This document shows positions 1 to 64,000 of a stretch of 64,000 nt of DNA, piece after piece. Every line of letters starts with the position of its first letter. The first letter of the stretch is position 1. The notes beneath the pieces are model-generated. The model was given only the letters and a program-made list of their open reading frames with translations. It made no database searches and had not been told where the DNA came from. The position numbers and the translations under genes are program-made. Source of the stretch: an uncultured archaeon (GTDB taxonomy: Archaea > Thermoplasmatota > Penumbrarchaeia > JASLWR01); the NCBI GenBank assembly GCA_964430885.1, contig CAYSHM010000014.1, forward strand, positions 12,307 through 76,306, written 5' to 3'.

Positions 1-205
1 CTTCCGGTGAGGAACAGCTCAGTTACTGAGCGAACTGGAATTTCTCTTTCGGAACCTCCGGCTCTGGATTATCAGGGAATATTCTACTCCCGAAAAATAA
101 ATCATTTTTTCAATGAATATTTCAATTTTGGTATTCTTTGAGGCATTATCTCCAAAACAATTTTATCACTATGCTCCGTTTACTACCCCCAAGGAGGAAT
201 GACCT

Positions 206-1567
206 TTGAATTTCATACCAAATTATCACAAATCAGATGAAATGCTCAAGGAAATGGATCTGGAATCCATCGATGAACTGTTTTCGGAAATTCCTGAAGA
301 GATCAGGATAAATGGTTTGGAACTTGATCAAGGCAAGAACGAGATCGAGATCAACAGGATCATGAAAGAGATCGGAGCAAAGAACATATCACTTGATGAA
401 ATAGTATCACTGCTTGGAGCGGGAGTTTATCACCACTATACCCCGGTCATTGTGGACTATCTATCTTCCCGAAGTGAATTTTTAACAAGCTATACTCCCT
501 ATCAGGGGGAGATCAGCCAGGGTATGCTTCAAGGTCTTTTCGAATATCAGTCCTACATCGCGGAATTGACTGGAATGGACGTATCCAATTCATCACAGTA
601 CGATTGGGCTACAGCAATAGGCGAAGCTGCGCTCATGTGCAAAAGGACCAATAGAAGAAACAAATTCCTTGTGGCATCGCCCCTGCCTAAAAAGAAAATC
701 TCAGTAATTGAGAACTATACCAAGTATCAAGGTATGAATCTAGAATTGATCCCCCCCGAGGAAAAAAGCGGAAAAATGGATCTGGAGAAGGTAAAAGAAC
801 ACATTGATGATGATACTGCTGGTGTTTATGTTGAACTCCCCAATTTCTTCGGGATCCTTGAAGATGATATCAAAGAACTGAGAGATTTTCTGGGTAGCAG
901 GAGACGAAGACCGCTGTTGGTAATTGGCTATAACTTGATAATCTCACCCCTTATGAAAACTCCAGGCCAGCTTGGTGGAGATATTGCAGTAGGAGATGTG
1001 AACCTTGGAAATCCTCCTTCATTCGGAGGGCCTTCCGCAGGTTATCTTTCCTGCAAAAAGGAGTTTGTAAGAAAACTGCCTGGACGTCTTATCGGATATA
1101 CCAAGGATTCCAAGGGGGAGGATGCCTTTGTAATGACCCTCCAGACAAGAGAGCAGCATATCAAAAGAAACAGGGCGACCTCAAACATCTGTTCCAATCA
1201 GGCTCTATGTGCTTTGAGATTCGCCATGACCTTGGCAAGCCTGGGCCCCAAGGGGCTTAGAAGATTGGCCGAGGTAAATATTGATAGGAGCCACAAGCTG
1301 AAAGAGGTATTGGAGAAATTCAGTTCTGTGAGCATCCGTTTCAGCGGTGGATTCTTCAATGAGTTCGTAGTCAGTCTAGACTTGAAAGATGGACAGAATA
1401 GAGATATTTACGAAGAGCTAAAGAAAGAAGGTATACTTTTCGGTTATCCCCTTGAGAAGGATTTCCCGAAAATGAAGAGATCATATCTTCTTTGCGCCAC
1501 TGAGATGACCGATGATGGTGCTATTGAAAAAATTGTTACCGCATTCAGTGAACTGGGGGTGAAGTAA
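206..1567 (+). CDS. gcvPA: Glycine cleavage system P protein subunit 1
   Basis: Motifs LGAGVYHHY, EFLTSYTPYQGEISQGMLQGLFEYQ, TLQTREQHIKRNRATSNICSNQAL; AGGAGG RBS upstream; TTG start. Confidence 0.96.
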   Translation: MNFIPNYHKSDEMLKEMDLESIDELFSEIPEEIRINGLELDQGKNEIEINRIMKEIGAKNISLDEIVSLLGAGVYHHYTPVIVDYLSSRSEFLTSYTPYQGEISQGMLQGLFEYQSYIAELTGMDVSNSSQYDWATAIGEAALMCKRTNRRNKFLVASPLPKKKISVIENYTKYQGMNLELIPPEEKSGKMDLEKVKEHIDDDTAGVYVELPNFFGILEDDIKELRDFLGSRRRRPLLVIGYNLIISPLMKTPGQLGGDIAVGDVNLGNPPSFGGPSAGYLSCKKEFVRKLPGRLIGYTKDSKGEDAFVMTLQTREQHIKRNRATSNICSNQALCALRFAMTLASLGPKGLRRLAEVNIDRSHKLKEVLEKFSSVSIRFSGGFFNEFVVSLDLKDGQNRDIYEELKKEGILFGYPLEKDFPKMKRSYLLCATEMTDDGAIEKIVTAFSELGVK

Positions 1568-3070
1568 ATGAAGTTCAGGCAAGCCAAATATCAGGAGCCG
1601 GTAATATTTGAGCTGGGGAGCAGAGAAAGGACTGCCCTAGACGTTTCAGCTGCTTGCGATCTTTTGGGAGATGTCTGCGACCACATACCTGAAAAACTGA
1701 TCAGCTCTAGGGAGCCTGAAATCCCGGGTCTTACCGAGGTTGAGGTTGCCAGGCATTACACCAGACTATCCCAGATGAACTGGGGGGTTGACAGCGGAAT
1801 ATATCCATTGGGTTCATGTACCATGAAGTACAATCCGAAGATCAACGAGAAATGGGCCGGATATGACAAGTTCACACTTACTCACCCGGAGCAGCCAGAT
1901 GATATGGTTCAGGGAAATCTTGCTATCATCTATGAATTGGAAAAAATGCTCCAGGTAATAGGTGGCGTGGATGCTATCACACTTCAGCCCGAGGCGGGAG
2001 CTCATGGGGAGTTCACAGGACTTTTGATAGCAAGAGCCTATCATGAGGAAAAAGGTGAGATAAGGGACGAGATAATACTTCCTGACACTGCCCACGGTAC
2101 AAATCCCGCAAGCGCGGCAATGGCCGGTTTCAAGGTCATAGAGATACCCTCCAGGGATGACGGATGCGTGGACATTGATGCGCTCAAAAGCGCATTGTCC
2201 AAAAAGACCTGCGCCTTCATGCTGACCAATCCTAACACATTGGGGATTTTTGAGAAAGATGCGGTTGAGATCGCAAAAACAGTTCATAAGAGCGGCGCGC
2301 TTCTCTATTATGACGGTGCAAATCTGAACGCCATCATGGGAAAGACCACCCCTGGTTTTATGGGATTCGATATCGTCCACTTCAACTTGCACAAGACCTT
2401 TGCCACACCTCACGGCGGCGGCGGTCCCGGAGCCGGACCCATAGGTGTCAAGAAACATCTTGAGAAATTCCTTCCGGTACCGAGGGTAAAAGCTGTCAAG
2501 GAGAATGGAAAGATAGTGAGATATTACTTGGATAAGGAGAATGAGATATCCATCGGAAAGGTCGCCGGGGAGTTGGGAAATTTCGGGGTGCTGATTAAGG
2601 CATATATGTACATCAGGATGATGGGGGCTGAGGGACTTGAAACAGTATCTGAATACGCGGTCCTTAACTCCAATTATCTTCGGTGCAAGCTTGAGAAATT
2701 ATATCCCTTACCCTTCCCGGGACTTAGGAAACACGAGTTCGTTTTGAAGGGGGACAACATGAAAGAGAAGGGAGTCAAGACGACTGATATTGCCAAAGCG
2801 CTTCTTGATCAAGGACTTCATGCTCCCACCATTTACTTCCCGCAGATATTCCATGAAGCAATAATGGTGGAACCGACTGAGACCGAGAGCTTGGAGGAAC
2901 TTCAGAGGTTCTATGGTGTAATGAAAGACATAATTGATATGCCCGGTGAGGAATTAAGGGCCGCTCCAGTAAACACAACCGTGGGAAGACTTGACGAGAC
3001 ATTTGCTGTTAAGAACATGATCTTTACCTACAAGGACTTGAAGCAATATCGAATGAAACAATCAGAGTAA
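1568..3070 (+). CDS. gcvPB: Glycine cleavage system P protein subunit 2 (PLP-binding)
   Basis: YPLGSCTMKYNPK, AHGTNPASA, PLP-Lys motif HFNLHKTFATPHGGGGPG; abuts gcvPA. Confidence 0.97.
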   Translation: MKFRQAKYQEPVIFELGSRERTALDVSAACDLLGDVCDHIPEKLISSREPEIPGLTEVEVARHYTRLSQMNWGVDSGIYPLGSCTMKYNPKINEKWAGYDKFTLTHPEQPDDMVQGNLAIIYELEKMLQVIGGVDAITLQPEAGAHGEFTGLLIARAYHEEKGEIRDEIILPDTAHGTNPASAAMAGFKVIEIPSRDDGCVDIDALKSALSKKTCAFMLTNPNTLGIFEKDAVEIAKTVHKSGALLYYDGANLNAIMGKTTPGFMGFDIVHFNLHKTFATPHGGGGPGAGPIGVKKHLEKFLPVPRVKAVKENGKIVRYYLDKENEISIGKVAGELGNFGVLIKAYMYIRMMGAEGLETVSEYAVLNSNYLRCKLEKLYPLPFPGLRKHEFVLKGDNMKEKGVKTTDIAKALLDQGLHAPTIYFPQIFHEAIMVEPTETESLEELQRFYGVMKDIIDMPGEELRAAPVNTTVGRLDETFAVKNMIFTYKDLKQYRMKQSE

Positions 3071-3106
3071 TATTCCCTCATATTTTTTAGTATCAGAAGG
3101 AGGTAA

Positions 3107-4084
3107 ATGCACTTGTATGTAATGGGGATAGAAGGAACCGCCCATACATTGGGTATAGGCGTTGTTGATGCGGAAGGTTCGGTCCTTTCCAACATCAGGG
3201 AGATGTTCACTCCTGAATCCGGCGGGATCCACCCCAGAGAGGCGGCCAACCATCACCTGAATATTCTTCCATCAGCAATTAATCGGTCACTTGATGAAGC
3301 TGGGATAACTCAGAATGAGCTGGGTCTCATTGCTTTTTCCCAAGGACCAGGTTTGGGACCTTGTCTTCGGACCGCCGCTACAGCTGCCAGAACTCTATCC
3401 CTATTCCTGGACATTCCAATGGTTGGGGTAAACCATTGCGTTGCCCATCTGGAAGTGGGACGGACAGTGGGCACATCGGATCCTATACTTCTCTATACCT
3501 CAGGAGCAAATACACAGGTAATAGCAAAGGTTAACGGCAGATACAGGGTTTTCGGTGAGACCCAGGATATCGGTGTGGGCAATATGCTTGACAAGTTCGG
3601 GAGAGAACTAGGTATGCCTTTCCCAGCAGGTCCGAGAATTGAGGTCATAGCAAGAAAAAGCAACAGTTATGAAGACCTACCCTATTCAGTGAAAGGTATG
3701 GATATTGCATTTTCAGGTGTGCTCACTGCAGCATTGGCCAAACGTGATAAAGTACCCATTGAAACACTGTGCAATTCACTTCAGGAAACGGTTTTTGCTA
3801 TGCTTACCGAGGTCACAGAAAGGGCAATAGCTCATACGGAAAAGAATGAAGTGATGCTGGGCGGAGGCGTGGCCATGAATAGAAGACTTCAGGAAATGGT
3901 AAGGACAATGGCTAGGGAAAGAGGTGCTGAATTTTTCCTGCCGGCCCCGGGCCTGCTTGTTGACAACGGAGCCATGATCGCTTATACTGGATTGAAAATG
4001 TACAGGGGCGGAGTCACCACGGCCATAGAAGAATCTGGAGTGAACCAGAATTTCAGAACCGATGATGTTGAAGTGATCTGGTGA
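3107..4084 (+). CDS. kae1: tRNA N6-threonylcarbamoyltransferase Kae1 (stand-alone, no Bud32 fusion)
   Basis: GIEGTAHT, GGIHPREAANHH, GPGLGPCL, VNHCVAHLE, GETQDIGVGNMLDKF, DNGAMIA; GGAGGT RBS. Confidence 0.96.
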   Translation: MHLYVMGIEGTAHTLGIGVVDAEGSVLSNIREMFTPESGGIHPREAANHHLNILPSAINRSLDEAGITQNELGLIAFSQGPGLGPCLRTAATAARTLSLFLDIPMVGVNHCVAHLEVGRTVGTSDPILLYTSGANTQVIAKVNGRYRVFGETQDIGVGNMLDKFGRELGMPFPAGPRIEVIARKSNSYEDLPYSVKGMDIAFSGVLTAALAKRDKVPIETLCNSLQETVFAMLTEVTERAIAHTEKNEVMLGGGVAMNRRLQEMVRTMARERGAEFFLPAPGLLVDNGAMIAYTGLKMYRGGVTTAIEESGVNQNFRTDDVEVIW

Positions 4085-4256
4085 TCCACATTTCGATGTA
4101 AATATAATTGGGCATGGACCTAGGTCGGGATGTATTTTTTTTTTCATATCAATAAAAACATGAACACCTTTAAGGTGGGTCATTGATTTTGGGAATAATA
4201 ATTCATGATCTACTATAAAATCAACTAAAACCACGAATAAAAAACGAGGGAAAAAC

Positions 4257-4832
4257 ATGATAGAGATACGATTCCACGGAAGGGGTGGTCAGGGTGCAGT
4301 GGTTGCCTCTACCCTTTTGGCCGAAGCAGCTTTCAGGGAAGGAAACGACGTTCAGGCCTATCCATATTTCGGGGTTGAACGCCGGGGTGCTCCTGTGACC
4401 GCCTTCACAAAGATTGACTCCCGACCGATCAGGGTAAAATCCCAGATTTACGAACCTGATCATGTAATAGTTTTGGCAGCTTCTCTTATAGGACCGATTG
4501 AAGTTACATCGGGTCTGAAAGAGGGGGGAACTGTCCTTGTAAATACAGGTAAGAGCATAGCCTATATCAGGGATAAACTGCCGGATGACTGCCGCTGTGG
4601 CGTTGCAGTTGTTGACGCAACTGAAATATCTCTCAAATACGGTTTGGGATCAAAGGAATCGCCTATTGTAAATACTGCTATTCTTGGTGCATTTTCAAAG
4701 GCTACAGGCATAGTCAAGATCGAATCGGTTCTGAAAGCCATTGAGGAGAAGGTCCCGGCTAAGGTCGAGGCTAACAAGAAAGCAGCCTTTGAGGCTTATG
4801 AATCCACGAAAACAGATGGAGAGGTGAATTAG
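4257..4832 (+). CDS. porC: Pyruvate/2-oxoacid:ferredoxin oxidoreductase gamma subunit
   Basis: [23 protein letters not shown]. Confidence 0.93.
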
Positions 4833-4833
4833 A

Positions 4834-5109
4834 ATGGGCGAGAATATGGATAAGCTTTACAAGGTTCCCATGACATGGGAATCCTCAAGGAACGCAAAGA
4901 CCGGCAGCTGGAGAAGTTCTCGACCGATTATAGATATCGATAACTGTATCAAATGCTACATCTGCTGGAAGTTCTGTCCTGACATGGCAATAATCCTGGT
5001 AGAAGGGGAATATCCTAGAATAAACTATGATTACTGCAAAGGATGCGGAATTTGCGCCAATCAATGCCCCAAGAAGTGTATCGAAATGGAAAGGGAGGCG
5101 AAAAAATGA
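4834..5109 (+). CDS. porD: 2-oxoacid:ferredoxin oxidoreductase delta subunit (2x4Fe-4S)
   Basis: KTGSWR..RP, CIKCYICWKFCPD, YCKGCGICANQCP. Confidence 0.93.
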   Translation: MGENMDKLYKVPMTWESSRNAKTGSWRSSRPIIDIDNCIKCYICWKFCPDMAIILVEGEYPRINYDYCKGCGICANQCPKKCIEMEREAKK

Positions 5110-6317
5110 AGACCATGATAACTGGTAACTATGCATCAAGCTACGGTGCTAAACTTGCACGGGCGGAGGTTATTGCGGCCTATCCTATTACTCCTCAGAC
5201 CAGCGTCGTGGAGAAACTAGCTGAATTTGTTTCAAACGGCGAACTGGATTGTAAATTTATCAAGGTTGAGAGCGAACATAGTGCCATGTCCGCCTGCATT
5301 TCTGCAGCAAACACAGGCGCTAGGACCTTCACGGCTACATCCGCTCATGGATTGGCCCTCATGCATGAGATGCTTATGTGGGCCGCCGGCGCTAGGCTGC
5401 CGGTAGTCATGACGAACGTCAACAGAGCCATGGCGCCACCTTGGAGCGTATGGGCGGACCATCAGGACAGTATAGCCCAGAGAGATACGGGATGGATGCA
5501 GTTCTACTGTGAAAACAATCAGGAAGTATTAGATACCGTTATACAGGCTTACAAGATCTGTGAAGACCCAAAGGTTATGCTTCCTGCTATGATGTGCCTT
5601 GACGCTTTTTTCCTATCCCATACCTATGAGACTGTGGACATCCCTACACAAGAGAAGGTAGATGAATTCCTGCCCCCATTCGAACTAGAATACAAGCTGG
5701 ACGTGGACGATCCGCATATGTTTGGGACCATTTGCTTCCCCCATCAGTGGTTTATGGAATGGCGCTATAAGATGGCGGAGGATCTGGAGTATGCAAAGAA
5801 AAAGATCAAGGAAGTGGACCAAGAGTTTCAAGAGAAATTCGGACGATCCTACGGCGGACTTATCGAAGAATACCGCACTGAAAACGCAGATGTTGTAATG
5901 GTTGCAGCCGGAACGAACGTCTCAACAGCCAGGGAAGTCGTGGATCAGATGAGAGATGAGGGCTACAATGTCGGACTTGTGAAAATGAGGGTGTTCAGAC
6001 CCTTCCCTCATGAAGAGATACAGGATATTGCCAAAAGGATTAAAATGATAGCCGTTACAGATAGGACATACACCTATGGATATGGAGGGCCTTTCTTCGC
6101 AGAGGTAAAGGGTTCCGCCTATGGCATTGACAAACCGCCGATTATAAAGAACTATTTATTGGGTGTCGGCGGAAGAGATGTCAGACCGGTTACTGTGCGG
6201 GCAGTTTTCATGGATGCGCTTAGAGTTCTTGAGGAAGGAAAGGTCGACAAGGATGTGGAATGGGTGGAACTCAAGGATGGACGGGACACCATCATCTCTA
6301 CTGGAGGTGATGAATAA
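5106..6317 (+). CDS. porA: 2-oxoacid:ferredoxin oxidoreductase alpha subunit
   Basis: AAYPITPQT, VESEHSAMSA, TATSAHGL; start moved to the ATG at 5106, overlapping the porD stop (ATGA). Confidence 0.93.
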   Translation: MKTMITGNYASSYGAKLARAEVIAAYPITPQTSVVEKLAEFVSNGELDCKFIKVESEHSAMSACISAANTGARTFTATSAHGLALMHEMLMWAAGARLPVVMTNVNRAMAPPWSVWADHQDSIAQRDTGWMQFYCENNQEVLDTVIQAYKICEDPKVMLPAMMCLDAFFLSHTYETVDIPTQEKVDEFLPPFELEYKLDVDDPHMFGTICFPHQWFMEWRYKMAEDLEYAKKKIKEVDQEFQEKFGRSYGGLIEEYRTENADVVMVAAGTNVSTAREVVDQMRDEGYNVGLVKMRVFRPFPHEEIQDIAKRIKMIAVTDRTYTYGYGGPFFAEVKGSAYGIDKPPIIKNYLLGVGGRDVRPVTVRAVFMDALRVLEEGKVDKDVEWVELKDGRDTIISTGGDE

Positions 6318-7228
6318 TGGCAAGACTTACAATACCAAAAGAAGAATTATTTGAATCCGGGCATATGGGATGTCAAGGATGCGGCGGTGCCTATGCCATG
6401 AGATTGTTATTGAAGGCACTCGGGCCAAGGACCATTGTCAGTATTCCGGCCTGCTGCTGGGCCATTATGAGCGGTGCATATCCCAATCAATGTCTAAAAG
6501 TTCCAAATCTCAATACTGCCTTTGAGGTAACCGGAGCGTCGATATCCGGAATCAGGGCTGCACTTGATATCAAAGGAAAAAAGGATATCAATGTTGTTGG
6601 TTTCGCCGGAGACGGCGGAACATTCGATATAGGTATCCAAGCCCTTTCCGGAGCTGTTGAGAGGAGAGAAAATGTGTTCTATGTTTGTTATGATAACGAG
6701 GCTTATATGAACACAGGTATACAGCGTTCTTCATCCACACCGGTTGGCGCATGGACAACCACTACTCCCGTGGGAAAGAACCATGAATGGAAACAGACCC
6801 CAAAGAAGAACATGATAGATATCATGGTAGCACATAAGATCCCTTATACCGCGGTCTGCAACGTTTCATATCCCGAAGACCTGATCAAAAAGGTCAAGAA
6901 AGGTTTGGATATAGAAGGTCCAAAATACTACCAGATCTATGCCCCCTGCCCAACAGGATGGAAATCCCAACCGAGCAAATCCATCGAACTAGGAAAACTG
7001 GCAGTTGACACCTGCATCTATCCCATATATGAGGTGGAGATGGGAAAATATAAGATAAGCCGAAAGCCTAAGAACAAGAAACCGGTGAAGGATTATCTGA
7101 AGCACCAGGGAAGGTTCAGGCATCTTACGGAGGATATGGTTGAAAGGATCCAGAAACAGGTGGACGGTGACTGGATGAGATTGCTTAATAAGGAAGAACA
7201 CTGTATAGGTTATGAGTACGACGAATGA
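6317..7228 (+). CDS. porB: 2-oxoacid:ferredoxin oxidoreductase beta subunit (TPP-binding)
   Basis: GHMGCQGCG, GDGGTFDIG, YDNEAYMNTGIQRS, PCPTGW. Confidence 0.93.
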   Translation: MARLTIPKEELFESGHMGCQGCGGAYAMRLLLKALGPRTIVSIPACCWAIMSGAYPNQCLKVPNLNTAFEVTGASISGIRAALDIKGKKDINVVGFAGDGGTFDIGIQALSGAVERRENVFYVCYDNEAYMNTGIQRSSSTPVGAWTTTTPVGKNHEWKQTPKKNMIDIMVAHKIPYTAVCNVSYPEDLIKKVKKGLDIEGPKYYQIYAPCPTGWKSQPSKSIELGKLAVDTCIYPIYEVEMGKYKISRKPKNKKPVKDYLKHQGRFRHLTEDMVERIQKQVDGDWMRLLNKEEHCIGYEYDE

Positions 7229-7288
7229 TATTAATTGCTACTAAGGGTGATTTGCCCTTCACTGATGATAGTATGCAAAGGATGAATA

Positions 7289-8491
7289 TCAAATATATTC
7301 CATTCTGATGCATCCCACCGGACAAACTGTCCTGCACAATCTGCAGCCTACACATTTTTCCTTGTCAACAGCAACACGTCTACTATCTAAATCGAATTCT
7401 ATCGCCTGATGACCTCCATCCCGGCAGGCAAGGTAGCACTGTCCGCACCCTACGCATTTCTCCTCATCGATCCTGGCTCTAATATCCGGACTTCTGGTAA
7501 GATCATCATGGCCCCCAATATACGGCAAGGACTTTCCAATAATGTCCATGGGTGAATCGAAACCATGGCTCTCCAAATAATTGGACAATCCAACCTTGAG
7601 ATCGTCAATGATCCTGAAACCGTGATGCATAACTGCTGTGCAAATCTGCACATTGGTAGCCCCGACGAGCATCAGTTCCACCGCATCATGCCAGTTAGTG
7701 ACGCCTCCGGTCCCCGTTATGGGAATATCCACGTTATTTTTGATCTCTGCAATTGTTCTAAGGGTGATGGGTTTTATTAAAGATCCAGACAGCCCGCTGT
7801 AAGTGGATTTCCCCCTTACATTGGGATATGGGACCAATGTTTCCAGGTCAATTCCCATCAAAGAAGGGATGGTGTTTGAAGCGCACACGGCATCAGCCCC
7901 TCCTCTTTTAATGTGCTCGGCTATCTCAGATATGAAAGCTACCTGGGGAGTGATCTTGATCACCACTGGTACATCACCAGCAGCTTCCTTAACCCATCCG
8001 GCTACCTTCTCAGAGGCCTCTCCGTCCTGACCCAACATCGCGCCGGGTCTCTGGCCCATGGATCCCTGCGGGCATGAGAATGAGCATTCTATCATATCAA
8101 CACCCGCAGCTGCAAGCCTGCTGGCCAACTCCTGCCAATCCTCCTTCTTTCCGCCCATCATTGAAGCCATTACAACCTTTTCAGGGAACTCCTCTTTTAG
8201 TATCTTGACCCTTCGTTCAATCTCATCTATACCATAATGGGATATCAGGTCAATATTACCCAATCCTGCGATCCTGCGTTCCCTCATGTCAATGGAAGAC
8301 ATCATAGGGTATACTAGATCTACGTCAACGCCCTCTACATGGGTTGTCTTCAGCACTGCTCCTGCCCATCCCATCTCAAAGGCCCTTCTGACCATATCCA
8401 ATTCATCGCTTGGAGGGGCTGCAGCAAGAACGAAAGGGTTTTCGAATCTCACACCGCATAATTCTACTGATAGGTCCTTGTATTCATACAT
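7289..8491 (-). CDS. preA: NAD-dependent dihydropyrimidine dehydrogenase subunit PreA
   Basis: NPFVLAAAPPSD, RRAFEMGWAGAVLKT, NIDLIS, SCPQ catalytic Cys, C-terminal CVGCGQCYLACRDGGHQAI ferredoxin domain. Confidence 0.9.
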   Translation of the reverse strand: MYEYKDLSVELCGVRFENPFVLAAAPPSDELDMVRRAFEMGWAGAVLKTTHVEGVDVDLVYPMMSSIDMRERRIAGLGNIDLISHYGIDEIERRVKILKEEFPEKVVMASMMGGKKEDWQELASRLAAAGVDMIECSFSCPQGSMGQRPGAMLGQDGEASEKVAGWVKEAAGDVPVVIKITPQVAFISEIAEHIKRGGADAVCASNTIPSLMGIDLETLVPYPNVRGKSTYSGLSGSLIKPITLRTIAEIKNNVDIPITGTGGVTNWHDAVELMLVGATNVQICTAVMHHGFRIIDDLKVGLSNYLESHGFDSPMDIIGKSLPYIGGHDDLTRSPDIRARIDEEKCVGCGQCYLACRDGGHQAIEFDLDSRRVAVDKEKCVGCRLCRTVCPVGCIRMEYI

Positions 8492-9816
8492 CAGACATCA
8501 CCTCCAAGGAAATTAATTATTCCAAAGGCGGCCCTTTTTCCCTGGGCAACTGCATCTACCACGGTATTACGGTCGTGCAGAATATCCCCACCTGCGAACA
8601 CACCTTTTCTGCTAGTCATCATAAACTCGTCCACAATTACACCCCCGCTCTCAGTAACCCGAATGCCGTTTTTCTCATACATTTCAGCATTAGATCGGCT
8701 GCCGATCGCTACTATTAATTGATTCACGTTCATCTTGTAAACTGCGCTTTCTATAGGGATCGGCCTTTTTCTGCCAGATATGTCCTTGTCAGATAATTTC
8801 ATCTGCTGGCAGGTTGCAATATAATGTCCTTCTGAGACCTTTTCAATCCTGCTGACGGTGGTGAGGAGCTTGAAATTCACCCCCTCATTTATTGCATGGT
8901 CTATCTCCTCCCGCTCTGCAGGCATTTCCTCGAAGGTCCTTCTGTACAATATGTGGGTGTCAGCGCCTTTCCCACATACAGTGCGTGCCACGTCCAATGC
9001 AACATCTCCACCACCTATGACCGCTATCACCTTCCCTTCCAGATCCGGGAGTTTCCCGTTTTTAGCATTCTCCAAGAATTTCATTGCATATATGATCCCT
9101 CCTCCATTCCCCTCTATTGGAAATCGAATGCTTTGGGTCAATCCTTGGGCTATGAATACACACTCGTAATCATCAAGCAGTTCACCAATATCTTCAATTT
9201 CCGTTCCTACACGAATAACGAAGCCCGCCGATCTCACAAAATCCATTTCCTTCTGGACTATGCTCGCCGGAATCCGGAAATCGGGTATTCCCCAAACGGG
9301 AACTCCACCTATCTTGTCCCGTTTCTCGAACATTGTGCAACCTAATCCTTCCTTCGCCAGTTCATAAGCACAGCCTATTCCAGCAGGACCCGAACCAATT
9401 ATCGCAATCTTTTGGGTGCCTTTTATCTGCAGATCAACATCCTTGACCCAGGTACCCTGCTCAGTCCAGACGGCAAAGCTCTGAAGAGCTGCAATGGATA
9501 CTGGTCGATCTATCTTCTTCCTCGTGCAATCCTTTTCGCACAATTTTTCAACCGGACAAACATTACCGCATATTCCTGCAAGAATATTTGACTCCTTTAT
9601 CTTTTGAGCTGCTCCAACAACATCCCCTTCCCGTATCCTGCGAATGAAAGCAGGTATGTCGACCCCTGCCGGGCAACCTTCAGAACAAGGTGGAAGATAA
9701 CACTGAAGGCAGCGTGAGGCTTCCTCGAAAGCGCATTCACTGGATAAAAGAGGACGGTCAACTTTATTCTCAACTTTTATTGAGGCTTTTTCAATATTCA
9801 ATCCCTCATCTGACAT
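8491..9816 (-). CDS. preT: Dihydropyrimidine dehydrogenase subunit PreT (GltD-like flavoprotein)
   Basis: EASRCLQC..PPCSEGCP, CGNVCPVEKLCE, IIGSGPAG, VIGGGDVALD, GVFAGGD; translationally coupled to preA. Confidence 0.85.
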   Translation of the reverse strand: MSDEGLNIEKASIKVENKVDRPLLSSECAFEEASRCLQCYLPPCSEGCPAGVDIPAFIRRIREGDVVGAAQKIKESNILAGICGNVCPVEKLCEKDCTRKKIDRPVSIAALQSFAVWTEQGTWVKDVDLQIKGTQKIAIIGSGPAGIGCAYELAKEGLGCTMFEKRDKIGGVPVWGIPDFRIPASIVQKEMDFVRSAGFVIRVGTEIEDIGELLDDYECVFIAQGLTQSIRFPIEGNGGGIIYAMKFLENAKNGKLPDLEGKVIAVIGGGDVALDVARTVCGKGADTHILYRRTFEEMPAEREEIDHAINEGVNFKLLTTVSRIEKVSEGHYIATCQQMKLSDKDISGRKRPIPIESAVYKMNVNQLIVAIGSRSNAEMYEKNGIRVTESGGVIVDEFMMTSRKGVFAGGDILHDRNTVVDAVAQGKRAAFGIINFLGGDV

Positions 9817-9864
9817 TCACATCCACTCCTCTCGATATTCATTGGTTGTATCTGGACCTTTCCA

Positions 9865-9879
9865 CTTATAACCTTTTTT
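9865..9879 (-). promoter_or_regulatory. Archaeal BRE-TATA promoter of preTA
   Basis: Minus strand reads AAAAAGGTTATAAG about 50 nt upstream of the preT start. Confidence 0.55.
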
Positions 9880-10027
9880 ATTCTTTTCTGTATCACGGAT
9901 TTTTATGAACTACTGGATTCATCGGTACAGGCCCTGTCATCATGCTCTCTTAAGCAGTATATTGAATGAAAGCGAATAAGATATATCCAATAATAAAATG
10001 TAAGATGAAAAAAATCCCATAGCGTGA

Positions 10028-11221
10028 TCAGAGAAAATGTTCCGATATCTCCTTGACAATATCCGGATATTTCTCACTTATGGCCTGTATAAGCTCGAAA
10101 GTACCGACTTCCTCCATTTTGGTATGACCTAAAGTATGGATGATATTGTCAAGGACCCTGTCGCTCTGTTTTAAAAACAATTCTTTTGCAAGGTAATTAC
10201 GGCACATTTTTTCCTCTAATCGCCCCCTCCAAGCTTCATCATATTCTATTAGAAACTCCTTGGAGGTATCACCTTTTTCTATAGCATTAGCTGCAGTCAT
10301 CCCTGCATATCTCGCAGCGATGCAACCATTGGCAACACCGCCTCCAGTTAGAGGATCCACCATCCTTGCGGCGTCCCCAACAACTATTATACCATCCTCT
10401 ACCGTACAGTCCATTGGCAGCGAAACTGAAACCCCGCCTGCAATGGCCTTTAAGTGAGCGGTTCGCCTCAACTTTGGATGATTGGCAATGAATCTATCCA
10501 AATACCTCTTCGGATCACCAGGATTTTCAATACGGTCCAAGAGTAGCCCTAATCCTACGTTTGAAACGCCTTTTCCCTTGGGAAAAATCCAAGCATATCC
10601 CCCAGGAGCTTGATCGCTACCGCAGTAAAACTCGCAGTAATTGTCGTCGATCTCGGTATTTGCCAAAGTATATTCAAAACATGAACATATGTCCGTCTTT
10701 TTCAACCCGCTGGGCAAACCCATCCATCTGGCAACCCTGGATTCGAAGCCGTCTGCTGCTATAACTACTCTAGCATTTAATTTTCGCTTAATTGTGCCAT
10801 TATCGCACACTACCTCTAATGTTCCAGACTCCGCCCTTCTTACGCCCGTCACGCAGACATTTAGTAAAATCTCGGCACCCGCATCAACAGCCATCCTTGC
10901 AAGCATCCTATCGAAAACATCCCGTCTAACCACCAAACCCACCTCATCACTGACATATTGTCCCTCGATTGTCCAAACATGGCCACTAGGAGAAATCAAT
11001 TTGGCCCCCTTTACTTTATTGCTGATCCAATCTGGACTTTCTATTATCTCTATCTCCTCAAAGAAATCAGGGGCCAATCCTTCCCCACATTGAACGGGAT
11101 GTCCGATCACCGAACCTCTTTCAAGTATAATGACCTTAGATCCACCACGGGATGCAAATCTAGCAGCTACGCACCCCACCGGACCTGCACCTACAACTAC
11201 CACATCATAAATCTCATTCAT
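10028..11221 (-). CDS. Digeranylgeranylglycerophospholipid (geranylgeranyl) reductase
   Basis: DVVVVGAGPVG, PVQCGEGL, ADGFES, APGGYAWIFPK, VGDAARMVDPLTGGG; start probably the ATG at 11221, overlapping the ferredoxin end. Confidence 0.92.
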   Translation of the reverse strand: MNEIYDVVVVGAGPVGCVAARFASRGGSKVIILERGSVIGHPVQCGEGLAPDFFEEIEIIESPDWISNKVKGAKLISPSGHVWTIEGQYVSDEVGLVVRRDVFDRMLARMAVDAGAEILLNVCVTGVRRAESGTLEVVCDNGTIKRKLNARVVIAADGFESRVARWMGLPSGLKKTDICSCFEYTLANTEIDDNYCEFYCGSDQAPGGYAWIFPKGKGVSNVGLGLLLDRIENPGDPKRYLDRFIANHPKLRRTAHLKAIAGGVSVSLPMDCTVEDGIIVVGDAARMVDPLTGGGVANGCIAARYAGMTAANAIEKGDTSKEFLIEYDEAWRGRLEEKMCRNYLAKELFLKQSDRVLDNIIHTLGHTKMEEVGTFELIQAISEKYPDIVKEISEHFL

Positions 11222-11408
11222 CAGAACCACCATCCCATTCCAATGCGCCGACTGGACAAACCATTATACACCTAGCGCATTCAATGCCCTTACAGAGTAA
11301 ACAAGACCCTTCATCAAAGAGCAGATCATCCATAAGAGAAATGGCATTGGAGGGACAGGTTCCGACACAAGCTCCGCACCTCATACAAATCCTACAATTC
11401 ACCTTCAT
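11214..11408 (-). CDS. 4Fe-4S dicluster ferredoxin, probable GGR electron donor
   Basis: CMRCGACVGTCP and C..C....C..C...CP motifs; overlaps the GGR start. Confidence 0.88.
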   Translation of the reverse strand: MKVNCRICMRCGACVGTCPSNAISLMDDLLFDEGSCLLCKGIECARCIMVCPVGALEWDGGSDE

Positions 11409-11575
11409 TTAAATACCCAGGATGATGAATGAACTTAATTATATAAATAGTAGATTATCAAACTTACTAAAGCTCAATCGTTCCTTATAGTGTTTTGACA
11501 AATTTAAAACCATATGAATCAAAAAAGGAAATGGCTGCATCCTAATAATGATTTAGGCTTCCCGCAATTGCCCGT

Positions 11576-11648
11576 TTGCACACGGAAGTATTACGGCGCA
11601 GGCTTAAAATTATTGCACCACGGAAATCCTGCAAAAATTATATATAGG
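11576..11648 (+). promoter_or_regulatory. Two imperfect direct repeats TTGCA(C)CACGGAA followed by BRE-TATA (AAAAA-TTATATATA)
   Basis: Repeats at 11576-11587 and 11613-11625; TATA at about 11638-11646, upstream of the RHH gene. Confidence 0.45.
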
Positions 11649-11748
11649 TCAATAGTTCTTATCAATAACAGAGGCAGGGGAATTTAACGTTCTTAATACA
11701 TCCGTAATAAGAATTGCTTCGAAATGAATTCGGGCTCTTCCTAGGGGG

Positions 11749-12090
11749 TTGAAAATGGAAGACAAAGAGAGAATATCGATATCTATACTTCCTTCTCAGT
11801 TAGATAAACTGAATGCTGAGCAGGATAAAGAAGGAGTTTCATCAAGATCAGATTTGGTACGGAAGATATTTGATGAATACTTCAAGATACATCAACCAGA
11901 TGAGGGCAGAGAACTGGTAATGGTCTATTTGCCCATGGGATTGGTATCGGAAATGAGACTTCTTCTCAATAGAAGGGATCAAACTGGAAAGAAGAACCCA
12001 CTGTTCATTGATGAACAGGACATGGTGCTTCATTCTCTAAGACTCCTTTTAAAGGAATACGGATATTACTTGAAAAATGAAACCGGATAA
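11749..12090 (+). CDS. Ribbon-helix-helix (CopG/MetJ-like) DNA-binding protein
   Basis: ERISISILPSQLDKL...SSRSDLVRKIFDEY is a typical RHH; possible second degenerate RHH in the C-terminal half. Confidence 0.75.
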   Translation: MKMEDKERISISILPSQLDKLNAEQDKEGVSSRSDLVRKIFDEYFKIHQPDEGRELVMVYLPMGLVSEMRLLLNRRDQTGKKNPLFIDEQDMVLHSLRLLLKEYGYYLKNETG

Positions 12091-12199
12091 CATAATCAAT
12101 TTGAAGCAGTAAAATATTAAAAAAGGATGATTTGATCACGGACGTCAGATCCAACCGCCTCAGATCTAAAGGCATTACCGCCAGAGGGGGCAATTAATA

Positions 12200-13348
12200 A
12201 TGAAAAAGTGGGTCCGACCAAATTCGAGGTTAGAGAATTTCTACAGCAATTATGATAATTTTATTCCGTCAGACGAGTTTTACAGGATGTACAATCTCGC
12301 AAGAACCGGAATAAAATGCAGGGATTTTGAAAATGGCGCCGAAGTTGCATCACTTACCGTACCCTTATCAACAATTTTCGATCATGGTGGGTTGATGTCT
12401 TTGAGCTCTTCCTCTAGATCATTCAAAAAATGTTTTGTCATAGGTAAAAAGGACCCTCGGATATCAGATATCCCCTGTGAAAGCAATTGGTCAAAGATAA
12501 TGCTTGCCTCCGGACTTGTTGGTTATGATGGAGGAGGTGCATTGGTCGATGGAAAGATAAAATGCATAGGCAATATGATAACCCCCGGAAGAAAATACAT
12601 ACTCAAAGCCCTCAAACAATTGGAATATAGAAGGGGGGCCCATACAAGGCATACCTCCGCAATGGCTTATTCTAAGAGATATAGAAACAATATAGTAATG
12701 ATAACCTCCCACCACGGACGATGCTGTATCCTATTGGACGGTAGGATCATCGGACAAATAATGGGTTTCAACGGACTAGGACGAAAGGCTTTCGTCAAAC
12801 CCTGCAATTCATTACACTTTCCAAAATTCGATGATGAATCTGAAAATAATAACAAGATGAAACTCGACCCCTCCCTAAAAGATCTTATTGAGAGAGCCCA
12901 CGGTATTGAAGACATCTTCGAAATAGCTTTGGGAAAGGTGAATATGGAACAGAATTCCATGATTAGAAGAAGAAGCACCATGGTAAATATTATCCAATCA
13001 AGATATTCATCCAATAATCTGAGAAAATGGATCGGTTTTTTCGGTTCAGAAAAACCAAATATTGATGAGCCAAAGATCCAAAACGCGGGTTTTTACGAAG
13101 GTGCAGTACCATATAGGTCCATGACCAATAATTTCATCAACCATGTTCAGCCTTATATTCAAATGAATATGAGTGAAAAGAAAAAGATGGAAATGGTAAT
13201 TGACCTGAGGGATAAGCAAACCCGGTTGGACCACAAGGAATTCCAAGGTACAAGAACCAAAACCTGTGTAAAAAGACCCACGGCAAAGGAATGTATCCTG
13301 AATGCTTTCAAAAAGAAGAAGAAATACCGGTCTCTTGACGATTACTGA
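12200..13348 (+). CDS. Divergent diadenylate cyclase (DisA_N/DAC) domain protein
   Basis: HGG...YDGGGALVDGKIKCIG...GAHTRHTSAMAYS...IVMITSHHGRCCILLDG follows the DAC motif order (DGA, GxRHxxA, vxSxxG). Confidence 0.65.
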   Translation: MKKWVRPNSRLENFYSNYDNFIPSDEFYRMYNLARTGIKCRDFENGAEVASLTVPLSTIFDHGGLMSLSSSSRSFKKCFVIGKKDPRISDIPCESNWSKIMLASGLVGYDGGGALVDGKIKCIGNMITPGRKYILKALKQLEYRRGAHTRHTSAMAYSKRYRNNIVMITSHHGRCCILLDGRIIGQIMGFNGLGRKAFVKPCNSLHFPKFDDESENNNKMKLDPSLKDLIERAHGIEDIFEIALGKVNMEQNSMIRRRSTMVNIIQSRYSSNNLRKWIGFFGSEKPNIDEPKIQNAGFYEGAVPYRSMTNNFINHVQPYIQMNMSEKKKMEMVIDLRDKQTRLDHKEFQGTRTKTCVKRPTAKECILNAFKKKKKYRSLDDY

Positions 13349-13443
13349 TATTTCGATTTAGGATTTCAATTTTTCCAACACCTATTTTTATTACTCTTGA
13401 CCCCAATACACAATTGGTTAAAATATCACTCAGGGGCAGCGAC

Positions 13444-14733
13444 ATGGATATTAGAGAATTCTTTGATTCATTGAACGGAAAAAAAATAATTGAAGAAGCA
13501 ATAACGGAAAACCATGAACTTGTTAAAGGTATCGTCACCTCCCTTGGTAAACCTGTTCTCATAAAGGATTACAATGGAAAATCCGTCATTTCCAACATAT
13601 ACGGAGACCGGAAATCCCTTTCCGAAAGGTTCAACTTGCACCCCCGGGAACTGCTTGGTTCCATAGCAGATGCCATCAATAACCCCTGTCAACCTCTTCT
13701 AGTTGATGATGCACCTTTCCTATCCAATTGCGTGGAAGATGTGGACCTATATGACCTCCCAATACCCCGCTTCTACAGCTGTACAACTGCACCCTATATT
13801 ACTTCCTCAATATTCGTTTCTCCCGGTGATGAATCAAATCTATCCTATCATCGAATAATGATACTGTCAAAAAACAGGTGCACCGTAAGGCTGTGCAAAA
13901 GAGATCTGCACAGTCTATATGAAAGGGAAATAGAAACACACGGATACCTTCCTGTTGCCATATCAATAGGAGTTCCCCCTGAAGTAGCAATAGCGGCTGC
14001 GATCAGTGTAAACCCGGAAATCGATGAGTACAACATTGCCAGCGCTTTATCGAGAGGACCTGAAGGAAATGAGCCCCAATTGGAACTATACAGACTTGAG
14101 AACGGGTGCAGAGTACCTGTAGCCTCGGAGTACGTGCTATGCGGCAGATTATTGAATGAAAGGGATGAAGAGGGTCCCTTTGTGGATATCACCGGAACCC
14201 TGGATGGAATCAGGCAGCAACCAGTTTTGATTATTGATAAGATATTTCACAGGGATTCGCCAATATTTCATGCCATTATTCCTGCAGGGCTTGAGCATTA
14301 TCTGCTGATGGGTATGCCTAGAGAAGCTAGAATATTCGAGGTTCTGAGGAACAATAATATCGATGTTAAAGATATCCGTCTGAGCCCTGGTGGGAGTTCC
14401 TGGCTCCATGGGATAGTATGCATCAGCAAAAAAAATGATAATGATGGATTAATCGCAGGAGAACTAGCACTCAAGGCACACTCCTCAATGAAACATGTCT
14501 ATGTGGTCGATGAGGACATTGATATTTTCAACTCGGAAAAAGTGGAGTGGGCAATGGCTACCAGGTTCCAGGGAAATCGGGATATGATTGTTAATGAGAA
14601 TGAACCAGGTTCATCTTTGGACCCCTCCAACTACCATGGGAATGTGACCACAAAAATTGTATTTGATGCCACAATGCCACTCATCGGAAGAGAAAAATAT
14701 AGAGATGTAAAAACCGAATGTTCAAATGGATGA
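13444..14733 (+). CDS. UbiD-family prFMN decarboxylase, likely anhydromevalonate phosphate decarboxylase
   Basis: NLSYHRI, EEGPFVDITGT, EHYLLMGMPRE, GGSSWLHG, KHVYVVDEDIDIF, WAMATRFQ, GSSLDPS; start taken at ATG 13444. Confidence 0.85.
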   Translation: MDIREFFDSLNGKKIIEEAITENHELVKGIVTSLGKPVLIKDYNGKSVISNIYGDRKSLSERFNLHPRELLGSIADAINNPCQPLLVDDAPFLSNCVEDVDLYDLPIPRFYSCTTAPYITSSIFVSPGDESNLSYHRIMILSKNRCTVRLCKRDLHSLYEREIETHGYLPVAISIGVPPEVAIAAAISVNPEIDEYNIASALSRGPEGNEPQLELYRLENGCRVPVASEYVLCGRLLNERDEEGPFVDITGTLDGIRQQPVLIIDKIFHRDSPIFHAIIPAGLEHYLLMGMPREARIFEVLRNNNIDVKDIRLSPGGSSWLHGIVCISKKNDNDGLIAGELALKAHSSMKHVYVVDEDIDIFNSEKVEWAMATRFQGNRDMIVNENEPGSSLDPSNYHGNVTTKIVFDATMPLIGREKYRDVKTECSNG

Positions 14734-14794
14734 TCGGTTTCCTGTTTGCCCAGTGACAATGTGTTTGAAATAATGGATAATCTTCAGAACTTAA

Positions 14795-15235
14795 TCAGCC
14801 CTCTAGAAATTCTTTGAACTTGTGCAGTATCTCCTCTCTGAAGGTGTGCTCTTCCTGAATATACTTTACCTCTTCAAGGTCAATATTTAGCTCAATAATC
14901 TCACCGATCTTTGCAATATTCTCAATAGGTATAGAATATAGTTTATCCTCTGCTTTTACCAGAAAGAAATCAATAACACATTCCGCCTCCATAACATCAT
15001 AAACTTCTCCGATATCCACCCCTTCCTTATCGAGAACCATCACATCCTTCAGAAGTGTATGAATGCTGGCATCCAGTGTTGCTTTACCGTCAACCACTAC
15101 AACCAATGAAACATCCAACAAAAATGAACCGAACAATCCTTCGGACATCTCAAAAAAACCATCTTTCAAACCTACTATCTCACCTATCTCCACACCGCTC
15201 GGGTCCAGAACATAATTGCCTATCATTTCCTGCAT
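14795..15235 (-). CDS. Tandem PRC-barrel domain protein
   Basis: Two repeats: IGNYVLDPSGVEIGEIVG and KDVMVLDKEGVDIGEVYDV, followed by IPIENIAKIGEIIEL. Confidence 0.7.
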   Translation of the reverse strand: MQEMIGNYVLDPSGVEIGEIVGLKDGFFEMSEGLFGSFLLDVSLVVVVDGKATLDASIHTLLKDVMVLDKEGVDIGEVYDVMEAECVIDFFLVKAEDKLYSIPIENIAKIGEIIELNIDLEEVKYIQEEHTFREEILHKFKEFLEG

Positions 15236-15600
15236 GATCTATTCACCTTATCAAGTAATCTATTCAAAATGCTGAATATGATATTAATCCATATATTTCA
15301 TGGAACAAGATGTCATCTTAATTATTTATTCCCTTCGTGTATAATGTATAAAATATTTTCATATACATATCAGCCCTAAATAATATGGCTTTAAAAAACG
15401 GTAATTTCAGGAAGCGTCTGATAAATTCATAATATCTCCTTTCAATACAATAATCTCCAAAACCTTTTAAGTGATATTTACCTTATGTTAAGGATGAATC
15501 TTTAGCAATAAGCATTCAATCAAATATTTTAAAAACCATGTAAATGTGACCCCTGATTCGGATTGAAATTTTATCAATTCATATCCGAATATAGAGATCG

Positions 15601-17565
15601 GTGAATGATATGGAAAACGAAACCGAACTGGACCAGTGGTTGTCCAAGAAGAAATTCAAGACTACCAAGGACCTGAAAACCCCTAAGCGATTGATGGACC
15701 AAGTCATAGGACAGGACGAGGCAGTGACTGTCGCAAAAAAAGCGGCGCTCCAGCGCAGACATATGGTACTTTTAGGGCCCCCCGGAACAGGTAAATCAAT
15801 GATAGCGAATGCCATGGTCGAACTGCTCCCTCAAGATGAACTTGAGGATTTCATAGTATATCCAAATGAGGAAGATCCCAATAAACCCAAGATCAGGGTA
15901 GTTCCGTCAGGAAAGGGAAAGATCATTGTTGATATGCAGAAGGCGGAGGCCAGGGAAAGAAAGAAGCAGAAGAACAAAGCAAAAATGATGATCATCTTCG
16001 GAGTTGTGGCAATAGCCCTCATGGCATTCCTTTTCTACAGGGAACCCATGATACTCTTCTTCGGACTGATTGCAGCTGCAATGATATACATGGCCATGAG
16101 AGGTGTTGGCCCCCAAAGAGATGAAGATGACACGGTGCCAAAACTTCTGTTATCACAGAAAAACAAGGTTTCGGATAGATTCGTTGATGCAACTGGTGCC
16201 CATGCAGGAGCTTTATTGGGAGATGTGAAGCATGACCCATTCCAATCTGGCGGTCTGGAAACACCTGCCCATGAGAGGGTGGAGATCGGAGCCATACATC
16301 AGGCACATAGGGGTGTTCTTTTCATTGATGAACTCAATCTCCTGAAAATGGAATCCCAACACAGCCTTCTAACAGCCCTCCAGGAAAAACAATTCTCAAT
16401 CACCGGTCAAAGCGAAAGAAGCTCCGGTGCCATGGTTAAAACCGAAAAGGTTCCGTGTGATTTTATATTCATTGGTGCAGGCAATCTGGACTCCATTCGA
16501 TCGGTTCATCCGGCCCTACGTTCCAGAATCAGGGGATACGGATACGAGGTATATATCAATTCCACCATGAAGGACACCAACGAGAACCGAAATAAGATCA
16601 TTCGATTCATAACTCAAGAAGTTAAAAAGGATAGGAATATTCCTCATTTCACCAAAGAAGCGGTTGGTGAAATATTGCTTGAAGCACAGAGAAGGTCCGG
16701 AAGACGCGGAAGGTTGACCCTCCGTTTGCGGGAACTGGGTGGGCTGGTAAGGGTTGCAGGTGATATTGCCATAGAGGAGAAGGCCAAATATGTTAATCTG
16801 GACCATGTGCTGAAGGCAAAAATGATCGCCCGGCCTCTTGAGCAGCAGGTAGCAGATAAGGTTATAGAGCATAAGAAAGACTATGATACATTCTCCGTCA
16901 TAGGCAGCAGGATCGGATGCGTCAATGGTCTGGGCGTGATTGGAGCTGAGGATATGGGCATCACCGATTATTCCGGTGTGATAACCAATATTGCTGCAGA
17001 GATCACCCCGGCAGCTTCAAGAAATGAGGGACGGGTGATCGCTACTGGAAAACTAGGCGAGATAGCAAAGGAAGCGGTTAAGAATATTTCCGCATTGATC
17101 AAGAAGCACACAGGGAAGGACATATCCGATATCGATGTCCACATCCAGTTCATTGGAACATATGAAGGAGTCGAGGGCGATTCAGCATCAATATCAATCG
17201 CCACTGCAGTTGTTTCGGCCCTGGAAAATGTTCCGGTGGATCAATCAGTGGCCATGACCGGTTCCCTGAGTGTTAGAGGCGATGTTCTGCCTGTGGGTGG
17301 AGTTACTCCCAAGATAGAAGCGGCCATCAAAGCCGGTATAAAGAAAGTACTGATCCCCAGAGCAAATTCACAGGATGTGCTTATCGAAAAACGATATAGG
17401 GAAAAGGCCACCATAATCCCGGTTTCCACCTTGGAAGAAGTACTGGAAAATGCTTTTGTTAGAGAGAAAAAGGGTTTGATCGATAAAGTGTCTGAAGTCG
17501 TGACAAAAACGGTGCCCTCAAAAATGATAAGCGGTCCAGTAGCCGGAGAACAATCTCCGGCATGA
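15601..17565 (+). CDS. lonB: Archaeal membrane-bound ATP-dependent protease LonB
   Basis: DQVIGQ, Walker [11 protein letters not shown] insertion, [13 protein letters not shown], catalytic EGDSAS and [12 protein letters not shown]. Confidence 0.97.
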
Positions 17566-17715
17566 ACATTCCAGCTCCATAATCTATTGATGCAATGTTA
17601 TTCCTTTGGAATAAGAGATTTATATAATAAAACTATATATACCTTCACTATTCAATAGGACTTAGTACCAGTTCTTATTTATCACTGAAAAAAAAACATC
17701 TTGGGATGATTAAAT

Positions 17716-20700
17716 ATGTTACGGAAAGTAAAACCCTCCATTTCACTTCTGACTGCACTTCTTCTCTTTTTTCCTACAATGCTTACGGTAATCTCAACTA
17801 CAGAATTTCAAGAAGAATTCGATAAGAATACCGATTCCATGACAATTACCTTCTCGGAACCTGGCGAAGAGATTATAGACATGTCCATATATTCCAATTC
17901 AACTTACGATTATTACACATTCAGTGTACATGGTGCCCAGTACAATGGTCAATTCCCATCGAATATATCTATTGACATCGGCAACGACGGTAGTTGGGAA
18001 TGGAACTATGGAAAGGTTTTAGGGAACCTTCACCAGTTGGATTCTGGGTTAGATAGGTATACCTATGATTTCAGTGATGATATTAAACACCAAAATGATC
18101 AGTCAATTTCTATTCCTTTGGATGCGGACATCAGCTCAGCAAGCCTAACCCTATCCCCAAAGGTAACCACTACAGAAACCATGTTCATTGACATAGGCCA
18201 ATATAGGTCCATGGCCAGCACTGACGAAGAATTGTGGATAACTGCAGAAAACGGAGGTTTGATCAAGAGAGATATCATTTCGGGATACCAGCAAGTGTTC
18301 ACAAATGAAGATGGCCTGAACAATTCTGACATATCCTCAGTTGCTATGGACTCGGATTATGTCTATATTGGGTCCAGAACTAGCGGGGTATCCATTTATG
18401 ACCGGGAGGCCGATGATTTTTCTGAGTACCGATGGAATTCAGAAAATGATCTGGAATCGGATGTTATCCGTCATTTATATTCCAATGATGATAAGGTATT
18501 CATTGTTACTGATCTTGCAGTTCAGGTTTTTGACAAGTATGGTGAATTCGGTTCGTTCACTGAGAAATGGGATACCGGCAATGGACCTGATGATGAATTA
18601 ATAAATCTGAATATAAGGGATATTGAAACTACCGCTACCAAGATATATTTTGGCAGTATTTCAGGTCTTTCAATATATGATAGAAATACTGGTTTATGGG
18701 ACTATCTCAAAGTCCAAAATGGATTGAACTCCAATAACATCACTGATATGGTGAGAGATGGAGACCTGCTCTATATTGCAACTGATAATGGTATTAGCTG
18801 TTATGACTCAATAAATAAAGAAATTCTCTGGAAGAGTAAATCCCAGGAACTTACCGGAAAGATTGTCAAAGGACTTACCATTAATGATCAATCCTTGTTT
18901 GCATTGGTGGTTTCTACTGAATACAGCGGAAAGGATGCCATTTGTTCCTTGAACAAAAGCAATGGTAAAAGAAATGGCAACATTTGGTTCAGCGGAAATT
19001 CCATTTTGGAAGGAGAAATTATCTATGAAATAAATTATCACATGGATCACCTATTCATTACAACTCCAACGGGTTTCTTTGATATGGAATTCCCATTCGA
19101 GACATTGATGAAAATAAGCACAACCAATAATCAACCTCCATCTAATAATATCAGGGATTTCCTATATGATTTCAATGAAGAAATCCTATACGTGTCAACG
19201 GATTCTGGTGTGGGAAGATACGACCCTAATCAAAACAGGTTTTTAAATCCTTGGAATAAAATTGGCGGTCTCCCAAGTGATGACGTATATGAATTGGAAC
19301 TCATTGATGATGTGATTTATATCCAAACCAAGAGTTACGGTGTTGCCAGATGGAACATGGAGGAGAAAATTTGGCTTGAACCACTTGATAGATTCTCGGG
19401 ATTGCTATCATCCAGTATATCATCAATAAAAAGCCATGGTCATATGCTCTACATATCCAGCAATAAGGGGGTTGATGCTTACAATACTTCTTCAAATAGA
19501 ATTCAATCCTCATGGGACGCAAGAAATTATTTCAACACCACTACTAGTGATGGGCTCCAGATAAATGAAATATCCGCTGACAGCCAACGAGTGTTTTTTG
19601 CACTTTCTCCAGTATATTCCAATATTGGAGAAATGGAATCTGACGGTGGTTTATGGATTTATGATAAAAATGAACACGATTGGCAGCATTTCAGTAATTC
19701 AAGCGGAGTCAATATGACAAATTTATCATCCAGCTATCTGAAGAGCATATCCCACAGCGGTAATCATTTATTCTTAGGAACCGATAACGGAATAAATATA
19801 TTCGATGTGGAGACCAGTGAAGTTACTATCATTGATAAATCAACAAACAATGAATTCATGGGTCAAGAGATACGAGACCTATATTATGACGATACGGAGG
19901 AACCAAAGTTATACATCTCTATAGGCCCCATCATTAACAACACTGATATGAGTGAGCTGGGCGGCGGACTGATCGTAATGGACCCCGATACCGGTTCAAT
20001 ACTTGATTACTTCAATATTACTAATACAGATTCTTACATGAATACACTGGACATCCAGTCAATAGAAAGGGTTTCAGATATGCTTTATTTGGGCTCTTAT
20101 GTTAAAGGAATTTTAAGATTGGATTTGACAACTCTTGAATTTCTAGATCCTACACCTACAATAGGGGAAAAACAATATCCCCAGGGAGTGAGGTTGGATC
20201 TTGGGGATGACGGAATTACCGAAACTGAGATAAATGTATTTAAAAAACCTGTTGATATTGATATCACGGATGATCTCAATGAGATTCTCGAATTCAGTTC
20301 AAATATCTACCAGGATAATAGCGGGATCGAAAACGCCCTTATTCCAATCAACATATCCCTTAATCCGATGAGTGCTGGGGCAATAATTCTATCCTACATT
20401 AACATTAAATTCAACCATTATTACTCAATTCCAGACATCTCAGAATCTATCAATTCATACCTAGAGAATATCAATCAAACAAATCTAACCCAAGGTGAAT
20501 CTATTGACCGCGTTCCAATCCGAGTCAAATCAGACACTAGCGGTAAATTGGTATTATCCCAGCCAACCATTATCTTTAAATTCTCCAATCCGCCCTTGAT
20601 AAATATTATATCGCCCTTACCCAAGGACCTAGGGACATATTACTGGGATACAGTACCTATCACATTTGACGCATCAGGCACATATGATCCGGATGGAGAT

Positions 20701-22485
20701 TCAATTGAATTCCTTTGGACTTCCGATACCGACAAGTCATTTACCGGTTCCAGCGAGAAATTTACTTACCAATTACCATCCGGAAACCACCAGATAAGCT
20801 TAAATGTCACAGACCCAACAGGAAGATACACATTGCGAACATGGGATGTGAAGGTAAAGAAAAATATAGCTCCCATAGCTGTTATATCCGGCAGCGCAGT
20901 CAATGGAACTCAATTCTATGTAAAAGAAGAAATTCATTTCAGTGCAGGTGGAAGTTACGACGCAAATCCCGAGCAAGATCTGGATTATTCTTGGTATGCA
21001 AAGAAGATTGATGGGGGGACCAGCGAACTATTTTCAATAGGGAATAAAAAGGATTTTGATCATTCTTTCGATCTTTCTGGTACATACAATATCACTCTGG
21101 AAGTAAATGACGGATCACTGAAAGATGAAAGAAAGTTCGATATAGAAATATTATCACACGGCACCACCGAAAGAGAGCTCAGCCTTAACCTAGGAACTAT
21201 GAACGATGTATTTCTAGATTATCTTATCGTCCATTCAACCTATGAACCGTCCAGCGTTGAAATAACTGATCTGAATCTATTTGAGGAAGAATTACTGATT
21301 AACAGTATTCCGCCTAATCAAACTCATATAGGTGTTGGATTTTCAATTATTCAGAATACCAATAATACCGTTTACGAGGAAACAATAAATATCTCCTATA
21401 GTGGACAGGAAGAGTTCCTAGAGAACATTGATGAAAACTCAATAGCTCTGTATATTCTCAAGAATGAAAATGCTGAAGATGAAAGAAAAAGGGATGAAGA
21501 GAACTATAACTGGATAAAATGCCCAATCCTTGACCACAATACAGAGAAGGACTTTATTTATTCAGCCATACCATTGGGATTTACAGATATGTCTTCGAAA
21601 TTCATGCTGCTGTCTAATTCCTCCTATGGATGGACCAGGGGAGTCAAATTATCATTTGTAGAACCGACAGATCCACTCCAGGCCGATCCCGTTAATACTG
21701 TCATTACCTTGCGTTTTGACAAGCCTGTCCTGTCTAGCTACTTCACAGGCGATAAGGCGGATACAAATGTTGAGATACGGGATGAAAAAGGAAGTAAGGT
21801 CCCCATTTCCTATACCCCTAATTTTGATCCCATTGATCAGACTCTAACCATGAAAGTTGATGAATTTGAATATGATTCGGATTATACGATAATTCTGAAA
21901 CAGTTTATGGACCAGTACCGGAATATCGGAAATGACTATTCCTTACAGCTACATACGATTGAGGAGGACAAACCGGATGAGGGAAATAATTGGCTGTTAT
22001 ATGCAGTAATAGGCGGAGCGGTACTTCTAATTGGAGCAGTGGTCTTATTTATTGTGATCAAGAGAAGAGCACCCGATGAAGATTACGAGGAAGACGTTGT
22101 GGAATATTCCTGTCCAAGATGCGGTGTTGTGGTCCTCAGTGAAGAAAAGGAATGTCCAGAATGCGGTTACGAGCTTACAGAAAAAGAAAAAGGAGAGGAC
22201 ATAATAAAAGCAGAATTCATTGATTGTCCAGATTGCGGTAAAAGAATTGATGAAAAATCCCAAATATGCCCGTTCTGCTCCATTTCATTAGTGGAAGACA
22301 CTGAAGAAGAACTTGAAGAGGAACTGCTGTCCGATGAGATCATAGTCGATGCCGAAGAAGCGGACATCCTTTCAGCACAGGGCTCTGGCGGCGCTCCTAT
22401 GGACATGCCCTGTCCGACTTGCGGAGACATGGTGGAAATGGGTACAGTTGAATGTCCATCCTGCGGTGAGGATCAATTCACATAA
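17716..22485 (+). CDS. Giant cell-surface protein: signal peptide, beta-propeller repeats, PKD domains, Ig-like domain, TM anchor, cytoplasmic zinc ribbons
   Basis: N-terminal hydrophobic leader; repeats such as GLNSNNITDM, LYIATDNGIS, GLPSDDVYEL; PKD motifs ITFDASGTYDPDGD and FSAGGSYD; TM WLLYAVIGGAVLLIGAVVLFIVIKRR; three CxxC...CxxC ribbons. Confidence 0.75.
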   Translation: MLRKVKPSISLLTALLLFFPTMLTVISTTEFQEEFDKNTDSMTITFSEPGEEIIDMSIYSNSTYDYYTFSVHGAQYNGQFPSNISIDIGNDGSWEWNYGKVLGNLHQLDSGLDRYTYDFSDDIKHQNDQSISIPLDADISSASLTLSPKVTTTETMFIDIGQYRSMASTDEELWITAENGGLIKRDIISGYQQVFTNEDGLNNSDISSVAMDSDYVYIGSRTSGVSIYDREADDFSEYRWNSENDLESDVIRHLYSNDDKVFIVTDLAVQVFDKYGEFGSFTEKWDTGNGPDDELINLNIRDIETTATKIYFGSISGLSIYDRNTGLWDYLKVQNGLNSNNITDMVRDGDLLYIATDNGISCYDSINKEILWKSKSQELTGKIVKGLTINDQSLFALVVSTEYSGKDAICSLNKSNGKRNGNIWFSGNSILEGEIIYEINYHMDHLFITTPTGFFDMEFPFETLMKISTTNNQPPSNNIRDFLYDFNEEILYVSTDSGVGRYDPNQNRFLNPWNKIGGLPSDDVYELELIDDVIYIQTKSYGVARWNMEEKIWLEPLDRFSGLLSSSISSIKSHGHMLYISSNKGVDAYNTSSNRIQSSWDARNYFNTTTSDGLQINEISADSQRVFFALSPVYSNIGEMESDGGLWIYDKNEHDWQHFSNSSGVNMTNLSSSYLKSISHSGNHLFLGTDNGINIFDVETSEVTIIDKSTNNEFMGQEIRDLYYDDTEEPKLYISIGPIINNTDMSELGGGLIVMDPDTGSILDYFNITNTDSYMNTLDIQSIERVSDMLYLGSYVKGILRLDLTTLEFLDPTPTIGEKQYPQGVRLDLGDDGITETEINVFKKPVDIDITDDLNEILEFSSNIYQDNSGIENALIPINISLNPMSAGAIILSYINIKFNHYYSIPDISESINSYLENINQTNLTQGESIDRVPIRVKSDTSGKLVLSQPTIIFKFSNPPLINIISPLPKDLGTYYWDTVPITFDASGTYDPDGDSIEFLWTSDTDKSFTGSSEKFTYQLPSGNHQISLNVTDPTGRYTLRTWDVKVKKNIAPIAVISGSAVNGTQFYVKEEIHFSAGGSYDANPEQDLDYSWYAKKIDGGTSELFSIGNKKDFDHSFDLSGTYNITLEVNDGSLKDERKFDIEILSHGTTERELSLNLGTMNDVFLDYLIVHSTYEPSSVEITDLNLFEEELLINSIPPNQTHIGVGFSIIQNTNNTVYEETINISYSGQEEFLENIDENSIALYILKNENAEDERKRDEENYNWIKCPILDHNTEKDFIYSAIPLGFTDMSSKFMLLSNSSYGWTRGVKLSFVEPTDPLQADPVNTVITLRFDKPVLSSYFTGDKADTNVEIRDEKGSKVPISYTPNFDPIDQTLTMKVDEFEYDSDYTIILKQFMDQYRNIGNDYSLQLHTIEEDKPDEGNNWLLYAVIGGAVLLIGAVVLFIVIKRRAPDEDYEEDVVEYSCPRCGVVVLSEEKECPECGYELTEKEKGEDIIKAEFIDCPDCGKRIDEKSQICPFCSISLVEDTEEELEEELLSDEIIVDAEEADILSAQGSGGAPMDMPCPTCGDMVEMGTVECPSCGEDQFT

Positions 22486-22536
22486 GGGTAAATATTAATA
22501 TCAAATTCCCTTCAACTTAACTTAATGAAGTCCTGC

Positions 22537-22728
22537 TTAAGGCCTCTCGTTCATATAGAGTTCAATGAGCTCAATATTGTTGCTCTTATCGGTCTCAAGT
22601 ATATTGTTGCCTCTGTCAACCTCCAGGACAAAACGGTTAGTGCCGTTCATCTGGGTTGCCTCGATTTTAATGCGATTCGAACTAATAAAGGATGTTCTTT
22701 GAGATGGAAATTCAGAATTTTGATTCAA
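22537..22728 (-). pseudogene. CARDB-like Ig-domain fragment (gene relic or tiny ORF)
   Basis: FVLEVDRGNNILETDKSNN resembles the CARDB C-terminal motif VDPxNxIxExxExNN; no full domain or signal peptide. Confidence 0.4.
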
Positions 22729-23846
22729 AATTGATTTTAAGGGAAGGGGGATCCTTTTTCATCGGAAATCTGTCAACTGCCTGCCAAATGTGCGGTGAAG
22801 GAGGGAAAATGGTCCTACTGATCACAGGTAAATGCAGAAAAAAATGCTTTTACTGTCCCCTATCTGATAAAAAAATCGGAAGGGATGTGATTTATGCTAA
22901 TGAAAAGAATGTTGAATCTATTGAGGAAATCCTTGAGGAAGCCGAGTTAATGGAGGCCGTTGGTACCGGTATCACAGGTGGAGAACCCTTGGAAGTGTTG
23001 GAGAGGGTAATTAAATACATAAAGATAATTAAAAAAGTATTCGGTATTCACCATAATATTCATATGTACACTTCAAAACCTCCCTCCGAACCTGTTTTGG
23101 TATCATTGAAAGAAGCAGGATTGGATGAAATAAGATACCATATACCTCCAGAAAAATGGCGCCATGAAAAATTGGCCAAGAGTCAATGGGTCCTAGCTAT
23201 CGAAAATGCAAAGGGTCTTGACCTAAAGGTTTCCATAGAAGTACCGTGTATCCCTGACATGCATGAAGGTCTGTTGGACCTGTGTTATTTTGCAGAACAG
23301 TATTATGTGGACCATATAAACCTGAATGAACTGGAGATCAACCACGTTAATTTCGAAGCGATGATAAATAAGGGATATTTCAAGGAAGTTGACTACCTGA
23401 GCAAGGTGAAGGGGTCCAAATCTACTGCTATTCGGGTTTTGAACGCTTTATCATCAGATAGTAATGGATTGAATATTCATTTCTGCTCAGCTAGATTTAA
23501 GGACAGTGTACAACTGAAAAAGAGACTCGGCCGCCGTGCTGTGAATATTAAAAAACCATTTCAGGAGATAACAGAGGATAACACTCTTCTGACGGGTATA
23601 ATTGAATGTCCCCCTACCAAAACGAATATTGATCTAATGAAAAGCAGATTTGATATTCCTGATGAAATGATCAATGCAGACCCGGAAGGTAAATATACTG
23701 AAACCGCCTGGTATATTGTCAAAGAGATCTGGCCATACATCGAATACCGCTGTGCAGTGATAGAAACATATCCAACACATGATAGGATGGAAGTAGAAAG
23801 AGAACTTTTAGGTTCAGACCTTGCAGAAAACAACCAATCTGATTAA
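22704..23846 (+). CDS. Archaeal radical SAM protein (COG2108-like)
   Basis: LSTACQMCGEGGKMVLLITGKCRKKCFYCPLS, GITGGEPL, AGLDEIRYH, LNELE, HFCSARFKDSVQL. Confidence 0.85.
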   Translation: MEIQNFDSKLILREGGSFFIGNLSTACQMCGEGGKMVLLITGKCRKKCFYCPLSDKKIGRDVIYANEKNVESIEEILEEAELMEAVGTGITGGEPLEVLERVIKYIKIIKKVFGIHHNIHMYTSKPPSEPVLVSLKEAGLDEIRYHIPPEKWRHEKLAKSQWVLAIENAKGLDLKVSIEVPCIPDMHEGLLDLCYFAEQYYVDHINLNELEINHVNFEAMINKGYFKEVDYLSKVKGSKSTAIRVLNALSSDSNGLNIHFCSARFKDSVQLKKRLGRRAVNIKKPFQEITEDNTLLTGIIECPPTKTNIDLMKSRFDIPDEMINADPEGKYTETAWYIVKEIWPYIEYRCAVIETYPTHDRMEVERELLGSDLAENNQSD

Positions 23847-24428
23847 TGATTGTATCATGGTTATTCCTAAATAACCACGATTGAAGTAAAAACTATCCTG
23901 TATCGGGCAATGATATTATTCATAGGATTCATATTAAAAGAAATATACCTGTATGAATTTAGTGACTATGCAAATATTCATTATGAAAATTAATCTGGAA
24001 AGATTTATAATTTTTCTGAACAATATTAAAGACAGTATGCATTGAATTTTTTATCGGTTAGATTATATTTCTTTAAATACAAAAAAACCTGAGCGAATCA
24101 GTTATGCTTACAAAAAAGGTCAAGACTGGCAGGAATAAATTTGTCGGGACTTGAAATGAATATCTAAATCAAAGAACAAATCTAATATAATATCTAATCA
24201 ATGAAGGAAAAAGATTTAAAATATATATTGATTATAGCTATTCCCACTATACTGATATCATGGAATATCTATTGAAGCAATATATTAAATTGGACTATGA
24301 GAAATATCCGATTTGATTATTGCTCAAGATATACTGCAGAGTGACCTCCGCATTCCATATGAATTTGGTATATGTAATAGAATAAAAACAACCGCTGATA
24401 TAAATCAATTTAATAGGATCGATGAGGT

Positions 24429-27400
24429 GTGATGAATATGAAGAAGGTATTTCTAAGCCTGTTATTGACTGTGATTGTCGGAATTTTGATTGGATCCAAT
24501 ATGATATTGCCTAGCTCATGCGATGAAAAAGAGAACCAAACCATTGAGATTATGGATATTAACAACGAGCAGGACATATCAGCGGTTCAGGAGATCAGTT
24601 CCCAGGATGTTGAATCTCTAAATGGAGAAGAGGAAATTCCAATAGCTTATGATGAACTAGTTGCCCAAAAAGAAATCCCAAATAAAGACTCCTCGGAAGA
24701 ACAGGTCAAAGAAGAAACGCCCCTTAATGATCACACTGTATCTGAATATCCAATGGTAGATAATGAAATCAACTCAGAAGATGAGATGCGACCACATCCA
24801 CTCCTCAACCCAGATGGAAGTCTTGATGAAGTAGCATTTAACAACTGGAAAACGGAACTTCAGGAAAGAAATGATAAAATCAGCAATCCAGAACCAAAAC
24901 ATGATTCAAGATTTGTAGTAGTGTCCCAGACAGGGATTGTATTCAGTTATCCAAATGACTGGCCTCAGGTAATGTATCTTGAAGAATACACTATTGTAGG
25001 TGCGCTTTATGAGGATTCCAATGAGAACGGCCTTTGGAACACCCAGGAACCCGGAGTACCCAATGCCCCAGTCCATGTATACTGGGGAGCTGGAACTACA
25101 AGGGAAATAATGCCTGATGGAGAGGTTCCCCTTACCGGATCCGCTGCGGGCAATAGAGGAATTTTTAGAGCATCATGGAATATCACAGAAACACAGGAAG
25201 GGCCTCATAGACTGAATTTCACATATAACGGTGAATACACTTTCAACGGAAGCGCATTTTACGAACATAACCCCGGCACACAAGTACCCGGAGAAGCTTG
25301 GTTGGCTAGGGCCGCATCAACGTGGCCCCCTGCACCTCAGGAAGATTTTGAGGCGGAAATTTGGCACCAGGTTTCAATCGATGTGGATATTGGATCACCG
25401 GATATTGATGATATCTATGTTGGTGACCAACTTACAGTGAATGGAAATCTTCAGGATAGAGATCTAGGATGGGGACTCAGCACAAGGGCAGTACATATCA
25501 AATTCGACGCTAACTATGTAACACCGGATGACAGCCAGGTGCCTTATGAAATGACTTCATCAACTGGAACATTCTCATTTCAATGGACGATTCCAGCAGT
25601 TATCTCACCTGGCATTCATACCCTATCAATAGAATATAAATGGGATTTTATCGACCCCGATTCAGGGGAATACATTAATGATTACTATGTATCTAACTCA
25701 TCATCCATCCAATTTGGAATACATCGTAATCTTCATTTTGAGGTTGAAGACAAAGTGGTGTACAGGACAGACACTATTAACATATCCGGACGTATTCTAG
25801 ACGACGTTGGTGAAGGGCCGGACACAATAATTGGAAATACCACGTTCCGATATGAGATTATGATCGAATGGGGCGATCCAAGTGATCCATACTACGAATC
25901 AGGTGACACCAATCCTGACCTTTTAATAAGAACTGGCTCACAGAGCGGCGACAGCTATCTCTATTCATCAGGTGAATTCAGCACTGACTTCAGAATTAAA
26001 GAAAGCCAGCCCTTGACCCTGGTCAAGGTCACATTCAATTTCAGATTGGCACGTGACAATCCTTTAGATTATATGTACTACGGAGAAGTATCGGACTATG
26101 TCATGTATACGGTTAAAGCTAGGACAGTTATTGAACTGAAGGTTGTTGACGATGAGGACGGCGAAGAACTGACCGAACTCACAAGGACCGGCCCCGCTAG
26201 CACATTTCAGATCGTGGCAACTCTATTGGATAAAGATCTTCTGGAAAAAGCTGGTCAGATAAGTCCCATTCAGGGTGCTACTATTAGCCTAGATGGAACC
26301 ATCGGAGGTAAAGGACTAACCGGATCAGGCGCCACTATCGGCAGTTACACTACTGACGCTTTGGGTAGAATTTCAGTCAGTCAGAAATTGGACATTTTTG
26401 ATCCTACAGGTCCTCTTCTCCTCAGAGCCATATTCAATGGAAATCAGTGGCATGAAGGATTTGACACTGATGGTTATGATGAAGAAGGAAACTATTACGG
26501 ATTGGTTGTGGATATCACAGCAACCACAACTATAGAAATTGAACCTGGTTCGGGTATCAAAGGCGAGAATGTAGTGATTAAGGGTAAGCTCAAAGACGAT
26601 ACTGGCCTTGAGGGCGTGGCTAATGAGACCATCAATTTTTTCTGGAAGAAAACAAGATTTGCTGATGACGGTTCATCCATCGGTTCAGTAAAAACAGATC
26701 AGTATGGAAAATTCATCTTTACAGGATTCCAGATCCCTAAGACACAATTCGTGGGTGTTGCCTATGTGAAAGGTAAGTTCACCGGGTCCAGCAAGGTTCT
26801 CCATACCAAGGATAAAAAAATGCACTACACATTGGATGATGCATATGCGGCCTCCGAATCCAGCGAGGTGAAATTCAATGTATCGGCATATATCCATATT
26901 TCAATCGACCCAAGTATACTGAACGGTTCTACCTATACTAGAGGAGAAACTATTACAATAAGCGGTGGAATAGAAGAGATGTTCCAGGGCAAGGTTCAAT
27001 ATCCCAAAACCTATGTCAAGAACATCAGAATAAATGCATATTTCCAGAGCGAAGGCGGCAACTCATCACAGAAATTCATGCTGTCCGGGACATCATCAGA
27101 TAATTACGGGCAATACGACCTGGGTGCAACAGTACCTGAGAGCCTCTCACCGGGTGTTTATCTTCTGAAAATGCACTTCCAATCCAATGAATCAGAGGAA
27201 AACAAGAAATATCTTACAAAATCTGAATATCTCGATTCAAGGAGAATATTTGTCACCACTGATACAGAGATCGATGTTTTGGAACATCCTCCCGATATTG
27301 ATCCTGAGTTAAGCAATGGTATTGACATCGGTTACACCAAATCAGATAAAGAGGAGAGCGGTTACCGGTTTGTGGTACTTTTGAGGGAGAAAAACACTCT

Positions 27401-28271
27401 TTCAGTAGAACCAGTACCAATATCAAATCAAAAGATTACCCTTACTATAAAACTCAGGGATGAGAACGGTGTAAATTATATCAATGAGACTACAAGAACA
27501 ACCGATGACAACGGAAAGGCCATATTCAATTTCACCCATTTCCAGCACCGTGATGGAGCCCGAATCACCATTGAAGGTCTAAGTGCCGATGGTAATTGGT
27601 ATCTTTCGTTCCCTGGCAAAAATATACCCCAAACCATTGAGGGGAAAACTTCCAAGGGCTGGATAGGTAGTACCTATCCCGCAGACCTTCAAAGAAATCA
27701 GGAGAAGATACATTTCGAAGAGAAGCCCATAGTTTATCCACCACCTGAATTCCCCGAATTGGATTGGTGGTTGGAAAACTCGGCCGCCCTGGTAGGATTG
27801 ATATTATTCATACTGCTTCTCATCGCAGGTATGATACTGTTAGCCCTTTACATCAGAAAGCGCAGAAGGATCGCAGGAATCAAACGTATCATCAAGAGAG
27901 CTGCCGATCAGCTTGTTGCTGGCAACGAATATACTGCAGTTATCTTCAAGTCATACCAGAAATTAGGTTATCATCTAAGGAAATATGGTTATCTTAGACG
28001 TGAAGCAGAAACATTCCGTGAATTTGAAGATGCTGTGAGAGAAGCCTTACCCATTGATAAAGCCAGCCTTAATAGGTTCCTCACCATACTCGAGGAAGCC
28101 CGTTACAGCTCCCATGAAATTGGAGAGAGACAGAGGGATGGTGCAGTTACTGAACTGAGGAATATTGAGAGCTCTCTCAGCTCCATACAGCTGGATGACG
28201 ATGAGGCTATGAAGAAACTCGAAGAGACCGAAGAAGAGTTCGTGGAAACTGAGATCCTTCTGAATAAATAA
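24429..28271 (+). CDS. Large membrane-anchored Ig-repeat surface protein with C-terminal DUF4129 domain
   Basis: Signal peptide; SdrD-B-like GALYEDSNENGLWNTQEPGV; repeated GxLxDxxG/TDxxGxF Ig units; TM; DUF4129-like YQKL...RREAETFREF...LEEARYS. Confidence 0.75.
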   Translation: MMNMKKVFLSLLLTVIVGILIGSNMILPSSCDEKENQTIEIMDINNEQDISAVQEISSQDVESLNGEEEIPIAYDELVAQKEIPNKDSSEEQVKEETPLNDHTVSEYPMVDNEINSEDEMRPHPLLNPDGSLDEVAFNNWKTELQERNDKISNPEPKHDSRFVVVSQTGIVFSYPNDWPQVMYLEEYTIVGALYEDSNENGLWNTQEPGVPNAPVHVYWGAGTTREIMPDGEVPLTGSAAGNRGIFRASWNITETQEGPHRLNFTYNGEYTFNGSAFYEHNPGTQVPGEAWLARAASTWPPAPQEDFEAEIWHQVSIDVDIGSPDIDDIYVGDQLTVNGNLQDRDLGWGLSTRAVHIKFDANYVTPDDSQVPYEMTSSTGTFSFQWTIPAVISPGIHTLSIEYKWDFIDPDSGEYINDYYVSNSSSIQFGIHRNLHFEVEDKVVYRTDTINISGRILDDVGEGPDTIIGNTTFRYEIMIEWGDPSDPYYESGDTNPDLLIRTGSQSGDSYLYSSGEFSTDFRIKESQPLTLVKVTFNFRLARDNPLDYMYYGEVSDYVMYTVKARTVIELKVVDDEDGEELTELTRTGPASTFQIVATLLDKDLLEKAGQISPIQGATISLDGTIGGKGLTGSGATIGSYTTDALGRISVSQKLDIFDPTGPLLLRAIFNGNQWHEGFDTDGYDEEGNYYGLVVDITATTTIEIEPGSGIKGENVVIKGKLKDDTGLEGVANETINFFWKKTRFADDGSSIGSVKTDQYGKFIFTGFQIPKTQFVGVAYVKGKFTGSSKVLHTKDKKMHYTLDDAYAASESSEVKFNVSAYIHISIDPSILNGSTYTRGETITISGGIEEMFQGKVQYPKTYVKNIRINAYFQSEGGNSSQKFMLSGTSSDNYGQYDLGATVPESLSPGVYLLKMHFQSNESEENKKYLTKSEYLDSRRIFVTTDTEIDVLEHPPDIDPELSNGIDIGYTKSDKEESGYRFVVLLREKNTLSVEPVPISNQKITLTIKLRDENGVNYINETTRTTDDNGKAIFNFTHFQHRDGARITIEGLSADGNWYLSFPGKNIPQTIEGKTSKGWIGSTYPADLQRNQEKIHFEEKPIVYPPPEFPELDWWLENSAALVGLILFILLLIAGMILLALYIRKRRRIAGIKRIIKRAADQLVAGNEYTAVIFKSYQKLGYHLRKYGYLRREAETFREFEDAVREALPIDKASLNRFLTILEEARYSSHEIGERQRDGAVTELRNIESSLSSIQLDDDEAMKKLEETEEEFVETEILLNK

Positions 28272-28339
28272 AGAGGGGATTCAAGCCACATTGGAGTTTA
28301 ACTCCCCCATCGGAACAAACTTGACAAGAGATTGCGTAG

Positions 28340-28372
28340 AAAGGGATTCAAACTGGGATCCCTTTATTTTTC
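28340..28372 (+). terminator. Hairpin plus T-tract downstream of the DUF4129 gene
   Basis: AAAGGGATTC-aaactg-GGATCCCTTT (10-bp stem with one G-U pair) followed by ATTTTTTC. Confidence 0.5.
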
Positions 28373-28458
28373 ATATTGATTTCATTCAATATTATTTTCA
28401 TTGGTTTATAGGATTTGGACCAGCTTTGTGAAACAGCATAACAGGAGATGTGGGGTAA

Positions 28459-29877
28459 ATGATTTTGGAGATCGATGAATTGGTAAAACGATTATACCAA
28501 TGGGGTCAGGGGGGAAGCTCTCCTCCAATTATGTGTAAATTATTTTTCTTCCATCTGTCTAATGAAGATAAAAAAGAAGAGTATGGTATTTCGGTAAAGA
28601 AAAACAATGAAGGAAAAAAACTTGAGAATGATTCTGTTCGATCCCAATACGGCGAGGATGAAATGCTGGGACTATTAAAACACCTTCGAAGCATTGGTGT
28701 TAGACATTTCAAATTATTAGTTGACAATGATAATTTTTATTCTACTCAATACCTAATTAGAACGGTAGAATTATTAAAAGAAAGCGGAGCTGAGTTAACA
28801 ATATCCTCAAGGGGTTTGGAACTTAGTAAGAATGATGTGAAAGAACTAGTTATGGCAGGAGTTAACAGTTTTGAATTTCAGGTTTTCGGCCATGATGAGA
28901 ATACACATTTTGCAGGAAATGTGAAGAACGGCAATTGGAGAAGAATCGATGAAACATTGAACCATTTAAATCATTTTCTTACTGAGAGAAAAGACAATCA
29001 AATAGGTGTCCACATTCACATTGGTCTTACGAATAATAACTGGAACAAAATCCCTAATATCATCCGATATTCACTCAGAAAGAACATCGATAGTATAAAC
29101 TGGTTTGTCCTAGATAAATCCATAAACAGTCAATATGAAATTCCAAAAATCAAACACAGAAAAGATTTACTGCTGATGAAAGATGATCTCATAAATATGT
29201 GCTCACTTTATGGATTGAAAAATAACTTGGATCATGTACTGACCGACAGACTGCTATTTCAGAAACGCGATGACAAACAGACAATCAAGAGCGAATCTAA
29301 GAGCCCTCGGAAGCACCATCAGTTCGAAAATATAATATCCCGATTTAAAAATAGATTCACAGAAATGGATGAATCATTTATTCGGTTCGCAATTCAGCAG
29401 AGCTATCAAGTGTGGTACTGTATGAACCTGGGGCCTGAAGGTTTTCTTATTCCCTCAATAGATCATTTTGTTATTTATAGACCCATAGATCCATCTACTG
29501 AAGTTCTGGAAAAGCTTTGGTTCGGTGGATCATTTGAAATTGAAAGGGAAAGACAGTTGAAAGAATTTTCCAACAATGCTATTGATAACGACCTAATTAA
29601 GATAAAGGAGATCCAAAGTAGACTGTTAAAGAATTGGGCTAAGGAAAAGAAGATGAAACCCCAGAACCTTCTGAATCACGAGAACATTGTTAAAGAATAC
29701 AAGAACCGGGAGATAAAGACCCAGATGAATATATTGGACAAGGATATTGAATGGCTTGAGAACAAGAAAAAGGATCTTGATAATCGAATCGAATTATATG
29801 GAGTAGATAAATATACGATAGACAATCTTAGTAAATCCCACACTTTTAAAATCGCTAAAACTATTTTCAGATTGTGA
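28459..29877 (+). CDS. Degenerate radical SAM/SPASM-fold protein lacking Fe-S cysteines, C-terminal coiled coil
   Basis: Barrel motifs are recognisable (ISSRG for TNG, FGHDENTH, TNNNWNKIPNII, LEKLWFGGSF) but CxxxCxxC is absent. Confidence 0.55.
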   Translation: MILEIDELVKRLYQWGQGGSSPPIMCKLFFFHLSNEDKKEEYGISVKKNNEGKKLENDSVRSQYGEDEMLGLLKHLRSIGVRHFKLLVDNDNFYSTQYLIRTVELLKESGAELTISSRGLELSKNDVKELVMAGVNSFEFQVFGHDENTHFAGNVKNGNWRRIDETLNHLNHFLTERKDNQIGVHIHIGLTNNNWNKIPNIIRYSLRKNIDSINWFVLDKSINSQYEIPKIKHRKDLLLMKDDLINMCSLYGLKNNLDHVLTDRLLFQKRDDKQTIKSESKSPRKHHQFENIISRFKNRFTEMDESFIRFAIQQSYQVWYCMNLGPEGFLIPSIDHFVIYRPIDPSTEVLEKLWFGGSFEIERERQLKEFSNNAIDNDLIKIKEIQSRLLKNWAKEKKMKPQNLLNHENIVKEYKNREIKTQMNILDKDIEWLENKKKDLDNRIELYGVDKYTIDNLSKSHTFKIAKTIFRL

Positions 29878-29919
29878 TAATTCAACAGACCATGTTCAAA
29901 AAATTAATGAGGTTTTTTT

Positions 29920-30645
29920 TTGACTAAATTACATCTTGATGACGACTTCATCAATAAAATAAATCAAAAATATTCCCGTCCATTTATACAAATCAATGCT
30001 GCTTCATCAATGGATGGAAAGATTGCCGGATTAAACGGAACAAGATTAGAAATCTCCCCAAAGGAAGATTTTGAACGGGTTCACGAACTCCGTTCCTCCC
30101 TTGATTCCATATTGGTTGGGATCGATACAATAATCAATGATGACCCTCGGCTGATGGTCAAAGAACTGTTTACCGATAATAGGCCCTTAAAACATCCAAC
30201 AAGATTGATTTTGGATTCCAAAGGCAGAATTGACTCGGGTAAAAGACTTTTTAATTCCTCGACTCCCACAATTATTATTACTTCATTTGATGCTTTGAAC
30301 AACCTAAGGGATAGATTCAGATCCAAGGGGAATGTTGAAATCCAAGGTGTCCACAGCAATAAATCCGGTTTATTGGAAGTTGAAAAACTTTTCCCTTATC
30401 TACTCGAAAGGGAAATTCGATCGATCCTTGTTGAAGGTGGAAGTAAGGTAATTTCATATTTTATCAGAAATGGGTTGTTTGACGTATTAACCATCTTCAT
30501 CAGCTTCTTCTTTATCGGAGGTAGTGATGCGCCTCCTCTCATAGGAGGGAAATCTGCGTCTATTTTAAAAGATACCATCCGTTTAGGTAAACCCGATATA
30601 GAAATTTTGGACGAAGGATTATTGATAAGCTATACAAATCTCTAA
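29920..30645 (+). CDS. RibD C-terminal-type reductase (2,5-diamino-6-ribosylamino-4(3H)-pyrimidinone 5'-phosphate reductase)
   Basis: NAASSMDGKIA, VHELRSSLDSILVGIDTIINDDPRL, RLILDSKGR, ILVEGG. Confidence 0.88.
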   Translation: MTKLHLDDDFINKINQKYSRPFIQINAASSMDGKIAGLNGTRLEISPKEDFERVHELRSSLDSILVGIDTIINDDPRLMVKELFTDNRPLKHPTRLILDSKGRIDSGKRLFNSSTPTIIITSFDALNNLRDRFRSKGNVEIQGVHSNKSGLLEVEKLFPYLLEREIRSILVEGGSKVISYFIRNGLFDVLTIFISFFFIGGSDAPPLIGGKSASILKDTIRLGKPDIEILDEGLLISYTNL

Positions 30646-30832
30646 TTCAATTATCGATTCAATTTTTTCCATCCCTTTCTAGTTTGAATGAGCCATCCAT
30701 AATCATCAAACTATTCTCCCCTCTTTCATTTCATTAAAGGTCATTTTATATAAGGTATTGAATTATTGTTCTTGCTACCTTTATTAACAATTTAACCTGA
30801 TAATTATTGAATACCTAAACTGGGATGAGTTA

Positions 30833-31312
30833 ATGGGAAATGAGGAATTGACTTTCTTATGCGACAGGATGCTGGGGAAATTGTGCAGATGGCTCAGGTT
30901 TTTAGGATTCGATTCGTCATTTACCCCCGATATTAAAGATAGATTAATTATACAAATTGCCCATAGGGAGAATAGAATACTACTGACCCGTGATAAAGGA
31001 ATATCCAGAATGAATCTCATGAATATTGGATTCATGTTGATCCATGCTGTAGATCTGGAATCTCAACTTGCAGAAGTTAACAAAAAGTATGATCTCATTC
31101 AAAATGCGGTTAAAAATGATACGATCCTCAATAGATGTTCTATCTGCAACAATATCCTTATAGAAGCGGAAAAAAAAGTTGTGAAAAAGGGGGTGCCAGA
31201 AGGGATTTTTTCGGTAGAAAACAATTTCTGGCATTGTGGCAAATGCAATAAGTATTATTGGCCAGGAAGTCATTATGAGGAAATACTTAAAAAAATAGAA
31301 ACATTGAAATAA
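30833..31312 (+). CDS. Mut7-C RNase (PIN-like) domain protein with zinc ribbon
   Basis: FLCDRMLGKLCRWLRFLGFD, ILLTRD, RCSICN, CGKCNKYYWPGSHY. Confidence 0.9.
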   Translation: MGNEELTFLCDRMLGKLCRWLRFLGFDSSFTPDIKDRLIIQIAHRENRILLTRDKGISRMNLMNIGFMLIHAVDLESQLAEVNKKYDLIQNAVKNDTILNRCSICNNILIEAEKKVVKKGVPEGIFSVENNFWHCGKCNKYYWPGSHYEEILKKIETLK

Positions 31313-31444
31313 ATCCATGACATTCAATTAAGTCATTATTAATCATTAAAAATTATAGGGAAAAAAAGTATAATATACTTTGATTTGACCTAATCATTCA
31401 GTTCTATTCGAATCAGATATTATTTATTATTATTATTATGGGAA

Positions 31445-32626
31445 GTGTTGGTTTTGGCTGACGATTACTATGGAATACTGGAAATAGATAGGGATGCCTC
31501 GCAGGCTGAAGTAAAGAAAGCATATAGGAGATTAGCTCGAAAATATCATCCGGATGCAAATCCTGATGACCCTTCAGCAGCCGATAAATTCCGTCTTCTA
31601 AAAGAAGCATTCGATATATTATCCGATCCTCTTGAGAGGGATAAATACGACCATCAAGGTCCAGGGGGAGATGACTTCGATAATGATTATGATATGAATA
31701 ATCAGAGTCAGGCTTCATCTTATGGAACGCCGCCGCCTCCATCAAGACCATCTAACGGTTATTATTCCAATGCTGACCAATACAATCAACCACCTAGCAC
31801 CCCTGATCCTAGGCCGCCTACTCCGCACCACCAAGATACTATTGGGATGCAGGCGGGGGCAGACCTGAAATATGACCTAGAGATAACATTTGAGGAAAGT
31901 ATATACGGACTTGAAACAGAACTAGAAGTACCCATAATGGCCGAATGTAATGTATGCCAGGGAATTGGAATCAGACCTGGAGCGCCTCAAGTCCCTTGTG
32001 CGGTTTGCAATGGAATGGGTGAAGTGAGCCAAAATATGTATGGCAGGGGTGGAAGAAATCTTATTTGCGATACCTGTCAAGGTACGGGAATCAGTCCCGA
32101 ATATCTTTGCATGAACTGCCAAGGGAACGGGCGTGTTCGATCTGTCAGGAATGTATATGTCAAGGTTCCACCAGGGGTCGAAAATGGGGCCAGATTGAGA
32201 ATAAGGAATATGGGAGAACCGGGAATTAGAGGGGGGCCTGCAGGCGATTTATATGTTATGATTTACATTCTTGAGCACGACATCTTTGAAAGACATGGTA
32301 ACGAGATACTCTGTGAAGCCACAATCTCATTACTTCAAGCTTCATTAGGAGCGGAAATCGAGGTTCCGACGATAGAAGGAAAAGCGGTTATAAAGATCCC
32401 ACCAGGGACACAGACTGGGACTATCTTCAGATTGAGGGGGAAAGGGGTCCCTGATGTGAGAACAAAAGAAAGAGGGGACCAGCATGTCAAAATTACGGTC
32501 ATTACTCCTACCAATTTGAACAAGAATGCAAAAAATCTGCTCTGGAAATTCGGGAAAGAGATCGGAGAGGACATGGATTCGATCCTAATGCGCAGGGGTA
32601 AATCCAAACCTGCAAGAAAGAGATGA
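31445..32626 (+). CDS. dnaJ: Molecular chaperone DnaJ (class A)
   Basis: J domain DYYGIL...YHPD, four CxxCxGxG repeats, C-terminal GDLYV and IPPGTQTG motifs. Confidence 0.93.
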   Translation: MLVLADDYYGILEIDRDASQAEVKKAYRRLARKYHPDANPDDPSAADKFRLLKEAFDILSDPLERDKYDHQGPGGDDFDNDYDMNNQSQASSYGTPPPPSRPSNGYYSNADQYNQPPSTPDPRPPTPHHQDTIGMQAGADLKYDLEITFEESIYGLETELEVPIMAECNVCQGIGIRPGAPQVPCAVCNGMGEVSQNMYGRGGRNLICDTCQGTGISPEYLCMNCQGNGRVRSVRNVYVKVPPGVENGARLRIRNMGEPGIRGGPAGDLYVMIYILEHDIFERHGNEILCEATISLLQASLGAEIEVPTIEGKAVIKIPPGTQTGTIFRLRGKGVPDVRTKERGDQHVKITVITPTNLNKNAKNLLWKFGKEIGEDMDSILMRRGKSKPARKR

Positions 32627-32700
32627 ATAAAAAGAACTTTCTTTTCAATCTACACTATTATCACAACTAAGTATACTAGCTTTCGTGTGAGGAATAATAT

Positions 32701-33210
32701 ATGGCAAAACTTCCAAAAGATATTCTGAATAAAAGGGTTTCACAAGAGATTGCATTAGCAAAGAGAAAACTGCTGCATATAATCGCAATTGAGGAGGGTG
32801 TGATCGAAGATTTTCCTGTTTCTTTGATGGTTACTCTCATTGATGTCGCAGGCCCGGTCTGGAGAGGAGAAGAATTATCTCATAAAAAAACCCATCAATT
32901 TGAGATAACCATTACCGAGAGCTATCCTTATGAGAAACCTATTGTGAAGTGGAACAGTGAAATATTCCATCCAAATATCAAACTTCCAGAGGATGGAGGT
33001 GATGTCTGTACTAGACTGCTTGACGGTTGGGGATTTCATTCCAATATTCTAGCTTTCATTAAGGGTGTCGAATCCCTCCTTACCAATCCCAATCCTCGAT
33101 CTCCCTGGGGCACTGATTCCTGCACATCTGCAGCCCTTTTCTTCAATACACATGATTATGAACCCCCTGAAGGTAGGATTGATGACATGGGTCCAAAAAT
33201 TGTAAAATAG
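32701..33210 (+). CDS. Ubiquitin-conjugating enzyme E2 (UBC-fold) protein
   Basis: KRVSQEI helix 1, YPYEKP, IFHPNI, GGDVC (catalytic Cys codon 33007-33009), W, SLLTNPNPRSP; collinear with eukaryotic UBE2D-type E2. Confidence 0.88.
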   Translation: MAKLPKDILNKRVSQEIALAKRKLLHIIAIEEGVIEDFPVSLMVTLIDVAGPVWRGEELSHKKTHQFEITITESYPYEKPIVKWNSEIFHPNIKLPEDGGDVCTRLLDGWGFHSNILAFIKGVESLLTNPNPRSPWGTDSCTSAALFFNTHDYEPPEGRIDDMGPKIVK

Positions 33211-33342
33211 AAACCCGTGAAAATCTTAGAAGCTGTTGTGCTGTTAGAAGTTGGATCCTGAATCTTTAAAGGGTAAATGTAACAGACAGAATGGATCAGA
33301 CGGGAAATTGGAAATATTGTATGTTGTGAGTTAATCCACTAT

Positions 33343-34212
33343 CTACATTTTTCTAGCTTTTTGAACCTGTAGAAGATCCTCAGTGGATAATTTCCCGCCT
33401 TCCTTAAACTGCTGAAATATATTCTCTGCCAAACCCTTATCCTTTTTCTTCTTTATCTTCTCAGAAGCCTTCTTCTTCTTACGGATCAATTTACCTAATA
33501 TCTTATCTAAATCACGAATGTGGATGATGTATTGAGTATGAGCCCTGTGTTCAACATCAGCCTTTGTTTTATATTCTACAAATTCCTGCTGTTTCTCATC
33601 ACCCAGTTTTCGATATTTCCGAATATTCTTCTTTGATTCTATCATTTCTTCATGATATTGCTGGGCTTTTTGGGCATACTCATTGACCTTCTGATGTTCA
33701 TCCTCGGCATTCTGATGGACCTCTTTTTTCCTGAGAATGACCTCACGAGTTTTTTCATTCTCTTCAAATTCCCTCTCTCTCTTCCTTATTTTCTCCATCA
33801 GTTCTTTTATTTTATCAATAAGTTCTCTCTCTTTTTTTGAGTCCATCGCTTCGGTCTGCTGTTTCATCTCCAGCTCTTTCACTTCATTACGGAGAGCACC
33901 CATAGAACGACCCATTTTAGGTCTTAATTTGGCCTGCAGTTCTACGATTTTCAGATGAAGTTCCCTGGCTTCCTTATTATATTGGTTCCTTAACTTCTTA
34001 GATTCAAAAACCTTTACGTTCAAATCATCCCTCATCTTCTTGAGATCTCTGCTTCTAGAAAGGTTTTCTCTGACCAGGCTGTTATAATGATCTCGTTCCT
34101 TGGCTTTTATTCTGGTATTCTTGTTTAGATCATTTCTTTTTTGCCGATGTTCTTTAGCCTTATCAGACAAAAATCGTCTTTTCTCTTGTAATCGCTCAGT
34201 AATCTTTCTCAT
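33343..34212 (-). CDS. Archaeal long coiled-coil protein (COG1340-like)
   Basis: KRNDLN/RDDLN/RNQYN heptad repeats, LEMKQQT, C-terminal FKEGGKLSTEDLLQVQK signature. Confidence 0.85.
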   Translation of the reverse strand: MRKITERLQEKRRFLSDKAKEHRQKRNDLNKNTRIKAKERDHYNSLVRENLSRSRDLKKMRDDLNVKVFESKKLRNQYNKEARELHLKIVELQAKLRPKMGRSMGALRNEVKELEMKQQTEAMDSKKERELIDKIKELMEKIRKREREFEENEKTREVILRKKEVHQNAEDEHQKVNEYAQKAQQYHEEMIESKKNIRKYRKLGDEKQQEFVEYKTKADVEHRAHTQYIIHIRDLDKILGKLIRKKKKASEKIKKKKDKGLAENIFQQFKEGGKLSTEDLLQVQKARKM

Positions 34213-34424
34213 CGTATCCTGCCACTAATTCAATATTTTCCCAAAAAGGACTTTCATACATCTTACTCTTAAAAACATATGACCAATGCTTTTATTTAAG
34301 CTACACTTTACTTGCTTACAAATAAACACTCACCAAATCCAAAAGGACTGAAGCGGTAGCGTGAACACTAAAAAACTCTTTAAATCTTTCTATGCTGATT
34401 GATAATAATGGAGATTGAAAAGCT

Positions 34425-35834
34425 TCAATATGAAATATTTCCCTGAAAAGCCTCTTCTATAAGGCGCTCGTATTCTTCTGAAGTGATCTCCCCTTTCTCG
34501 AATTTATCCGCCAACATTTCAAAATAATGCTTCAATTTTTCATCTTCATCCTCAAATTGATAATTATCGTAGGATTCCTCTGAGATGTCCTTAGATTCTT
34601 CGACATTGTCGTCATCATCTAGGGGTACTGCTACAACCTCTTTATCAAACCCTTCGGTTCCCCCGTAATCCAATATTTCTGCTTTGGTTTCAGCCATAGA
34701 CTCCCACTCATCATCTCCAGTATACCTTAGTTCCTCAATGTCTTCTTCGGTGATCTCATGGCCTTCATAGATGTCAACTTCTTCGATCTCCTCTTCCTGA
34801 TCTGCATGAAGATAACTAAGCTGATCATGGGGTGAAACCTCAGAGAAATCATCCTCTTCCAGGTTAGTCAAATCCCGTCTTCTATCGACCTGAGGAGTTC
34901 TAGGGAATTTATCCCTTTTATGTCTAAGATAACAATTTGCGCACATAGCTGGTTCTGAACGTCTTCTCTCACCCCTGAAATCGATCTCGCAAGTGGCACA
35001 GAATAGATTTTCACATTCGTTGCAGCGAATACTCCTATTATCTTTTGATATTGGGTTTCTGCAGTAAGGACATAAATGCGACTCCCTGGCAGGTGTGAAA
35101 TCCAACTCGTCCTCACCATCCGCCTGTGCAAACATGCTCTGTATGTATTTCCGCCTTTCCTGGTACCTCTTATATTCCTCAATAAACTCTTTCTCGGTAG
35201 GAGTTCTTCTGATTGTCGTCGGTCTCAACCCCAGAGGTCCCATTTTCCTCTCTACTATGAAATCTTCCCGATCCTGGGCATATTCAGGAAAATCTCCAAA
35301 CTGTTCTTCAGAATATTCTGTTTGCTGTTTGACCTGCATTTGCTTAGTTTCCTGCTGCGCCTGCTGCTGAGGTTGTGGTTGTTGGGGTTGTTCCTGAATC
35401 TGATTTTGAATCTGCTGGTTTAAGAATGGCGCCTGCTGCTGAGGCTTGGGTTGTTCATTTTGCTGTGGCTGATAACCGCCGTAATTATATACTGAATGGC
35501 TAGAATGATCCACCGCGGGAGAATGATCATATTTATCATCCGCCTCCTCTCGGCATGCCTCTTTGTTTCGAAGGGCCGATTCATTCATAGGGTTTATCTT
35601 CAGGGCCTTATTGAAACATTTCAATGCAGACTCATAATCCTTCATCTTGCTGTAAGCAAGGCCCATATTATTCCAAGCCCCATCATGAGAGGGTCGGTAT
35701 TCCAGAGCCTTCATATAATAAGCAATTGCTGCCGGATAGTTCTTCCGCCTGAACTCATAATTGCCCTTTTCTTTGAACTTCTCTGCCTGGGTTGTTGAGT
35801 CCATATCCCTAGCATAACGACTATCTGCTCTCAT
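34425..35834 (-). CDS. TPR repeats, Q-rich linker, 8-Cys zinc finger, acidic region and SHOCT-like C-terminus
   Basis: TPRs AEKFKEKGN...AWNNMGLAY...KALKINP; CPYC-x12-CNEC-x4-CATC-x15-CANC; terminal LADKFEKGEITSEEYE. Confidence 0.8.
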   Translation of the reverse strand: MRADSRYARDMDSTTQAEKFKEKGNYEFRRKNYPAAIAYYMKALEYRPSHDGAWNNMGLAYSKMKDYESALKCFNKALKINPMNESALRNKEACREEADDKYDHSPAVDHSSHSVYNYGGYQPQQNEQPKPQQQAPFLNQQIQNQIQEQPQQPQPQQQAQQETKQMQVKQQTEYSEEQFGDFPEYAQDREDFIVERKMGPLGLRPTTIRRTPTEKEFIEEYKRYQERRKYIQSMFAQADGEDELDFTPARESHLCPYCRNPISKDNRSIRCNECENLFCATCEIDFRGERRRSEPAMCANCYLRHKRDKFPRTPQVDRRRDLTNLEEDDFSEVSPHDQLSYLHADQEEEIEEVDIYEGHEITEEDIEELRYTGDDEWESMAETKAEILDYGGTEGFDKEVVAVPLDDDDNVEESKDISEESYDNYQFEDEDEKLKHYFEMLADKFEKGEITSEEYERLIEEAFQGNISY

Positions 35835-36145
35835 GATTCACCACATCGTTATTGTTTTACTTGATACTTAACCTGAAACAACTAGTTCATATTTAATCTT
35901 ACCCTATCTCAATTGGTCAATAATGAACATTTTGGAAGATATTTTACCTAAATCAATCAAATTCTTCATTGATTTGTTATCCCTTGAACTGATAAGAAGA
36001 AAGATGATTTCCCATATTTTGTTCATTACAACAATTAAATAAGGAATCCAACCGTATATAAAATTTTTCAGCATATATAAATTGTAAAAAACTATAAATC
36101 GAGGGATATAAATAGTGGTTCAGGTTTTCTAATGCAGGTGATCCA

Positions 36146-36736
36146 TTGGCGAGCAATGATAAAAAGGTTTATACCGCTGGAATTGTGATTTTTCTTTTAG
36201 CCTTGATAGGTGCTTTAGTTACAGGTGAAAATGTAACAATTAAAACAAGCATATCTGGAGCATCAATCGATTTCTCGCAATATGAGAAGAAGGTCAGCCT
36301 GCCATTCAATGATGCAAAATATGCTGACGAAGGAACTCCTTTGAAGGAAACCTATACTGTCCCTGACCTCAATGTTTGCAACCTCAGTTATAGATTGACT
36401 TGGACCGATGAAGAGGATATGGGGTGGATCGGAAGTTCACCGAACCATGAAAACCAACCTGACGCTTTTACGATAACAATCGAATCCCCGGACGGCTCTG
36501 TAAAAAAAACCGATAGCGGTTCCAATAGCTATGGGCAGGATGGATTGATTGAAGGGGTTGTGGAATTACCCATTTCCAGCATTCCCAGCCAAAACGGTAC
36601 CGGAAATTGGAACATTACCATATCAGTTGATGCAGGCGATCATGAACCTGCAAGGATAGGGCTATTCCGATTCCTTGACAACGGGAACGATTATAATCTT
36701 GAACTATCCCATGAATATTATACACCAAAAAAATAA
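36146..36736 (+). CDS. Membrane-anchored extracellular beta-sandwich protein, function unknown
   Basis: N-terminal TM helix; LTWTDE, PDAFTITIESPDG, GNWNITIS; GGTGA RBS; first gene of the OPT operon. Confidence 0.65.
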   Translation: MASNDKKVYTAGIVIFLLALIGALVTGENVTIKTSISGASIDFSQYEKKVSLPFNDAKYADEGTPLKETYTVPDLNVCNLSYRLTWTDEEDMGWIGSSPNHENQPDAFTITIESPDGSVKKTDSGSNSYGQDGLIEGVVELPISSIPSQNGTGNWNITISVDAGDHEPARIGLFRFLDNGNDYNLELSHEYYTPKK

Positions 36737-36741
36737 GCTAA

Positions 36742-38772
36742 ATGACTCAAGGTAGTGGCGATACAATGACATCTGATGAACTTGAACCATATATCAAAGC
36801 TGACCAATCTTTGCCCGAGCTTACTTTGAGGGCCATGATAGTAGGTGCTCTATTAACAATTATGATGGCAGCAGCAAATGCCTATTTGGGTCTTTATGCC
36901 GGAATGACCGTGTCTGCCACAATTCCTGCTGTTGTTATGGCTTTAGCCATTTTGAAACCCATGAGAGCAAACATACTGGAGATTAATCAGGCAAAATGTG
37001 TGGCTGTAGCTGGTGAATCTCTTGCTGCAGGTGTTATTTTTACGATTCCCGCGTTGGTTGTACTTCACAGAATGACGGAAGGAATGGCTGGATGGAGCAA
37101 TCTTTGGGGCAGTGGCGGTTCCCACATCTACTTGTCCATCGTCATCGCCTTGATGGGTGGATTACTCGGTGTACTCTTCACAATACCTTTAAGAAATGTT
37201 CTTATAAAAGATTTAGCTCTTCCATTTCCCGAAGGAGTAGCTTCTGCGGAAGTACTGAAGAGCTGTGAAAAAGGCGGTTCAGGAATGAAAATCGTTTTCA
37301 GCGCCTTGGGGATGGGTGCATTATTCAAATATATCGGATCTCCCTTCGGGTTCAGTCTTTGGAAGGAGAAATTCGAAACTGTAATTGGGTCAGGCAAGGT
37401 AAGGATGTATGGCGGATTGAACCTATCTCCTGCATTATTGGGTGTCGGTTTTATTTTGGGACCAAAAATATCCGGATTGGTATTTCTTGGTGGCGCTATC
37501 GGATGGATCTTTATGCTTCCGGTCATCGGAGCAATATTGGGTTGGCCTGTATCAGGACTATCATACGAACTGAACGGCGGCGGAGCGGTGGGATCTGTTT
37601 GGCAGGTTTGGTTTGAAAATACTCTTTATGTTGGTGTTGGAGCCATTGTTACCGGAGGAATCTGGACCCTTTTCAAGATGAGAAAAGCAATATCAAAGGG
37701 TGTGGGAGAGGCACTTAAGGGCGCTAGAAACCAGGATGATGAGGAAGAGGTTATCAGAACGGAAAAGGACTTCAACTTGAAACTATGGTTCTTCCTTGTA
37801 ATATCTGTTATTGTTGGAGTGGTCTATTACATAGCTACAGAAAATATACTTGCCACACTTGTTGCAACTATCATGATGTTCTTTGCCACATTTGTATTTA
37901 CTGCCATTGCGGGTTATTTGGCAGGGGTGGTTGGATCTTCCAACAATCCCATATCCGGAGTCACTGTAGCAACTTTGCTATTCACAGCTCTAATACTGCT
38001 CATACTCCCTGTGGACAAGTATATAGGAATGACTGCAACCATAATAGTAGGTGGTGTGGTCTGCGTTAGTGCAGCTATAGCCGGTGACTCCATGCAGGAA
38101 TTAAAAACAGGACAGCTACTCGGTGCAACTCCCTATTATCTCCAGATTGCTAGATTCCTAGGTGTAATAATTGCAGCTTTAATTGTACCTTTTGTTGTCT
38201 ATATGCTTGACAGCGTATATCAGATCGGAAGTGCCAACCTCATAGCACCTCAGGCTACAGTAATGGCGACCATTGCCAAAGGAGTATTTCAATGGGACCT
38301 GAACTTCCTTATGTTCTTCATCGGCGTTGGATTAGCTATCGTACTAATCATACTTGACCTGAGTGTTATGGCGGTAGCTATCGGTATCTATCTTCCCTTC
38401 ACACTCACATTGCCTATTATGTTGGGAGGTATAATCAAATATTTTACAAACTGGACAATAAGCAAAAAGGTCAATGAAGTTCAAGATGTGGACGAGGAGA
38501 CAAAGAAAGGCGCTATAAAAAGAATATTGGAAAAAACGGAGAATCCTGGGATATTGATAAGTTCCGGTTTGATCGCCGGAGAGGCAGTTGTAGGGGTTCT
38601 TATTGCTCTATTCTATATCATGAATATTCAACCCACCTTATTCAATTCTCCATCCACTTGGCCCGGTTTCCTAGTATTCATGTACCTTGGTTTTCTGATA
38701 TGGTACTTTGTGGTGAGAGGGGTTCTGAAGAATAAAGATGTTATTGAATATTCCAATCACAAAGAACCATAA
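36742..38772 (+). CDS. Oligopeptide transporter, OPT family
   Basis: ELTLRA, ANAYLGLYAGMTVSATIPA, LPFPEGVASAEV, GSSNNPISG, MQELKTG, APQA, SGLIAGE. Confidence 0.95.
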   Translation: MTQGSGDTMTSDELEPYIKADQSLPELTLRAMIVGALLTIMMAAANAYLGLYAGMTVSATIPAVVMALAILKPMRANILEINQAKCVAVAGESLAAGVIFTIPALVVLHRMTEGMAGWSNLWGSGGSHIYLSIVIALMGGLLGVLFTIPLRNVLIKDLALPFPEGVASAEVLKSCEKGGSGMKIVFSALGMGALFKYIGSPFGFSLWKEKFETVIGSGKVRMYGGLNLSPALLGVGFILGPKISGLVFLGGAIGWIFMLPVIGAILGWPVSGLSYELNGGGAVGSVWQVWFENTLYVGVGAIVTGGIWTLFKMRKAISKGVGEALKGARNQDDEEEVIRTEKDFNLKLWFFLVISVIVGVVYYIATENILATLVATIMMFFATFVFTAIAGYLAGVVGSSNNPISGVTVATLLFTALILLILPVDKYIGMTATIIVGGVVCVSAAIAGDSMQELKTGQLLGATPYYLQIARFLGVIIAALIVPFVVYMLDSVYQIGSANLIAPQATVMATIAKGVFQWDLNFLMFFIGVGLAIVLIILDLSVMAVAIGIYLPFTLTLPIMLGGIIKYFTNWTISKKVNEVQDVDEETKKGAIKRILEKTENPGILISSGLIAGEAVVGVLIALFYIMNIQPTLFNSPSTWPGFLVFMYLGFLIWYFVVRGVLKNKDVIEYSNHKEP

Positions 38773-38883
38773 ACCATTTAGATATATTATCGATCTATTA
38801 AGCATTATATTGATCTAAAAATTTACCTATTTCCAGTAACATCTAATACTCCGACATTATCATCGGGTTTTTCAGCAACATAT

Positions 38884-39279
38884 TTGCATGGTGATAAAAT
38901 AGATAAAAAATCAATTTCATTCGACCATTACCTCCATCTAGTTCCCAAAAGAAATTGCAGATGGTATATCTCAAAGAAAACTGGTCGTTGTGTAATTAGA
39001 ATCAAAAGATTCAAAAAAGAACCTTCATTGTATCAGAGAATCCTGTTAAAATTATTTCATAGGAACGAATATATCAAGATATTCTTAGATGATTACGGGT
39101 CGGATGTATTCCGTTTCATCAATTCAAAGAATGACATAAAGACAATAGCCAATAAAATCAAATTTAAAAATAAGAGAGATGGGAAAAATATCAATTTCAG
39201 GCTTATCTCATTTATACTCAATCTAGAAAGCAATGGATTGATCGTGCTGCTAAAACCAAAAACTGACAAAAATCTTTGA
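38884..39279 (+). CDS. PqqD/RRE-like winged-helix protein
   Basis: IFLDDYGSDVFRFINSKNDIKTIA...RLISFILNLESNGLI matches the PqqD-family pattern; follows OPT. Confidence 0.65.
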   Translation: MHGDKIDKKSISFDHYLHLVPKRNCRWYISKKTGRCVIRIKRFKKEPSLYQRILLKLFHRNEYIKIFLDDYGSDVFRFINSKNDIKTIANKIKFKNKRDGKNINFRLISFILNLESNGLIVLLKPKTDKNL

Positions 39280-39308
39280 TTATTCCTATTATTAATAGGT
39301 GCTGGCAT

Positions 39309-40130
39309 ATGCGAAGAAAAATCATTACATTGATGACTGATTTCGGAGATGACCATTACGTGGCCCAGATGAAGGCGGTAATCCTTTCCACCTGTCCAGA
39401 AGCTCTTATTCAGGATATCACCCACAGAATTAAAGCGCAGAATATTCGTCAAGCGGCATATATTCTACAATCTACATATAAATTGTTCAGGTCCGAATTG
39501 GTTCCCATACACTTGTGTGTTGTCGACCCCTCCGTTGGATCGAAGAGAAAGGGATTATGCATAAAAACTGGACATGGCTTTTTTATAGGTCCTGATAACG
39601 GAGTGCTGTATCCTTCAGTTTCAGAAGATGAAAACTTTGAGGCAAGAGAAATAGATATCAGTACTCACCGAATTGATGGATATGGTGCCACGTTTGACGG
39701 AAGAGATCTTTTCGCCCCTGTAGCAGTATTTTTATTTCAAGGAAATCCATTTGAAGAAATAGGCCCAGTTGTTGATGAAATAAATTGTTTGGATATTGAC
39801 AAATTCGAATTATTGGAAGGAAAAAAGGATATCATTATTGAATGTAAACCCTTGGATATCGATAATTTCGGTAATATCATTACCAATCTTGACAATAATG
39901 ATTTTCAGAAGATATTGGTTAAATATGGAATAAATAAAATTTATTTGATCAATGGTCCAAATGAAATCCCGCTTCAATTAAAAAAGATATACTTTGATGT
40001 ACCTGTAGGTAACCTGCTGCTATGCCAGTCCTCATCAGGAAGGATTGAGATTTCTTTAAGAAATGGAAATGCATCAAAAAGATTGGATATTTCACTTGGT
40101 GACAATATTATCTTCAAATTAACAGTATAA
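39309..40130 (+). CDS. SAM hydroxide adenosyltransferase / SAM-dependent halogenase family (DUF62)
   Basis: ITLMTDFG, HLCVVDPSVGSKR, GPDNG, TFDGRDLFAPVA, IDNFGNIITN. Confidence 0.92.
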   Translation: MRRKIITLMTDFGDDHYVAQMKAVILSTCPEALIQDITHRIKAQNIRQAAYILQSTYKLFRSELVPIHLCVVDPSVGSKRKGLCIKTGHGFFIGPDNGVLYPSVSEDENFEAREIDISTHRIDGYGATFDGRDLFAPVAVFLFQGNPFEEIGPVVDEINCLDIDKFELLEGKKDIIIECKPLDIDNFGNIITNLDNNDFQKILVKYGINKIYLINGPNEIPLQLKKIYFDVPVGNLLLCQSSSGRIEISLRNGNASKRLDISLGDNIIFKLTV

Positions 40131-40156
40131 CAATGAAGCTGCTGGAGATATTTCAG

Positions 40157-42094
40157 TTAACTGCCCAGTTCAATTACTTCTTTGAGTTCTGTAAAAATAA
40201 GATTCTTCTTTACTTCAGTTACTCTAGCTCTTACCTTATCACCCTTTTCAGCTCCAGGTACAAATATTACATATCCTCCTTCCTTAGCAATACCATCCCC
40301 CATCTTACCCATACTGATGATGGAGATAATTATTTCATCATCAGTTTTTGGATCGGAAATGATCTTCCTCTTACCCTCCATTTTCTTGCTGTGAATCTCA
40401 ATTACTTCCAGTACCTTTGTGAAAACAAGATTGTCTTTAATCTCTTCAACCCGTACCTTGGCAACATCCCCCATGCCCAGATCAGGAACGAAAATCACGA
40501 AATCGCCGATCCTTGCTACCCCATCATTCTTCTTACCCACACCCACCACAGTGATTTCCAATTCCTTTCCTTCTTTAACATCATCGCTATCCAAACCTCT
40601 TTCAGTTCCCTCTTCCAATGCTTCTGGGCAAGCAGCCCGCCTGGAGCAGTTTAAACATTTTCCCAACCTATAATGATTTCTATGTACTTGCTCCCCTGCA
40701 AGATGCCGCAAGATCTCATCAACTTTTCTTTCCAGCATCACTTCCAATTTTGCATCGTAATTTATTTTATATCGGTTTTCTTTTTTCTCACCATACTGTA
40801 TATAACCGTACGGCGGGCGGACCCCGTAGTTATCCTCTACCAATTTTAGATAGGTCGCCAATTGCAGAACATGGGAATAATAAGGACCCTCCGGTACTTT
40901 TCCTGTTTTAACCTCCATGGGTATGTAGTATCCATCCTTCTCAATAATTAGGTCAGGCTTTCCGGATATGTTCAATCTTTTACCATATAGCGTGCTTTCC
41001 TTTTTGATGCCTAAAGAATCGATGTAATCTATCTTACCTTCATTTACGATGCCTTTATCGCTCCTTTCTTTCTTAGAATACCGAATATTCTTAATCAGAT
41101 AGAAAAGAATTAAAAATGCACCAATTAACCACACCATGGCCACAATCAATAATAAATGTCCAAGAATAGATATCTGGTCATCTATCAGGTTATCAATAGC
41201 ATATTCCATTATGAATCCCCATGTGGACAAGAAAAGTGACATCACTACCAGCCAAAGGCTTCCCTTCCTGTATTCCTCCCTTCTTCTTATTAAAAGCCTT
41301 AATAATTCCGATAATGAAAGGTCTTCCAACTCTCTGTGAAAGGCCTTCATATAGATATTGTAATACTGCTTGCTAATGAAATGGACTGAGTTAATGGCTG
41401 AATAAAAGAAGAAAAGTGCGGCTGCAGCCCATATCAAACTGGACCAGATTAGAAGTTTTATTAAAATTGTTAGATTATAATAATTGGTCAATACCGCAAA
41501 TATCCCCAAACCTGAAGCAATGATCGCCGAAGTAATTGTTTTATATTCCGCGTTCTTGAAAATGATGGCAGGTCTGGTTCTGGCACCTTGCCGGGTAAGA
41601 ATGAAATAGAAGAACACCGATAAAACTAGGAAAAATACAGCCCCGAAAATAAAAAGGTGCCTTTCAACCTCCCCGGGCAATCGATCCAATGCTCCAGTGG
41701 ATATGCCCAGTATTATAACAACCATGATAAACCATTTTGCTATCTCCCAAACCTCATGTGGATTCCTTTTCCACCAGGCAGCCATATCTCTTCCTGGCGC
41801 CATCTGAAGGTGTTTTTTTGTATGGCCTTCAAGATAGGCCTTTTTTATCTTCTTGATCTGTCTATCTTTGTATACTACATTTATAAAAAAACTAAAAGCC
41901 AATAGTGCCCACACTATTGAAAAAAGGTTCAGATAAAAAATGATTATTGGAAAATAGCTCTCAGCTCTTGAAAAGTATAACAGGACGCCGAACACACTGA
42001 GCATTATAACAACAATGGAAAACATAATCAACAGGAACTCATATCTTTTTGATTGCTGGTCCATTAAAAATATCTTTCTTGCTGATTTGGCCAA
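40157..42094 (-). CDS. Polytopic membrane protein fused to a Cas4-like PD-(D/E)xK nuclease and two TRAM domains
   Basis: About 8 hydrophobic helices; SGKPD...PMEVKTG...QLATY; HRNH...CLNC...C; two GxxxDG(V/I)A(R/K)xGxx(V)IFVP TRAM repeats. Confidence 0.82.
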   Translation of the reverse strand: MAKSARKIFLMDQQSKRYEFLLIMFSIVVIMLSVFGVLLYFSRAESYFPIIIFYLNLFSIVWALLAFSFFINVVYKDRQIKKIKKAYLEGHTKKHLQMAPGRDMAAWWKRNPHEVWEIAKWFIMVVIILGISTGALDRLPGEVERHLFIFGAVFFLVLSVFFYFILTRQGARTRPAIIFKNAEYKTITSAIIASGLGIFAVLTNYYNLTILIKLLIWSSLIWAAAALFFFYSAINSVHFISKQYYNIYMKAFHRELEDLSLSELLRLLIRRREEYRKGSLWLVVMSLFLSTWGFIMEYAIDNLIDDQISILGHLLLIVAMVWLIGAFLILFYLIKNIRYSKKERSDKGIVNEGKIDYIDSLGIKKESTLYGKRLNISGKPDLIIEKDGYYIPMEVKTGKVPEGPYYSHVLQLATYLKLVEDNYGVRPPYGYIQYGEKKENRYKINYDAKLEVMLERKVDEILRHLAGEQVHRNHYRLGKCLNCSRRAACPEALEEGTERGLDSDDVKEGKELEITVVGVGKKNDGVARIGDFVIFVPDLGMGDVAKVRVEEIKDNLVFTKVLEVIEIHSKKMEGKRKIISDPKTDDEIIISIISMGKMGDGIAKEGGYVIFVPGAEKGDKVRARVTEVKKNLIFTELKEVIELGS

Positions 42095-42649
42095 TTTCTT
42101 ATGTGCTTTTATGCCTTCCTTTGCTTGGACCGTCTCCGCGTCCTCACCATGTAATTGAAGCCACCAGCTAAAGGGACAAAAACCAAAACGCTCAAGGTCG
42201 CTTGCAGAAATTCTCTGCTTGGATGACCTATTGGAATGGGACGATTTATTGTTAGGGGTGCTTCTTGACCTGCCGTTCTTTTTATTAGCCCCCTTCGTCC
42301 GTACACCTGGTCTCTTATCGATGTTAAAATCCCCCGAGAATCATCCTCTGGTATTGCTTGTGTCTTTCCGAAATTCAATAAAACTAATCTATAATTACCA
42401 ATATATTTAATATCTTTTAAAAAATAATATCCTACCATTATTAAAGGCTACTTAAAAAATGAAATGAATTTGGACCTCCCCCTTAATAATAAAAAGGCCT
42501 CAGGGCAGATTGTTCCATATGTGCCTCAAATATCCTCGCTAACTTTAATAATTAATTAAAAAAACTAACGCTGTTCAATATTAATTTGAAAGAATAATAA
42601 GTATCTGCAAAAGACTCCAAATAAAAACCATTTGTCGATTCATTTAGCT

Positions 42650-43240
42650 TTACTTGCCCTTTTTATCATGGGCTCTTAGAGACGGTCTTAATTTCTCCGC
42701 TCCAATTCCTTTATGCCTTAATCCTCTACCTTTCTTACCTGCAGATGTAAGTCCTCGAAGAGCTCTGTTCTTATGTTTCCCAGTCGAAATCCAATTCAGA
42801 TCCTTATCGGCTTTTACGGAGGGGTGGTGAGGATCTACGAGAATAATTTCAAAATATTTGTGCCTTCCATCAGCACCGACAAAATAGGAATTGAGAACCT
42901 CCATGTTTGGAAACTTCTTACTAGTTCTTTCCTCGGCCATTCTTTTAAGGCTCTTGGCCATGGTGATTTTCTTTATACCCTTCCTCTTTGGCTTTCGGCC
43001 GGCCCTTATTCGATGTTTCTTCAGGCTACCTCTTCTGATCCTGGTACGTGCTATAACAACACCTTGTTTTGCCTTATAACCCAAAGCTCTTGCACGATCC
43101 AACCTAGTAGGATGATCTACCTTCTGTATACTGTTCTCCCTTCTCCATCTGACCATCCTTTCCTTTTGATTGGCCTTGAAATCTTCGTTTTTCGGGTCGT
43201 TCCACTGTTTTCCTATATATTTATACATACTCTTGGACAT
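42650..43240 (-). CDS. rpl15e: 50S ribosomal protein L15e
   Basis: PTRLDRARALGYKAKQG, EVLNSY, EIILVDP, RGLTSAGKKGRGL. Confidence 0.98.
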   Translation of the reverse strand: MSKSMYKYIGKQWNDPKNEDFKANQKERMVRWRRENSIQKVDHPTRLDRARALGYKAKQGVVIARTRIRRGSLKKHRIRAGRKPKRKGIKKITMAKSLKRMAEERTSKKFPNMEVLNSYFVGADGRHKYFEIILVDPHHPSVKADKDLNWISTGKHKNRALRGLTSAGKKGRGLRHKGIGAEKLRPSLRAHDKKGK

Positions 43241-43253
43241 TTCATCACCCTTT

Positions 43254-43281
43254 GGGATTCACCTAATAAGGCACATTTCCC
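43254..43281 (-). ncRNA. Putative eL15 ribosomal-protein leader (autoregulatory hairpin)
   Basis: RNA GGGA-AAUGU-GCCU-UAUU-AGGU-GAA-UCCC: a stem with internal loop immediately 5' of the GGUGA RBS of rpl15e. Confidence 0.55.
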
Positions 43282-43648
43282 GTTCATTATCAAAGAAATA
43301 ATAATATTAGTCAATATTGACAAACAATAATTATTTCCCGCCCAGTATTGATATGATACTTATTAAGCTTATTGTATGAAATAACAATACATGTCACTTA
43401 ATTTTATTAAAAATGTAAGTAATATTGAAGTCAGTAGCCAGGATGATCTCGAATTTCTGCTGAATTGATGGTGATTATTTCAATTCCTGCAACATTTTTA
43501 TATCCGCAAAGATTCACATATCAAATGGTCATTTACGGATATATGTTCGCCAATGGTCAATGAAGTAATGGATTTGAACTCTTCAACATGTAGATAAATT
43601 GGGAAATATTTGACCAAAATTATTTATTACTATAATGATTATCGATAA

Positions 43649-44980
43649 ATGATTCTGGAGAGGATCGATTCGAATATCAATATATGGGTCAGACGGTTGA
43701 TTCCGATGATAGGTGAAAGAGAAAAACGCAATATCTATAAAGGAATGGTTTCCCACTTTATGAGCAATGATGAATACTTCAGAGATGTAAAGATCAAAAA
43801 GGCCATTTCAGAAATGCTAATCCGTCTTCGGGATCTGCTCAATATCGATTATAATGAGCATTGTGAGATTTCCAAGGAAGTGATTATGGAGAAACAAAAT
43901 ACTGAATATATGCCTCCAACAGTCGATATGAAGAATATAAAGAAACCAACCAATAAATATCAATTTGAAGAAAAGACCAGAAATAGAAAATTCGAAGATG
44001 AAATAGGTGCCGACCTTCCAACGGAACCTCCAATTTCCAAAGGAAAGGACTTTGGGAAAAAGGTATTGTTAAATAATGTGTCAATATTGGGGGTTGGCAA
44101 TGCGGGTTTGAATATTCTGAGTGAATTATTTGATAGATATGATAATGAATCAGACGATCTCAATCTTATTGGTTTGGATACCTGTTTAGACGATATTCGT
44201 CAATGCATTATTCCAAATAAAAAGTATATTGGAGCAGGAGTTACTGGAAAGGAAGGAGCCGAAAGAAATAGAATGCTGGGAAAAAAGGCTGGGAAAAAAT
44301 ATCTTGAAAAGCTGGAACCAGTGATTAAAAAAACTGATGCTGTGATTGTGACATTTGGATTAGGTGGGGGAACAGGTACAGGAGCGGGTGTTGAATTGAT
44401 CAAAGGCATCAAGAGATTTAATAAAATGGTCATAGCTATTGTAACCTTGCCATTTAAGGAAGAGGGAGTTATTAAAAAAGAAAACTCCATCGCCGGATTA
44501 AATAAAATGAATGACTATGCCGATAAGGTAATCATCCTGCCAAATGACTATCTTACTTCACTGGACCCTGAATTACCTTTGATAAAGGGATTCCAGATAA
44601 TGGACAAGATCATGGCGCATGCGATTTTCAGAACTCATTCTTTATTACTCAACCACTCAGAAATGAGCACACCATTCTTCAACGGAAAGGACATTTTAAG
44701 TGTCACTTTCGGAAGAGAAGTGGATGTGCTTCGCTGTTGGAATTCCACAAAAGAAGACTTTTTCGATTTTTTCAACAAAGAGAAAATTAAAGAAGTATTG
44801 GTGTTCACCTCCACCACTACTAATATTAGTGAAGGAGAAAAGAGGGATTACAAGAACGAAGTTCATAACACATTCGATTCTGCAGATTCCATCACCTTTG
44901 TCGAGGAAATCCATCCTGATTTAGATACACCTATAGAAATGACTGTTCTATTCGGCCCGTATAATGCCAATCTAAGATAA
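43649..44980 (+). CDS. Divergent FtsZ/tubulin-family protein with N-terminal extension
   Basis: ILGVGNAG, GLGGGTGTGAG signature, IVTLPFKEEG, ILPND; T7 loop and C-terminal domain divergent; start may be ATG 43706. Confidence 0.8.
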   Translation: MILERIDSNINIWVRRLIPMIGEREKRNIYKGMVSHFMSNDEYFRDVKIKKAISEMLIRLRDLLNIDYNEHCEISKEVIMEKQNTEYMPPTVDMKNIKKPTNKYQFEEKTRNRKFEDEIGADLPTEPPISKGKDFGKKVLLNNVSILGVGNAGLNILSELFDRYDNESDDLNLIGLDTCLDDIRQCIIPNKKYIGAGVTGKEGAERNRMLGKKAGKKYLEKLEPVIKKTDAVIVTFGLGGGTGTGAGVELIKGIKRFNKMVIAIVTLPFKEEGVIKKENSIAGLNKMNDYADKVIILPNDYLTSLDPELPLIKGFQIMDKIMAHAIFRTHSLLLNHSEMSTPFFNGKDILSVTFGREVDVLRCWNSTKEDFFDFFNKEKIKEVLVFTSTTTNISEGEKRDYKNEVHNTFDSADSITFVEEIHPDLDTPIEMTVLFGPYNANLR

Positions 44981-44986
44981 TCAAAC

Positions 44987-45988
44987 CTATCTTATGGATA
45001 TTCTTTTACTACAGGAAGGACATTTTTTTTGAACAAGCTTATTCTTCTCCATCCCCATATAGCTGCGCTTGATCACTATTTTCCCGCAGTCGGGACATCG
45101 GGTATCCCTGCCAGTTCTTGAAAGTACATTTCCTAGGTAAATGTAATTATGTCCGATCCTCTCAGCCAATGAGTATATTTTCTTCAATTTTGATTTAGAG
45201 GTTCTGGACCGATCCCGCATCTTGTAATCGGGATGGAAGGCACTGAAGTGAAGAGGAATGTCCGGACCTAGTTTTGATTTAACCCAAATCAGATAATCTT
45301 CAATTTCAGATAGATCATCATTGACCCCTGGGATCACAAGATAAGTCAATTCGATATGAATGCCCAGTGCCTTGGCGGTAATGCAGGTGGATAATACTGG
45401 ATCAAGGGAACCACCGGCAATTTTCCTATAGAAATCATTATTAAAGGACTTAACATCGATGTTCATAGCATCCAAATATGGTGCTATTTTTCTAAGGGGG
45501 GCTTCATCAATAAATCCATTGGTCACATAAAGGGTTCTCAGATCCTTCATTTTTGCTAATTTAGACGTTCGATAAGTGAACTCATACCATATTGTTGGCT
45601 CATTATAGGTCCAAGCTATGGATTGACAATCAGTTCTTCTTGCCAAAGAAACTACTTCTTCAGGTTTTATCTCCCTCAAACTGAATGATTCAAAATCCGC
45701 CTGGGATATTGATGAATTTTGACAGAAATCACATTTGAAATTACATCCTATTGTACCCAAAGATAAGGCGCCAGTTCCCGGTAAGAAATGGTATAAGGGT
45801 TTTTTTTCAATAGGGTCTACATTTATTGATGATGCTTTTCCATAGATCAGAGAAAACAAATCTCCCCCAATGTTTTTCCTCACTCCGCATACCCCTTTTT
45901 TATTTTGACCAATAATGCATTTATGGGGGCATAGTAAACACCTTAGTCGATTCTCCTCTTTCTTCTCATAGAACATAGCCTTATCCAA
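44987..45988 (-). CDS. amrS: AmmeMemoRadiSam system radical SAM enzyme
   Basis: CLLCPHKC, DPIEKKPLYHF, GCNFKCDFCQN, TYNEP, PLHFSAFHPDY, YIYLGNV. Confidence 0.93.
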   Translation of the reverse strand: MDKAMFYEKKEENRLRCLLCPHKCIIGQNKKGVCGVRKNIGGDLFSLIYGKASSINVDPIEKKPLYHFLPGTGALSLGTIGCNFKCDFCQNSSISQADFESFSLREIKPEEVVSLARRTDCQSIAWTYNEPTIWYEFTYRTSKLAKMKDLRTLYVTNGFIDEAPLRKIAPYLDAMNIDVKSFNNDFYRKIAGGSLDPVLSTCITAKALGIHIELTYLVIPGVNDDLSEIEDYLIWVKSKLGPDIPLHFSAFHPDYKMRDRSRTSKSKLKKIYSLAERIGHNYIYLGNVLSRTGRDTRCPDCGKIVIKRSYMGMEKNKLVQKKCPSCSKRISIR

Positions 45989-46009
45989 TAAAACACCTCT
46001 GGTGATTAT

Positions 46010-46498
46010 TTACTTTCCAATTTTATGGATCTTATATTCCTTTAATATGCATTTGTTCATTACCACTTTAAGGTTATCCGCCACTGCAAGATCTGCGGCT
46101 TCATTATTTATTACCCCCTCCTGCATCCACACATATTTTACGCCTGTTTTCTCCAATATATCCTGTACTATACCTATCACTGCACTCGATTTTCTAAAAA
46201 TGTTAACCATATCTACCGATTCGGGAATATCTCTAACATTCGGATAGCTTTTTTCCCCAAAAATCTCATCATACACCGGATTGACAGGGATGACCCTATA
46301 ACCCTTTTCAATTAAAAAGGATGCAACTGAATATGCATCCCTATGAGGGTTTGGGGATAGACCAACCATTGCGATGACCTTGGTGTCTTTCAAGATACGG
46401 ATTATTTCCTCATCCCTCTGGAAATAACGCGGCATTTCACACACGAAATCTGCATTATTATCACCATTCTTGTTTTCTTTTGAACCCACTAACATCAC
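46010..46498 (-). CDS. CoA-binding protein (YccU-like)
   Basis: IAMVGLSPNPHRDA, VIPVNP, VDMVNIFR, VWMQEG, VVMNKCI; start uncertain (46495 or 46435). Confidence 0.9.
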   Translation of the reverse strand: MMLVGSKENKNGDNNADFVCEMPRYFQRDEEIIRILKDTKVIAMVGLSPNPHRDAYSVASFLIEKGYRVIPVNPVYDEIFGEKSYPNVRDIPESVDMVNIFRKSSAVIGIVQDILEKTGVKYVWMQEGVINNEAADLAVADNLKVVMNKCILKEYKIHKIGK

Positions 46499-46667
46499 CT
46501 AAGAAGATATTATTTTACTTGTATTTATATTCAAGGATATCAGACTATACTTGAAAAATACTGTATCTTTAAACGGATCGAATAATTTGATTATTTCTAA
46601 TAATCTGAGGATAGATGATTAAAAATAACAATAGCTATTTGGTAATGTTAAACACGGGTGCACCCTT

Positions 46668-48638
46668 ATGAAAATAAATATAATCACGGTTTTGGTGATG
46701 GTTTCTTTTTTAATAACAACATTTACTGTACCATATACCAACCATTTCAAGACCTTGAATAATTCGATTCAAGGGGATTCCATGGTTGGTGATAGTCAAA
46801 TTGATCTATCCGAATTTCGAACAGCAATCACAAAGGGCACTTTGAAACGCTCTCAAGGAAATTCCTCAATTTCATTGGAACTTAAGGATGGAATAACAGA
46901 AAAACCCATTAATAATGGACATCTGGTACTATATGGAGGAAACCCATTCTGTTTCTATTCAGAAGATATCGGTACTGATGGGACTTACTCCGCAAGTTTA
47001 AACCCTGGCCATTATTTCCTATCTGTCGAAGTAATGGAAGACCAATACCTTAGCAAAGATGAACTCCATACATTCACTTCTGAACATCCCGGAGCCTGGA
47101 TTAGAACCGAAAGAATCGGAGATACATACAGAGTGTCAACCCATTATTTTCCATATTCCAATGAATTCAACATTCTCAGCAAACAGCATCTGGACTTGGA
47201 AATTATTTTAGAATTACGCCTAAAGGACATTTCCGTGCTTCAGGGATTCATAAGAGATGGTGAATCCAATAAACCTATTCCTTACATCCCTGTTAGAACG
47301 ACCACTCTGACATCCGATTACATCATATTTAATGAAACTTATTCTGATGAAACTGGCCATTATATCATCAGCGTACCAAAAGGAGAAACTCATATAATAT
47401 CTGGTGAAAAAGGTTCTGCTTTCTATGGGGGTGGTTATAGTCTGGAACAGCTGAACTCTTCCAATTTTAACTATTTTCCTTCCAAGGATATGCAGCAAAT
47501 AGAAACACCGGGAAACATTAATATCAATCTTCAAAATGACAAAATCTCTGAGAACGACATGGGAATTTTGGAAATAGAATTGCTGAATCAACATCCCGAT
47601 GATATGGAGGAAATATGTATATTCATTTTCGACACATGTAGAGGAATATTCTATTTGAAAGAGATAAAAAACAAGGAAATGGTGAAGAATAAAATCTATC
47701 TAAACTCGGCTCTGCCAAAGGGGAATTACACCGTCTTTGGGGTAGGATATCAAAACGGTTCTTATGGAAAGCCAACGGAGATCAGTCGCTTCGAATTAAT
47801 CAAGAACCAAACTCATTTTGCTGAATTGAAAATATCTGGAGAAATTGTTCAGGACATGGGACATGTGGCTCTAACGTTCACCAAGGGGGGCGGATTTCAA
47901 ATCAATAATAGTATTAATATTGAAAGGAATCCAATAATTTTCAGGTCCATTTTGGAGAGCTTCCTAGGTGATGGAAATTTTCATGTATCAGTCTCGGAAA
48001 AGAAAAGAATTGAGAAGTACTTAACGGCAATCGGGATTTCCATGATAAAACCACTAATTCAATCTGGTATGGAATACCATTACCTTTATACTCAGAGCAA
48101 CACTGCGGAATTTCATGAATCATTCAAGGGAGATATCGATAATCAGGAGATAATCTTGGAAAATACGTTCATTTCTTTGCCAAATTATGATCCATTGGAT
48201 CTTATTGACAAGCAATTTTCATTTGATTTCAAAACTATCATACCTTTGAGCTTGACTTTAGAAATTGAACTCCCTAACGAATTCACTTATGAACTCATTG
48301 ATCAAAATAATGAAAAAAATATCACCATCATGACATCATCACTATGGAATAAAGGACTATCTGCAGATTTCAGAGAAAAATTTGAATATTTCGGAATTAA
48401 GAACCTCGAAGATAATGAGAATGATCGGGGCCGGTTAATATTTCAAAAATATGTTATGCCTGAAAAGGGTTTCATGGACGGAGAAACGATAATAATTAAT
48501 ATTACTGGAGATGATGACAATGAGGGATGGAAGACCGAATCAAATGATGATTACAAAATTTATTTCCTTTCTGTGGGAATCATAATCCTACTTGCTGGAA
48601 TAATTCTTGCTCCCAAATTATTCTCCAAGAAAAAATAA
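46668..48638 (+). CDS. Secreted, C-terminally anchored protein with carboxypeptidase-regulatory-like (transthyretin-like) domains
   Basis: Signal peptide; LQGFIRDGESNKPIP...TYSDETGHYIISVPKG; C-terminal TM followed by KKK. Confidence 0.65.
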   Translation: MKINIITVLVMVSFLITTFTVPYTNHFKTLNNSIQGDSMVGDSQIDLSEFRTAITKGTLKRSQGNSSISLELKDGITEKPINNGHLVLYGGNPFCFYSEDIGTDGTYSASLNPGHYFLSVEVMEDQYLSKDELHTFTSEHPGAWIRTERIGDTYRVSTHYFPYSNEFNILSKQHLDLEIILELRLKDISVLQGFIRDGESNKPIPYIPVRTTTLTSDYIIFNETYSDETGHYIISVPKGETHIISGEKGSAFYGGGYSLEQLNSSNFNYFPSKDMQQIETPGNININLQNDKISENDMGILEIELLNQHPDDMEEICIFIFDTCRGIFYLKEIKNKEMVKNKIYLNSALPKGNYTVFGVGYQNGSYGKPTEISRFELIKNQTHFAELKISGEIVQDMGHVALTFTKGGGFQINNSINIERNPIIFRSILESFLGDGNFHVSVSEKKRIEKYLTAIGISMIKPLIQSGMEYHYLYTQSNTAEFHESFKGDIDNQEIILENTFISLPNYDPLDLIDKQFSFDFKTIIPLSLTLEIELPNEFTYELIDQNNEKNITIMTSSLWNKGLSADFREKFEYFGIKNLEDNENDRGRLIFQKYVMPEKGFMDGETIIINITGDDDNEGWKTESNDDYKIYFLSVGIIILLAGIILAPKLFSKKK

Positions 48639-48657
48639 TCTATTCGAGGATAAAAAA

Positions 48658-49326
48658 ATGTGTTCTAATAGAAAGGTAATCTTGTTTGATCTGGATGGGA
48701 CAATAATATATTCCAAGGATGCTATTTTTGAAGCTATTAATTATCCCTTAAAAAAAAGAGGCCATAAGGAGTTTACCGAAAGAGAATTGGTCCAAAACAT
48801 CCGCATACCGCTTAAGGAAAAGTATAGGAATAAAACTTCTGAGGATCCGGAGAAATTCTTTTCAGATTTCAAAAACCACTATCTGAAAATTTACAAAAAC
48901 TCGACCTATATTTTCCCGGGGATGAGGGAACTTCTTGAGGAGGTCAGTAACTCAAATATCGATTGCGCCATTGTATCCCTGAAAACGGATATGGAGGTGG
49001 AAGAAGTGTTGAAAGGAATGTCAATAAGTTTATTTTTTAGAGGAATATTCGGAAGCGAGAACGAAGAATACAAACCTAAACCGTCACCTGAACATATCAA
49101 TTACGCGATTGGTAGAATGGGCGGGTCCAAAAAAGATTGTATTGTTATCGGAGATATGAAAGGTGATATTGTTAGTGCAAAAAAGGCAGGATGCCCTGCA
49201 ATAGGTGTGAGCTGGAGTCTCAGATCAAGAGACGAATTGTTGAGTTACGGAGCCGATGATGTAGCTGACACTCCGGAAGACCTGAGAGGAATATTGATCA
49301 AAAGAGGATTTCTAAAAATCCAATAG
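48658..49326 (+). CDS. HAD-superfamily hydrolase (Gph/PpaX-like phosphatase)
   Basis: ILFDLDGT, KPKPSPE, IGDMKGDIVSAKKAG. Confidence 0.9.
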   Translation: MCSNRKVILFDLDGTIIYSKDAIFEAINYPLKKRGHKEFTERELVQNIRIPLKEKYRNKTSEDPEKFFSDFKNHYLKIYKNSTYIFPGMRELLEEVSNSNIDCAIVSLKTDMEVEEVLKGMSISLFFRGIFGSENEEYKPKPSPEHINYAIGRMGGSKKDCIVIGDMKGDIVSAKKAGCPAIGVSWSLRSRDELLSYGADDVADTPEDLRGILIKRGFLKIQ

Positions 49327-49351
49327 GTAATAATAAGGTTCATTACTTCAC

Positions 49352-50884
49352 ATGACTTACCTTGATTTCCTACCCAAAATAAATCAAAATGGAGATATAT
49401 TCATGGCAGATAAAATCAACCTAGATAGAATAGATGACTACAAATATAGAATTTCTCACGAGGAAAATGAGAATATGAAAGTGGATGGGCTAATATTCTC
49501 AAACGAGGTGCTGATGAACACAATATTGAAGGATAATTCACTTCAGCAGGTCATCAATGTTGCATCACTTCCCGGCATTGTAAGAAATTCCCTAGCAATG
49601 CCTGACATCCATTGGGGTTACGGATTCCCAATTGGAGGAGTTGCAGCCACCGATATTGAGGAAGGGGTCATATCTCCCGGCGGCGTGGGTTATGATATTA
49701 ATTGCGGAGTTAGGTTATTAAAAACCTCTTTGAAATATGAAGACATCCATGGAAATATTAAATCCTTGGCAGATGCACTTTACCGAAATGTTCCATCCGG
49801 ATTGGGGTCAAAGGGGAAAGTAAAAATCAATGAGAAAAAATTGGATGAAGTCCTGGAATATGGTGCCCGATGGACCGTAGAAAATGGCTATGGTTATGAT
49901 GACGACCTGAATCGAATTGAAGAAAGTGGGTGTATGGAAGGGGCCAATACGGAATTAATTAGTACAAAGGCCAAGAAAAGAGGAATGCCTCAGCTGGGAT
50001 CATTGGGTGCGGGAAATCATTTTCTTGAAATTCAAAAGGTCGGGGACATTATGGATATTGACGGTGCAAAGAACTACGGGATCAATGAATTGGATCAAAT
50101 AGTTGTGATGATCCATACTGGATCAAGAGGCTGCGGATACCAGATATGTCAAGATCAGATCAACTCAATGTCCAAATCCTATCGTAGGGATGGCAATTAT
50201 TTCGTTTCTGATGAGTATAACATCAGATTACCCGATCGCCAATTGGTATGTTCCCCAATCCAATCCCAGAACGGCCAAAATTACTTCAGTGCTATGAAAT
50301 GCGCAGCTAATTATGCCTGGGCCAACCGCCAAATGATCACTCACTGGGTTCGAGAGAGTTTTTTCGAAGTACTGAAAGATAACTTTGATCTGGAGTCGAT
50401 GCAGATAATTTATGATGTTACCCACAACATTGCTAAAATGGAGAGATATGACGTCGATGGGGAAAGAAGGTACCTTATGGTTCATCGAAAGGGCGCTACA
50501 AGATCATTGGGTAAGAACAATCCGCACATTCCTAAAAAATACCGCCAGCAGGGGCAGCCGGTTATCATTCCTGGTGACATGGGTAATGGGAGTTACCTGC
50601 TGAAGGGAACTGATGAAGCCGAAAGGACAACCTTCGGTTCCACCTGTCATGGCGCTGGCCGAATATCCTCGAGAAGTGCAGCTAGGAAAGCTTTCAAGGG
50701 TGAAAAGGTCATAGAGGATTTGGGTGAAAAGGGAATTTATGTCAAAGCCCATTCCGCCAAGGTTGCTGCGGAGGAGGCGCCGCAGGTATACAAGGATATT
50801 GAAGAAGTTGTCAATGTGACTCACGGTGCAGGTATTTCTCTGAAAGTCTGCAGAATGGACCCTCTGGCAGTTATAAAAGGATAA
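49352..50884 (+). CDS. rtcB: RNA-splicing ligase RtcB
   Basis: MPDIHWGYGFPIGG, GYDINCG, GNHFLE, HTGSRG, HRKGATR, STCHGAGR; start may be ATG 49403. Confidence 0.97.
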   Translation: MTYLDFLPKINQNGDIFMADKINLDRIDDYKYRISHEENENMKVDGLIFSNEVLMNTILKDNSLQQVINVASLPGIVRNSLAMPDIHWGYGFPIGGVAATDIEEGVISPGGVGYDINCGVRLLKTSLKYEDIHGNIKSLADALYRNVPSGLGSKGKVKINEKKLDEVLEYGARWTVENGYGYDDDLNRIEESGCMEGANTELISTKAKKRGMPQLGSLGAGNHFLEIQKVGDIMDIDGAKNYGINELDQIVVMIHTGSRGCGYQICQDQINSMSKSYRRDGNYFVSDEYNIRLPDRQLVCSPIQSQNGQNYFSAMKCAANYAWANRQMITHWVRESFFEVLKDNFDLESMQIIYDVTHNIAKMERYDVDGERRYLMVHRKGATRSLGKNNPHIPKKYRQQGQPVIIPGDMGNGSYLLKGTDEAERTTFGSTCHGAGRISSRSAARKAFKGEKVIEDLGEKGIYVKAHSAKVAAEEAPQVYKDIEEVVNVTHGAGISLKVCRMDPLAVIKG

Positions 50885-50938
50885 CGATATGATATCGGTT
50901 AGGTTCATTCAATAGAAGAAAAATATCCAATCTGCAAT

Positions 50939-52921
50939 TTATTCTCCTTCGTACCTTTCACATCGGTCACACCACCAAGCTCGGTACTGATTTATATACC
51001 TGAGATATGCTCCGCATAGTGAACATTTATAGGGGCTGGGTGGATTGCTATAACCTGCTTGGTCATAGCCTGGAGGGACATTCGGGGCACTTCCGTAACC
51101 AGTATGATACTGAAAATCCTGAGGATGGGCGTATCTACTTCCCGCCTGATCTGCTCTGATACCATATTGAAGGGGGTCAGTTTCTCCGGCCTCAGAAGAG
51201 AATTCCTCGCTATCATCATATGTCACTTCATCGTTTTCGAAGAACACATCTGGATCGGTCTCTTCCAAGAACTCTTTTGCAATTCGTATCGCTTCTTCAA
51301 TATCTCCACGGGTTTTTGAATTTTCCATAGCATTATATTTCTTAATAAAGGAAATCCTATCGGGATCAGATATAATTTCCCCATATCGTTCTCTACAACT
51401 ATCCTCGATCTCTTGGTAATCCTTCCAGCAATCCAATAGGTTTGAAAGCTCAGAATCCACTTGATGAAGACAAATTAGGGCGTTTGGCATATCTGAGTCG
51501 TCAAGGTAATCTTGGCACAGCAGCAATTTATCCTCCTGGTTATTTACATTGATACCGTCCTGTTTGAGCAATACAAGGTTGCCACGTACATATTCATATA
51601 GAATGTCATATTTTTCTTCCATCTCATCCTCAAATCTATGACGACGCTTCTGGATGTTCTTTTTTACCGGCCTTAGTATCTCAATTACTCTTTCATAGTT
51701 ATTATTCGAGAAATGTTCCTTGGCCTCCCTTAATTTTTGCCAGAAATCATTTGTATCAATGTGGACCTTTTCTAGGACTGAAAGCGATTTATTCACTGAT
51801 ATCAATAGTTTTTCAGCCTCCCCTTTATCCAAAACAATACCTTGTTTTTCTGCTAATCTAACCATTTTTCTAATATTAGGATGTATAAAATCTAAAGAGA
51901 TAAAGGCAAAATCATAATCTCCGTTATCCATGGAATCGATTCCTTCACCAAAAATTTTCAGAAGTAGATCATCCCAGATACCATTCTCCTTTAACTGTTC
52001 CATTTTACTCCCGAGGTTGATAGAGGATTTTATTAGATCACTATACTTCTCCTCTTTCCATTTCAGTATCAGGAAAATTACATCTACAAATAATGTAACA
52101 AATATATTTGAAAGTGAATCTTGATGCTCTTCCAGATAATCCAGTGATGTCTGACATCTAGAAATATTGATGCCTTCTTCTTTCATGGATGAAATTTTAC
52201 TCCTGAGCTGATCAATATCCGCTCTCTTGATTTCAGATATGAGTCTATCATTGATCTGAAAGATCGACCCCCCCTCATCAAATATTGCTCTTTTTAGTAT
52301 ATCCCTATGATCACTTGATATCATTTCTTTCAACTTCTCATCCAAGGAGTCAATTTCGAAATTGTAAATATCTGCAGTGGTCTTGATATCTTGAAGAATA
52401 CCAATCTGTTGATTTTTAACACCTTCCAAAGAGGATTCATCTTCATATAGAGATTTGAGATCCTCAAAAAGTTGGGTGGCCACATCAACATTGCCTTCCA
52501 ATAATAGTTCCTTGGTCAATCTCAGTATTGATAATAAATTTTCTTTCAAGGCCTCATTTAGAGGTTTGGATTCTATTGTGTTGGATAAGAAATTGATTTC
52601 GGTGTGAATATTCAATGCGTCATCAAATTGTTTGACCAATTGTAAACACTTGTCTTTTATAATATCAGCATGAAAGTATTGCTTCATCTCCATAAGCGGT
52701 TTAGCTTCCAGCATAGTATTCTTGATAGGATCGATAACTGCCCCTTTGGACTGCAGCTCACACATTCCATCTCTAATCTCTTGGAATACTTCCAATATCT
52801 CTTCTTCCTTCTTTCTTTCGAGGAGGAGGGAATGTTCTTTCAAGGTCCTCTCGTAATCAGTAAACAATATATGCCTCCGAAAATATGGAATCTGCCCTTT
52901 TTCTGCAATGTAAATTGACAT
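50939..52921 (-). CDS. Helical-repeat/coiled-coil protein with C-terminal zinc ribbon
   Basis: Repeated amphipathic helices around xxxGIxV turns; terminal CSLCGAYLRYINQYRAWWCDRC. Confidence 0.6.
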   Translation of the reverse strand: MSIYIAEKGQIPYFRRHILFTDYERTLKEHSLLLERKKEEEILEVFQEIRDGMCELQSKGAVIDPIKNTMLEAKPLMEMKQYFHADIIKDKCLQLVKQFDDALNIHTEINFLSNTIESKPLNEALKENLLSILRLTKELLLEGNVDVATQLFEDLKSLYEDESSLEGVKNQQIGILQDIKTTADIYNFEIDSLDEKLKEMISSDHRDILKRAIFDEGGSIFQINDRLISEIKRADIDQLRSKISSMKEEGINISRCQTSLDYLEEHQDSLSNIFVTLFVDVIFLILKWKEEKYSDLIKSSINLGSKMEQLKENGIWDDLLLKIFGEGIDSMDNGDYDFAFISLDFIHPNIRKMVRLAEKQGIVLDKGEAEKLLISVNKSLSVLEKVHIDTNDFWQKLREAKEHFSNNNYERVIEILRPVKKNIQKRRHRFEDEMEEKYDILYEYVRGNLVLLKQDGINVNNQEDKLLLCQDYLDDSDMPNALICLHQVDSELSNLLDCWKDYQEIEDSCRERYGEIISDPDRISFIKKYNAMENSKTRGDIEEAIRIAKEFLEETDPDVFFENDEVTYDDSEEFSSEAGETDPLQYGIRADQAGSRYAHPQDFQYHTGYGSAPNVPPGYDQAGYSNPPSPYKCSLCGAYLRYINQYRAWWCDRCERYEGE

Positions 52922-53092
52922 TTTGGAACCAATGAATTGGATTTTTATTCGAGATTATTAAAACAAATGATGTTATTAATATCTTATTCCCTTTTGCCTC
53001 CATATTAAACACTAAGAAGATTGTATTCATTAAACAGTAATTCAATAGGCTCAGCAAGATTATTCTTTATTTAAAAGTCTGGAGAGCGGATA

Positions 53093-54133
53093 ATGGTGAC
53101 CAAAGCAATTATTTTGTCTGGAGGAGAAGGAACTAGATTGTCACCTTTAACCCAAAAATTTCCAAAACAATTGATCCCTTTGGCCAATATCCCCATCATT
53201 GATTTGGTTATTGAGGACATACTTGAATGCGGAATAACCGAAATCTGTATCATTCTTGGAAATAACTCACCAAAACTGGTTAAAGATCATATTAATGAAA
53301 AGTTCAGTTCAGGTGCAAATCTGACCTTTATTAAACAGGGTGACGCCCTGGGCATCGCCCATGCTGTGCTGTGTGCCAAGGAATTTATCGGGACTGATAG
53401 TTTTCTTGTCTATTTAGGTGATAATGTACTTGAAAATGGAATTTATGAATACTATCTTGAATTTCAGACCCATAACGTTCCAACTATTCTGCTGTCCCCC
53501 GTTGAAAACCCTGAAGCCTATGGTATAGCAATCATTGATCCTGATGATGGTTCAGTATTTCATTTAGAGGAAAAACCTCCGAAATCAAACTCTAATCTAG
53601 CAATAGTTGGAGTATATCTACTTACACCAGCAATAATTCAATATATGGAGAATTTAGAACCTTCACACCGAAATGAACTTGAAATAACTGACGCTTTGGA
53701 GAATATGATCATGGACGGGGGGACAATGAAGGGCAGAATAATCAAAGGTTGGTGGAAGGATACAGGTACATTGAAAGAGGTTCTAGATGCAAATAAAAAG
53801 ATAATTGATAAAGAACTTGGTAAAAATAATATCGATAGGGATGGTTTGGAAGGGCATTTGAAGAATAGAACAGAATATTCACCAACAATGAATGACCTAT
53901 TCAGAGGTCCTTTAATAATTGGCGATACGACGATACCTTTGGGAAATTCAATCATCGGACCCTATGTTTCCTTAGGCAATGAAATTATGATCGATAATTG
54001 CAATATCTCCAATTCGGTCCTATCCGGAAAGGAAATTCTAATAAAGGGAATGACAATAAAAAACTCATTTATAAAAGATAAAATATGGGTGGAACTAAAA
54101 GAAAATGAATTGTTCGTTCATTCTTCAATGTGA
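53093..54133 (+). CDS. Glucose-1-phosphate thymidylyltransferase (long form)
   Basis: KAIILSGGEGTRLSPLT...PKQLIP, YLGDN, EEKP, RNELEITDA, WWKDTG. Confidence 0.88.
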   Translation: MVTKAIILSGGEGTRLSPLTQKFPKQLIPLANIPIIDLVIEDILECGITEICIILGNNSPKLVKDHINEKFSSGANLTFIKQGDALGIAHAVLCAKEFIGTDSFLVYLGDNVLENGIYEYYLEFQTHNVPTILLSPVENPEAYGIAIIDPDDGSVFHLEEKPPKSNSNLAIVGVYLLTPAIIQYMENLEPSHRNELEITDALENMIMDGGTMKGRIIKGWWKDTGTLKEVLDANKKIIDKELGKNNIDRDGLEGHLKNRTEYSPTMNDLFRGPLIIGDTTIPLGNSIIGPYVSLGNEIMIDNCNISNSVLSGKEILIKGMTIKNSFIKDKIWVELKENELFVHSSM

Positions 54134-54287
54134 ATGCCATTCAATAAAATATTCATTACACTGAGATAATTGAAGTGAATTGAAAAAATGACGAGTAATT
54201 CATATAATATAACATTTTTTAATATGGATAATCCAACCAATTATATATGATGAAGAACTTGGCGATATATTGAAATGGTGATAGTTT

Positions 54288-55145
54288 ATGTGCGGTTTTC
54301 TTCAGAGATTACTTAAAAAGGATAAGGACGATAATAAGAGAATGATCCCCGCCCTTGGTAAGAAACAGGATGAGATACCTTGGGAGGAAGTAGAGGATAT
54401 CATTGATTATGAAGTAAGATGGGGTTATGAGAACGACTCAGGAATAATCATTTATATCAAACTAACAAACCGTAGCGGGATGATCATGGGAGGGCCTGAG
54501 ATCAAAACTACCTTATCAAAAATCGGCATCCTAAAACAGAGAAATATTACAAGTAAAGTCGATATGCTCAATCACATGGATAGTGCAATATTCAAGTGTT
54601 TATATAAACCCATATTCAATGTTGGTGATACCAATATTCTCCCAACACTGTCTTTCTTTGATTTCAATAAAAAACGAACGGTTTTCATTGATCTCCCCCC
54701 TAAAAAGATAAGTGTTCAAATGCCTGAGATACAGGAAAAAGAATACAGGATGAAGGAGATATTCAGCGCGGACTGGAAAGTTATTGTCAGCACAATGGAA
54801 AACGTGGAAATGGTGACTCAGGAGATTGGAAAAAGACCTTCAGAAATATTTTCAGAGATGTACAACAGGATAAAAGAATTGGGTTTTCATTCTTTCAAAC
54901 CTGACATATCTCCTCGGGTATATCGGGCAATTGGTCGATTCTGGGCTGAGGGTCCTGAAAATGAGAAATACGGAGTTCAGCTTGAGGTAATTGGAGATGA
55001 AGAAGGAAAGACCGACTCAATAAAATGCAAAGGCCTCTTGATATTTTTCGCTTCCGACCACATGAAAATTATACCCCTTGCTTCTGGAGTAATCTCACAT
55101 TTGAAGAACAATTCCTATGTAGGGAAAACCCTCGTCACTCCTTGA
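54288..55145 (+). CDS. Hypothetical protein; predicted Ig-like sandwich plus alpha/beta platform (adaptin/COP appendage-like)
   Basis: Clean ORF with TATA box and GGTGA RBS; secondary-structure pattern inferred by eye. Confidence 0.5.
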   Translation: MCGFLQRLLKKDKDDNKRMIPALGKKQDEIPWEEVEDIIDYEVRWGYENDSGIIIYIKLTNRSGMIMGGPEIKTTLSKIGILKQRNITSKVDMLNHMDSAIFKCLYKPIFNVGDTNILPTLSFFDFNKKRTVFIDLPPKKISVQMPEIQEKEYRMKEIFSADWKVIVSTMENVEMVTQEIGKRPSEIFSEMYNRIKELGFHSFKPDISPRVYRAIGRFWAEGPENEKYGVQLEVIGDEEGKTDSIKCKGLLIFFASDHMKIIPLASGVISHLKNNSYVGKTLVTP

Positions 55146-55286
55146 ATACCCATTAAAATGAATTGGTTCAAATGAATTACTATGATAGGTCATATAATAA
55201 TATATGAGCTATATTTATTCAGACTACGCAACTAATTTCCCAGTCCGTTCTATCAAAATCTTTTCTTTCACAGGGGTAGTACTATT

Positions 55287-57104
55287 ATGGCTAGTATCAG
55301 AAAACTCTCGAAAAAAACAATTAATCAAATAGCTGCTGGCGAAGTGATAGAAAGGCCTGCGTCTGTTGTAAAAGAACTGGTTGAAAATTCTCTAGATGCC
55401 GAAGCCTCGGTCATTAAGATTGACATTGTCAATGGCGGTACGAAATTGATCCGGGTCACCGATAACGGAAAAGGGATAGAGGAGAGCGATTTTGAACTGG
55501 CCTTCAAGAAACATACAACCTCTAAGATTACAGATATTGATGATGTATACTCATTGAAAACCATGGGATTCAGAGGAGAAGCTTTGGCAAGTATAGCTTC
55601 CGTATCACGCTTGGAAGCCATATCGCGATCCGAAACATCATCGGATTCCAACGGGAAAAGGGTACACATAAAAGGCGGAGAACAAATATTTCTGGAAAAC
55701 ACACCTGCAAATAAAGGAACAATCATCAAGGTGATGGACCTATTTTTTAATTTGCCTGCCCGGAAGAAACATCTAAAGAAGATCGATACTGAAAAACGGC
55801 ATATAATTACTATTATTACCGATCTGGCCATCATAAATCCAGAAGTTCATTTCATTCTTACCGATAATAATCGAGAGATACTGAACATTCCCAGAAGCAA
55901 AGACCTAAAAAATAATCTATTTCACATTTTAGGCAGTGAAGTTGTCAGGAATCTTGCAGAGGTAAAAGGATTGCTTAGACATTCAAAAGTCCATGGTTTT
56001 ATAGGTCTCCCAAATACTTCCCGTGCTACAAGGTCCGGACAATGGTTCTATGTAAATGGCCGACCTATTAAAAGTAATGTCATCCGTGAAGCAATGGAAG
56101 ACTCCACTAAAGGATTGTTGATGAGAAATAAATATCCAATCGCCGTTCTCAGTCTTGATATCGACCCAAATCGGATTGATGTGAACATACACCCGTCAAA
56201 AAAAGAGATTCGATTCGAAACAGATGAAGAAATATATGCTCTGATATTTGAAGCGGTTAACAGAGGATTCGAAAAACATGGGTTGATCACAGACCATAAT
56301 ATTATCCCAAAGGAACATCTTTCCTCGACAAATCTAGGGAAAGAGGAACCGAAACTGAAATATCCTGAAATTGATAGCCAATTTCAGACTACTTTGCTTA
56401 CTGAGGTTAGGGAACCTCTAATACTGGATAAAACCATCCCCTTATTGAATATGGAAGATTTTGGTAAACAATTGAATTTCGAACTCTACAATTATTACAA
56501 GGATAATTTTCATAGACATCAATTACCATTTCTAATACCCCTGGGACAGGCGCATGATTTATATATTATCTGCAAGACCCAAGAAGGAATCCTGTTAATC
56601 GATCAACATGCTTTGCACGAAAGGATCAGGTTGGAAGAAGTAAAAGAAGAATATCGAAAACGCTCGGTCAAAACACAGGAATTGATTATTCCGCTTGATC
56701 TTGAACTAAAATTTGAGGAAGCCCAGGTATTTGACCAATGGAAACATAATCTCAGCGGTCTTGGATTTGAAATTGAGCATTTTGGAGAAAAAACCTACCG
56801 TATTAGGTCAATACCCGCATCAATAGACTACCGGCAGGTTAGGGAACTGGTTAAAGACATTATTGATAAGTTACTCCAGAATAAGGGAAATATTGATCTT
56901 GAGGATATGGAAGACGAAATATTGAAAATGACTGCTTGCAGAACCGCCATTAAAGCTGGTGAAAAACTTGATCGAAAGGGAATAATCAATTTATTGAAGA
57001 AAATGTATCTAGCAAATAACCCCTATTTGTGTGCACACGGAAGACCAACAATGGTAAAATTATCCCTTGATGAGTTGGAAAAGCGTTTTAAAAGGAAAAT
57101 ATGA
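55287..57104 (+). CDS. mutL: DNA mismatch repair protein MutL
   Basis: IAAGEVIERPASVVKELVENSLDA, GFRGEALASI, DVNIHPSK, endonuclease motif DQHALHERIRLE, CAHGRP. Confidence 0.97.
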   Translation: MASIRKLSKKTINQIAAGEVIERPASVVKELVENSLDAEASVIKIDIVNGGTKLIRVTDNGKGIEESDFELAFKKHTTSKITDIDDVYSLKTMGFRGEALASIASVSRLEAISRSETSSDSNGKRVHIKGGEQIFLENTPANKGTIIKVMDLFFNLPARKKHLKKIDTEKRHIITIITDLAIINPEVHFILTDNNREILNIPRSKDLKNNLFHILGSEVVRNLAEVKGLLRHSKVHGFIGLPNTSRATRSGQWFYVNGRPIKSNVIREAMEDSTKGLLMRNKYPIAVLSLDIDPNRIDVNIHPSKKEIRFETDEEIYALIFEAVNRGFEKHGLITDHNIIPKEHLSSTNLGKEEPKLKYPEIDSQFQTTLLTEVREPLILDKTIPLLNMEDFGKQLNFELYNYYKDNFHRHQLPFLIPLGQAHDLYIICKTQEGILLIDQHALHERIRLEEVKEEYRKRSVKTQELIIPLDLELKFEEAQVFDQWKHNLSGLGFEIEHFGEKTYRIRSIPASIDYRQVRELVKDIIDKLLQNKGNIDLEDMEDEILKMTACRTAIKAGEKLDRKGIINLLKKMYLANNPYLCAHGRPTMVKLSLDELEKRFKRKI

Positions 57105-57243
57105 TATGCCTATAACCATTCCATTTTAGTTCCCCTATGATAAAAACCAATTTAACTTTTCCATGGCTTATAAACATGGTATATGGTTTAATATAGTTTT
57201 TTAGTAATACCCAAAGTCAATCGTATTGAAGCAAGGTGAAGAT

Positions 57244-57477
57244 ATGAAAGCATATAAGATCACAGGTAAATTCCTAATGGGTTCACAATGGATGAACTTC
57301 ACAAAGGAAATTGCGACAAACTCTGTTGAGGAAGCAAAGGAAAAAATATTTTCCGAGATCGGGTCCAACCACAAAACAAAAAGAAAAAACATCAGCATTG
57401 AGGATGTTAAACAGATAAAAATATCTGAAGTTGAGAATATTTACATCCGTGAAATGCTGGAGGCCGAAAATGGTTGA
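57244..57477 (+). CDS. rplX: 50S ribosomal protein L18Ae/LX (eL20)
   Basis: MKAYKITGKF...FTKEI...EKIFSEIGSNHKTKRKNISI; upstream of pfdA and ftsY. Confidence 0.92.
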   Translation: MKAYKITGKFLMGSQWMNFTKEIATNSVEEAKEKIFSEIGSNHKTKRKNISIEDVKQIKISEVENIYIREMLEAENG

Positions 57478-57913
57478 ATTTGATAAGAATGATTTAAGGG
57501 TAAAGATTGAAAAAAATTATGCAATCATTGAATCTCTTGATAAAATGAAAAATATCTTATTAAGGGACCAAGAGATCATCAGCAACGGCATTCAGAATAT
57601 TTCAAAGGCGACAACTACTCTAAAAGGGCTCTCCGAAGAAAATGGCAAATCCGAAACAGAAATGCTGATTCCTATCGGCGGTGGTGCATTCATTCCCATA
57701 TCAACTGAAAGGCCCAAAAAGGTCATTCTGAAAATTGGTGCAGGTGTTTCAATAGAGAAAGATTTGGATCAAGCTATTTCAGCACTTGAAGAACGGTCAA
57801 AGGATCTGGAAAACGGTCTAAGTGAGGTCTTGAAAAAAATTCTAGATATCGAAGAAAAAGAAAACCTCGCAATAGGACAATTGAACGAACTCAAAGAAAT
57901 GTTGGAATCATAA
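57470..57913 (+). CDS. pfdA: Prefoldin alpha subunit
   Basis: Coiled coils flanking EMLIPIGGGAFI...VILKIGAGVSIEK; conserved gene order. Confidence 0.9.
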   Translation: MVEFDKNDLRVKIEKNYAIIESLDKMKNILLRDQEIISNGIQNISKATTTLKGLSEENGKSETEMLIPIGGGAFIPISTERPKKVILKIGAGVSIEKDLDQAISALEERSKDLENGLSEVLKKILDIEEKENLAIGQLNELKEMLES

Positions 57914-57955
57914 CTTACAGAGTAGTAATAATTTTCAGTTGAAGGTGGATAAATA

Positions 57956-59029
57956 ATGTTCAATAAATTTAAGAATAAACTTAAGGGATTCCTAAGTAAA
58001 TCTAGTAAGACACTTGAGGAAGAAATGGTTGAAGAAGAATTGCCTCCTCAGCCTCCAAAGAAGAACATTAAAAGAAAACTCAGGGTAAAGAAAAAAGGAA
58101 AGCCTGAAATATCTGAGAAAAGAAAAACAAAGGGCGTACCCGAACCGCCTTCAAGTATAATAAAAGGTGCAAAAACCGGGTTTACCGGAAAAAAGATCAG
58201 CAGTAAAAAACTAGATGAAATATTATGGGACTTGGAATTGCTCCTTTATGAAAGTGATGTCGCTACAACCGTAGTGGACCAGATCACATCAGAAGTAAAA
58301 AATAAATTGACGGGAGTCAAGATAAGAAGACAGCTTTCCATTGATAAAGTTATAGAAAGAGCGCTAAAAAATGCTGTGGAAAAGGTGCTGGAGGTTGAAC
58401 CTTACAACCTGGAAGCCATAATAAACAGTCCCAATAAACCAGTAATTTTAATGTTTGTGGGTATTAACGGAACTGGAAAAACTACCACTATTGCCAAGAT
58501 CGCCTTTATGCTCAAAAAGAAAGGATACAGCGTTATCCTTGCCGCTTGCGATACCTTCAGAGCAGGTGCTATTGAACAGCTGGAAAAACATTCCCAGAAC
58601 TTGAATATGAAGATCATTAAACAGGCGCCAAACACAGACCCTGCGGCAATAGCTTATGATGCCATAGAACATGCCCGGGCTAAAGGTAAGGACATAGTAC
58701 TTGTCGACACCGCGGGTAGAATGCATTCAAATATCAATCTGATGAATCAAATGAAAAAATTAAAGAATGTAGCCAAACCCGACTCCATTATTTTTGTAGG
58801 TGACTCCCTAGCTGGAAATGATGTCATTGAACAGGCTATTCATTTCAATGAATGTGTTGGTATAGATGCAACTGTACTCTCAAAAATCGATGCTGATGCA
58901 AAGGGTGGTGCCGCCCTATCCATTGCCCACACGGTTGGAAAACCCATTGCTTATGTGGGAACCGGGCAGGAATATCAAGACCTTCAGGAATATAATCCCC
59001 ATTGGATGCTTCAAAGATTGTTCAATTAG
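57956..59029 (+). CDS. ftsY: Signal recognition particle receptor FtsY
   Basis: GINGTGKTTTIAK, DTFRAGA, DTAGR, KIDADAKGGAA, GTGQEY. Confidence 0.97.
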   Translation: MFNKFKNKLKGFLSKSSKTLEEEMVEEELPPQPPKKNIKRKLRVKKKGKPEISEKRKTKGVPEPPSSIIKGAKTGFTGKKISSKKLDEILWDLELLLYESDVATTVVDQITSEVKNKLTGVKIRRQLSIDKVIERALKNAVEKVLEVEPYNLEAIINSPNKPVILMFVGINGTGKTTTIAKIAFMLKKKGYSVILAACDTFRAGAIEQLEKHSQNLNMKIIKQAPNTDPAAIAYDAIEHARAKGKDIVLVDTAGRMHSNINLMNQMKKLKNVAKPDSIIFVGDSLAGNDVIEQAIHFNECVGIDATVLSKIDADAKGGAALSIAHTVGKPIAYVGTGQEYQDLQEYNPHWMLQRLFN

Positions 59030-59087
59030 AATTTTCTTGTTGTTATCACGTGGTTCATTCCCATTATTAACTATTCTGGTGGAAGCA

Positions 59088-59594
59088 ATGTCTATTAGAT
59101 ATGAGAGAGAGCTTGTACACATTTTAGAAGGAAATACCAAAACAATAAAAACGGTATCTAGAACAATGGACATGCTTCAAAAGGACAAAATGAACAAGAT
59201 AATAAACAGGCCCTTCTTAGTCCTAAGAGCAGCTGGCTCTATGGGTGTTGATATTGCGGCAATCAGAGGGGATATCGCTCTGCCAATAGAAGTAAAATCC
59301 TCCAAATATAATAAAATCATTCTCAACACGCCCAAACTCAAGGAACAAGCCAATAGAATGATCAATACATGCAAAAAAACAGGCCTAATACCCATTTATG
59401 CTTTCAGATTGAAAAATATTCAGGGCGATTCTTGGAGGTTTTTTACCCTTCCCATAGAAGAACTTACGGGTAGAAATCAAATTCTATATAAAAGATTGCC
59501 ACAAGTGGAACTTACTCCAAGCGGCAATTTCAAATTGGAATGGATAAAAGGGATGCCGTTATCTGACCTGGCAGATTACTTAGATTATATTTAA
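59088..59594 (+). CDS. hjc: Archaeal Holliday junction resolvase Hjc-like nuclease
   Basis: YERELV, VLRAAGS, DIAAIR, PIEVKSS; true start is the ATG at 59088 (the longer ORF overlaps ftsY). Confidence 0.8.
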   Translation: MSIRYERELVHILEGNTKTIKTVSRTMDMLQKDKMNKIINRPFLVLRAAGSMGVDIAAIRGDIALPIEVKSSKYNKIILNTPKLKEQANRMINTCKKTGLIPIYAFRLKNIQGDSWRFFTLPIEELTGRNQILYKRLPQVELTPSGNFKLEWIKGMPLSDLADYLDYI

Positions 59595-59769
59595 CCAAAT
59601 CACATCGTGCAAATAATTATTGGATAGTTAATCTATTATCAATATTATTACACAGTAGTAAATCTATATATATCCAATGATAAATACAAAATAGGATAAA
59701 TTTCAGGCGACTTCACCATACCGAAAATAAATGCTTTATTCAGATTAATAATATTATAGGTGATGCAAA

Positions 59770-61392
59770 ATGAGGATTCCTAACATGGAAAGAAAACGAT
59801 TAAGAATTGGGTCAATAGTATTGGTATTGTTAACCATTACTATATTGTCATTGAACATAGGAACAATTTCTGCAGATGAAACCGTTACATATCCAGAGGG
59901 ATATACCCACCGGCCACTTCTCGAGTTCTTCACATCATTATCCTATCCGCCATGTATGGACAATGCACATCCTGCAATGGAGGAAGTAATGGAAGATGCA
60001 CATGATGTTGATGGAGTTCCATTCAATCTGGTAGTGTTCCATCAGAACATTCCTGGAAACGATAACCTAACAACCTCTGAGTGCACCGAGAGGCTCCAGT
60101 ATTATCAGGATGACCTCCAGGAAGGAGTTCCGAATATGATTTTTGACGGAGGTTACGATGAACTTAATCCTAGCAGCTCAGATGCAATTCAAAATGATAT
60201 TGAATCTGCAGGCAGCAGAGATGTAGGAAAAGCAACACTTTGGGTTCGGTTCATAATTCAGAACGACAAGATCAATTGGGAATTGAAGATACATAACGTC
60301 GAAGAAAACTCCATGACCGGAAGAATGTACCTTTTTGTAATAGAGAATGGTGTTTGGGCTTACAGCACATACAAGGATAAGTACATGCCCTCTGATCACG
60401 TTTTCAGGGGTTATGCACTTGAAGATGAAGGAATATCCGTTGGAGGGGGCGAATGGGTCAATCTCACAGATTCCTGGAATATCAATACATCTTCATCGGT
60501 TCCAATAAACCAGAACAATCTCACGGTTGTTGCTGCAGTTTATGACAGTAATGATCACGATGTAGCACCTATTCCAAATGGTGATTTTAAAAATTTAGCA
60601 ATTCCCCGATGCATACAATCTGCAACCCCGGAAACCACTGAATTCGACGGTGGATTCCCCGAAACTCCGATAATTCCATCGGATATTGATATTAGATCGG
60701 TTGATCACCAACCTTCAAATCCAACTGAAAATGATATGGTTACCATATCTGCTGAAATCGAATCTGCCCATACCCTATCCACTGTGTCCTTGACCTATGA
60801 AGTAAACGGTGAAGACCGCGGTCCAACAACAATGGGGAAATCTACTGGTGATATATATACTGAGGAAATTGGCCCCTTCAATTCTCTGGACACAATAAGC
60901 TATAAGGTAATTGCTCGGGACGAAAATGGGGCCGAAGAGGAGTCAATAGAGTACGAATTTACTGTAGCAGAATCTGGATCCGTACCGGTTGAAGGGGATA
61001 CTGAGATCAAAAATATTCGAATCAATCCCACTGTTCCCAAAGAAGGGGATTATGTAAATATCTATGTGGAAATAGAATCAGATAATATCATAACTTCAGT
61101 TAAACTCTACTACACTGAGAACGATGGTAATGAAAAATCAAAGAGCATGAAAAAGAGCGGTGCCGAGTACAAAGCTAACCTAAATCCTCTGACTGGTGGA
61201 ACTAAATTATCCTATTATGTAACTGTCGAAGACAACAAGGAAAATACAGTTCAATCTGAAGAAAACAGCATAATCATCCAAAGTATAGCTTCGGATGACG
61301 GAGCGGATAACAGTGATTCCCCTGGTTTTAGTCTATTGATCATCACTACCGCGCTTATTGCCATCGTTATTGCCAAAAAATACCAAAAATAA
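59770..61392 (+). CDS. Secreted Omp28/thioredoxin-like protein with Ig domains and PGF-CTERM sorting signal
   Basis: Signal peptide; PLLEFFTSLSYPPC, GVPNMIFDG; two Ig repeats; C-terminal SPGF + hydrophobic stretch + KKYQK. Confidence 0.72.
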   Translation: MRIPNMERKRLRIGSIVLVLLTITILSLNIGTISADETVTYPEGYTHRPLLEFFTSLSYPPCMDNAHPAMEEVMEDAHDVDGVPFNLVVFHQNIPGNDNLTTSECTERLQYYQDDLQEGVPNMIFDGGYDELNPSSSDAIQNDIESAGSRDVGKATLWVRFIIQNDKINWELKIHNVEENSMTGRMYLFVIENGVWAYSTYKDKYMPSDHVFRGYALEDEGISVGGGEWVNLTDSWNINTSSSVPINQNNLTVVAAVYDSNDHDVAPIPNGDFKNLAIPRCIQSATPETTEFDGGFPETPIIPSDIDIRSVDHQPSNPTENDMVTISAEIESAHTLSTVSLTYEVNGEDRGPTTMGKSTGDIYTEEIGPFNSLDTISYKVIARDENGAEEESIEYEFTVAESGSVPVEGDTEIKNIRINPTVPKEGDYVNIYVEIESDNIITSVKLYYTENDGNEKSKSMKKSGAEYKANLNPLTGGTKLSYYVTVEDNKENTVQSEENSIIIQSIASDDGADNSDSPGFSLLIITTALIAIVIAKKYQK

Positions 61393-61402
61393 AGAAGATA
61401 AA

Positions 61403-61837
61403 ATGGTTAAATTCCCCGTTAATATTGACAATACTTCCAATTGTATAAAATGTAATTACAAATACAGTAGTAGCATTACTGTATTTTCAATTAAGGACCA
61501 CGCCTATGAAACCAGTTGTCCGAAGTGCGGGACTGCAAACCAAAATAAGTTAGCTAAAAAGAAAATCGAAGAACAACTCGATAAGGACACCCAATCTCCG
61601 ATTGTTCAAGATGAAAGAAATACTTATTTAAAAACACGAGCTGGCGTTTTCGGCTTATATATCTGTTCTTTCAGTATATTACTATACCTAGTAGCGAGTA
61701 TTTTTCAAGGATCGGACAACGATTCAATCAGACGAATTATTGATGTAATTGAGTTTCTTTTTCTCCCTGGCTTCTTTACTGGTGTTACTTTAGTATTATA
61801 CAAACTGCTTAGGAATGGAAAGTTGATGCCATCGTGA
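61403..61837 (+). CDS. Small zinc-ribbon protein with two TM helices
   Basis: CIKC...CPKC followed by two hydrophobic segments. Confidence 0.55.
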   Translation: MVKFPVNIDNTSNCIKCNYKYSSSITVFSIKDHAYETSCPKCGTANQNKLAKKKIEEQLDKDTQSPIVQDERNTYLKTRAGVFGLYICSFSILLYLVASIFQGSDNDSIRRIIDVIEFLFLPGFFTGVTLVLYKLLRNGKLMPS

Positions 61838-61855
61838 TCATTTGCGGTTCATTTT

Positions 61856-63862
61856 TCATCCGCTTTTAACAAGATCGTCAATTATATCATCATCAACAAG
61901 ATAAGGCATTGTTACGTGACCAACGTCGCTCTGATGGTTATATCCATCACATACTTCCATAGCATGCTCACACCTTCCCCAGGCTCTACGGGCCACACCT
62001 CCCATCACATCCCACTCCAGAGCATATTTTATAATGTTATCAACCCTTTCACTGCCGTCAAGGACCAAACCAAAACCGCCATTGATTGCTTTACCAATCC
62101 CAACACCCCCCCCATTATGTAGTGCAACCATGCTCATTCCTCTAGCGCAGTTTCCTGCAAAGCATTGAACCGCCATGTCTGCCATAATATTGCTACCATC
62201 CTTAATATTGGAGGTTTCTCTGAAAGGAGAATCTGTGCCTCCAGTATCATGATGATCCCTCCCCAACATTATAGGTCCAATGGAGCCTTCTCTAACCATA
62301 TCATTAAATTTCAATGCGATTCTTATCCTACCTTGAGAATCCTGATATAGAATCCTAGCTTTTGTCCCGACAATTAACTTGTTCTCTTCTGCATTTTTGA
62401 TCCAATAATAATTATCTCTATCCTGGAAACGTCGCCCCCTGTCAATACATGATATTGCCGCCATATCAGTTTTCTGTAAATCGCTATCCTTACCAGAAAG
62501 ACACACCCATCTGAAGGGGCCATAACCATAGTCAAACAGCATGGGCCCCATGATATCCTCTACGTAGGAGGGAAATATGAATCCCTTGGAAGGATCATCT
62601 CTATTCAAGCTTATCTCTTTCACTCCTGCATCATATACCGCCTTCATAAAGGAATTACCGTAATCAAAGAAATAGGCTCCTTTTTCAACAATTCTCTTTA
62701 TCACATTAAAATGAGTCTTTAGACTTTCATTCACCCTTTTTTTAAAATATTCGCGATCTGCTTTTAGTAATCTTGTTCTTTCGGAAAATGATACTCCCTG
62801 TGGACAATAACCTCCATCATAGGGTACGTGGCAGGAGGTTTGGTCAGTCAAAATATTCACGGTAATATTGTTATCATCAATATATTTCAACAGATCCACA
62901 ATATTTCCATGATAGCCAATAGAAACTGCCTTTCCTTCTGTTAAATTAGAATTTGCAATCTCAAATATCTCATTGAGATCACTAGAATATGTAGATAACC
63001 AACCTTGATCTAATCTAGTAACAATCCTAGATATATCAACCTCGGCAATTATTCCCACTCCGCCTGCGATCTCTATGGCTTTTGACTGGGCTCCGCTCAT
63101 TCCACCTAAACCAGATGATACAAATAAAATACCTGATAAATTGGATTTTTCATCGCTCCCGTACATTTTTCTGCAAGCATTCAATAGTGTAGAATAAGTT
63201 CCATGAACTATGCCTTGAGGGCCGATATACATCCATCCGCCAGCGGTCATTTGGCCATAATTTGAAACGCCCAATTGCATAGCTCTATGCCATTGGTCTT
63301 GCTTATCATACATTCCTATCATCAAACCGTTGGTAATAATTAGTCGAGGAGAATTTGGATCGGAAGGGAATAAACCAAGAGGATGACCTGATTCTACTAC
63401 TAGTGTTTGATGGTCCGTGAGAACCTCTAAGTATTTCTTAATCAATCGGTACTGCATCCAATTCTGGCACACCTGGCCTGTTTCACCATAAGTTACAAGT
63501 TCGTAAGGATAGAGAGCAACCTTGAAATCCAAGTTATTATCAATCATAACCTGAATAGCCTTCCCCTCCAAAGATCTTCCTTGATAGTTCTCTATTGGCA
63601 GACCTCTGATCTTTCCTTCAGGTCGAAACCTATAGCCGTATATGCGACCTCTTGTCACCAGTTCGTGGTGAAATTCCTTACTTAATTCTTTATGATGTTT
63701 TTTTGGTATATATCGAAGAGCATTACGGATCGCCAATTTCGTGTCATCTTTGGACAAAGTATATTGACGATCCGGCGCCCTCCTTATACCGCTAACAAAT
63801 TGAGGTTTTTCAGGTAGCTCATCGAAATCTAATTTAAAACTCATTGAAGAACCATTGTTCAT
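61856..63862 (-). CDS. hutU: Urocanate hydratase (long form)
   Basis: GRIYGYRFRP, PYELVTYG, YGQMTAGGWMYIGPQGIVHGT, SGLGGMSGAQ, DQTSCH, GRDHHD, HNGGGVG. Confidence 0.97.
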   Translation of the reverse strand: MNNGSSMSFKLDFDELPEKPQFVSGIRRAPDRQYTLSKDDTKLAIRNALRYIPKKHHKELSKEFHHELVTRGRIYGYRFRPEGKIRGLPIENYQGRSLEGKAIQVMIDNNLDFKVALYPYELVTYGETGQVCQNWMQYRLIKKYLEVLTDHQTLVVESGHPLGLFPSDPNSPRLIITNGLMIGMYDKQDQWHRAMQLGVSNYGQMTAGGWMYIGPQGIVHGTYSTLLNACRKMYGSDEKSNLSGILFVSSGLGGMSGAQSKAIEIAGGVGIIAEVDISRIVTRLDQGWLSTYSSDLNEIFEIANSNLTEGKAVSIGYHGNIVDLLKYIDDNNITVNILTDQTSCHVPYDGGYCPQGVSFSERTRLLKADREYFKKRVNESLKTHFNVIKRIVEKGAYFFDYGNSFMKAVYDAGVKEISLNRDDPSKGFIFPSYVEDIMGPMLFDYGYGPFRWVCLSGKDSDLQKTDMAAISCIDRGRRFQDRDNYYWIKNAEENKLIVGTKARILYQDSQGRIRIALKFNDMVREGSIGPIMLGRDHHDTGGTDSPFRETSNIKDGSNIMADMAVQCFAGNCARGMSMVALHNGGGVGIGKAINGGFGLVLDGSERVDNIIKYALEWDVMGGVARRAWGRCEHAMEVCDGYNHQSDVGHVTMPYLVDDDIIDDLVKSG

Positions 63863-64000
63863 GACGGCACCATTTGCTAACCCAAACGGGTAAATTTTAC
63901 ACAGCTTACGCTAATATGAAAGATAGTATTTCCATCGAGCTATGGATGGAGTGAACCCCTTATAATGGACAGATAGAATAGCTTCGATTTGTTTTTTTCT

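What the first reader, a model, noticed from the sequence alone, without database searches (positions are those of the whole stretch)
30833..35834. Candidate chaperone-coupled ubiquitin-like conjugation locus: Mut7-C, dnaJ, E2 >< coiled coil, TPR/zinc-finger protein
Seen in sequence: within 5 kb lie a Mut7-C RNase, a DnaJ without dnaK/grpE neighbours, an intact E2 only 74 bp downstream on the same strand, and convergently a coiled-coil protein and a TPR + 8-Cys zinc-finger protein. Established: in eukaryotes the E3 CHIP (TPR plus U-box) links Hsp70/Hsp40 clients to UBE2D-type E2s, and bacterial Mut7-C is often fused to a ubiquitin-like domain. Inference: this may be a protein quality-control tagging module unlike the Ub-E1-E2-RING-JAB operons of Caldiarchaeum and Asgard archaea, with the TPR-ZnF protein as E3-like adaptor and the modifier and E1 (SAMP/UbaA-like) supplied in trans. 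No Ubl, E1 or JAB gene is visible in this window, so the linkage could be coincidental.
Basis: partly seen in the sequence, partly recalled or inferred. Interest (0 to 1): 0.8.

Follow-up and report, generated by a model that had tools for sequence, protein, structure and literature searches.

The report
Relocated archaeal E2, chance neighbours
The ubiquitin-conjugating (E2) gene is genuine and belongs to a little-studied protein-tagging system scattered across this archaeon's genome, but the five neighbouring genes are not one chaperone-linked module, because they were brought together by genome rearrangement.

Summary
All five genes are real. The E2 is intact (HPN, Cys103, UBC fold). It is one of two paralogs of a Thermoplasmatota Ubl–E1–E2–JAMM system whose tag, UBA2/3-like E1, JAMMs and 13 RING-like proteins lie on other contigs. 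E1, Ubl and this E2 clade occur in the same 14 of 61 genomes. The module is not supported. Of 80 E2 loci, 75 hold a JAMM, 67 the Ubl, 43 the E1, 3 a dnaJ, and 0 the coiled coil or TPR protein. In 3 of 3 family relatives urocanase separates dnaJ from E2, and the convergent pair lies on another contig. The zinc finger is FYVE-like, not RING/U-box. The TPR keeps 3 of 5 clamp residues, and the E2 lacks CHIP's SPA motif. A residual hint remains: this E2 lineage stays near one dnaJ subfamily in two families, and an E2–JAMM fusion heads grpE–dnaK–dnaJ in a third. The scan noted this system before, on other contigs and genomes.

The parts
32701..33210 (+). E2 (UBC-fold) enzyme, paralog 'E2a' of the Thermoplasmatota Ubl-E1-E2-JAMM system; the real core of the finding
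   Evidence: PF00179 52 bits; phmmer top hits UBE2A/Rad6, E 1e-10 (9); model pLDDT 87 matches E2s in Foldseek; 54% identical to the second E2 on contig C18; pN 0.16 with saturated pS 0.83-0.85 against two relatives
32968..33009 (+). HPN motif (H90-N92) to catalytic Cys103
   Evidence: invariant in 14 of 14 aligned family members; aligns to the active site of UBE2A
31445..32626 (+). Class A DnaJ of a subfamily that in other families sits in a grpE-dnaK2-dnaJ operon; here separated from its dnaK2 (C2) and its grpE homolog (C7)
30833..31312 (+). Stand-alone Mut7-C (PIN-like) RNase, a common archaeal gene; a neighbour by family synteny
   Evidence: PF01927; 47 of 61 genomes; within 2 of 80 E2 loci
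32627..32700 (+). 74-bp spacer at the position where the three relatives carry a 550-aa urocanase gene; likely a scar of its loss
   Evidence: this genome's urocanase is a different, 37%-identical type at 61856-63862 (83, 100)
33211..33342 (.). Junction between two blocks that lie on different contigs in all three family relatives; inferred rearrangement breakpoint
33343..34212 (-). DUF7121 coiled-coil protein, near-universal in the phylum sample; not part of the system
   Evidence: 60 of 61; 0 of 80 E2 loci
34425..35834 (-). TPR (two repeats plus a capping helix, about 35583-35786), Q/P-rich linker, 8-Cys FYVE-like finger (34932-35072), acidic tail; belongs to the DUF7121-OPT block, not to the E2

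Best explanation
The window holds one relocated copy (E2a) of the conjugating enzyme of a Thermoplasmatota ubiquitin-like cascade that is a compact E1-Ubl-E2-JAMM operon in most relatives and is dispersed in this family. Likely mechanism, inferred from homology and not shown at the bench: (1) a JAMM protease trims the 80-aa precursor (C1, ending PEGG-F) to expose Gly-Gly; (2) the UBA2/3-like E1 (C17) adenylates it and holds it on a Cys (candidate C215, after the CxxC); (3) it passes to E2 Cys103; (4) it is transferred to substrate lysines, probably helped by the C4HC3 RING-like domains, most of which sit on the inner tails of predicted single-pass surface proteins; (5) JAMMs remove it. The five neighbouring genes are not a functional unit. 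Mut7-C-dnaJ-E2 is inherited gene order with the intervening urocanase lost, and the coiled-coil/TPR-FYVE block was joined on by a rearrangement in this lineage.
For: Shown: E1 (E<1e-70), Ubl and close-clade E2 (E<1e-40) occur in the same 14 of 61 genomes and in none of the other 47; kin are not independent. Of 80 E2 loci from genome contigs, JAMM is in 75, Ubl 67, E1 43, dnaJ 3, Mut7-C 2, DUF7121 0, TPR-finger 0; 56 have at least 4 kb upstream and 65 at least 3 kb downstream. The 3 dnaJ loci repeat gene orders already seen. In 3 of 3 family relatives the order is rSAM-ribD-Mut7C-dnaJ-urocanase-E2, while DUF7121-TPR-finger-OPT is an intact block on another contig with other genes beyond DUF7121. 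E2a orthologs in another family follow gyrA. The finger folds and scores as FYVE. The C4HC3 family's top PDB hits are RING-H2 E3s (RNF165, AMFR; E 6e-7). It has 18 domains in 13 proteins here, and a member ends the gene directly upstream of (Ubl)-E2-JAMM in 5 loci and flanks an E2 in one more arrangement. The E2 keeps loop-4 PY (P76-Y77), which Caldiarchaeum E2 needs for RING-dependent transfer (PMC5654768 passages).
Against: E2a stays near the same dnaJ subfamily in two families (0-2 kb in 4 genomes; 17 kb in G014 with unrelated genes between), and a different E2 (an E2-JAMM fusion) directly precedes grpE-dnaK-dnaJ in G005. The finger family is enriched in E2-clade genomes (10 of 14 against 6 of 47; profile built partly from these genomes). 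RING-like domains are not E2-specific: 26 of 47 genomes without this E2 clade have one copy, and one E2-clade genome has none. Only 4 of 80 E2 loci hold a RING-like domain. Loop 7 is WGFH, not the canonical WSPA, so RING docking may be atypical. No biochemistry or expression data.
Confidence: 0.8

Rival explanations
1. E2a is a paralog specialised for chaperone-coupled quality control. It works with this DnaJ subfamily and its DnaK2, with RING-like or RING-J-domain proteins (not the TPR-FYVE protein) as ligases, and the lasting closeness to dnaJ reflects co-regulation.
For: The E2a clade (support 97/96) lies 0-17 kb from the same dnaJ subfamily in 5 genomes of 2 families. An E2-JAMM fusion precedes grpE-dnaK-dnaJ in G005. 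Genes with RING-like domains precede a chaperonin-like gene (label recalled, not tested) and a dnaJ in G040 and G051. This genome encodes a surface protein with a RING-like domain and a C-terminal J-like domain (C32:3451-7143; J score 26.4, just under the cut-off for the whole protein).
Against: Intervening genes are unrelated housekeeping genes (urocanase; gyrB, gyrA and others). The G005 E2s are outside the E2a clade (85). In G008 no E2 lies within about 9 kb either side of this dnaJ. With 10 J-domain genes and 2 DnaK in this genome, chance proximity is easier. Inherited macro-synteny explains the two-family signal. 77 of 80 E2 loci have no dnaJ.
Confidence: 0.14
2. One reading: the TPR-finger protein binds DnaK through its TPR and E2 through its finger, tagging chaperone clients; Mut7-C and the coiled coil belong to the module.
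For: Adjacency in this genome. The TPR keeps K21, N25 and N56 of the K5N9-N6-K2R6 clamp (PMC2939883 passages; positions read), and clamp-type TPRs (STIP1, TOM71, SGTA, PP5) are among the PDB hits. The C7 DnaK ends in an acidic DDLD. The first half of the finger profile also matches RNF4 RING and IBR fragments. The finger family is enriched in E2 genomes.
Against: Not adjacent to E2 in 3 of 3 relatives or in any of 80 loci. The full-length finger matches are FYVE; profile-profile against the RING-like family gives probability 13%. No U-box in the genome. Only two repeats plus a cap, with S86 and N90 in place of the last two clamp residues. CHIP needs Ser-Pro-Ala on its E2 (PMC4017836 passage) and this E2 has W-G-F-H. 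The DnaK paired with this dnaJ subfamily is DnaK2, whose tail is a zinc ribbon, partly unresolved in the assembly.
Confidence: 0.04
3. E2a is a degenerate or repurposed copy (a UEV-like scaffold), no longer charged with the Ubl.
For: It is separated from all cognate genes, and a second E2 next to a double JAMM could serve the pathway.
Against: Cys103, HPN and PY are invariant. 73-76% identity across the family with saturated synonymous sites. Both paralogs are kept in 4 of 4 family genomes.
Confidence: 0.02

Closest known systems
Caldiarchaeum subterraneum / Asgard Ub-E1-E2-RING-Rpn11 operon (PMC5654768 and PMC6043591, passages and section 6 read)
   Same: GG-plus-extension precursor needing JAMM processing; UBA2/3-like single-chain E1; UBC-fold E2 with HPN, Cys and loop-4 PY; Rpn11-like JAMM; RING-like candidates
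   Different: The Ubl scores only 18 bits against ubiquitin (below the cut-off). The E2 loop 7 is W-x-F, not WSPA/S. The RING-like domains are C4HC3 and mostly on large predicted membrane proteins, not small RING-H2 proteins in the operon. Genes are dispersed and E2 duplicated in this family.
Prokaryotic JAMMs in operons with Ub, E1 and E2 but no E3, including the 'JAMM-3' group (Fuchs et al., PMC6043591 section 6), and the 'Ca. Thermoplasmatota E2' clade (bioRxiv 10.1101/2023.07.25.550441, one passage)
   Same: An E1-Ubl-E2-JAMM cassette without an adjacent E3; the E2 clade is very likely the one that preprint places deep among archaeal E2s
   Different: Neither text seen describes the cassette's parts, its dispersal or its RING-like expansion. 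Whether these JAMMs fall in JAMM-3 was not tested.
CHIP/STUB1 (TPR + coiled coil + U-box) with UBE2D/Ubc13 and Hsp70/Hsp40
   Same: An N-terminal TPR with part of the carboxylate clamp; a zinc/E3-like C-terminal domain was proposed; a DnaJ nearby
   Different: No U-box or RING in the protein (FYVE-like finger); two repeats rather than three; 3 of 5 clamp residues; the E2 lacks SPA; the linkage is not conserved
SAMP/UbaA sampylation (Haloferax; recalled, and review PMC11354881 passage)
   Same: A MoaD-like protein ending GG and a MoeB-like E1 exist in this genome (C8)
   Different: Sampylation needs no E2. The E1 and Ubl that co-distribute with this E2 are the C17 and C1 proteins, not the C8 pair.

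Membership tests
UBC-fold E2 enzymes | UBC fold | tested here: met
   PF00179 over cut-off; model pLDDT 87, Foldseek hits all E2s, TM 0.5-0.7
UBC-fold E2 enzymes | HPN motif and catalytic Cys | tested here: met
   H90-P91-N92 and C103, invariant in 14 of 14
UBC-fold E2 enzymes | Forms a thioester with a Ubl | not testable with these tools
   needs reconstitution
Thermoplasmatota E1-Ubl-E2-JAMM system | E2 in the clade found in E1-Ubl-E2-JAMM operons | tested here: met
   44-76% identity to 80 loci, 75 with JAMM and 67 with Ubl; tree
Thermoplasmatota E1-Ubl-E2-JAMM system | Cognate Ubl, E1 and JAMM in the same genome | tested here: met
   C1 Ubl + JAMM, C17 E1, C18 E2 + double JAMM; 14 of 14 co-occurrence
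Caldiarchaeum/Asgard-type Ub operon | Ub, E1, E2 and small RING in one operon | tested here: not met
   parts lie on four contigs; the strict C3HC4/C3H2C3 pattern found 0 matches among the genome's ORFs of 80 aa or more
Caldiarchaeum/Asgard-type Ub operon | E2 loop-4 PY and loop-7 PS/PA for RING docking | tested here: inconclusive
   PY kept, loop 7 is WGFH
CHIP-type chaperone-dependent E3 | U-box or RING domain | tested here: inconclusive
   best full-length matches are FYVE by fold and profile; a few RING chains appear lower in the lists (Z 2.8-3.9), so the cross-brace kinship is not excluded; PF04564 not found in the genome
CHIP-type chaperone-dependent E3 | Three-motif TPR with K5N9-N6-K2R6 clamp | tested here: not met
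   two repeats plus a cap; K21, N25, N56 present, S86 and N90 differ
CHIP-type chaperone-dependent E3 | Partner E2 with Ser-Pro-Ala motif | tested here: not met
   W110-G-F-H aligns to W-S-P-T of UBE2A
CHIP-type chaperone-dependent E3 | Binds Hsp70 C-terminus and ligates clients | not testable with these tools
   needs binding and conjugation assays
Conserved five-gene module | Linkage kept across lineages | tested here: not met
   DUF7121 and TPR-finger in 0 of 80 E2 loci; on other contigs in 3 of 3 relatives
Ub-Mut7C fusion family | Ubl domain fused N-terminal to Mut7-C | tested here: not met
   159-aa stand-alone Mut7-C; PF14451 0 matches in a 92%-complete genome
JAMM-3 group of Fuchs et al. 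| Clusters with JAMM-3 sequences | not tested
   member list not seen; supplements not read

The most novel reading that the evidence does not exclude
After its operon broke up, this archaeal ubiquitin-like system duplicated its E2, and one copy (E2a) became tied to a second Hsp70 machine (GrpE2-DnaK2-this DnaJ), giving an archaeal chaperone-coupled tagging pathway. Its ligases would be the C4HC3 RING-like proteins, including a RING-plus-J-domain membrane protein, rather than the neighbouring TPR-FYVE protein.
Probability: 0.15. Interest if true: 0.8.

Novelty: new variant of a known kind. Interest (0 to 1): 0.4.

Why it matters
The locus itself is ordinary gene shuffling, and showing that removes a false CHIP-like lead. 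The system behind the E2 matters more. It is a complete eukaryote-style E1/E2/JAMM cascade outside Asgard and TACK archaea, found here in 14 of 61 sampled Thermoplasmatota genomes, with duplicated E2s and up to tens of RING-like domains per genome. The searches below found only passing mentions of it and no experiment. Two E2 paralogs with one E1 and one Ubl give a small, reconstitutable test of how E2/E3 specificity diversified in a prokaryote. If E2a proved chaperone-coupled, it would be an archaeal parallel to eukaryotic protein quality control.

Tried and rejected
Complex prediction E2 + finger + 2 Zn: no answer (scores 0.01 and 0.00, mark 0.32), not used either way. Homolog search on the finger region of the 5.8-billion set returned 1 protein from 2 candidates, 100% identical in that region, so it was uninformative. 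The bacterial promoter/terminator scan matched chance (19 against 16.5; 4 against 4.4) and does not cover archaeal promoters. The strict RING pattern gave 0 matches. The metagenome scan with the E2a alignment gave 13 loci. One has the family order with urocanase and looks like a near-duplicate of an arrangement already counted; five are too short upstream (under 500 bp) with no query gene other than E2 or an unrelated one; none has DUF7121 or the TPR-finger. The finger profile hit 1 of 31 fetched E2 loci weakly (60-residue frame, E 0.002), and a generic 1612-aa TPR protein lies near one E2; both were judged incidental. RING families were not among the top fold matches of the finger; this does not exclude them. 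SAMP/UbaA as partners: rejected on co-distribution and PDB ranking. Literature searches found no paper describing a dnaJ-linked archaeal E2 or this system as a whole. The library lacks most subscription journals, and supplements were not read (those of bioRxiv are closed), so a listing there may have been missed.
Full report
Observation. The five ORFs are as described. Pfam gives Mut7-C, a complete class A DnaJ, UQ_con, DUF7121 and TPR repeats; the 8-Cys finger has only weak FYVE, B-box and IBR scores. The dnaJ-E2 gap is 74 bp. The E2 has HPN at 90-92 and Cys103, aligned to UBE2A, a confident UBC model, and purifying selection against two relatives (pN 0.16, pS 0.83-0.85). The window is on contig C14 of a 3.13-Mb, 92%-complete genome. 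Related E2 loci are titled Thermoplasmatota, Thermoplasmata, Methanomassiliicoccales and similar.

The rest of the system is in the genome. There is a second E2 (C18; 54% identical) followed by a double-JAMM protein. An 80-aa ubiquitin-like precursor ending PEGG-F precedes another JAMM on C1. An E1 on C17 has UBA2, UBA3 and UBA1 as best solved relatives, ahead of MoeB, and a separate MoeB/MoaD pair lies on C8. Over 61 genomes (own, 3 same family, 33 same class, 24 same phylum), E2 matched 18. Of these, 14 form a close clade (E<1e-40) and 4 are divergent with their own cassettes. The Ubl and the C17-type E1 (E<1e-70) were found in exactly those 14. These genomes are kin and many are incomplete, so this is co-inheritance, not a statistical test.

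Neighbourhood test. A scan of genome contigs found 525 relatives, of which the best 80 were kept. Within up to 7 kb: JAMM 75, Ubl 67, E1 43, dnaJ 3, Mut7-C 2, DUF7121 0, TPR-finger 0 of 80. 56 loci have at least 4 kb upstream and 65 at least 3 kb downstream; some loci come from the same assembly. The usual order is E1-Ubl-E2-JAMM. In all three family relatives the order is rSAM-ribD-Mut7C-dnaJ-urocanase-E2, so the 74-bp adjacency most simply reflects loss of urocanase; this genome carries a different urocanase 29 kb away. In the same three, DUF7121-TPR-finger-196aa-OPT-131aa-SAM hydrolase is an intact block on another contig, with unrelated genes beyond DUF7121, while the E2 is 30-71 kb from the downstream end of its own contig. 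The convergent junction is therefore specific to this lineage among those seen. DUF7121 is in 60 of 61 genomes and Mut7-C in 47 of 61.

The TPR-finger protein as E3. Twelve finger sequences share eight invariant Cys (47). The model (pLDDT 82) matches FYVE domains first in Foldseek (best E 5e-3, none under 1e-3) and VIA-align (Z 4.8, rmsd 3.6 over 53 residues for 2yw8), with PHD fingers close behind. The profile's best full-length PDB hit is the ALFY FYVE (E 3e-8), with half-length matches to the RNF4 RING. These scores are modest; FYVE-like is the best reading, not a proof. No U-box was found in the genome. The TPR has two repeats and a cap, with 3 of 5 clamp residues by the K5N9-N6-K2R6 rule (PMC2939883, passages). 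CHIP needs Ser-Pro-Ala on its E2 (PMC4017836, one passage); this E2 has WGFH. That profile was built from four E2-clade family genomes plus G014, G016, G028 and G046, and the domain also appears in a kinase-like and other proteins.

Better E3 candidates. A C4HC3 pattern finds 18 domains in 13 proteins of this genome. One protein passes the Prok-RING_1 cut-off (29.2 bits), and the family profile ranks RING-H2 E3s first in the PDB. By a crude hydropathy scan 11 of 13 have an N-terminal hydrophobic stretch, and 8 have a second one hundreds of residues later, just before the domain. Copies number 2 or more in 12 of 14 E2-clade genomes and in 0 of 47 others, but 26 of those 47 have a single copy and one E2-clade genome has none. 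That profile was built from four E2-clade genomes and two loci, and counts in the largest genomes are lower bounds. The domain ends the gene directly upstream of Ubl-E2-JAMM or E2-JAMM in L046, L047, L190, L191 and L199 and flanks an E2 in L069/L196; that is 4 of 80 and 3 of 31 loci. The E2 retains loop-4 PY, needed for RING-dependent transfer in Caldiarchaeum (PMC5654768, passages). E3 activity of these domains is inference.

The dnaJ link. The genome has 10 J-domain matches and two DnaKs. The window DnaJ falls outside the clade (100/99) holding the other paralogs (30 rows, one fragment and none other left out). Its closest homologs sit in grpE-dnaK2-dnaJ in G005, G007, G010 and G014, and in dnaK2-dnaJ in G008 and G012, so it is an orphan of a broken operon. 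The window E2 groups with family orthologs and two from family f8 (97/96; 53 rows, 18 of the 80 loci included). In G014 that E2 follows gyrA, 17 kb from this dnaJ; in G010 the contigs do not join. In G005 an E2-JAMM fusion of another lineage precedes grpE-dnaK-dnaJ. This could be inherited macro-synteny plus one coincidence, or a weak trace of co-regulation; I give the latter about 0.15.

Comparison with what is known. It works like the Caldiarchaeum cascade but is not a member of that operon type (dispersed, different Ubl, no small RING in cis). Fuchs et al. note prokaryotic JAMMs in Ub-E1-E2 operons without E3 (PMC6043591, section 6 read). A preprint places a 'Ca. Thermoplasmatota E2' clade deep among archaeal E2s (10.1101/2023.07.25.550441, passage). 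A 2024 review has 0 occurrences of 'thermoplasm' (PMC11354881), and the 12 of 24 passages shown from an ESCRT survey make no Thermoplasmata-ubiquitin link (PMC11188069). Searches gave no description of the system or of a dnaJ link. Earlier notes of this scan reached the same view of the system on other DNA; they are not independent support.

Verdict. Observation confirmed; the module interpretation is not supported. The E2 is a real, conserved paralog of an uncharacterised archaeal ubiquitin-like system. Interest 0.4, nearly all owed to the system rather than to this gene cluster.

Noticed in passing
L122:452-4144 (G000 C32:3451-7143): 1230-aa predicted surface protein: PKD domains, membrane helix, C4HC3 RING-like domain and a C-terminal J-like domain with HPD; a better candidate for chaperone-coupled ligation than the window's TPR protein.
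   Followed up: partly
L069:4554-13912: RING-like protein and E2 on one strand; E2-JAMM-beta-propeller fusion, grpE, dnaK and dnaJ on the other.
   Followed up: partly
L046:2-9469; L047; L190; L191; L199: Helical proteins of more than 1,800 to more than 2,500 aa ending in a RING-like domain directly upstream of (Ubl)-E2-JAMM; no Pfam match for the L046 protein.
   Followed up: partly
L133 (G000 C2:44879-47002): Second DnaK with a long tail ending in a zinc ribbon; homologs of 776-885 aa form a second dnaK-dnaJ operon across the class.
   Followed up: partly
L253:8004-15754; L254:230-5342: Membrane proteins with RING-like domains followed on the same strand by a chaperonin-like gene (label recalled) and dnaJ in two related genomes.
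   Followed up: no
L053:2756-4354; L054; L055; L056: A second, divergent Ubl-E2-E1(-JAMM) cassette type in four genomes that lack the main clade.
   Followed up: no
L048:6214-7319; L064:6418-8490; L067:738-3905: One genome has 7 E2 matches, including tandem copies and fusions to JAMM or long C-terminal regions.
   Followed up: no
window 40157-42094 (-): Membrane protein fused to a Cas4-like PD-(D/E)xK nuclease and two TRAM domains.
   Followed up: no
window 61856-63862 (-): 668-aa long-type urocanase, only 37% identical to the 550-aa urocanase that relatives carry between dnaJ and E2; possible replacement.
   Followed up: partly
window 17716-22485 (+): 1589-aa surface protein with PKD and propeller domains and C-terminal zinc ribbons, beside a Lon protease gene at 15601-17565.
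   Followed up: no
window 43649-44980 (+): Tubulin/FtsZ-family GTPase with a 140-residue N-terminal extension.
   Followed up: no
L105:8209-10230; L106; L107: Orthologs of the TPR-finger protein are 670-720 aa with an extra N-terminal zinc ribbon and a charged helical stretch that the window copy lacks.
   Followed up: partly

Follow-up and report, generated by a model that had tools for sequence, protein, structure and literature searches.

The window analysed here, a stretch of 64,000 nucleotides of archaeal DNA, encodes a protein, designated E2-A, that sequence comparison and structure modeling mark as a genuine eukaryote-type UBC-fold E2 of a marine archaeon. We predict, with a probability of about 0.7, that E2-A is a catalytically competent E2 and one of two paralogs (the other being E2-B) in a dispersed, eukaryote-like ubiquitin-type system. 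An earlier note on this DNA had described E2-A as a stand-alone E2 and had left its modifier and pathway unspecified. The description as stand-alone held for the local neighbourhood and failed for the genome, which encodes a ubiquitin-like protein (Ubl), an E1, and JAMM proteins elsewhere. The statement on the modifier and pathway was overtaken by the finding that the genome encodes Rpn11-like JAMMs, a eukaryote-like E1, and a ubiquitin-fold protein with a GG end, and that relatives have such genes in one operon with the E2.

The hallmarks of UBC proteins were collinear with those of eukaryotic E2s, as the earlier note had read them: the YPYEKP loop, the HPN triad, the GGDVC motif, a Trp downstream of the Cys (Trp110), and the LLxNPNPxSP motif (LLTNPNPRSP, residues 126-135) were all present (Table 1). 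The YPYEKP loop is presumably equivalent to the loop by which canonical E2s contact the E3, a role that we carry over from eukaryotic E2s. E2-A matched Pfam UQ_con (PF00179) with 52 bits, above the cut-off of 27 (E = 7.5e-14), the match covering only residues 61-141, which correspond to profile positions 43-122 of 140; a search of NCBIfam returned no family for E2-A. Among the 262 distinct chains obtained at E <= 1 in a phmmer search of PDB sequences, the best 60 were nearly all E2s for ubiquitin, SUMO, or NEDD8, and the top match was Rad6/UBE2A (E about 1e-10). The AF2 model (pLDDT 89.1, pTM 0.84) predicted a fold with a helix at residues 6-23, four strands, and helices at residues 116-128 and 139-150. 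Foldseek gave 308 PDB matches to this model at E <= 1e-3; those listed down to rank 50 were all E2s, and the listed top eukaryotic E2s showed TM scores of 0.53-0.65 at an identity of about 20-26%. E2-A shares its collinear fold, HPN, Cys, Trp, and PNPxSP with eukaryotic class I E2s (Rad6/UBE2A, UbcH5, and Ubc9), but differs from them in this identity, in an insertion of 3 residues between HPN and Cys103 relative to UBE2A, and in the extra invariant Cys141, which lies in a short insertion where the helix following the NPNP loop begins. Both the insertion between HPN and Cys and the second Cys near the C-terminus had been noticed beforehand from the sequence.

Table 1. Positions of E2-A and its conserved motifs in the window
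Feature	Position	Strand	Remarks
E2-A, UBC-fold ubiquitin-conjugating enzyme	32701..33210	+	169 aa + stop, ATG start
YPYEKP loop, residues 75-80	32923..32940	+	Y75, P80 invariant; P76, K79 at least 90% conserved (32 sequences)
HPN triad H90 P91 N92	32968..32976	+	invariant in 32-sequence alignment; aligns with UBE2A HPN
Putative catalytic Cys103 (GGDVC)	33007..33009	+	invariant (32 sequences); aligns with UBE2A active-site Cys
NPNPRSP loop, residues 129-135	33085..33105	+	P130, N131, P135 invariant (32 sequences); aligns with UBE2A PNPxSP
Second Cys141 (DSCT)	33121..33123	+	invariant (32 sequences); gap opposite in UBE2A

Loss of the catalytic Cys among orthologs, which the earlier note had named as grounds for abandoning its reading, was not observed, Cys103 being invariant throughout the alignment. 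Judged from its coding sequences, E2-A is under strong purifying selection, with a dN/dS of 0.026 between the orthologs of G001 and G003; dS was saturated in the other five of the six ortholog pairs, and hence no dN/dS is given for the window's E2-A against its three orthologs. This selection, together with the retention of HPN, Cys103, and all other family-invariant residues, argues against E2-A being a paralog with a regulatory or scaffold role, seldom or never charged itself, that would assist E2-B as a UEV-like cofactor or bind the Ubl. We consider such a role unlikely, although two paralogs per genome invite specialization and several proteins combining Ubl-like and UBC parts (P0051, P0065, P0068, and L007) carry no Cys at the catalytic position. 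A scan of genome contigs with E2-A returned only one locus, L007, with 35% identity.

Candidate parts of the system in which we place E2-A as a competent enzyme were spread over contigs C14, C18, C1, and C17, with no single operon in this genome (completeness 91.6%). The Ubl is an 80-aa ubiquitin-fold protein (G000:C1:24332-24571) with the C-terminus LIPDPEGG-F. Its score against Pfam ubiquitin (18.2 bits) was below the cut-off of 25.4, and its AF2 model (pLDDT 88.3) matched Hub1, SUMO, ISG15, NEDD8, ubiquitin, and Caldiarchaeum ubiquitin (6fno_D, rank 4) with Foldseek TM scores of 0.79-0.87. The motif LIPDPxGG was invariant in seven Ubl homologs and was followed by 0-8 variable residues. The Ubl gene adjoins a gene for a 417-aa JAMM protein, and E2-B adjoins a 510-aa protein that carries a pair of JAMM domains and, C-terminally, two TM segments; the genome contains three JAB domains, in two proteins. 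Among PDB matches of the JAMMs, Rpn11 was the best (8e-17), followed by Caldiarchaeum Rpn11 (6fjv, 2e-12) and CSN5. The candidate E1 (286 aa; G000:C17:12139-12996), which has neither a ubiquitin-fold domain nor a separate Cys domain, scored best against UBA2, UBA3, and UBA1 (about 1e-26), compared with 4e-17 for MoeB and 2e-15 for ThiF, and is by these scores closer to UBA2/UBA3 than to MoeB.

This genome also has a ThiF-ThiS pair on C8, in which a 244-aa E1 (ThiF, E = 9e-70) adjoins an 81-aa ThiS-family protein ending in AGG. E2-A, whose gene is not linked here to that of the PDPEGG Ubl, might instead serve this SAMP/MoaD-type modifier (G000:C8) after activation by the adjacent MoeB/UbaA-like E1. 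We regard this as quite unlikely: conjugation of SAMP in Haloferax is E2-independent according to the available text of PMC11354881, E2 co-occurs with the eukaryote-like E1 and the PDPEGG Ubl, and the fusions and gene adjacencies of E2 involve the PDPEGG-type Ubl and not ThiS. The system proposed for E2-A resembles the SAMP/UbaA system in its beta-grasp tag with a C-terminal GG, its ThiF-family E1, and JAMM trimming, but sampylation proceeds with neither E2 nor E3 in the same portion of that source, and the E1 proposed here is the one nearer to UBA2/UBA3. SAMP/MoaD-UbaA is accordingly the less likely partner set for E2-A.

Relatives showed the parts of the dispersed system in direct succession. 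G005:C462 carries E1-Ubl-E2-2xJAMM on one strand, with the ortholog of the C17 E1 heading the operon, and G040:C3 carries RING protein-E1-RING protein-Ubl-E2-JAMM, likewise on one strand. At 20 family-E2 loci, the adjacent gene encoded a Ubl in five cases, a JAMM in six, and an E1 in three. Fusions were found of Ubl with E2 (P0045, with the junction ..PDPTGG) and of E2 with JAMM (P0035 and P0058). Strong Ubl matches occurred in 11 of 41 related genomes, the kin among which are non-independent samples; E1 orthologs (E <= 9e-76) occurred in the same 11, and UQ_con was present in each of these. In the f1 family, the JAMM-adjacent E2 is E2-B, and the surroundings of E2-A are housekeeping genes, namely dnaJ and, in relatives, urocanase. 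Since its likely Ubl, E1, and protease are encoded elsewhere in the genome, E2-A is not an orphan and belongs to a known type of archaeal system.

The content of the G005 operon (Ubl, E2, JAMM, and E1) is the same as that of the Bil operon, which consists of BilA Ubl, BilB E2, BilC JAMM, and BilD E1 in the accessible part of PMC11354881, and by this likeness E2-A could be part of an antiviral system for conjugation, like the Bil/Bub or CBASS-Cap2 systems of bacteria. Such a function is very unlikely. The motif given for BilB in that part of the source is CEHH, not HPN, and the partner proteins are most like Rpn11 and UBA2/UBA3; RING-like fingers are associated with the system, E2 genes occur among housekeeping genes (gyrase, primase, tRNA endonuclease, and dnaJ), and the paralogs are conserved within families. 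PADLOC gave no significant match (best for E2-A, E = 0.0087 and 12.7 bits; none for E2-B) with PADLOC-DB v2.0.0 (2023), from which Bil models are possibly absent.

A search of contig C14 for ThiF, JAB, GG-ended Ubl, and RING-like matches detected none, so nothing cognate adjoins E2-A, in agreement with the earlier note, which had seen no ubiquitin or E1 beside it. The order dnaJ...E2 was common to all three same-family genomes. A functional link between dnaJ and E2-A was considered and rejected: a urocanase gene separates the two in G001, G002, and G003, and the f8 E2 copies branching beside the E2-A clade are located after gyrB/gyrA. The housekeeping neighbours of E2-A are uninformative on its targets. 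A possible local E3, the product of a gene for a protein with TPR and a C4C4 zinc finger (34425-35834, minus strand), gave weak IBR and B-box matches below the cut-offs (E about 0.006-0.009) and an hhalign probability of 20% against a RING-like profile, and was not found beside E2-A in G001 or G003. The Mut7-C gene at 30833-31312 was rejected as a Ub-Mut7C fusion because Mut7-C occupies residues 8-154 of its 159-aa product and a Ub-like domain is lacking at the N-terminus.

Positions 30500-36000 were spanned with zero differences by Logan contigs (40 and 41 kb) of two runs, which are possibly the assembly's own source. In two further samples from the same study, small contigs bridged 32604-32786, 33130-33312, and 33277-33468. 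Although eukaryotic E2s are the best PDB sequence matches, eukaryotic contamination or the chimeric join that the earlier note had allowed for is contradicted by the identity of only about 20-26% to those E2s, by the independent contigs bridging both gene borders, by the synteny in the same-family genomes, by a GC content at E2-A (0.38-0.40) matching that of the flanks, and by the occurrence of UQ_con in 95 of the 401 sampled genomes of the phylum.

We found at least 13 RING-like C4HC3 fingers in the genome (14 matches), and up to 32 in relatives. They were located mostly on the cytoplasmic tails of membrane proteins of 1000-1600 aa with BNR, PKD, or laminin-G ectodomains; proteins encoded on C24, C4, and C1 are examples of such finger-bearing tails. 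The pattern has eight ligands, with H at one ligand position in one of eight copies. Matches to zf-RING_2 (13) and Prok-RING_1 (12) were below the curated cut-offs save one, a two-finger protein with 29.2 bits against 29.1; a search of the 91.6% complete genome with RINGv (PF12906) gave no match. Finger copies numbered 2-32 in the 11 genomes with Ubl, E1, and E2 and 0-1 in the other 30 of the 41, as counted with a profile that was made from this genome's own copies and favours close kin. Of 24 f7 genomes without an observed E2, 16 retained a finger-bearing protein of about 1450-1550 aa, and the finger is thus not strictly dependent on E2. The predicted complex of E2-A with a RING-like finger was graded as 'weak support', with a score of 0.46 (best of three controls, 0.01), in a range where scores up to 0.60 passed the mark for only 7 of 80 solved complexes and for both of the passing mismatches; 58 of the 80 solved complexes reached the mark itself, as did 2 of 110 mismatched pairs. 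Contact agreement between the runs was at least 93%, and the partner pLDDT was at least 69. As E2-RING complexes have already been solved, the pass of this pair may reflect likeness to known structures.

Based on these data, we infer the following pathway. The Ubl precursor would be trimmed after Gly-Gly by the Rpn11-like JAMM encoded next to it, and the trimmed tag would be adenylated by the 286-aa C17 E1 and probably carried on the Cys of a conserved RFSC loop. Either Cys103 of E2-A or E2-B would then receive the tag as a thioester. Transfer from the E2 to lysine would probably be aided by the RING-like C4HC3 fingers on the cytoplasmic tails of surface proteins, and membrane-anchored JAMMs may reverse the modification. 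The duplication that gave rise to E2-A and E2-B predates the split between families f1 and f8, and targets or E3 partners are for this reason probably divided between the paralogs. The observations do not single out E2-A over E2-B as the partner of the Ubl, and the JAMM neighbour in f1 belongs to E2-B.

In 2011, Nunoura reportedly described a ubiquitylation system of Caldiarchaeum subterraneum. The system of this archaeon comprises Ub, E1, E2, small RING proteins, and CsRpn11, as far as the accessible texts go (Hennell James 2017, PMC5654768; Fuchs 2018, PMC6043591). The parts described here are similar to it in the GG-ended precursor and Rpn11-like JAMM, the short E1, the UBC E2 with HPN and Cys, and, more tentatively, the RING-like fingers. 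The Ubl model matched CsUb (6fno_D) with a TMq of 0.86, and the predicted mature end is Gly79, compared with Gly78 for CsUb in the available part of PMC6043591. Unlike the Caldiarchaeum genes, those described here are distributed over at least four contigs, include two E2 paralogs, and belong to another phylum; the JAMMs are tandem with C-terminal TM segments, and the fingers are mostly on the cytoplasmic tails of large proteins instead of on small soluble proteins.

The nearest named relatives of E2-A were Thermoplasmatota/Thermoplasmata MAGs, and 6 of 34 database relatives had been named E2 or ubiquitin-protein ligase (JGI), which bears out the supposition that similar proteins are already annotated in Thermoplasmatota. 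In the accessible text of Lu et al. (bioRxiv 10.1101/2023.07.25.550441; later Cell Rep 2024), from which we take the phylogenetic placement, Thermoplasmatota E2s branch deeply within the archaeal E2/UEV clade; that text treats them as tree members only and does not give partners, operons, paralogs, or a RING expansion. E2-A is like the E2s of Asgard archaea and of the 'Ca. Thermoplasmatota E2' clade in being a UBC-core (PF00179) E2 of a non-eukaryote. Given the frequency of UBC genes in the phylum (95/401) and a Thermoplasmatota E2 already in print, E2-A joins the archaeal ubiquitylation of the Caldiarchaeum/Asgard type as a new member. Within family f11, a UBC gene was present in 29 of 48 genomes, and these carriers are small and nearly complete. 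Our literature search for a described Thermoplasmatota ubiquitin system yielded only the mention by Lu et al. and the report by Grau-Bove that a Marine Group II genome has RING and UCH genes; supplements, which were outside its scope, may list more. A membrane-centred, RING-expanded layout with two E2s was not found in this search.

It is possible, if doubtful, that many archaea of the phylum (Thermoplasmatota) have such a membrane-centred and fully eukaryote-like E1-E2-RING-Rpn11 system, with dozens of receptor-like transmembrane E3s, with two specialized E2s, E2-A among them, and with opposing membrane-anchored tandem JAMMs. The receptor-like E3 candidates would, equally tentatively, consist of a signal peptide, a BNR/PKD/laminin-G ectodomain, one TM segment, and a cytoplasmic RING-like finger. 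If true, transmembrane RING ligases would have expanded beyond eukaryotes and Asgard archaea, serving either the turnover of surface proteins or outside-in signalling.

Outside eukaryotes, Caldiarchaeum and, to a degree, Asgard archaea are the only groups for which a reconstitution of ubiquitylation of the eukaryotic type is known. A complete toolkit is now apparent in a third archaeal phylum, and orphan status is inappropriate in the annotation of E2-A. The toolkit recalls the ubiquitylation of membrane proteins in eukaryotes through its multiple E2s, the many RING-like fingers borne by transmembrane proteins, and the Rpn11-like proteases bound to the membrane. If the cascade works as proposed, it would provide a second, independent view of ubiquitin-type tagging before eukaryotes, and E2 and RING genes would lose value as specific markers of Asgard archaea and eukaryotes.

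All of the UBC motifs named in the earlier note were found in E2-A where that note had placed them. The Pfam UQ_con model (PF00179) matched the protein with E = 7.5e-14 at 52 bits (curated cut-off 27); an NCBIfam search returned no family. In a phmmer search of PDB sequences, 262 distinct chains were recovered at E ≤ 1 with Rad6/UBE2A first (~1e-10), and the alignment put the short insertion proposed between HPN and the catalytic Cys at three residues relative to UBE2A, which had a gap opposite the DSC segment of E2-A. The AlphaFold2 model of E2-A (32 input sequences; mean pLDDT 89.1; pTM 0.84) showed the expected order of a helix, four strands, and helices. Foldseek gave 308 PDB matches at E ≤ 1e-3, and those listed (to rank 50) were all E2s, including Ubc9, UBE2S, UBE2K, Rad6, and UbcH5, with TM 0.53–0.65 and identity of 15–26%. 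All 22 family-invariant residues were retained, including H90, P91, N92, and C141, and also C103, which settled the concern that the catalytic Cys might vary among orthologs. The dN/dS ratio was 0.026 between the orthologs of two genomes of the same family (G001 and G003), dS being saturated in the remaining five of six pairs. Judged by sequence and predicted fold, E2-A agrees with the UBC family on every count, and it is a real E2.

Locations of E2-A, its motifs, and other features of the window and genome
Feature	Location	Size or residues	Description
E2-A	window 32701–33210 (+)	169 aa	UBC gene, ATG start
YPYEKP		75–80	E2-A motif
HPN	window 32968–32976	90–92	E2-A motif
Cys of GGDVC	window 33007–33009	Cys103	E2-A motif
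Trp		110	E2-A residue
LLTNPNPRSP		126–135	E2-A motif
Cys of DSCT	window 33121–33123	Cys141	E2-A motif
E2-B	contig C18:30909–31418	170 aa	second UBC gene
Ubl	contig C1	80 aa	ends ...LIPDPEGGF; next gene encodes a 417-aa JAB protein
Long ORF	window 17716–22485 (+)	1589 aa	upstream of the region
Long ORF	window 24429–28271 (+)	1280 aa	upstream of the region
Mut7-C protein	window 30833–31312 (+)	159 aa	RNase domain; two genes 5' of E2-A
DUF7121 protein	window 33343–34212 (−)	289 aa	Lys/Glu-rich; E = 3e-38; convergent with E2-A
TPR/finger protein	window 34425–35834 (−)	469 aa	N-terminal TPR repeats, long acidic/Q-rich linker, eight-Cys finger
Ubl-like ORF	contig C3:80902–82182 (+)	427 aa, stop to stop	Ubl-like N-terminus (30% identity over residues 4–54, E = 3.4e-4)

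GC content near E2-A (0.38–0.40) was similar to that of the flanks. Two marine-metagenome runs yielded Logan contigs (40 and 41 kb) that spanned 30500–36000 with no differences, although these runs are not independent, as they may be the assembly's own source. In two other samples of that study, both the dnaJ/E2 border (32604–32786) and the 3' border (33130–33312 and 33277–33468) were bridged by small contigs. The order radical-SAM, RibD_C, Mut7-C, DnaJ, (urocanase), E2 was kept in all three same-family genomes (G001, G002, and G003). With the bridging contigs, GC content, and recurrent gene order, a chimeric contig, the other concern raised from the sequence, was ruled out at E2-A, and the reading of the gene as an artefact was rejected.

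Both E2 genes have housekeeping neighbours: E2-A has dnaJ and urocanase, and E2-B has genes for tRNA-intron endonuclease or primase and for adenosine kinase. PADLOC gave no meaningful match for either, and a defence role is unlikely. The Mut7-C protein, whose upstream position was conserved in G001–G003, contained no Ub-like domain. The TPR/finger protein, whose finger has the pattern C-x2-C-x11-C-x2-C-x4-C-x2-C-x14-C-x2-C, had weak IBR and B-box matches below cut-offs and a 20% hhalign probability against the RING-like profile; its gene lies two genes from E2-A on the opposite strand, a position not kept in G001 or G003. The window's contig carried no RING-like matches.

The earlier note had regarded the modifier and pathway as unknown, a view that was not supported: the genome (G000; 3.13 Mb, 44 contigs, 91.6% complete) encodes a second E2, a GG-ended ubiquitin-fold protein (Ubl), a UBA-like E1, and JAMM (JAB) proteases, and E2-A is not an orphan. 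Directly 3' of E2-B is the gene for a 510-aa protein that carries two JAB domains and, at its C-terminus, two hydrophobic segments. The best JAMM matches were yeast and human Rpn11 (~1e-16), then Caldiarchaeum Rpn11 (6fjv, 2e-12) and CSN5. The Ubl scored 18.2 bits on Pfam ubiquitin, under the cut-off of 25.4, and its AF2 model (pLDDT 88.3) was a beta-grasp fold matching Hub1, SUMO1, ISG15, NEDD8, ubiquitin, and Caldiarchaeum ubiquitin, the last (6fno_D) at rank 4 with a TMq of 0.86. In seven Ubl homologs, LIPDPxGG was invariant with 0–8 variable residues beyond it, the mark of precursors that are trimmed behind Gly-Gly. Two ThiF enzymes were encoded: a MoeB-like protein on C8, which adjoins a ThiS-family protein ending in AGG and forms with it a classical SAMP/MoaD pair, and a free-standing 286-aa protein on C17 without a ubiquitin-fold domain. 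The latter matched UBA2, UBA3, and UBA1 at ~1e-26, with MoeB (4e-17) and ThiF (2e-15) far behind. As a separate observation, the Ubl-like ORF on C3 lacks a GG end and has Cys-pair zinc-ribbon-like motifs downstream; similarly weak matches occurred in G001 and G003 only.

The linkage of these genes recurred in relatives. The comparison covered 24 of 31 UBC places, and the ORF caller called a family E2 in 20 loci, where the adjacent gene encoded Ubl in five, JAMM in six, and E1 in three. One strand of G005:C462 encodes, in order, E1, Ubl, E2, and a protein with two JAMM domains and TM segments; its E1 and Ubl were 58% and 82% identical to the C17 E1 and Ubl of G000, and the two E1s share an RFSC loop. 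In G040:C3, one strand encodes a 971-aa finger protein, E1, a 3155-aa finger protein, Ubl, E2, and JAMM, both fingers being RING-like and C-terminal. Fusions joined Ubl to E2 at ..PDPTGG (P0045) and E2 to JAMM (P0035 and P0058). Strong Ubl matches (E ≤ 1.7e-24) were found in 11 of 41 relatives, E1 orthologs (E ≤ 8.9e-76, identity ≥45%) in the identical 11, and UQ_con in all 11, a co-occurrence that is descriptive rather than a statistic because kin are not independent.

Other architectures were also observed. In G004, G012, G027, and G039, a divergent E2 adjoins its own E1, and these genomes lack the Ubl described above. Three of these proteins (L025, L028, and L031, from G004, G012, and G027) represent a second E2 type, whose tree branches lie well apart from the main family, with an alignment gap of ~20 residues in the N-terminal region and their own ThiF E1 always adjacent; the ~60-residue N-terminal extension of the G012 E1 may be a fused Ubl. 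P0051, P0065, P0068, and L007:302-715 (~230 aa) combine a Ubl-like N-terminus with a UEV-like UBC domain in which HPN is kept and the catalytic position is not a Cys, and P0066 carries two UBC domains in tandem, with no catalytic Cys. G005 had seven UQ_con matches, with UBC domains within ORFs of 552, 692, and 1057 aa.

Among 5.8 billion clustered proteins, 34 of 70 candidates were relatives of E2-A at E ≤ 1e-3, all with PF00179, and six carried a JGI name of E2 or ubiquitin-protein ligase. When HMMER was run in full against 1.84 billion representatives, matches numbered 686 at E ≤ 1e-3, falling to 53 at 1e-10 and to 15 at 1e-30. The relatives of named origin were L007 (35% identity), which belongs to a Thermoplasmatota MAG, and, in a 90% cluster with P0010, a protein assigned to a 'Thermoplasmata archaeon'. 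UQ_con was present in 15 of 41 close relatives, none of the 24 genomes of family f7, and none of 14 control genomes; it was found in 95 of 401 genomes sampled across the phylum, and the gene is therefore common there. In a maximum-likelihood tree built on 55 members of the family (fragments P0019, P0027, and P0033 left out), E2-A fell in a clade of ten with the G001–G003 copies (support 100/99), neighbouring copies from family f8 located after gyrB/gyrA (93/83). E2-B belonged to a separate clade of the window's family f1 (99/98), grouped with another f8 copy and P0009–P0018 (87/82). Since each paralog clade pairs with f8 copies, the duplication is older than the f1/f8 split.

G000 had 13 zf-RING_2 and 12 Prok-RING_1 matches, all under the curated cut-offs, and these models also matched below cut-off in 2–3 of 14 control genomes; one two-finger protein reached 29.2 bits against the Prok-RING_1 cut-off of 29.1. 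The pattern C-x2-C-x(11-13)-[C/H]-x-C-G-x3-H-x2-C-x(6-8)-C-x2-C corresponds to C4HC3, the prokaryotic RING arrangement according to a review (PMC11354881). The finger proteins, encoded on C24, C4, C3, C5, C1, and C25 (e.g., L059, L060, L061, L042, and L047), include receptor-like membrane proteins of 1000–1600 aa with BNR, PKD, and laminin-G ectodomains, whose predicted cytoplasmic tails carry the finger. In five of ten (1480–1630 aa), a hydrophobic segment lies at the N-terminus and one strong TM segment precedes the finger by ~120–260 residues; these five also have BNR, PKD, or laminin-G domains. Two short finger proteins have an N-terminal TM segment, and a CDP-alcohol phosphatidyltransferase bears the finger at its C-terminus.

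A profile of eight of the 13 G000 fingers (those with a locus in the set) gave, among the matches listed, 14, 19, 27, 24, 32, 4, 3, 8, 8, 2, and 6 copies in the 11 Ubl/E1/E2 genomes and 0–1 in each of the remaining 30 relatives. Against a reading of the fingers as dedicated E3s, however, the profile is biased to close kin, 18 further matches lie outside those listed, and a finger protein of ~1450–1550 aa is kept in 16 of 24 f7 genomes, where no E2 was found. A predicted complex in which E2-A was paired with one finger, two zinc ions included, was classed as 'weak support' (score 0.46; best of three controls 0.01). Of 80 solved complexes, 58 reached this mark, as did 2 of 110 mismatched pairs, with only seven of the 80 and both mismatches passing at ≤0.60. 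Runs agreed on at least 93% of contacts, with partner pLDDT of at least 69; this pass may reflect likeness only, because E2-RING complexes are already solved.

The folds, motifs, gene linkage, and co-occurrence are observed; every chemical step, the targets of each E2, and any E3 role are inferred. The model for the steps is the reconstituted Caldiarchaeum system, where CsRpn11 removes what lies beyond Gly-Gly in the CsUb precursor and conjugation of CsUb is carried out by E1, E2, and RING proteins (PMC6043591; PMC5654768). On this analogy, JAMM would trim Ubl, the C17 E1 would activate it, and a thioester would form on Cys103 of E2-A, or on E2-B. The E2 would then pass Ubl to lysines, probably helped by the membrane RING-like fingers, and membrane-anchored JAMMs would take it off. 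The G000 set corresponds to Caldiarchaeum and Asgard systems in its parts, with the RING-like fingers as candidate E3s, but not in its layout. The preprint of Lu et al. (bioRxiv 10.1101/2023.07.25.550441) took 240 PF00179 proteins of non-Asgard archaea from InterPro and already lists among them a clade named 'Ca. Thermoplasmatota E2', and Grau-Bove et al. reported that a Marine Group II genome has RING and UCH genes. In the open-access main texts searched, no account was found of the operon, E2 paralogs, membrane-anchored JAMMs, or RING-finger expansion in this phylum. The interest of this set would rise if a membrane-centred, RING-rich system were confirmed.
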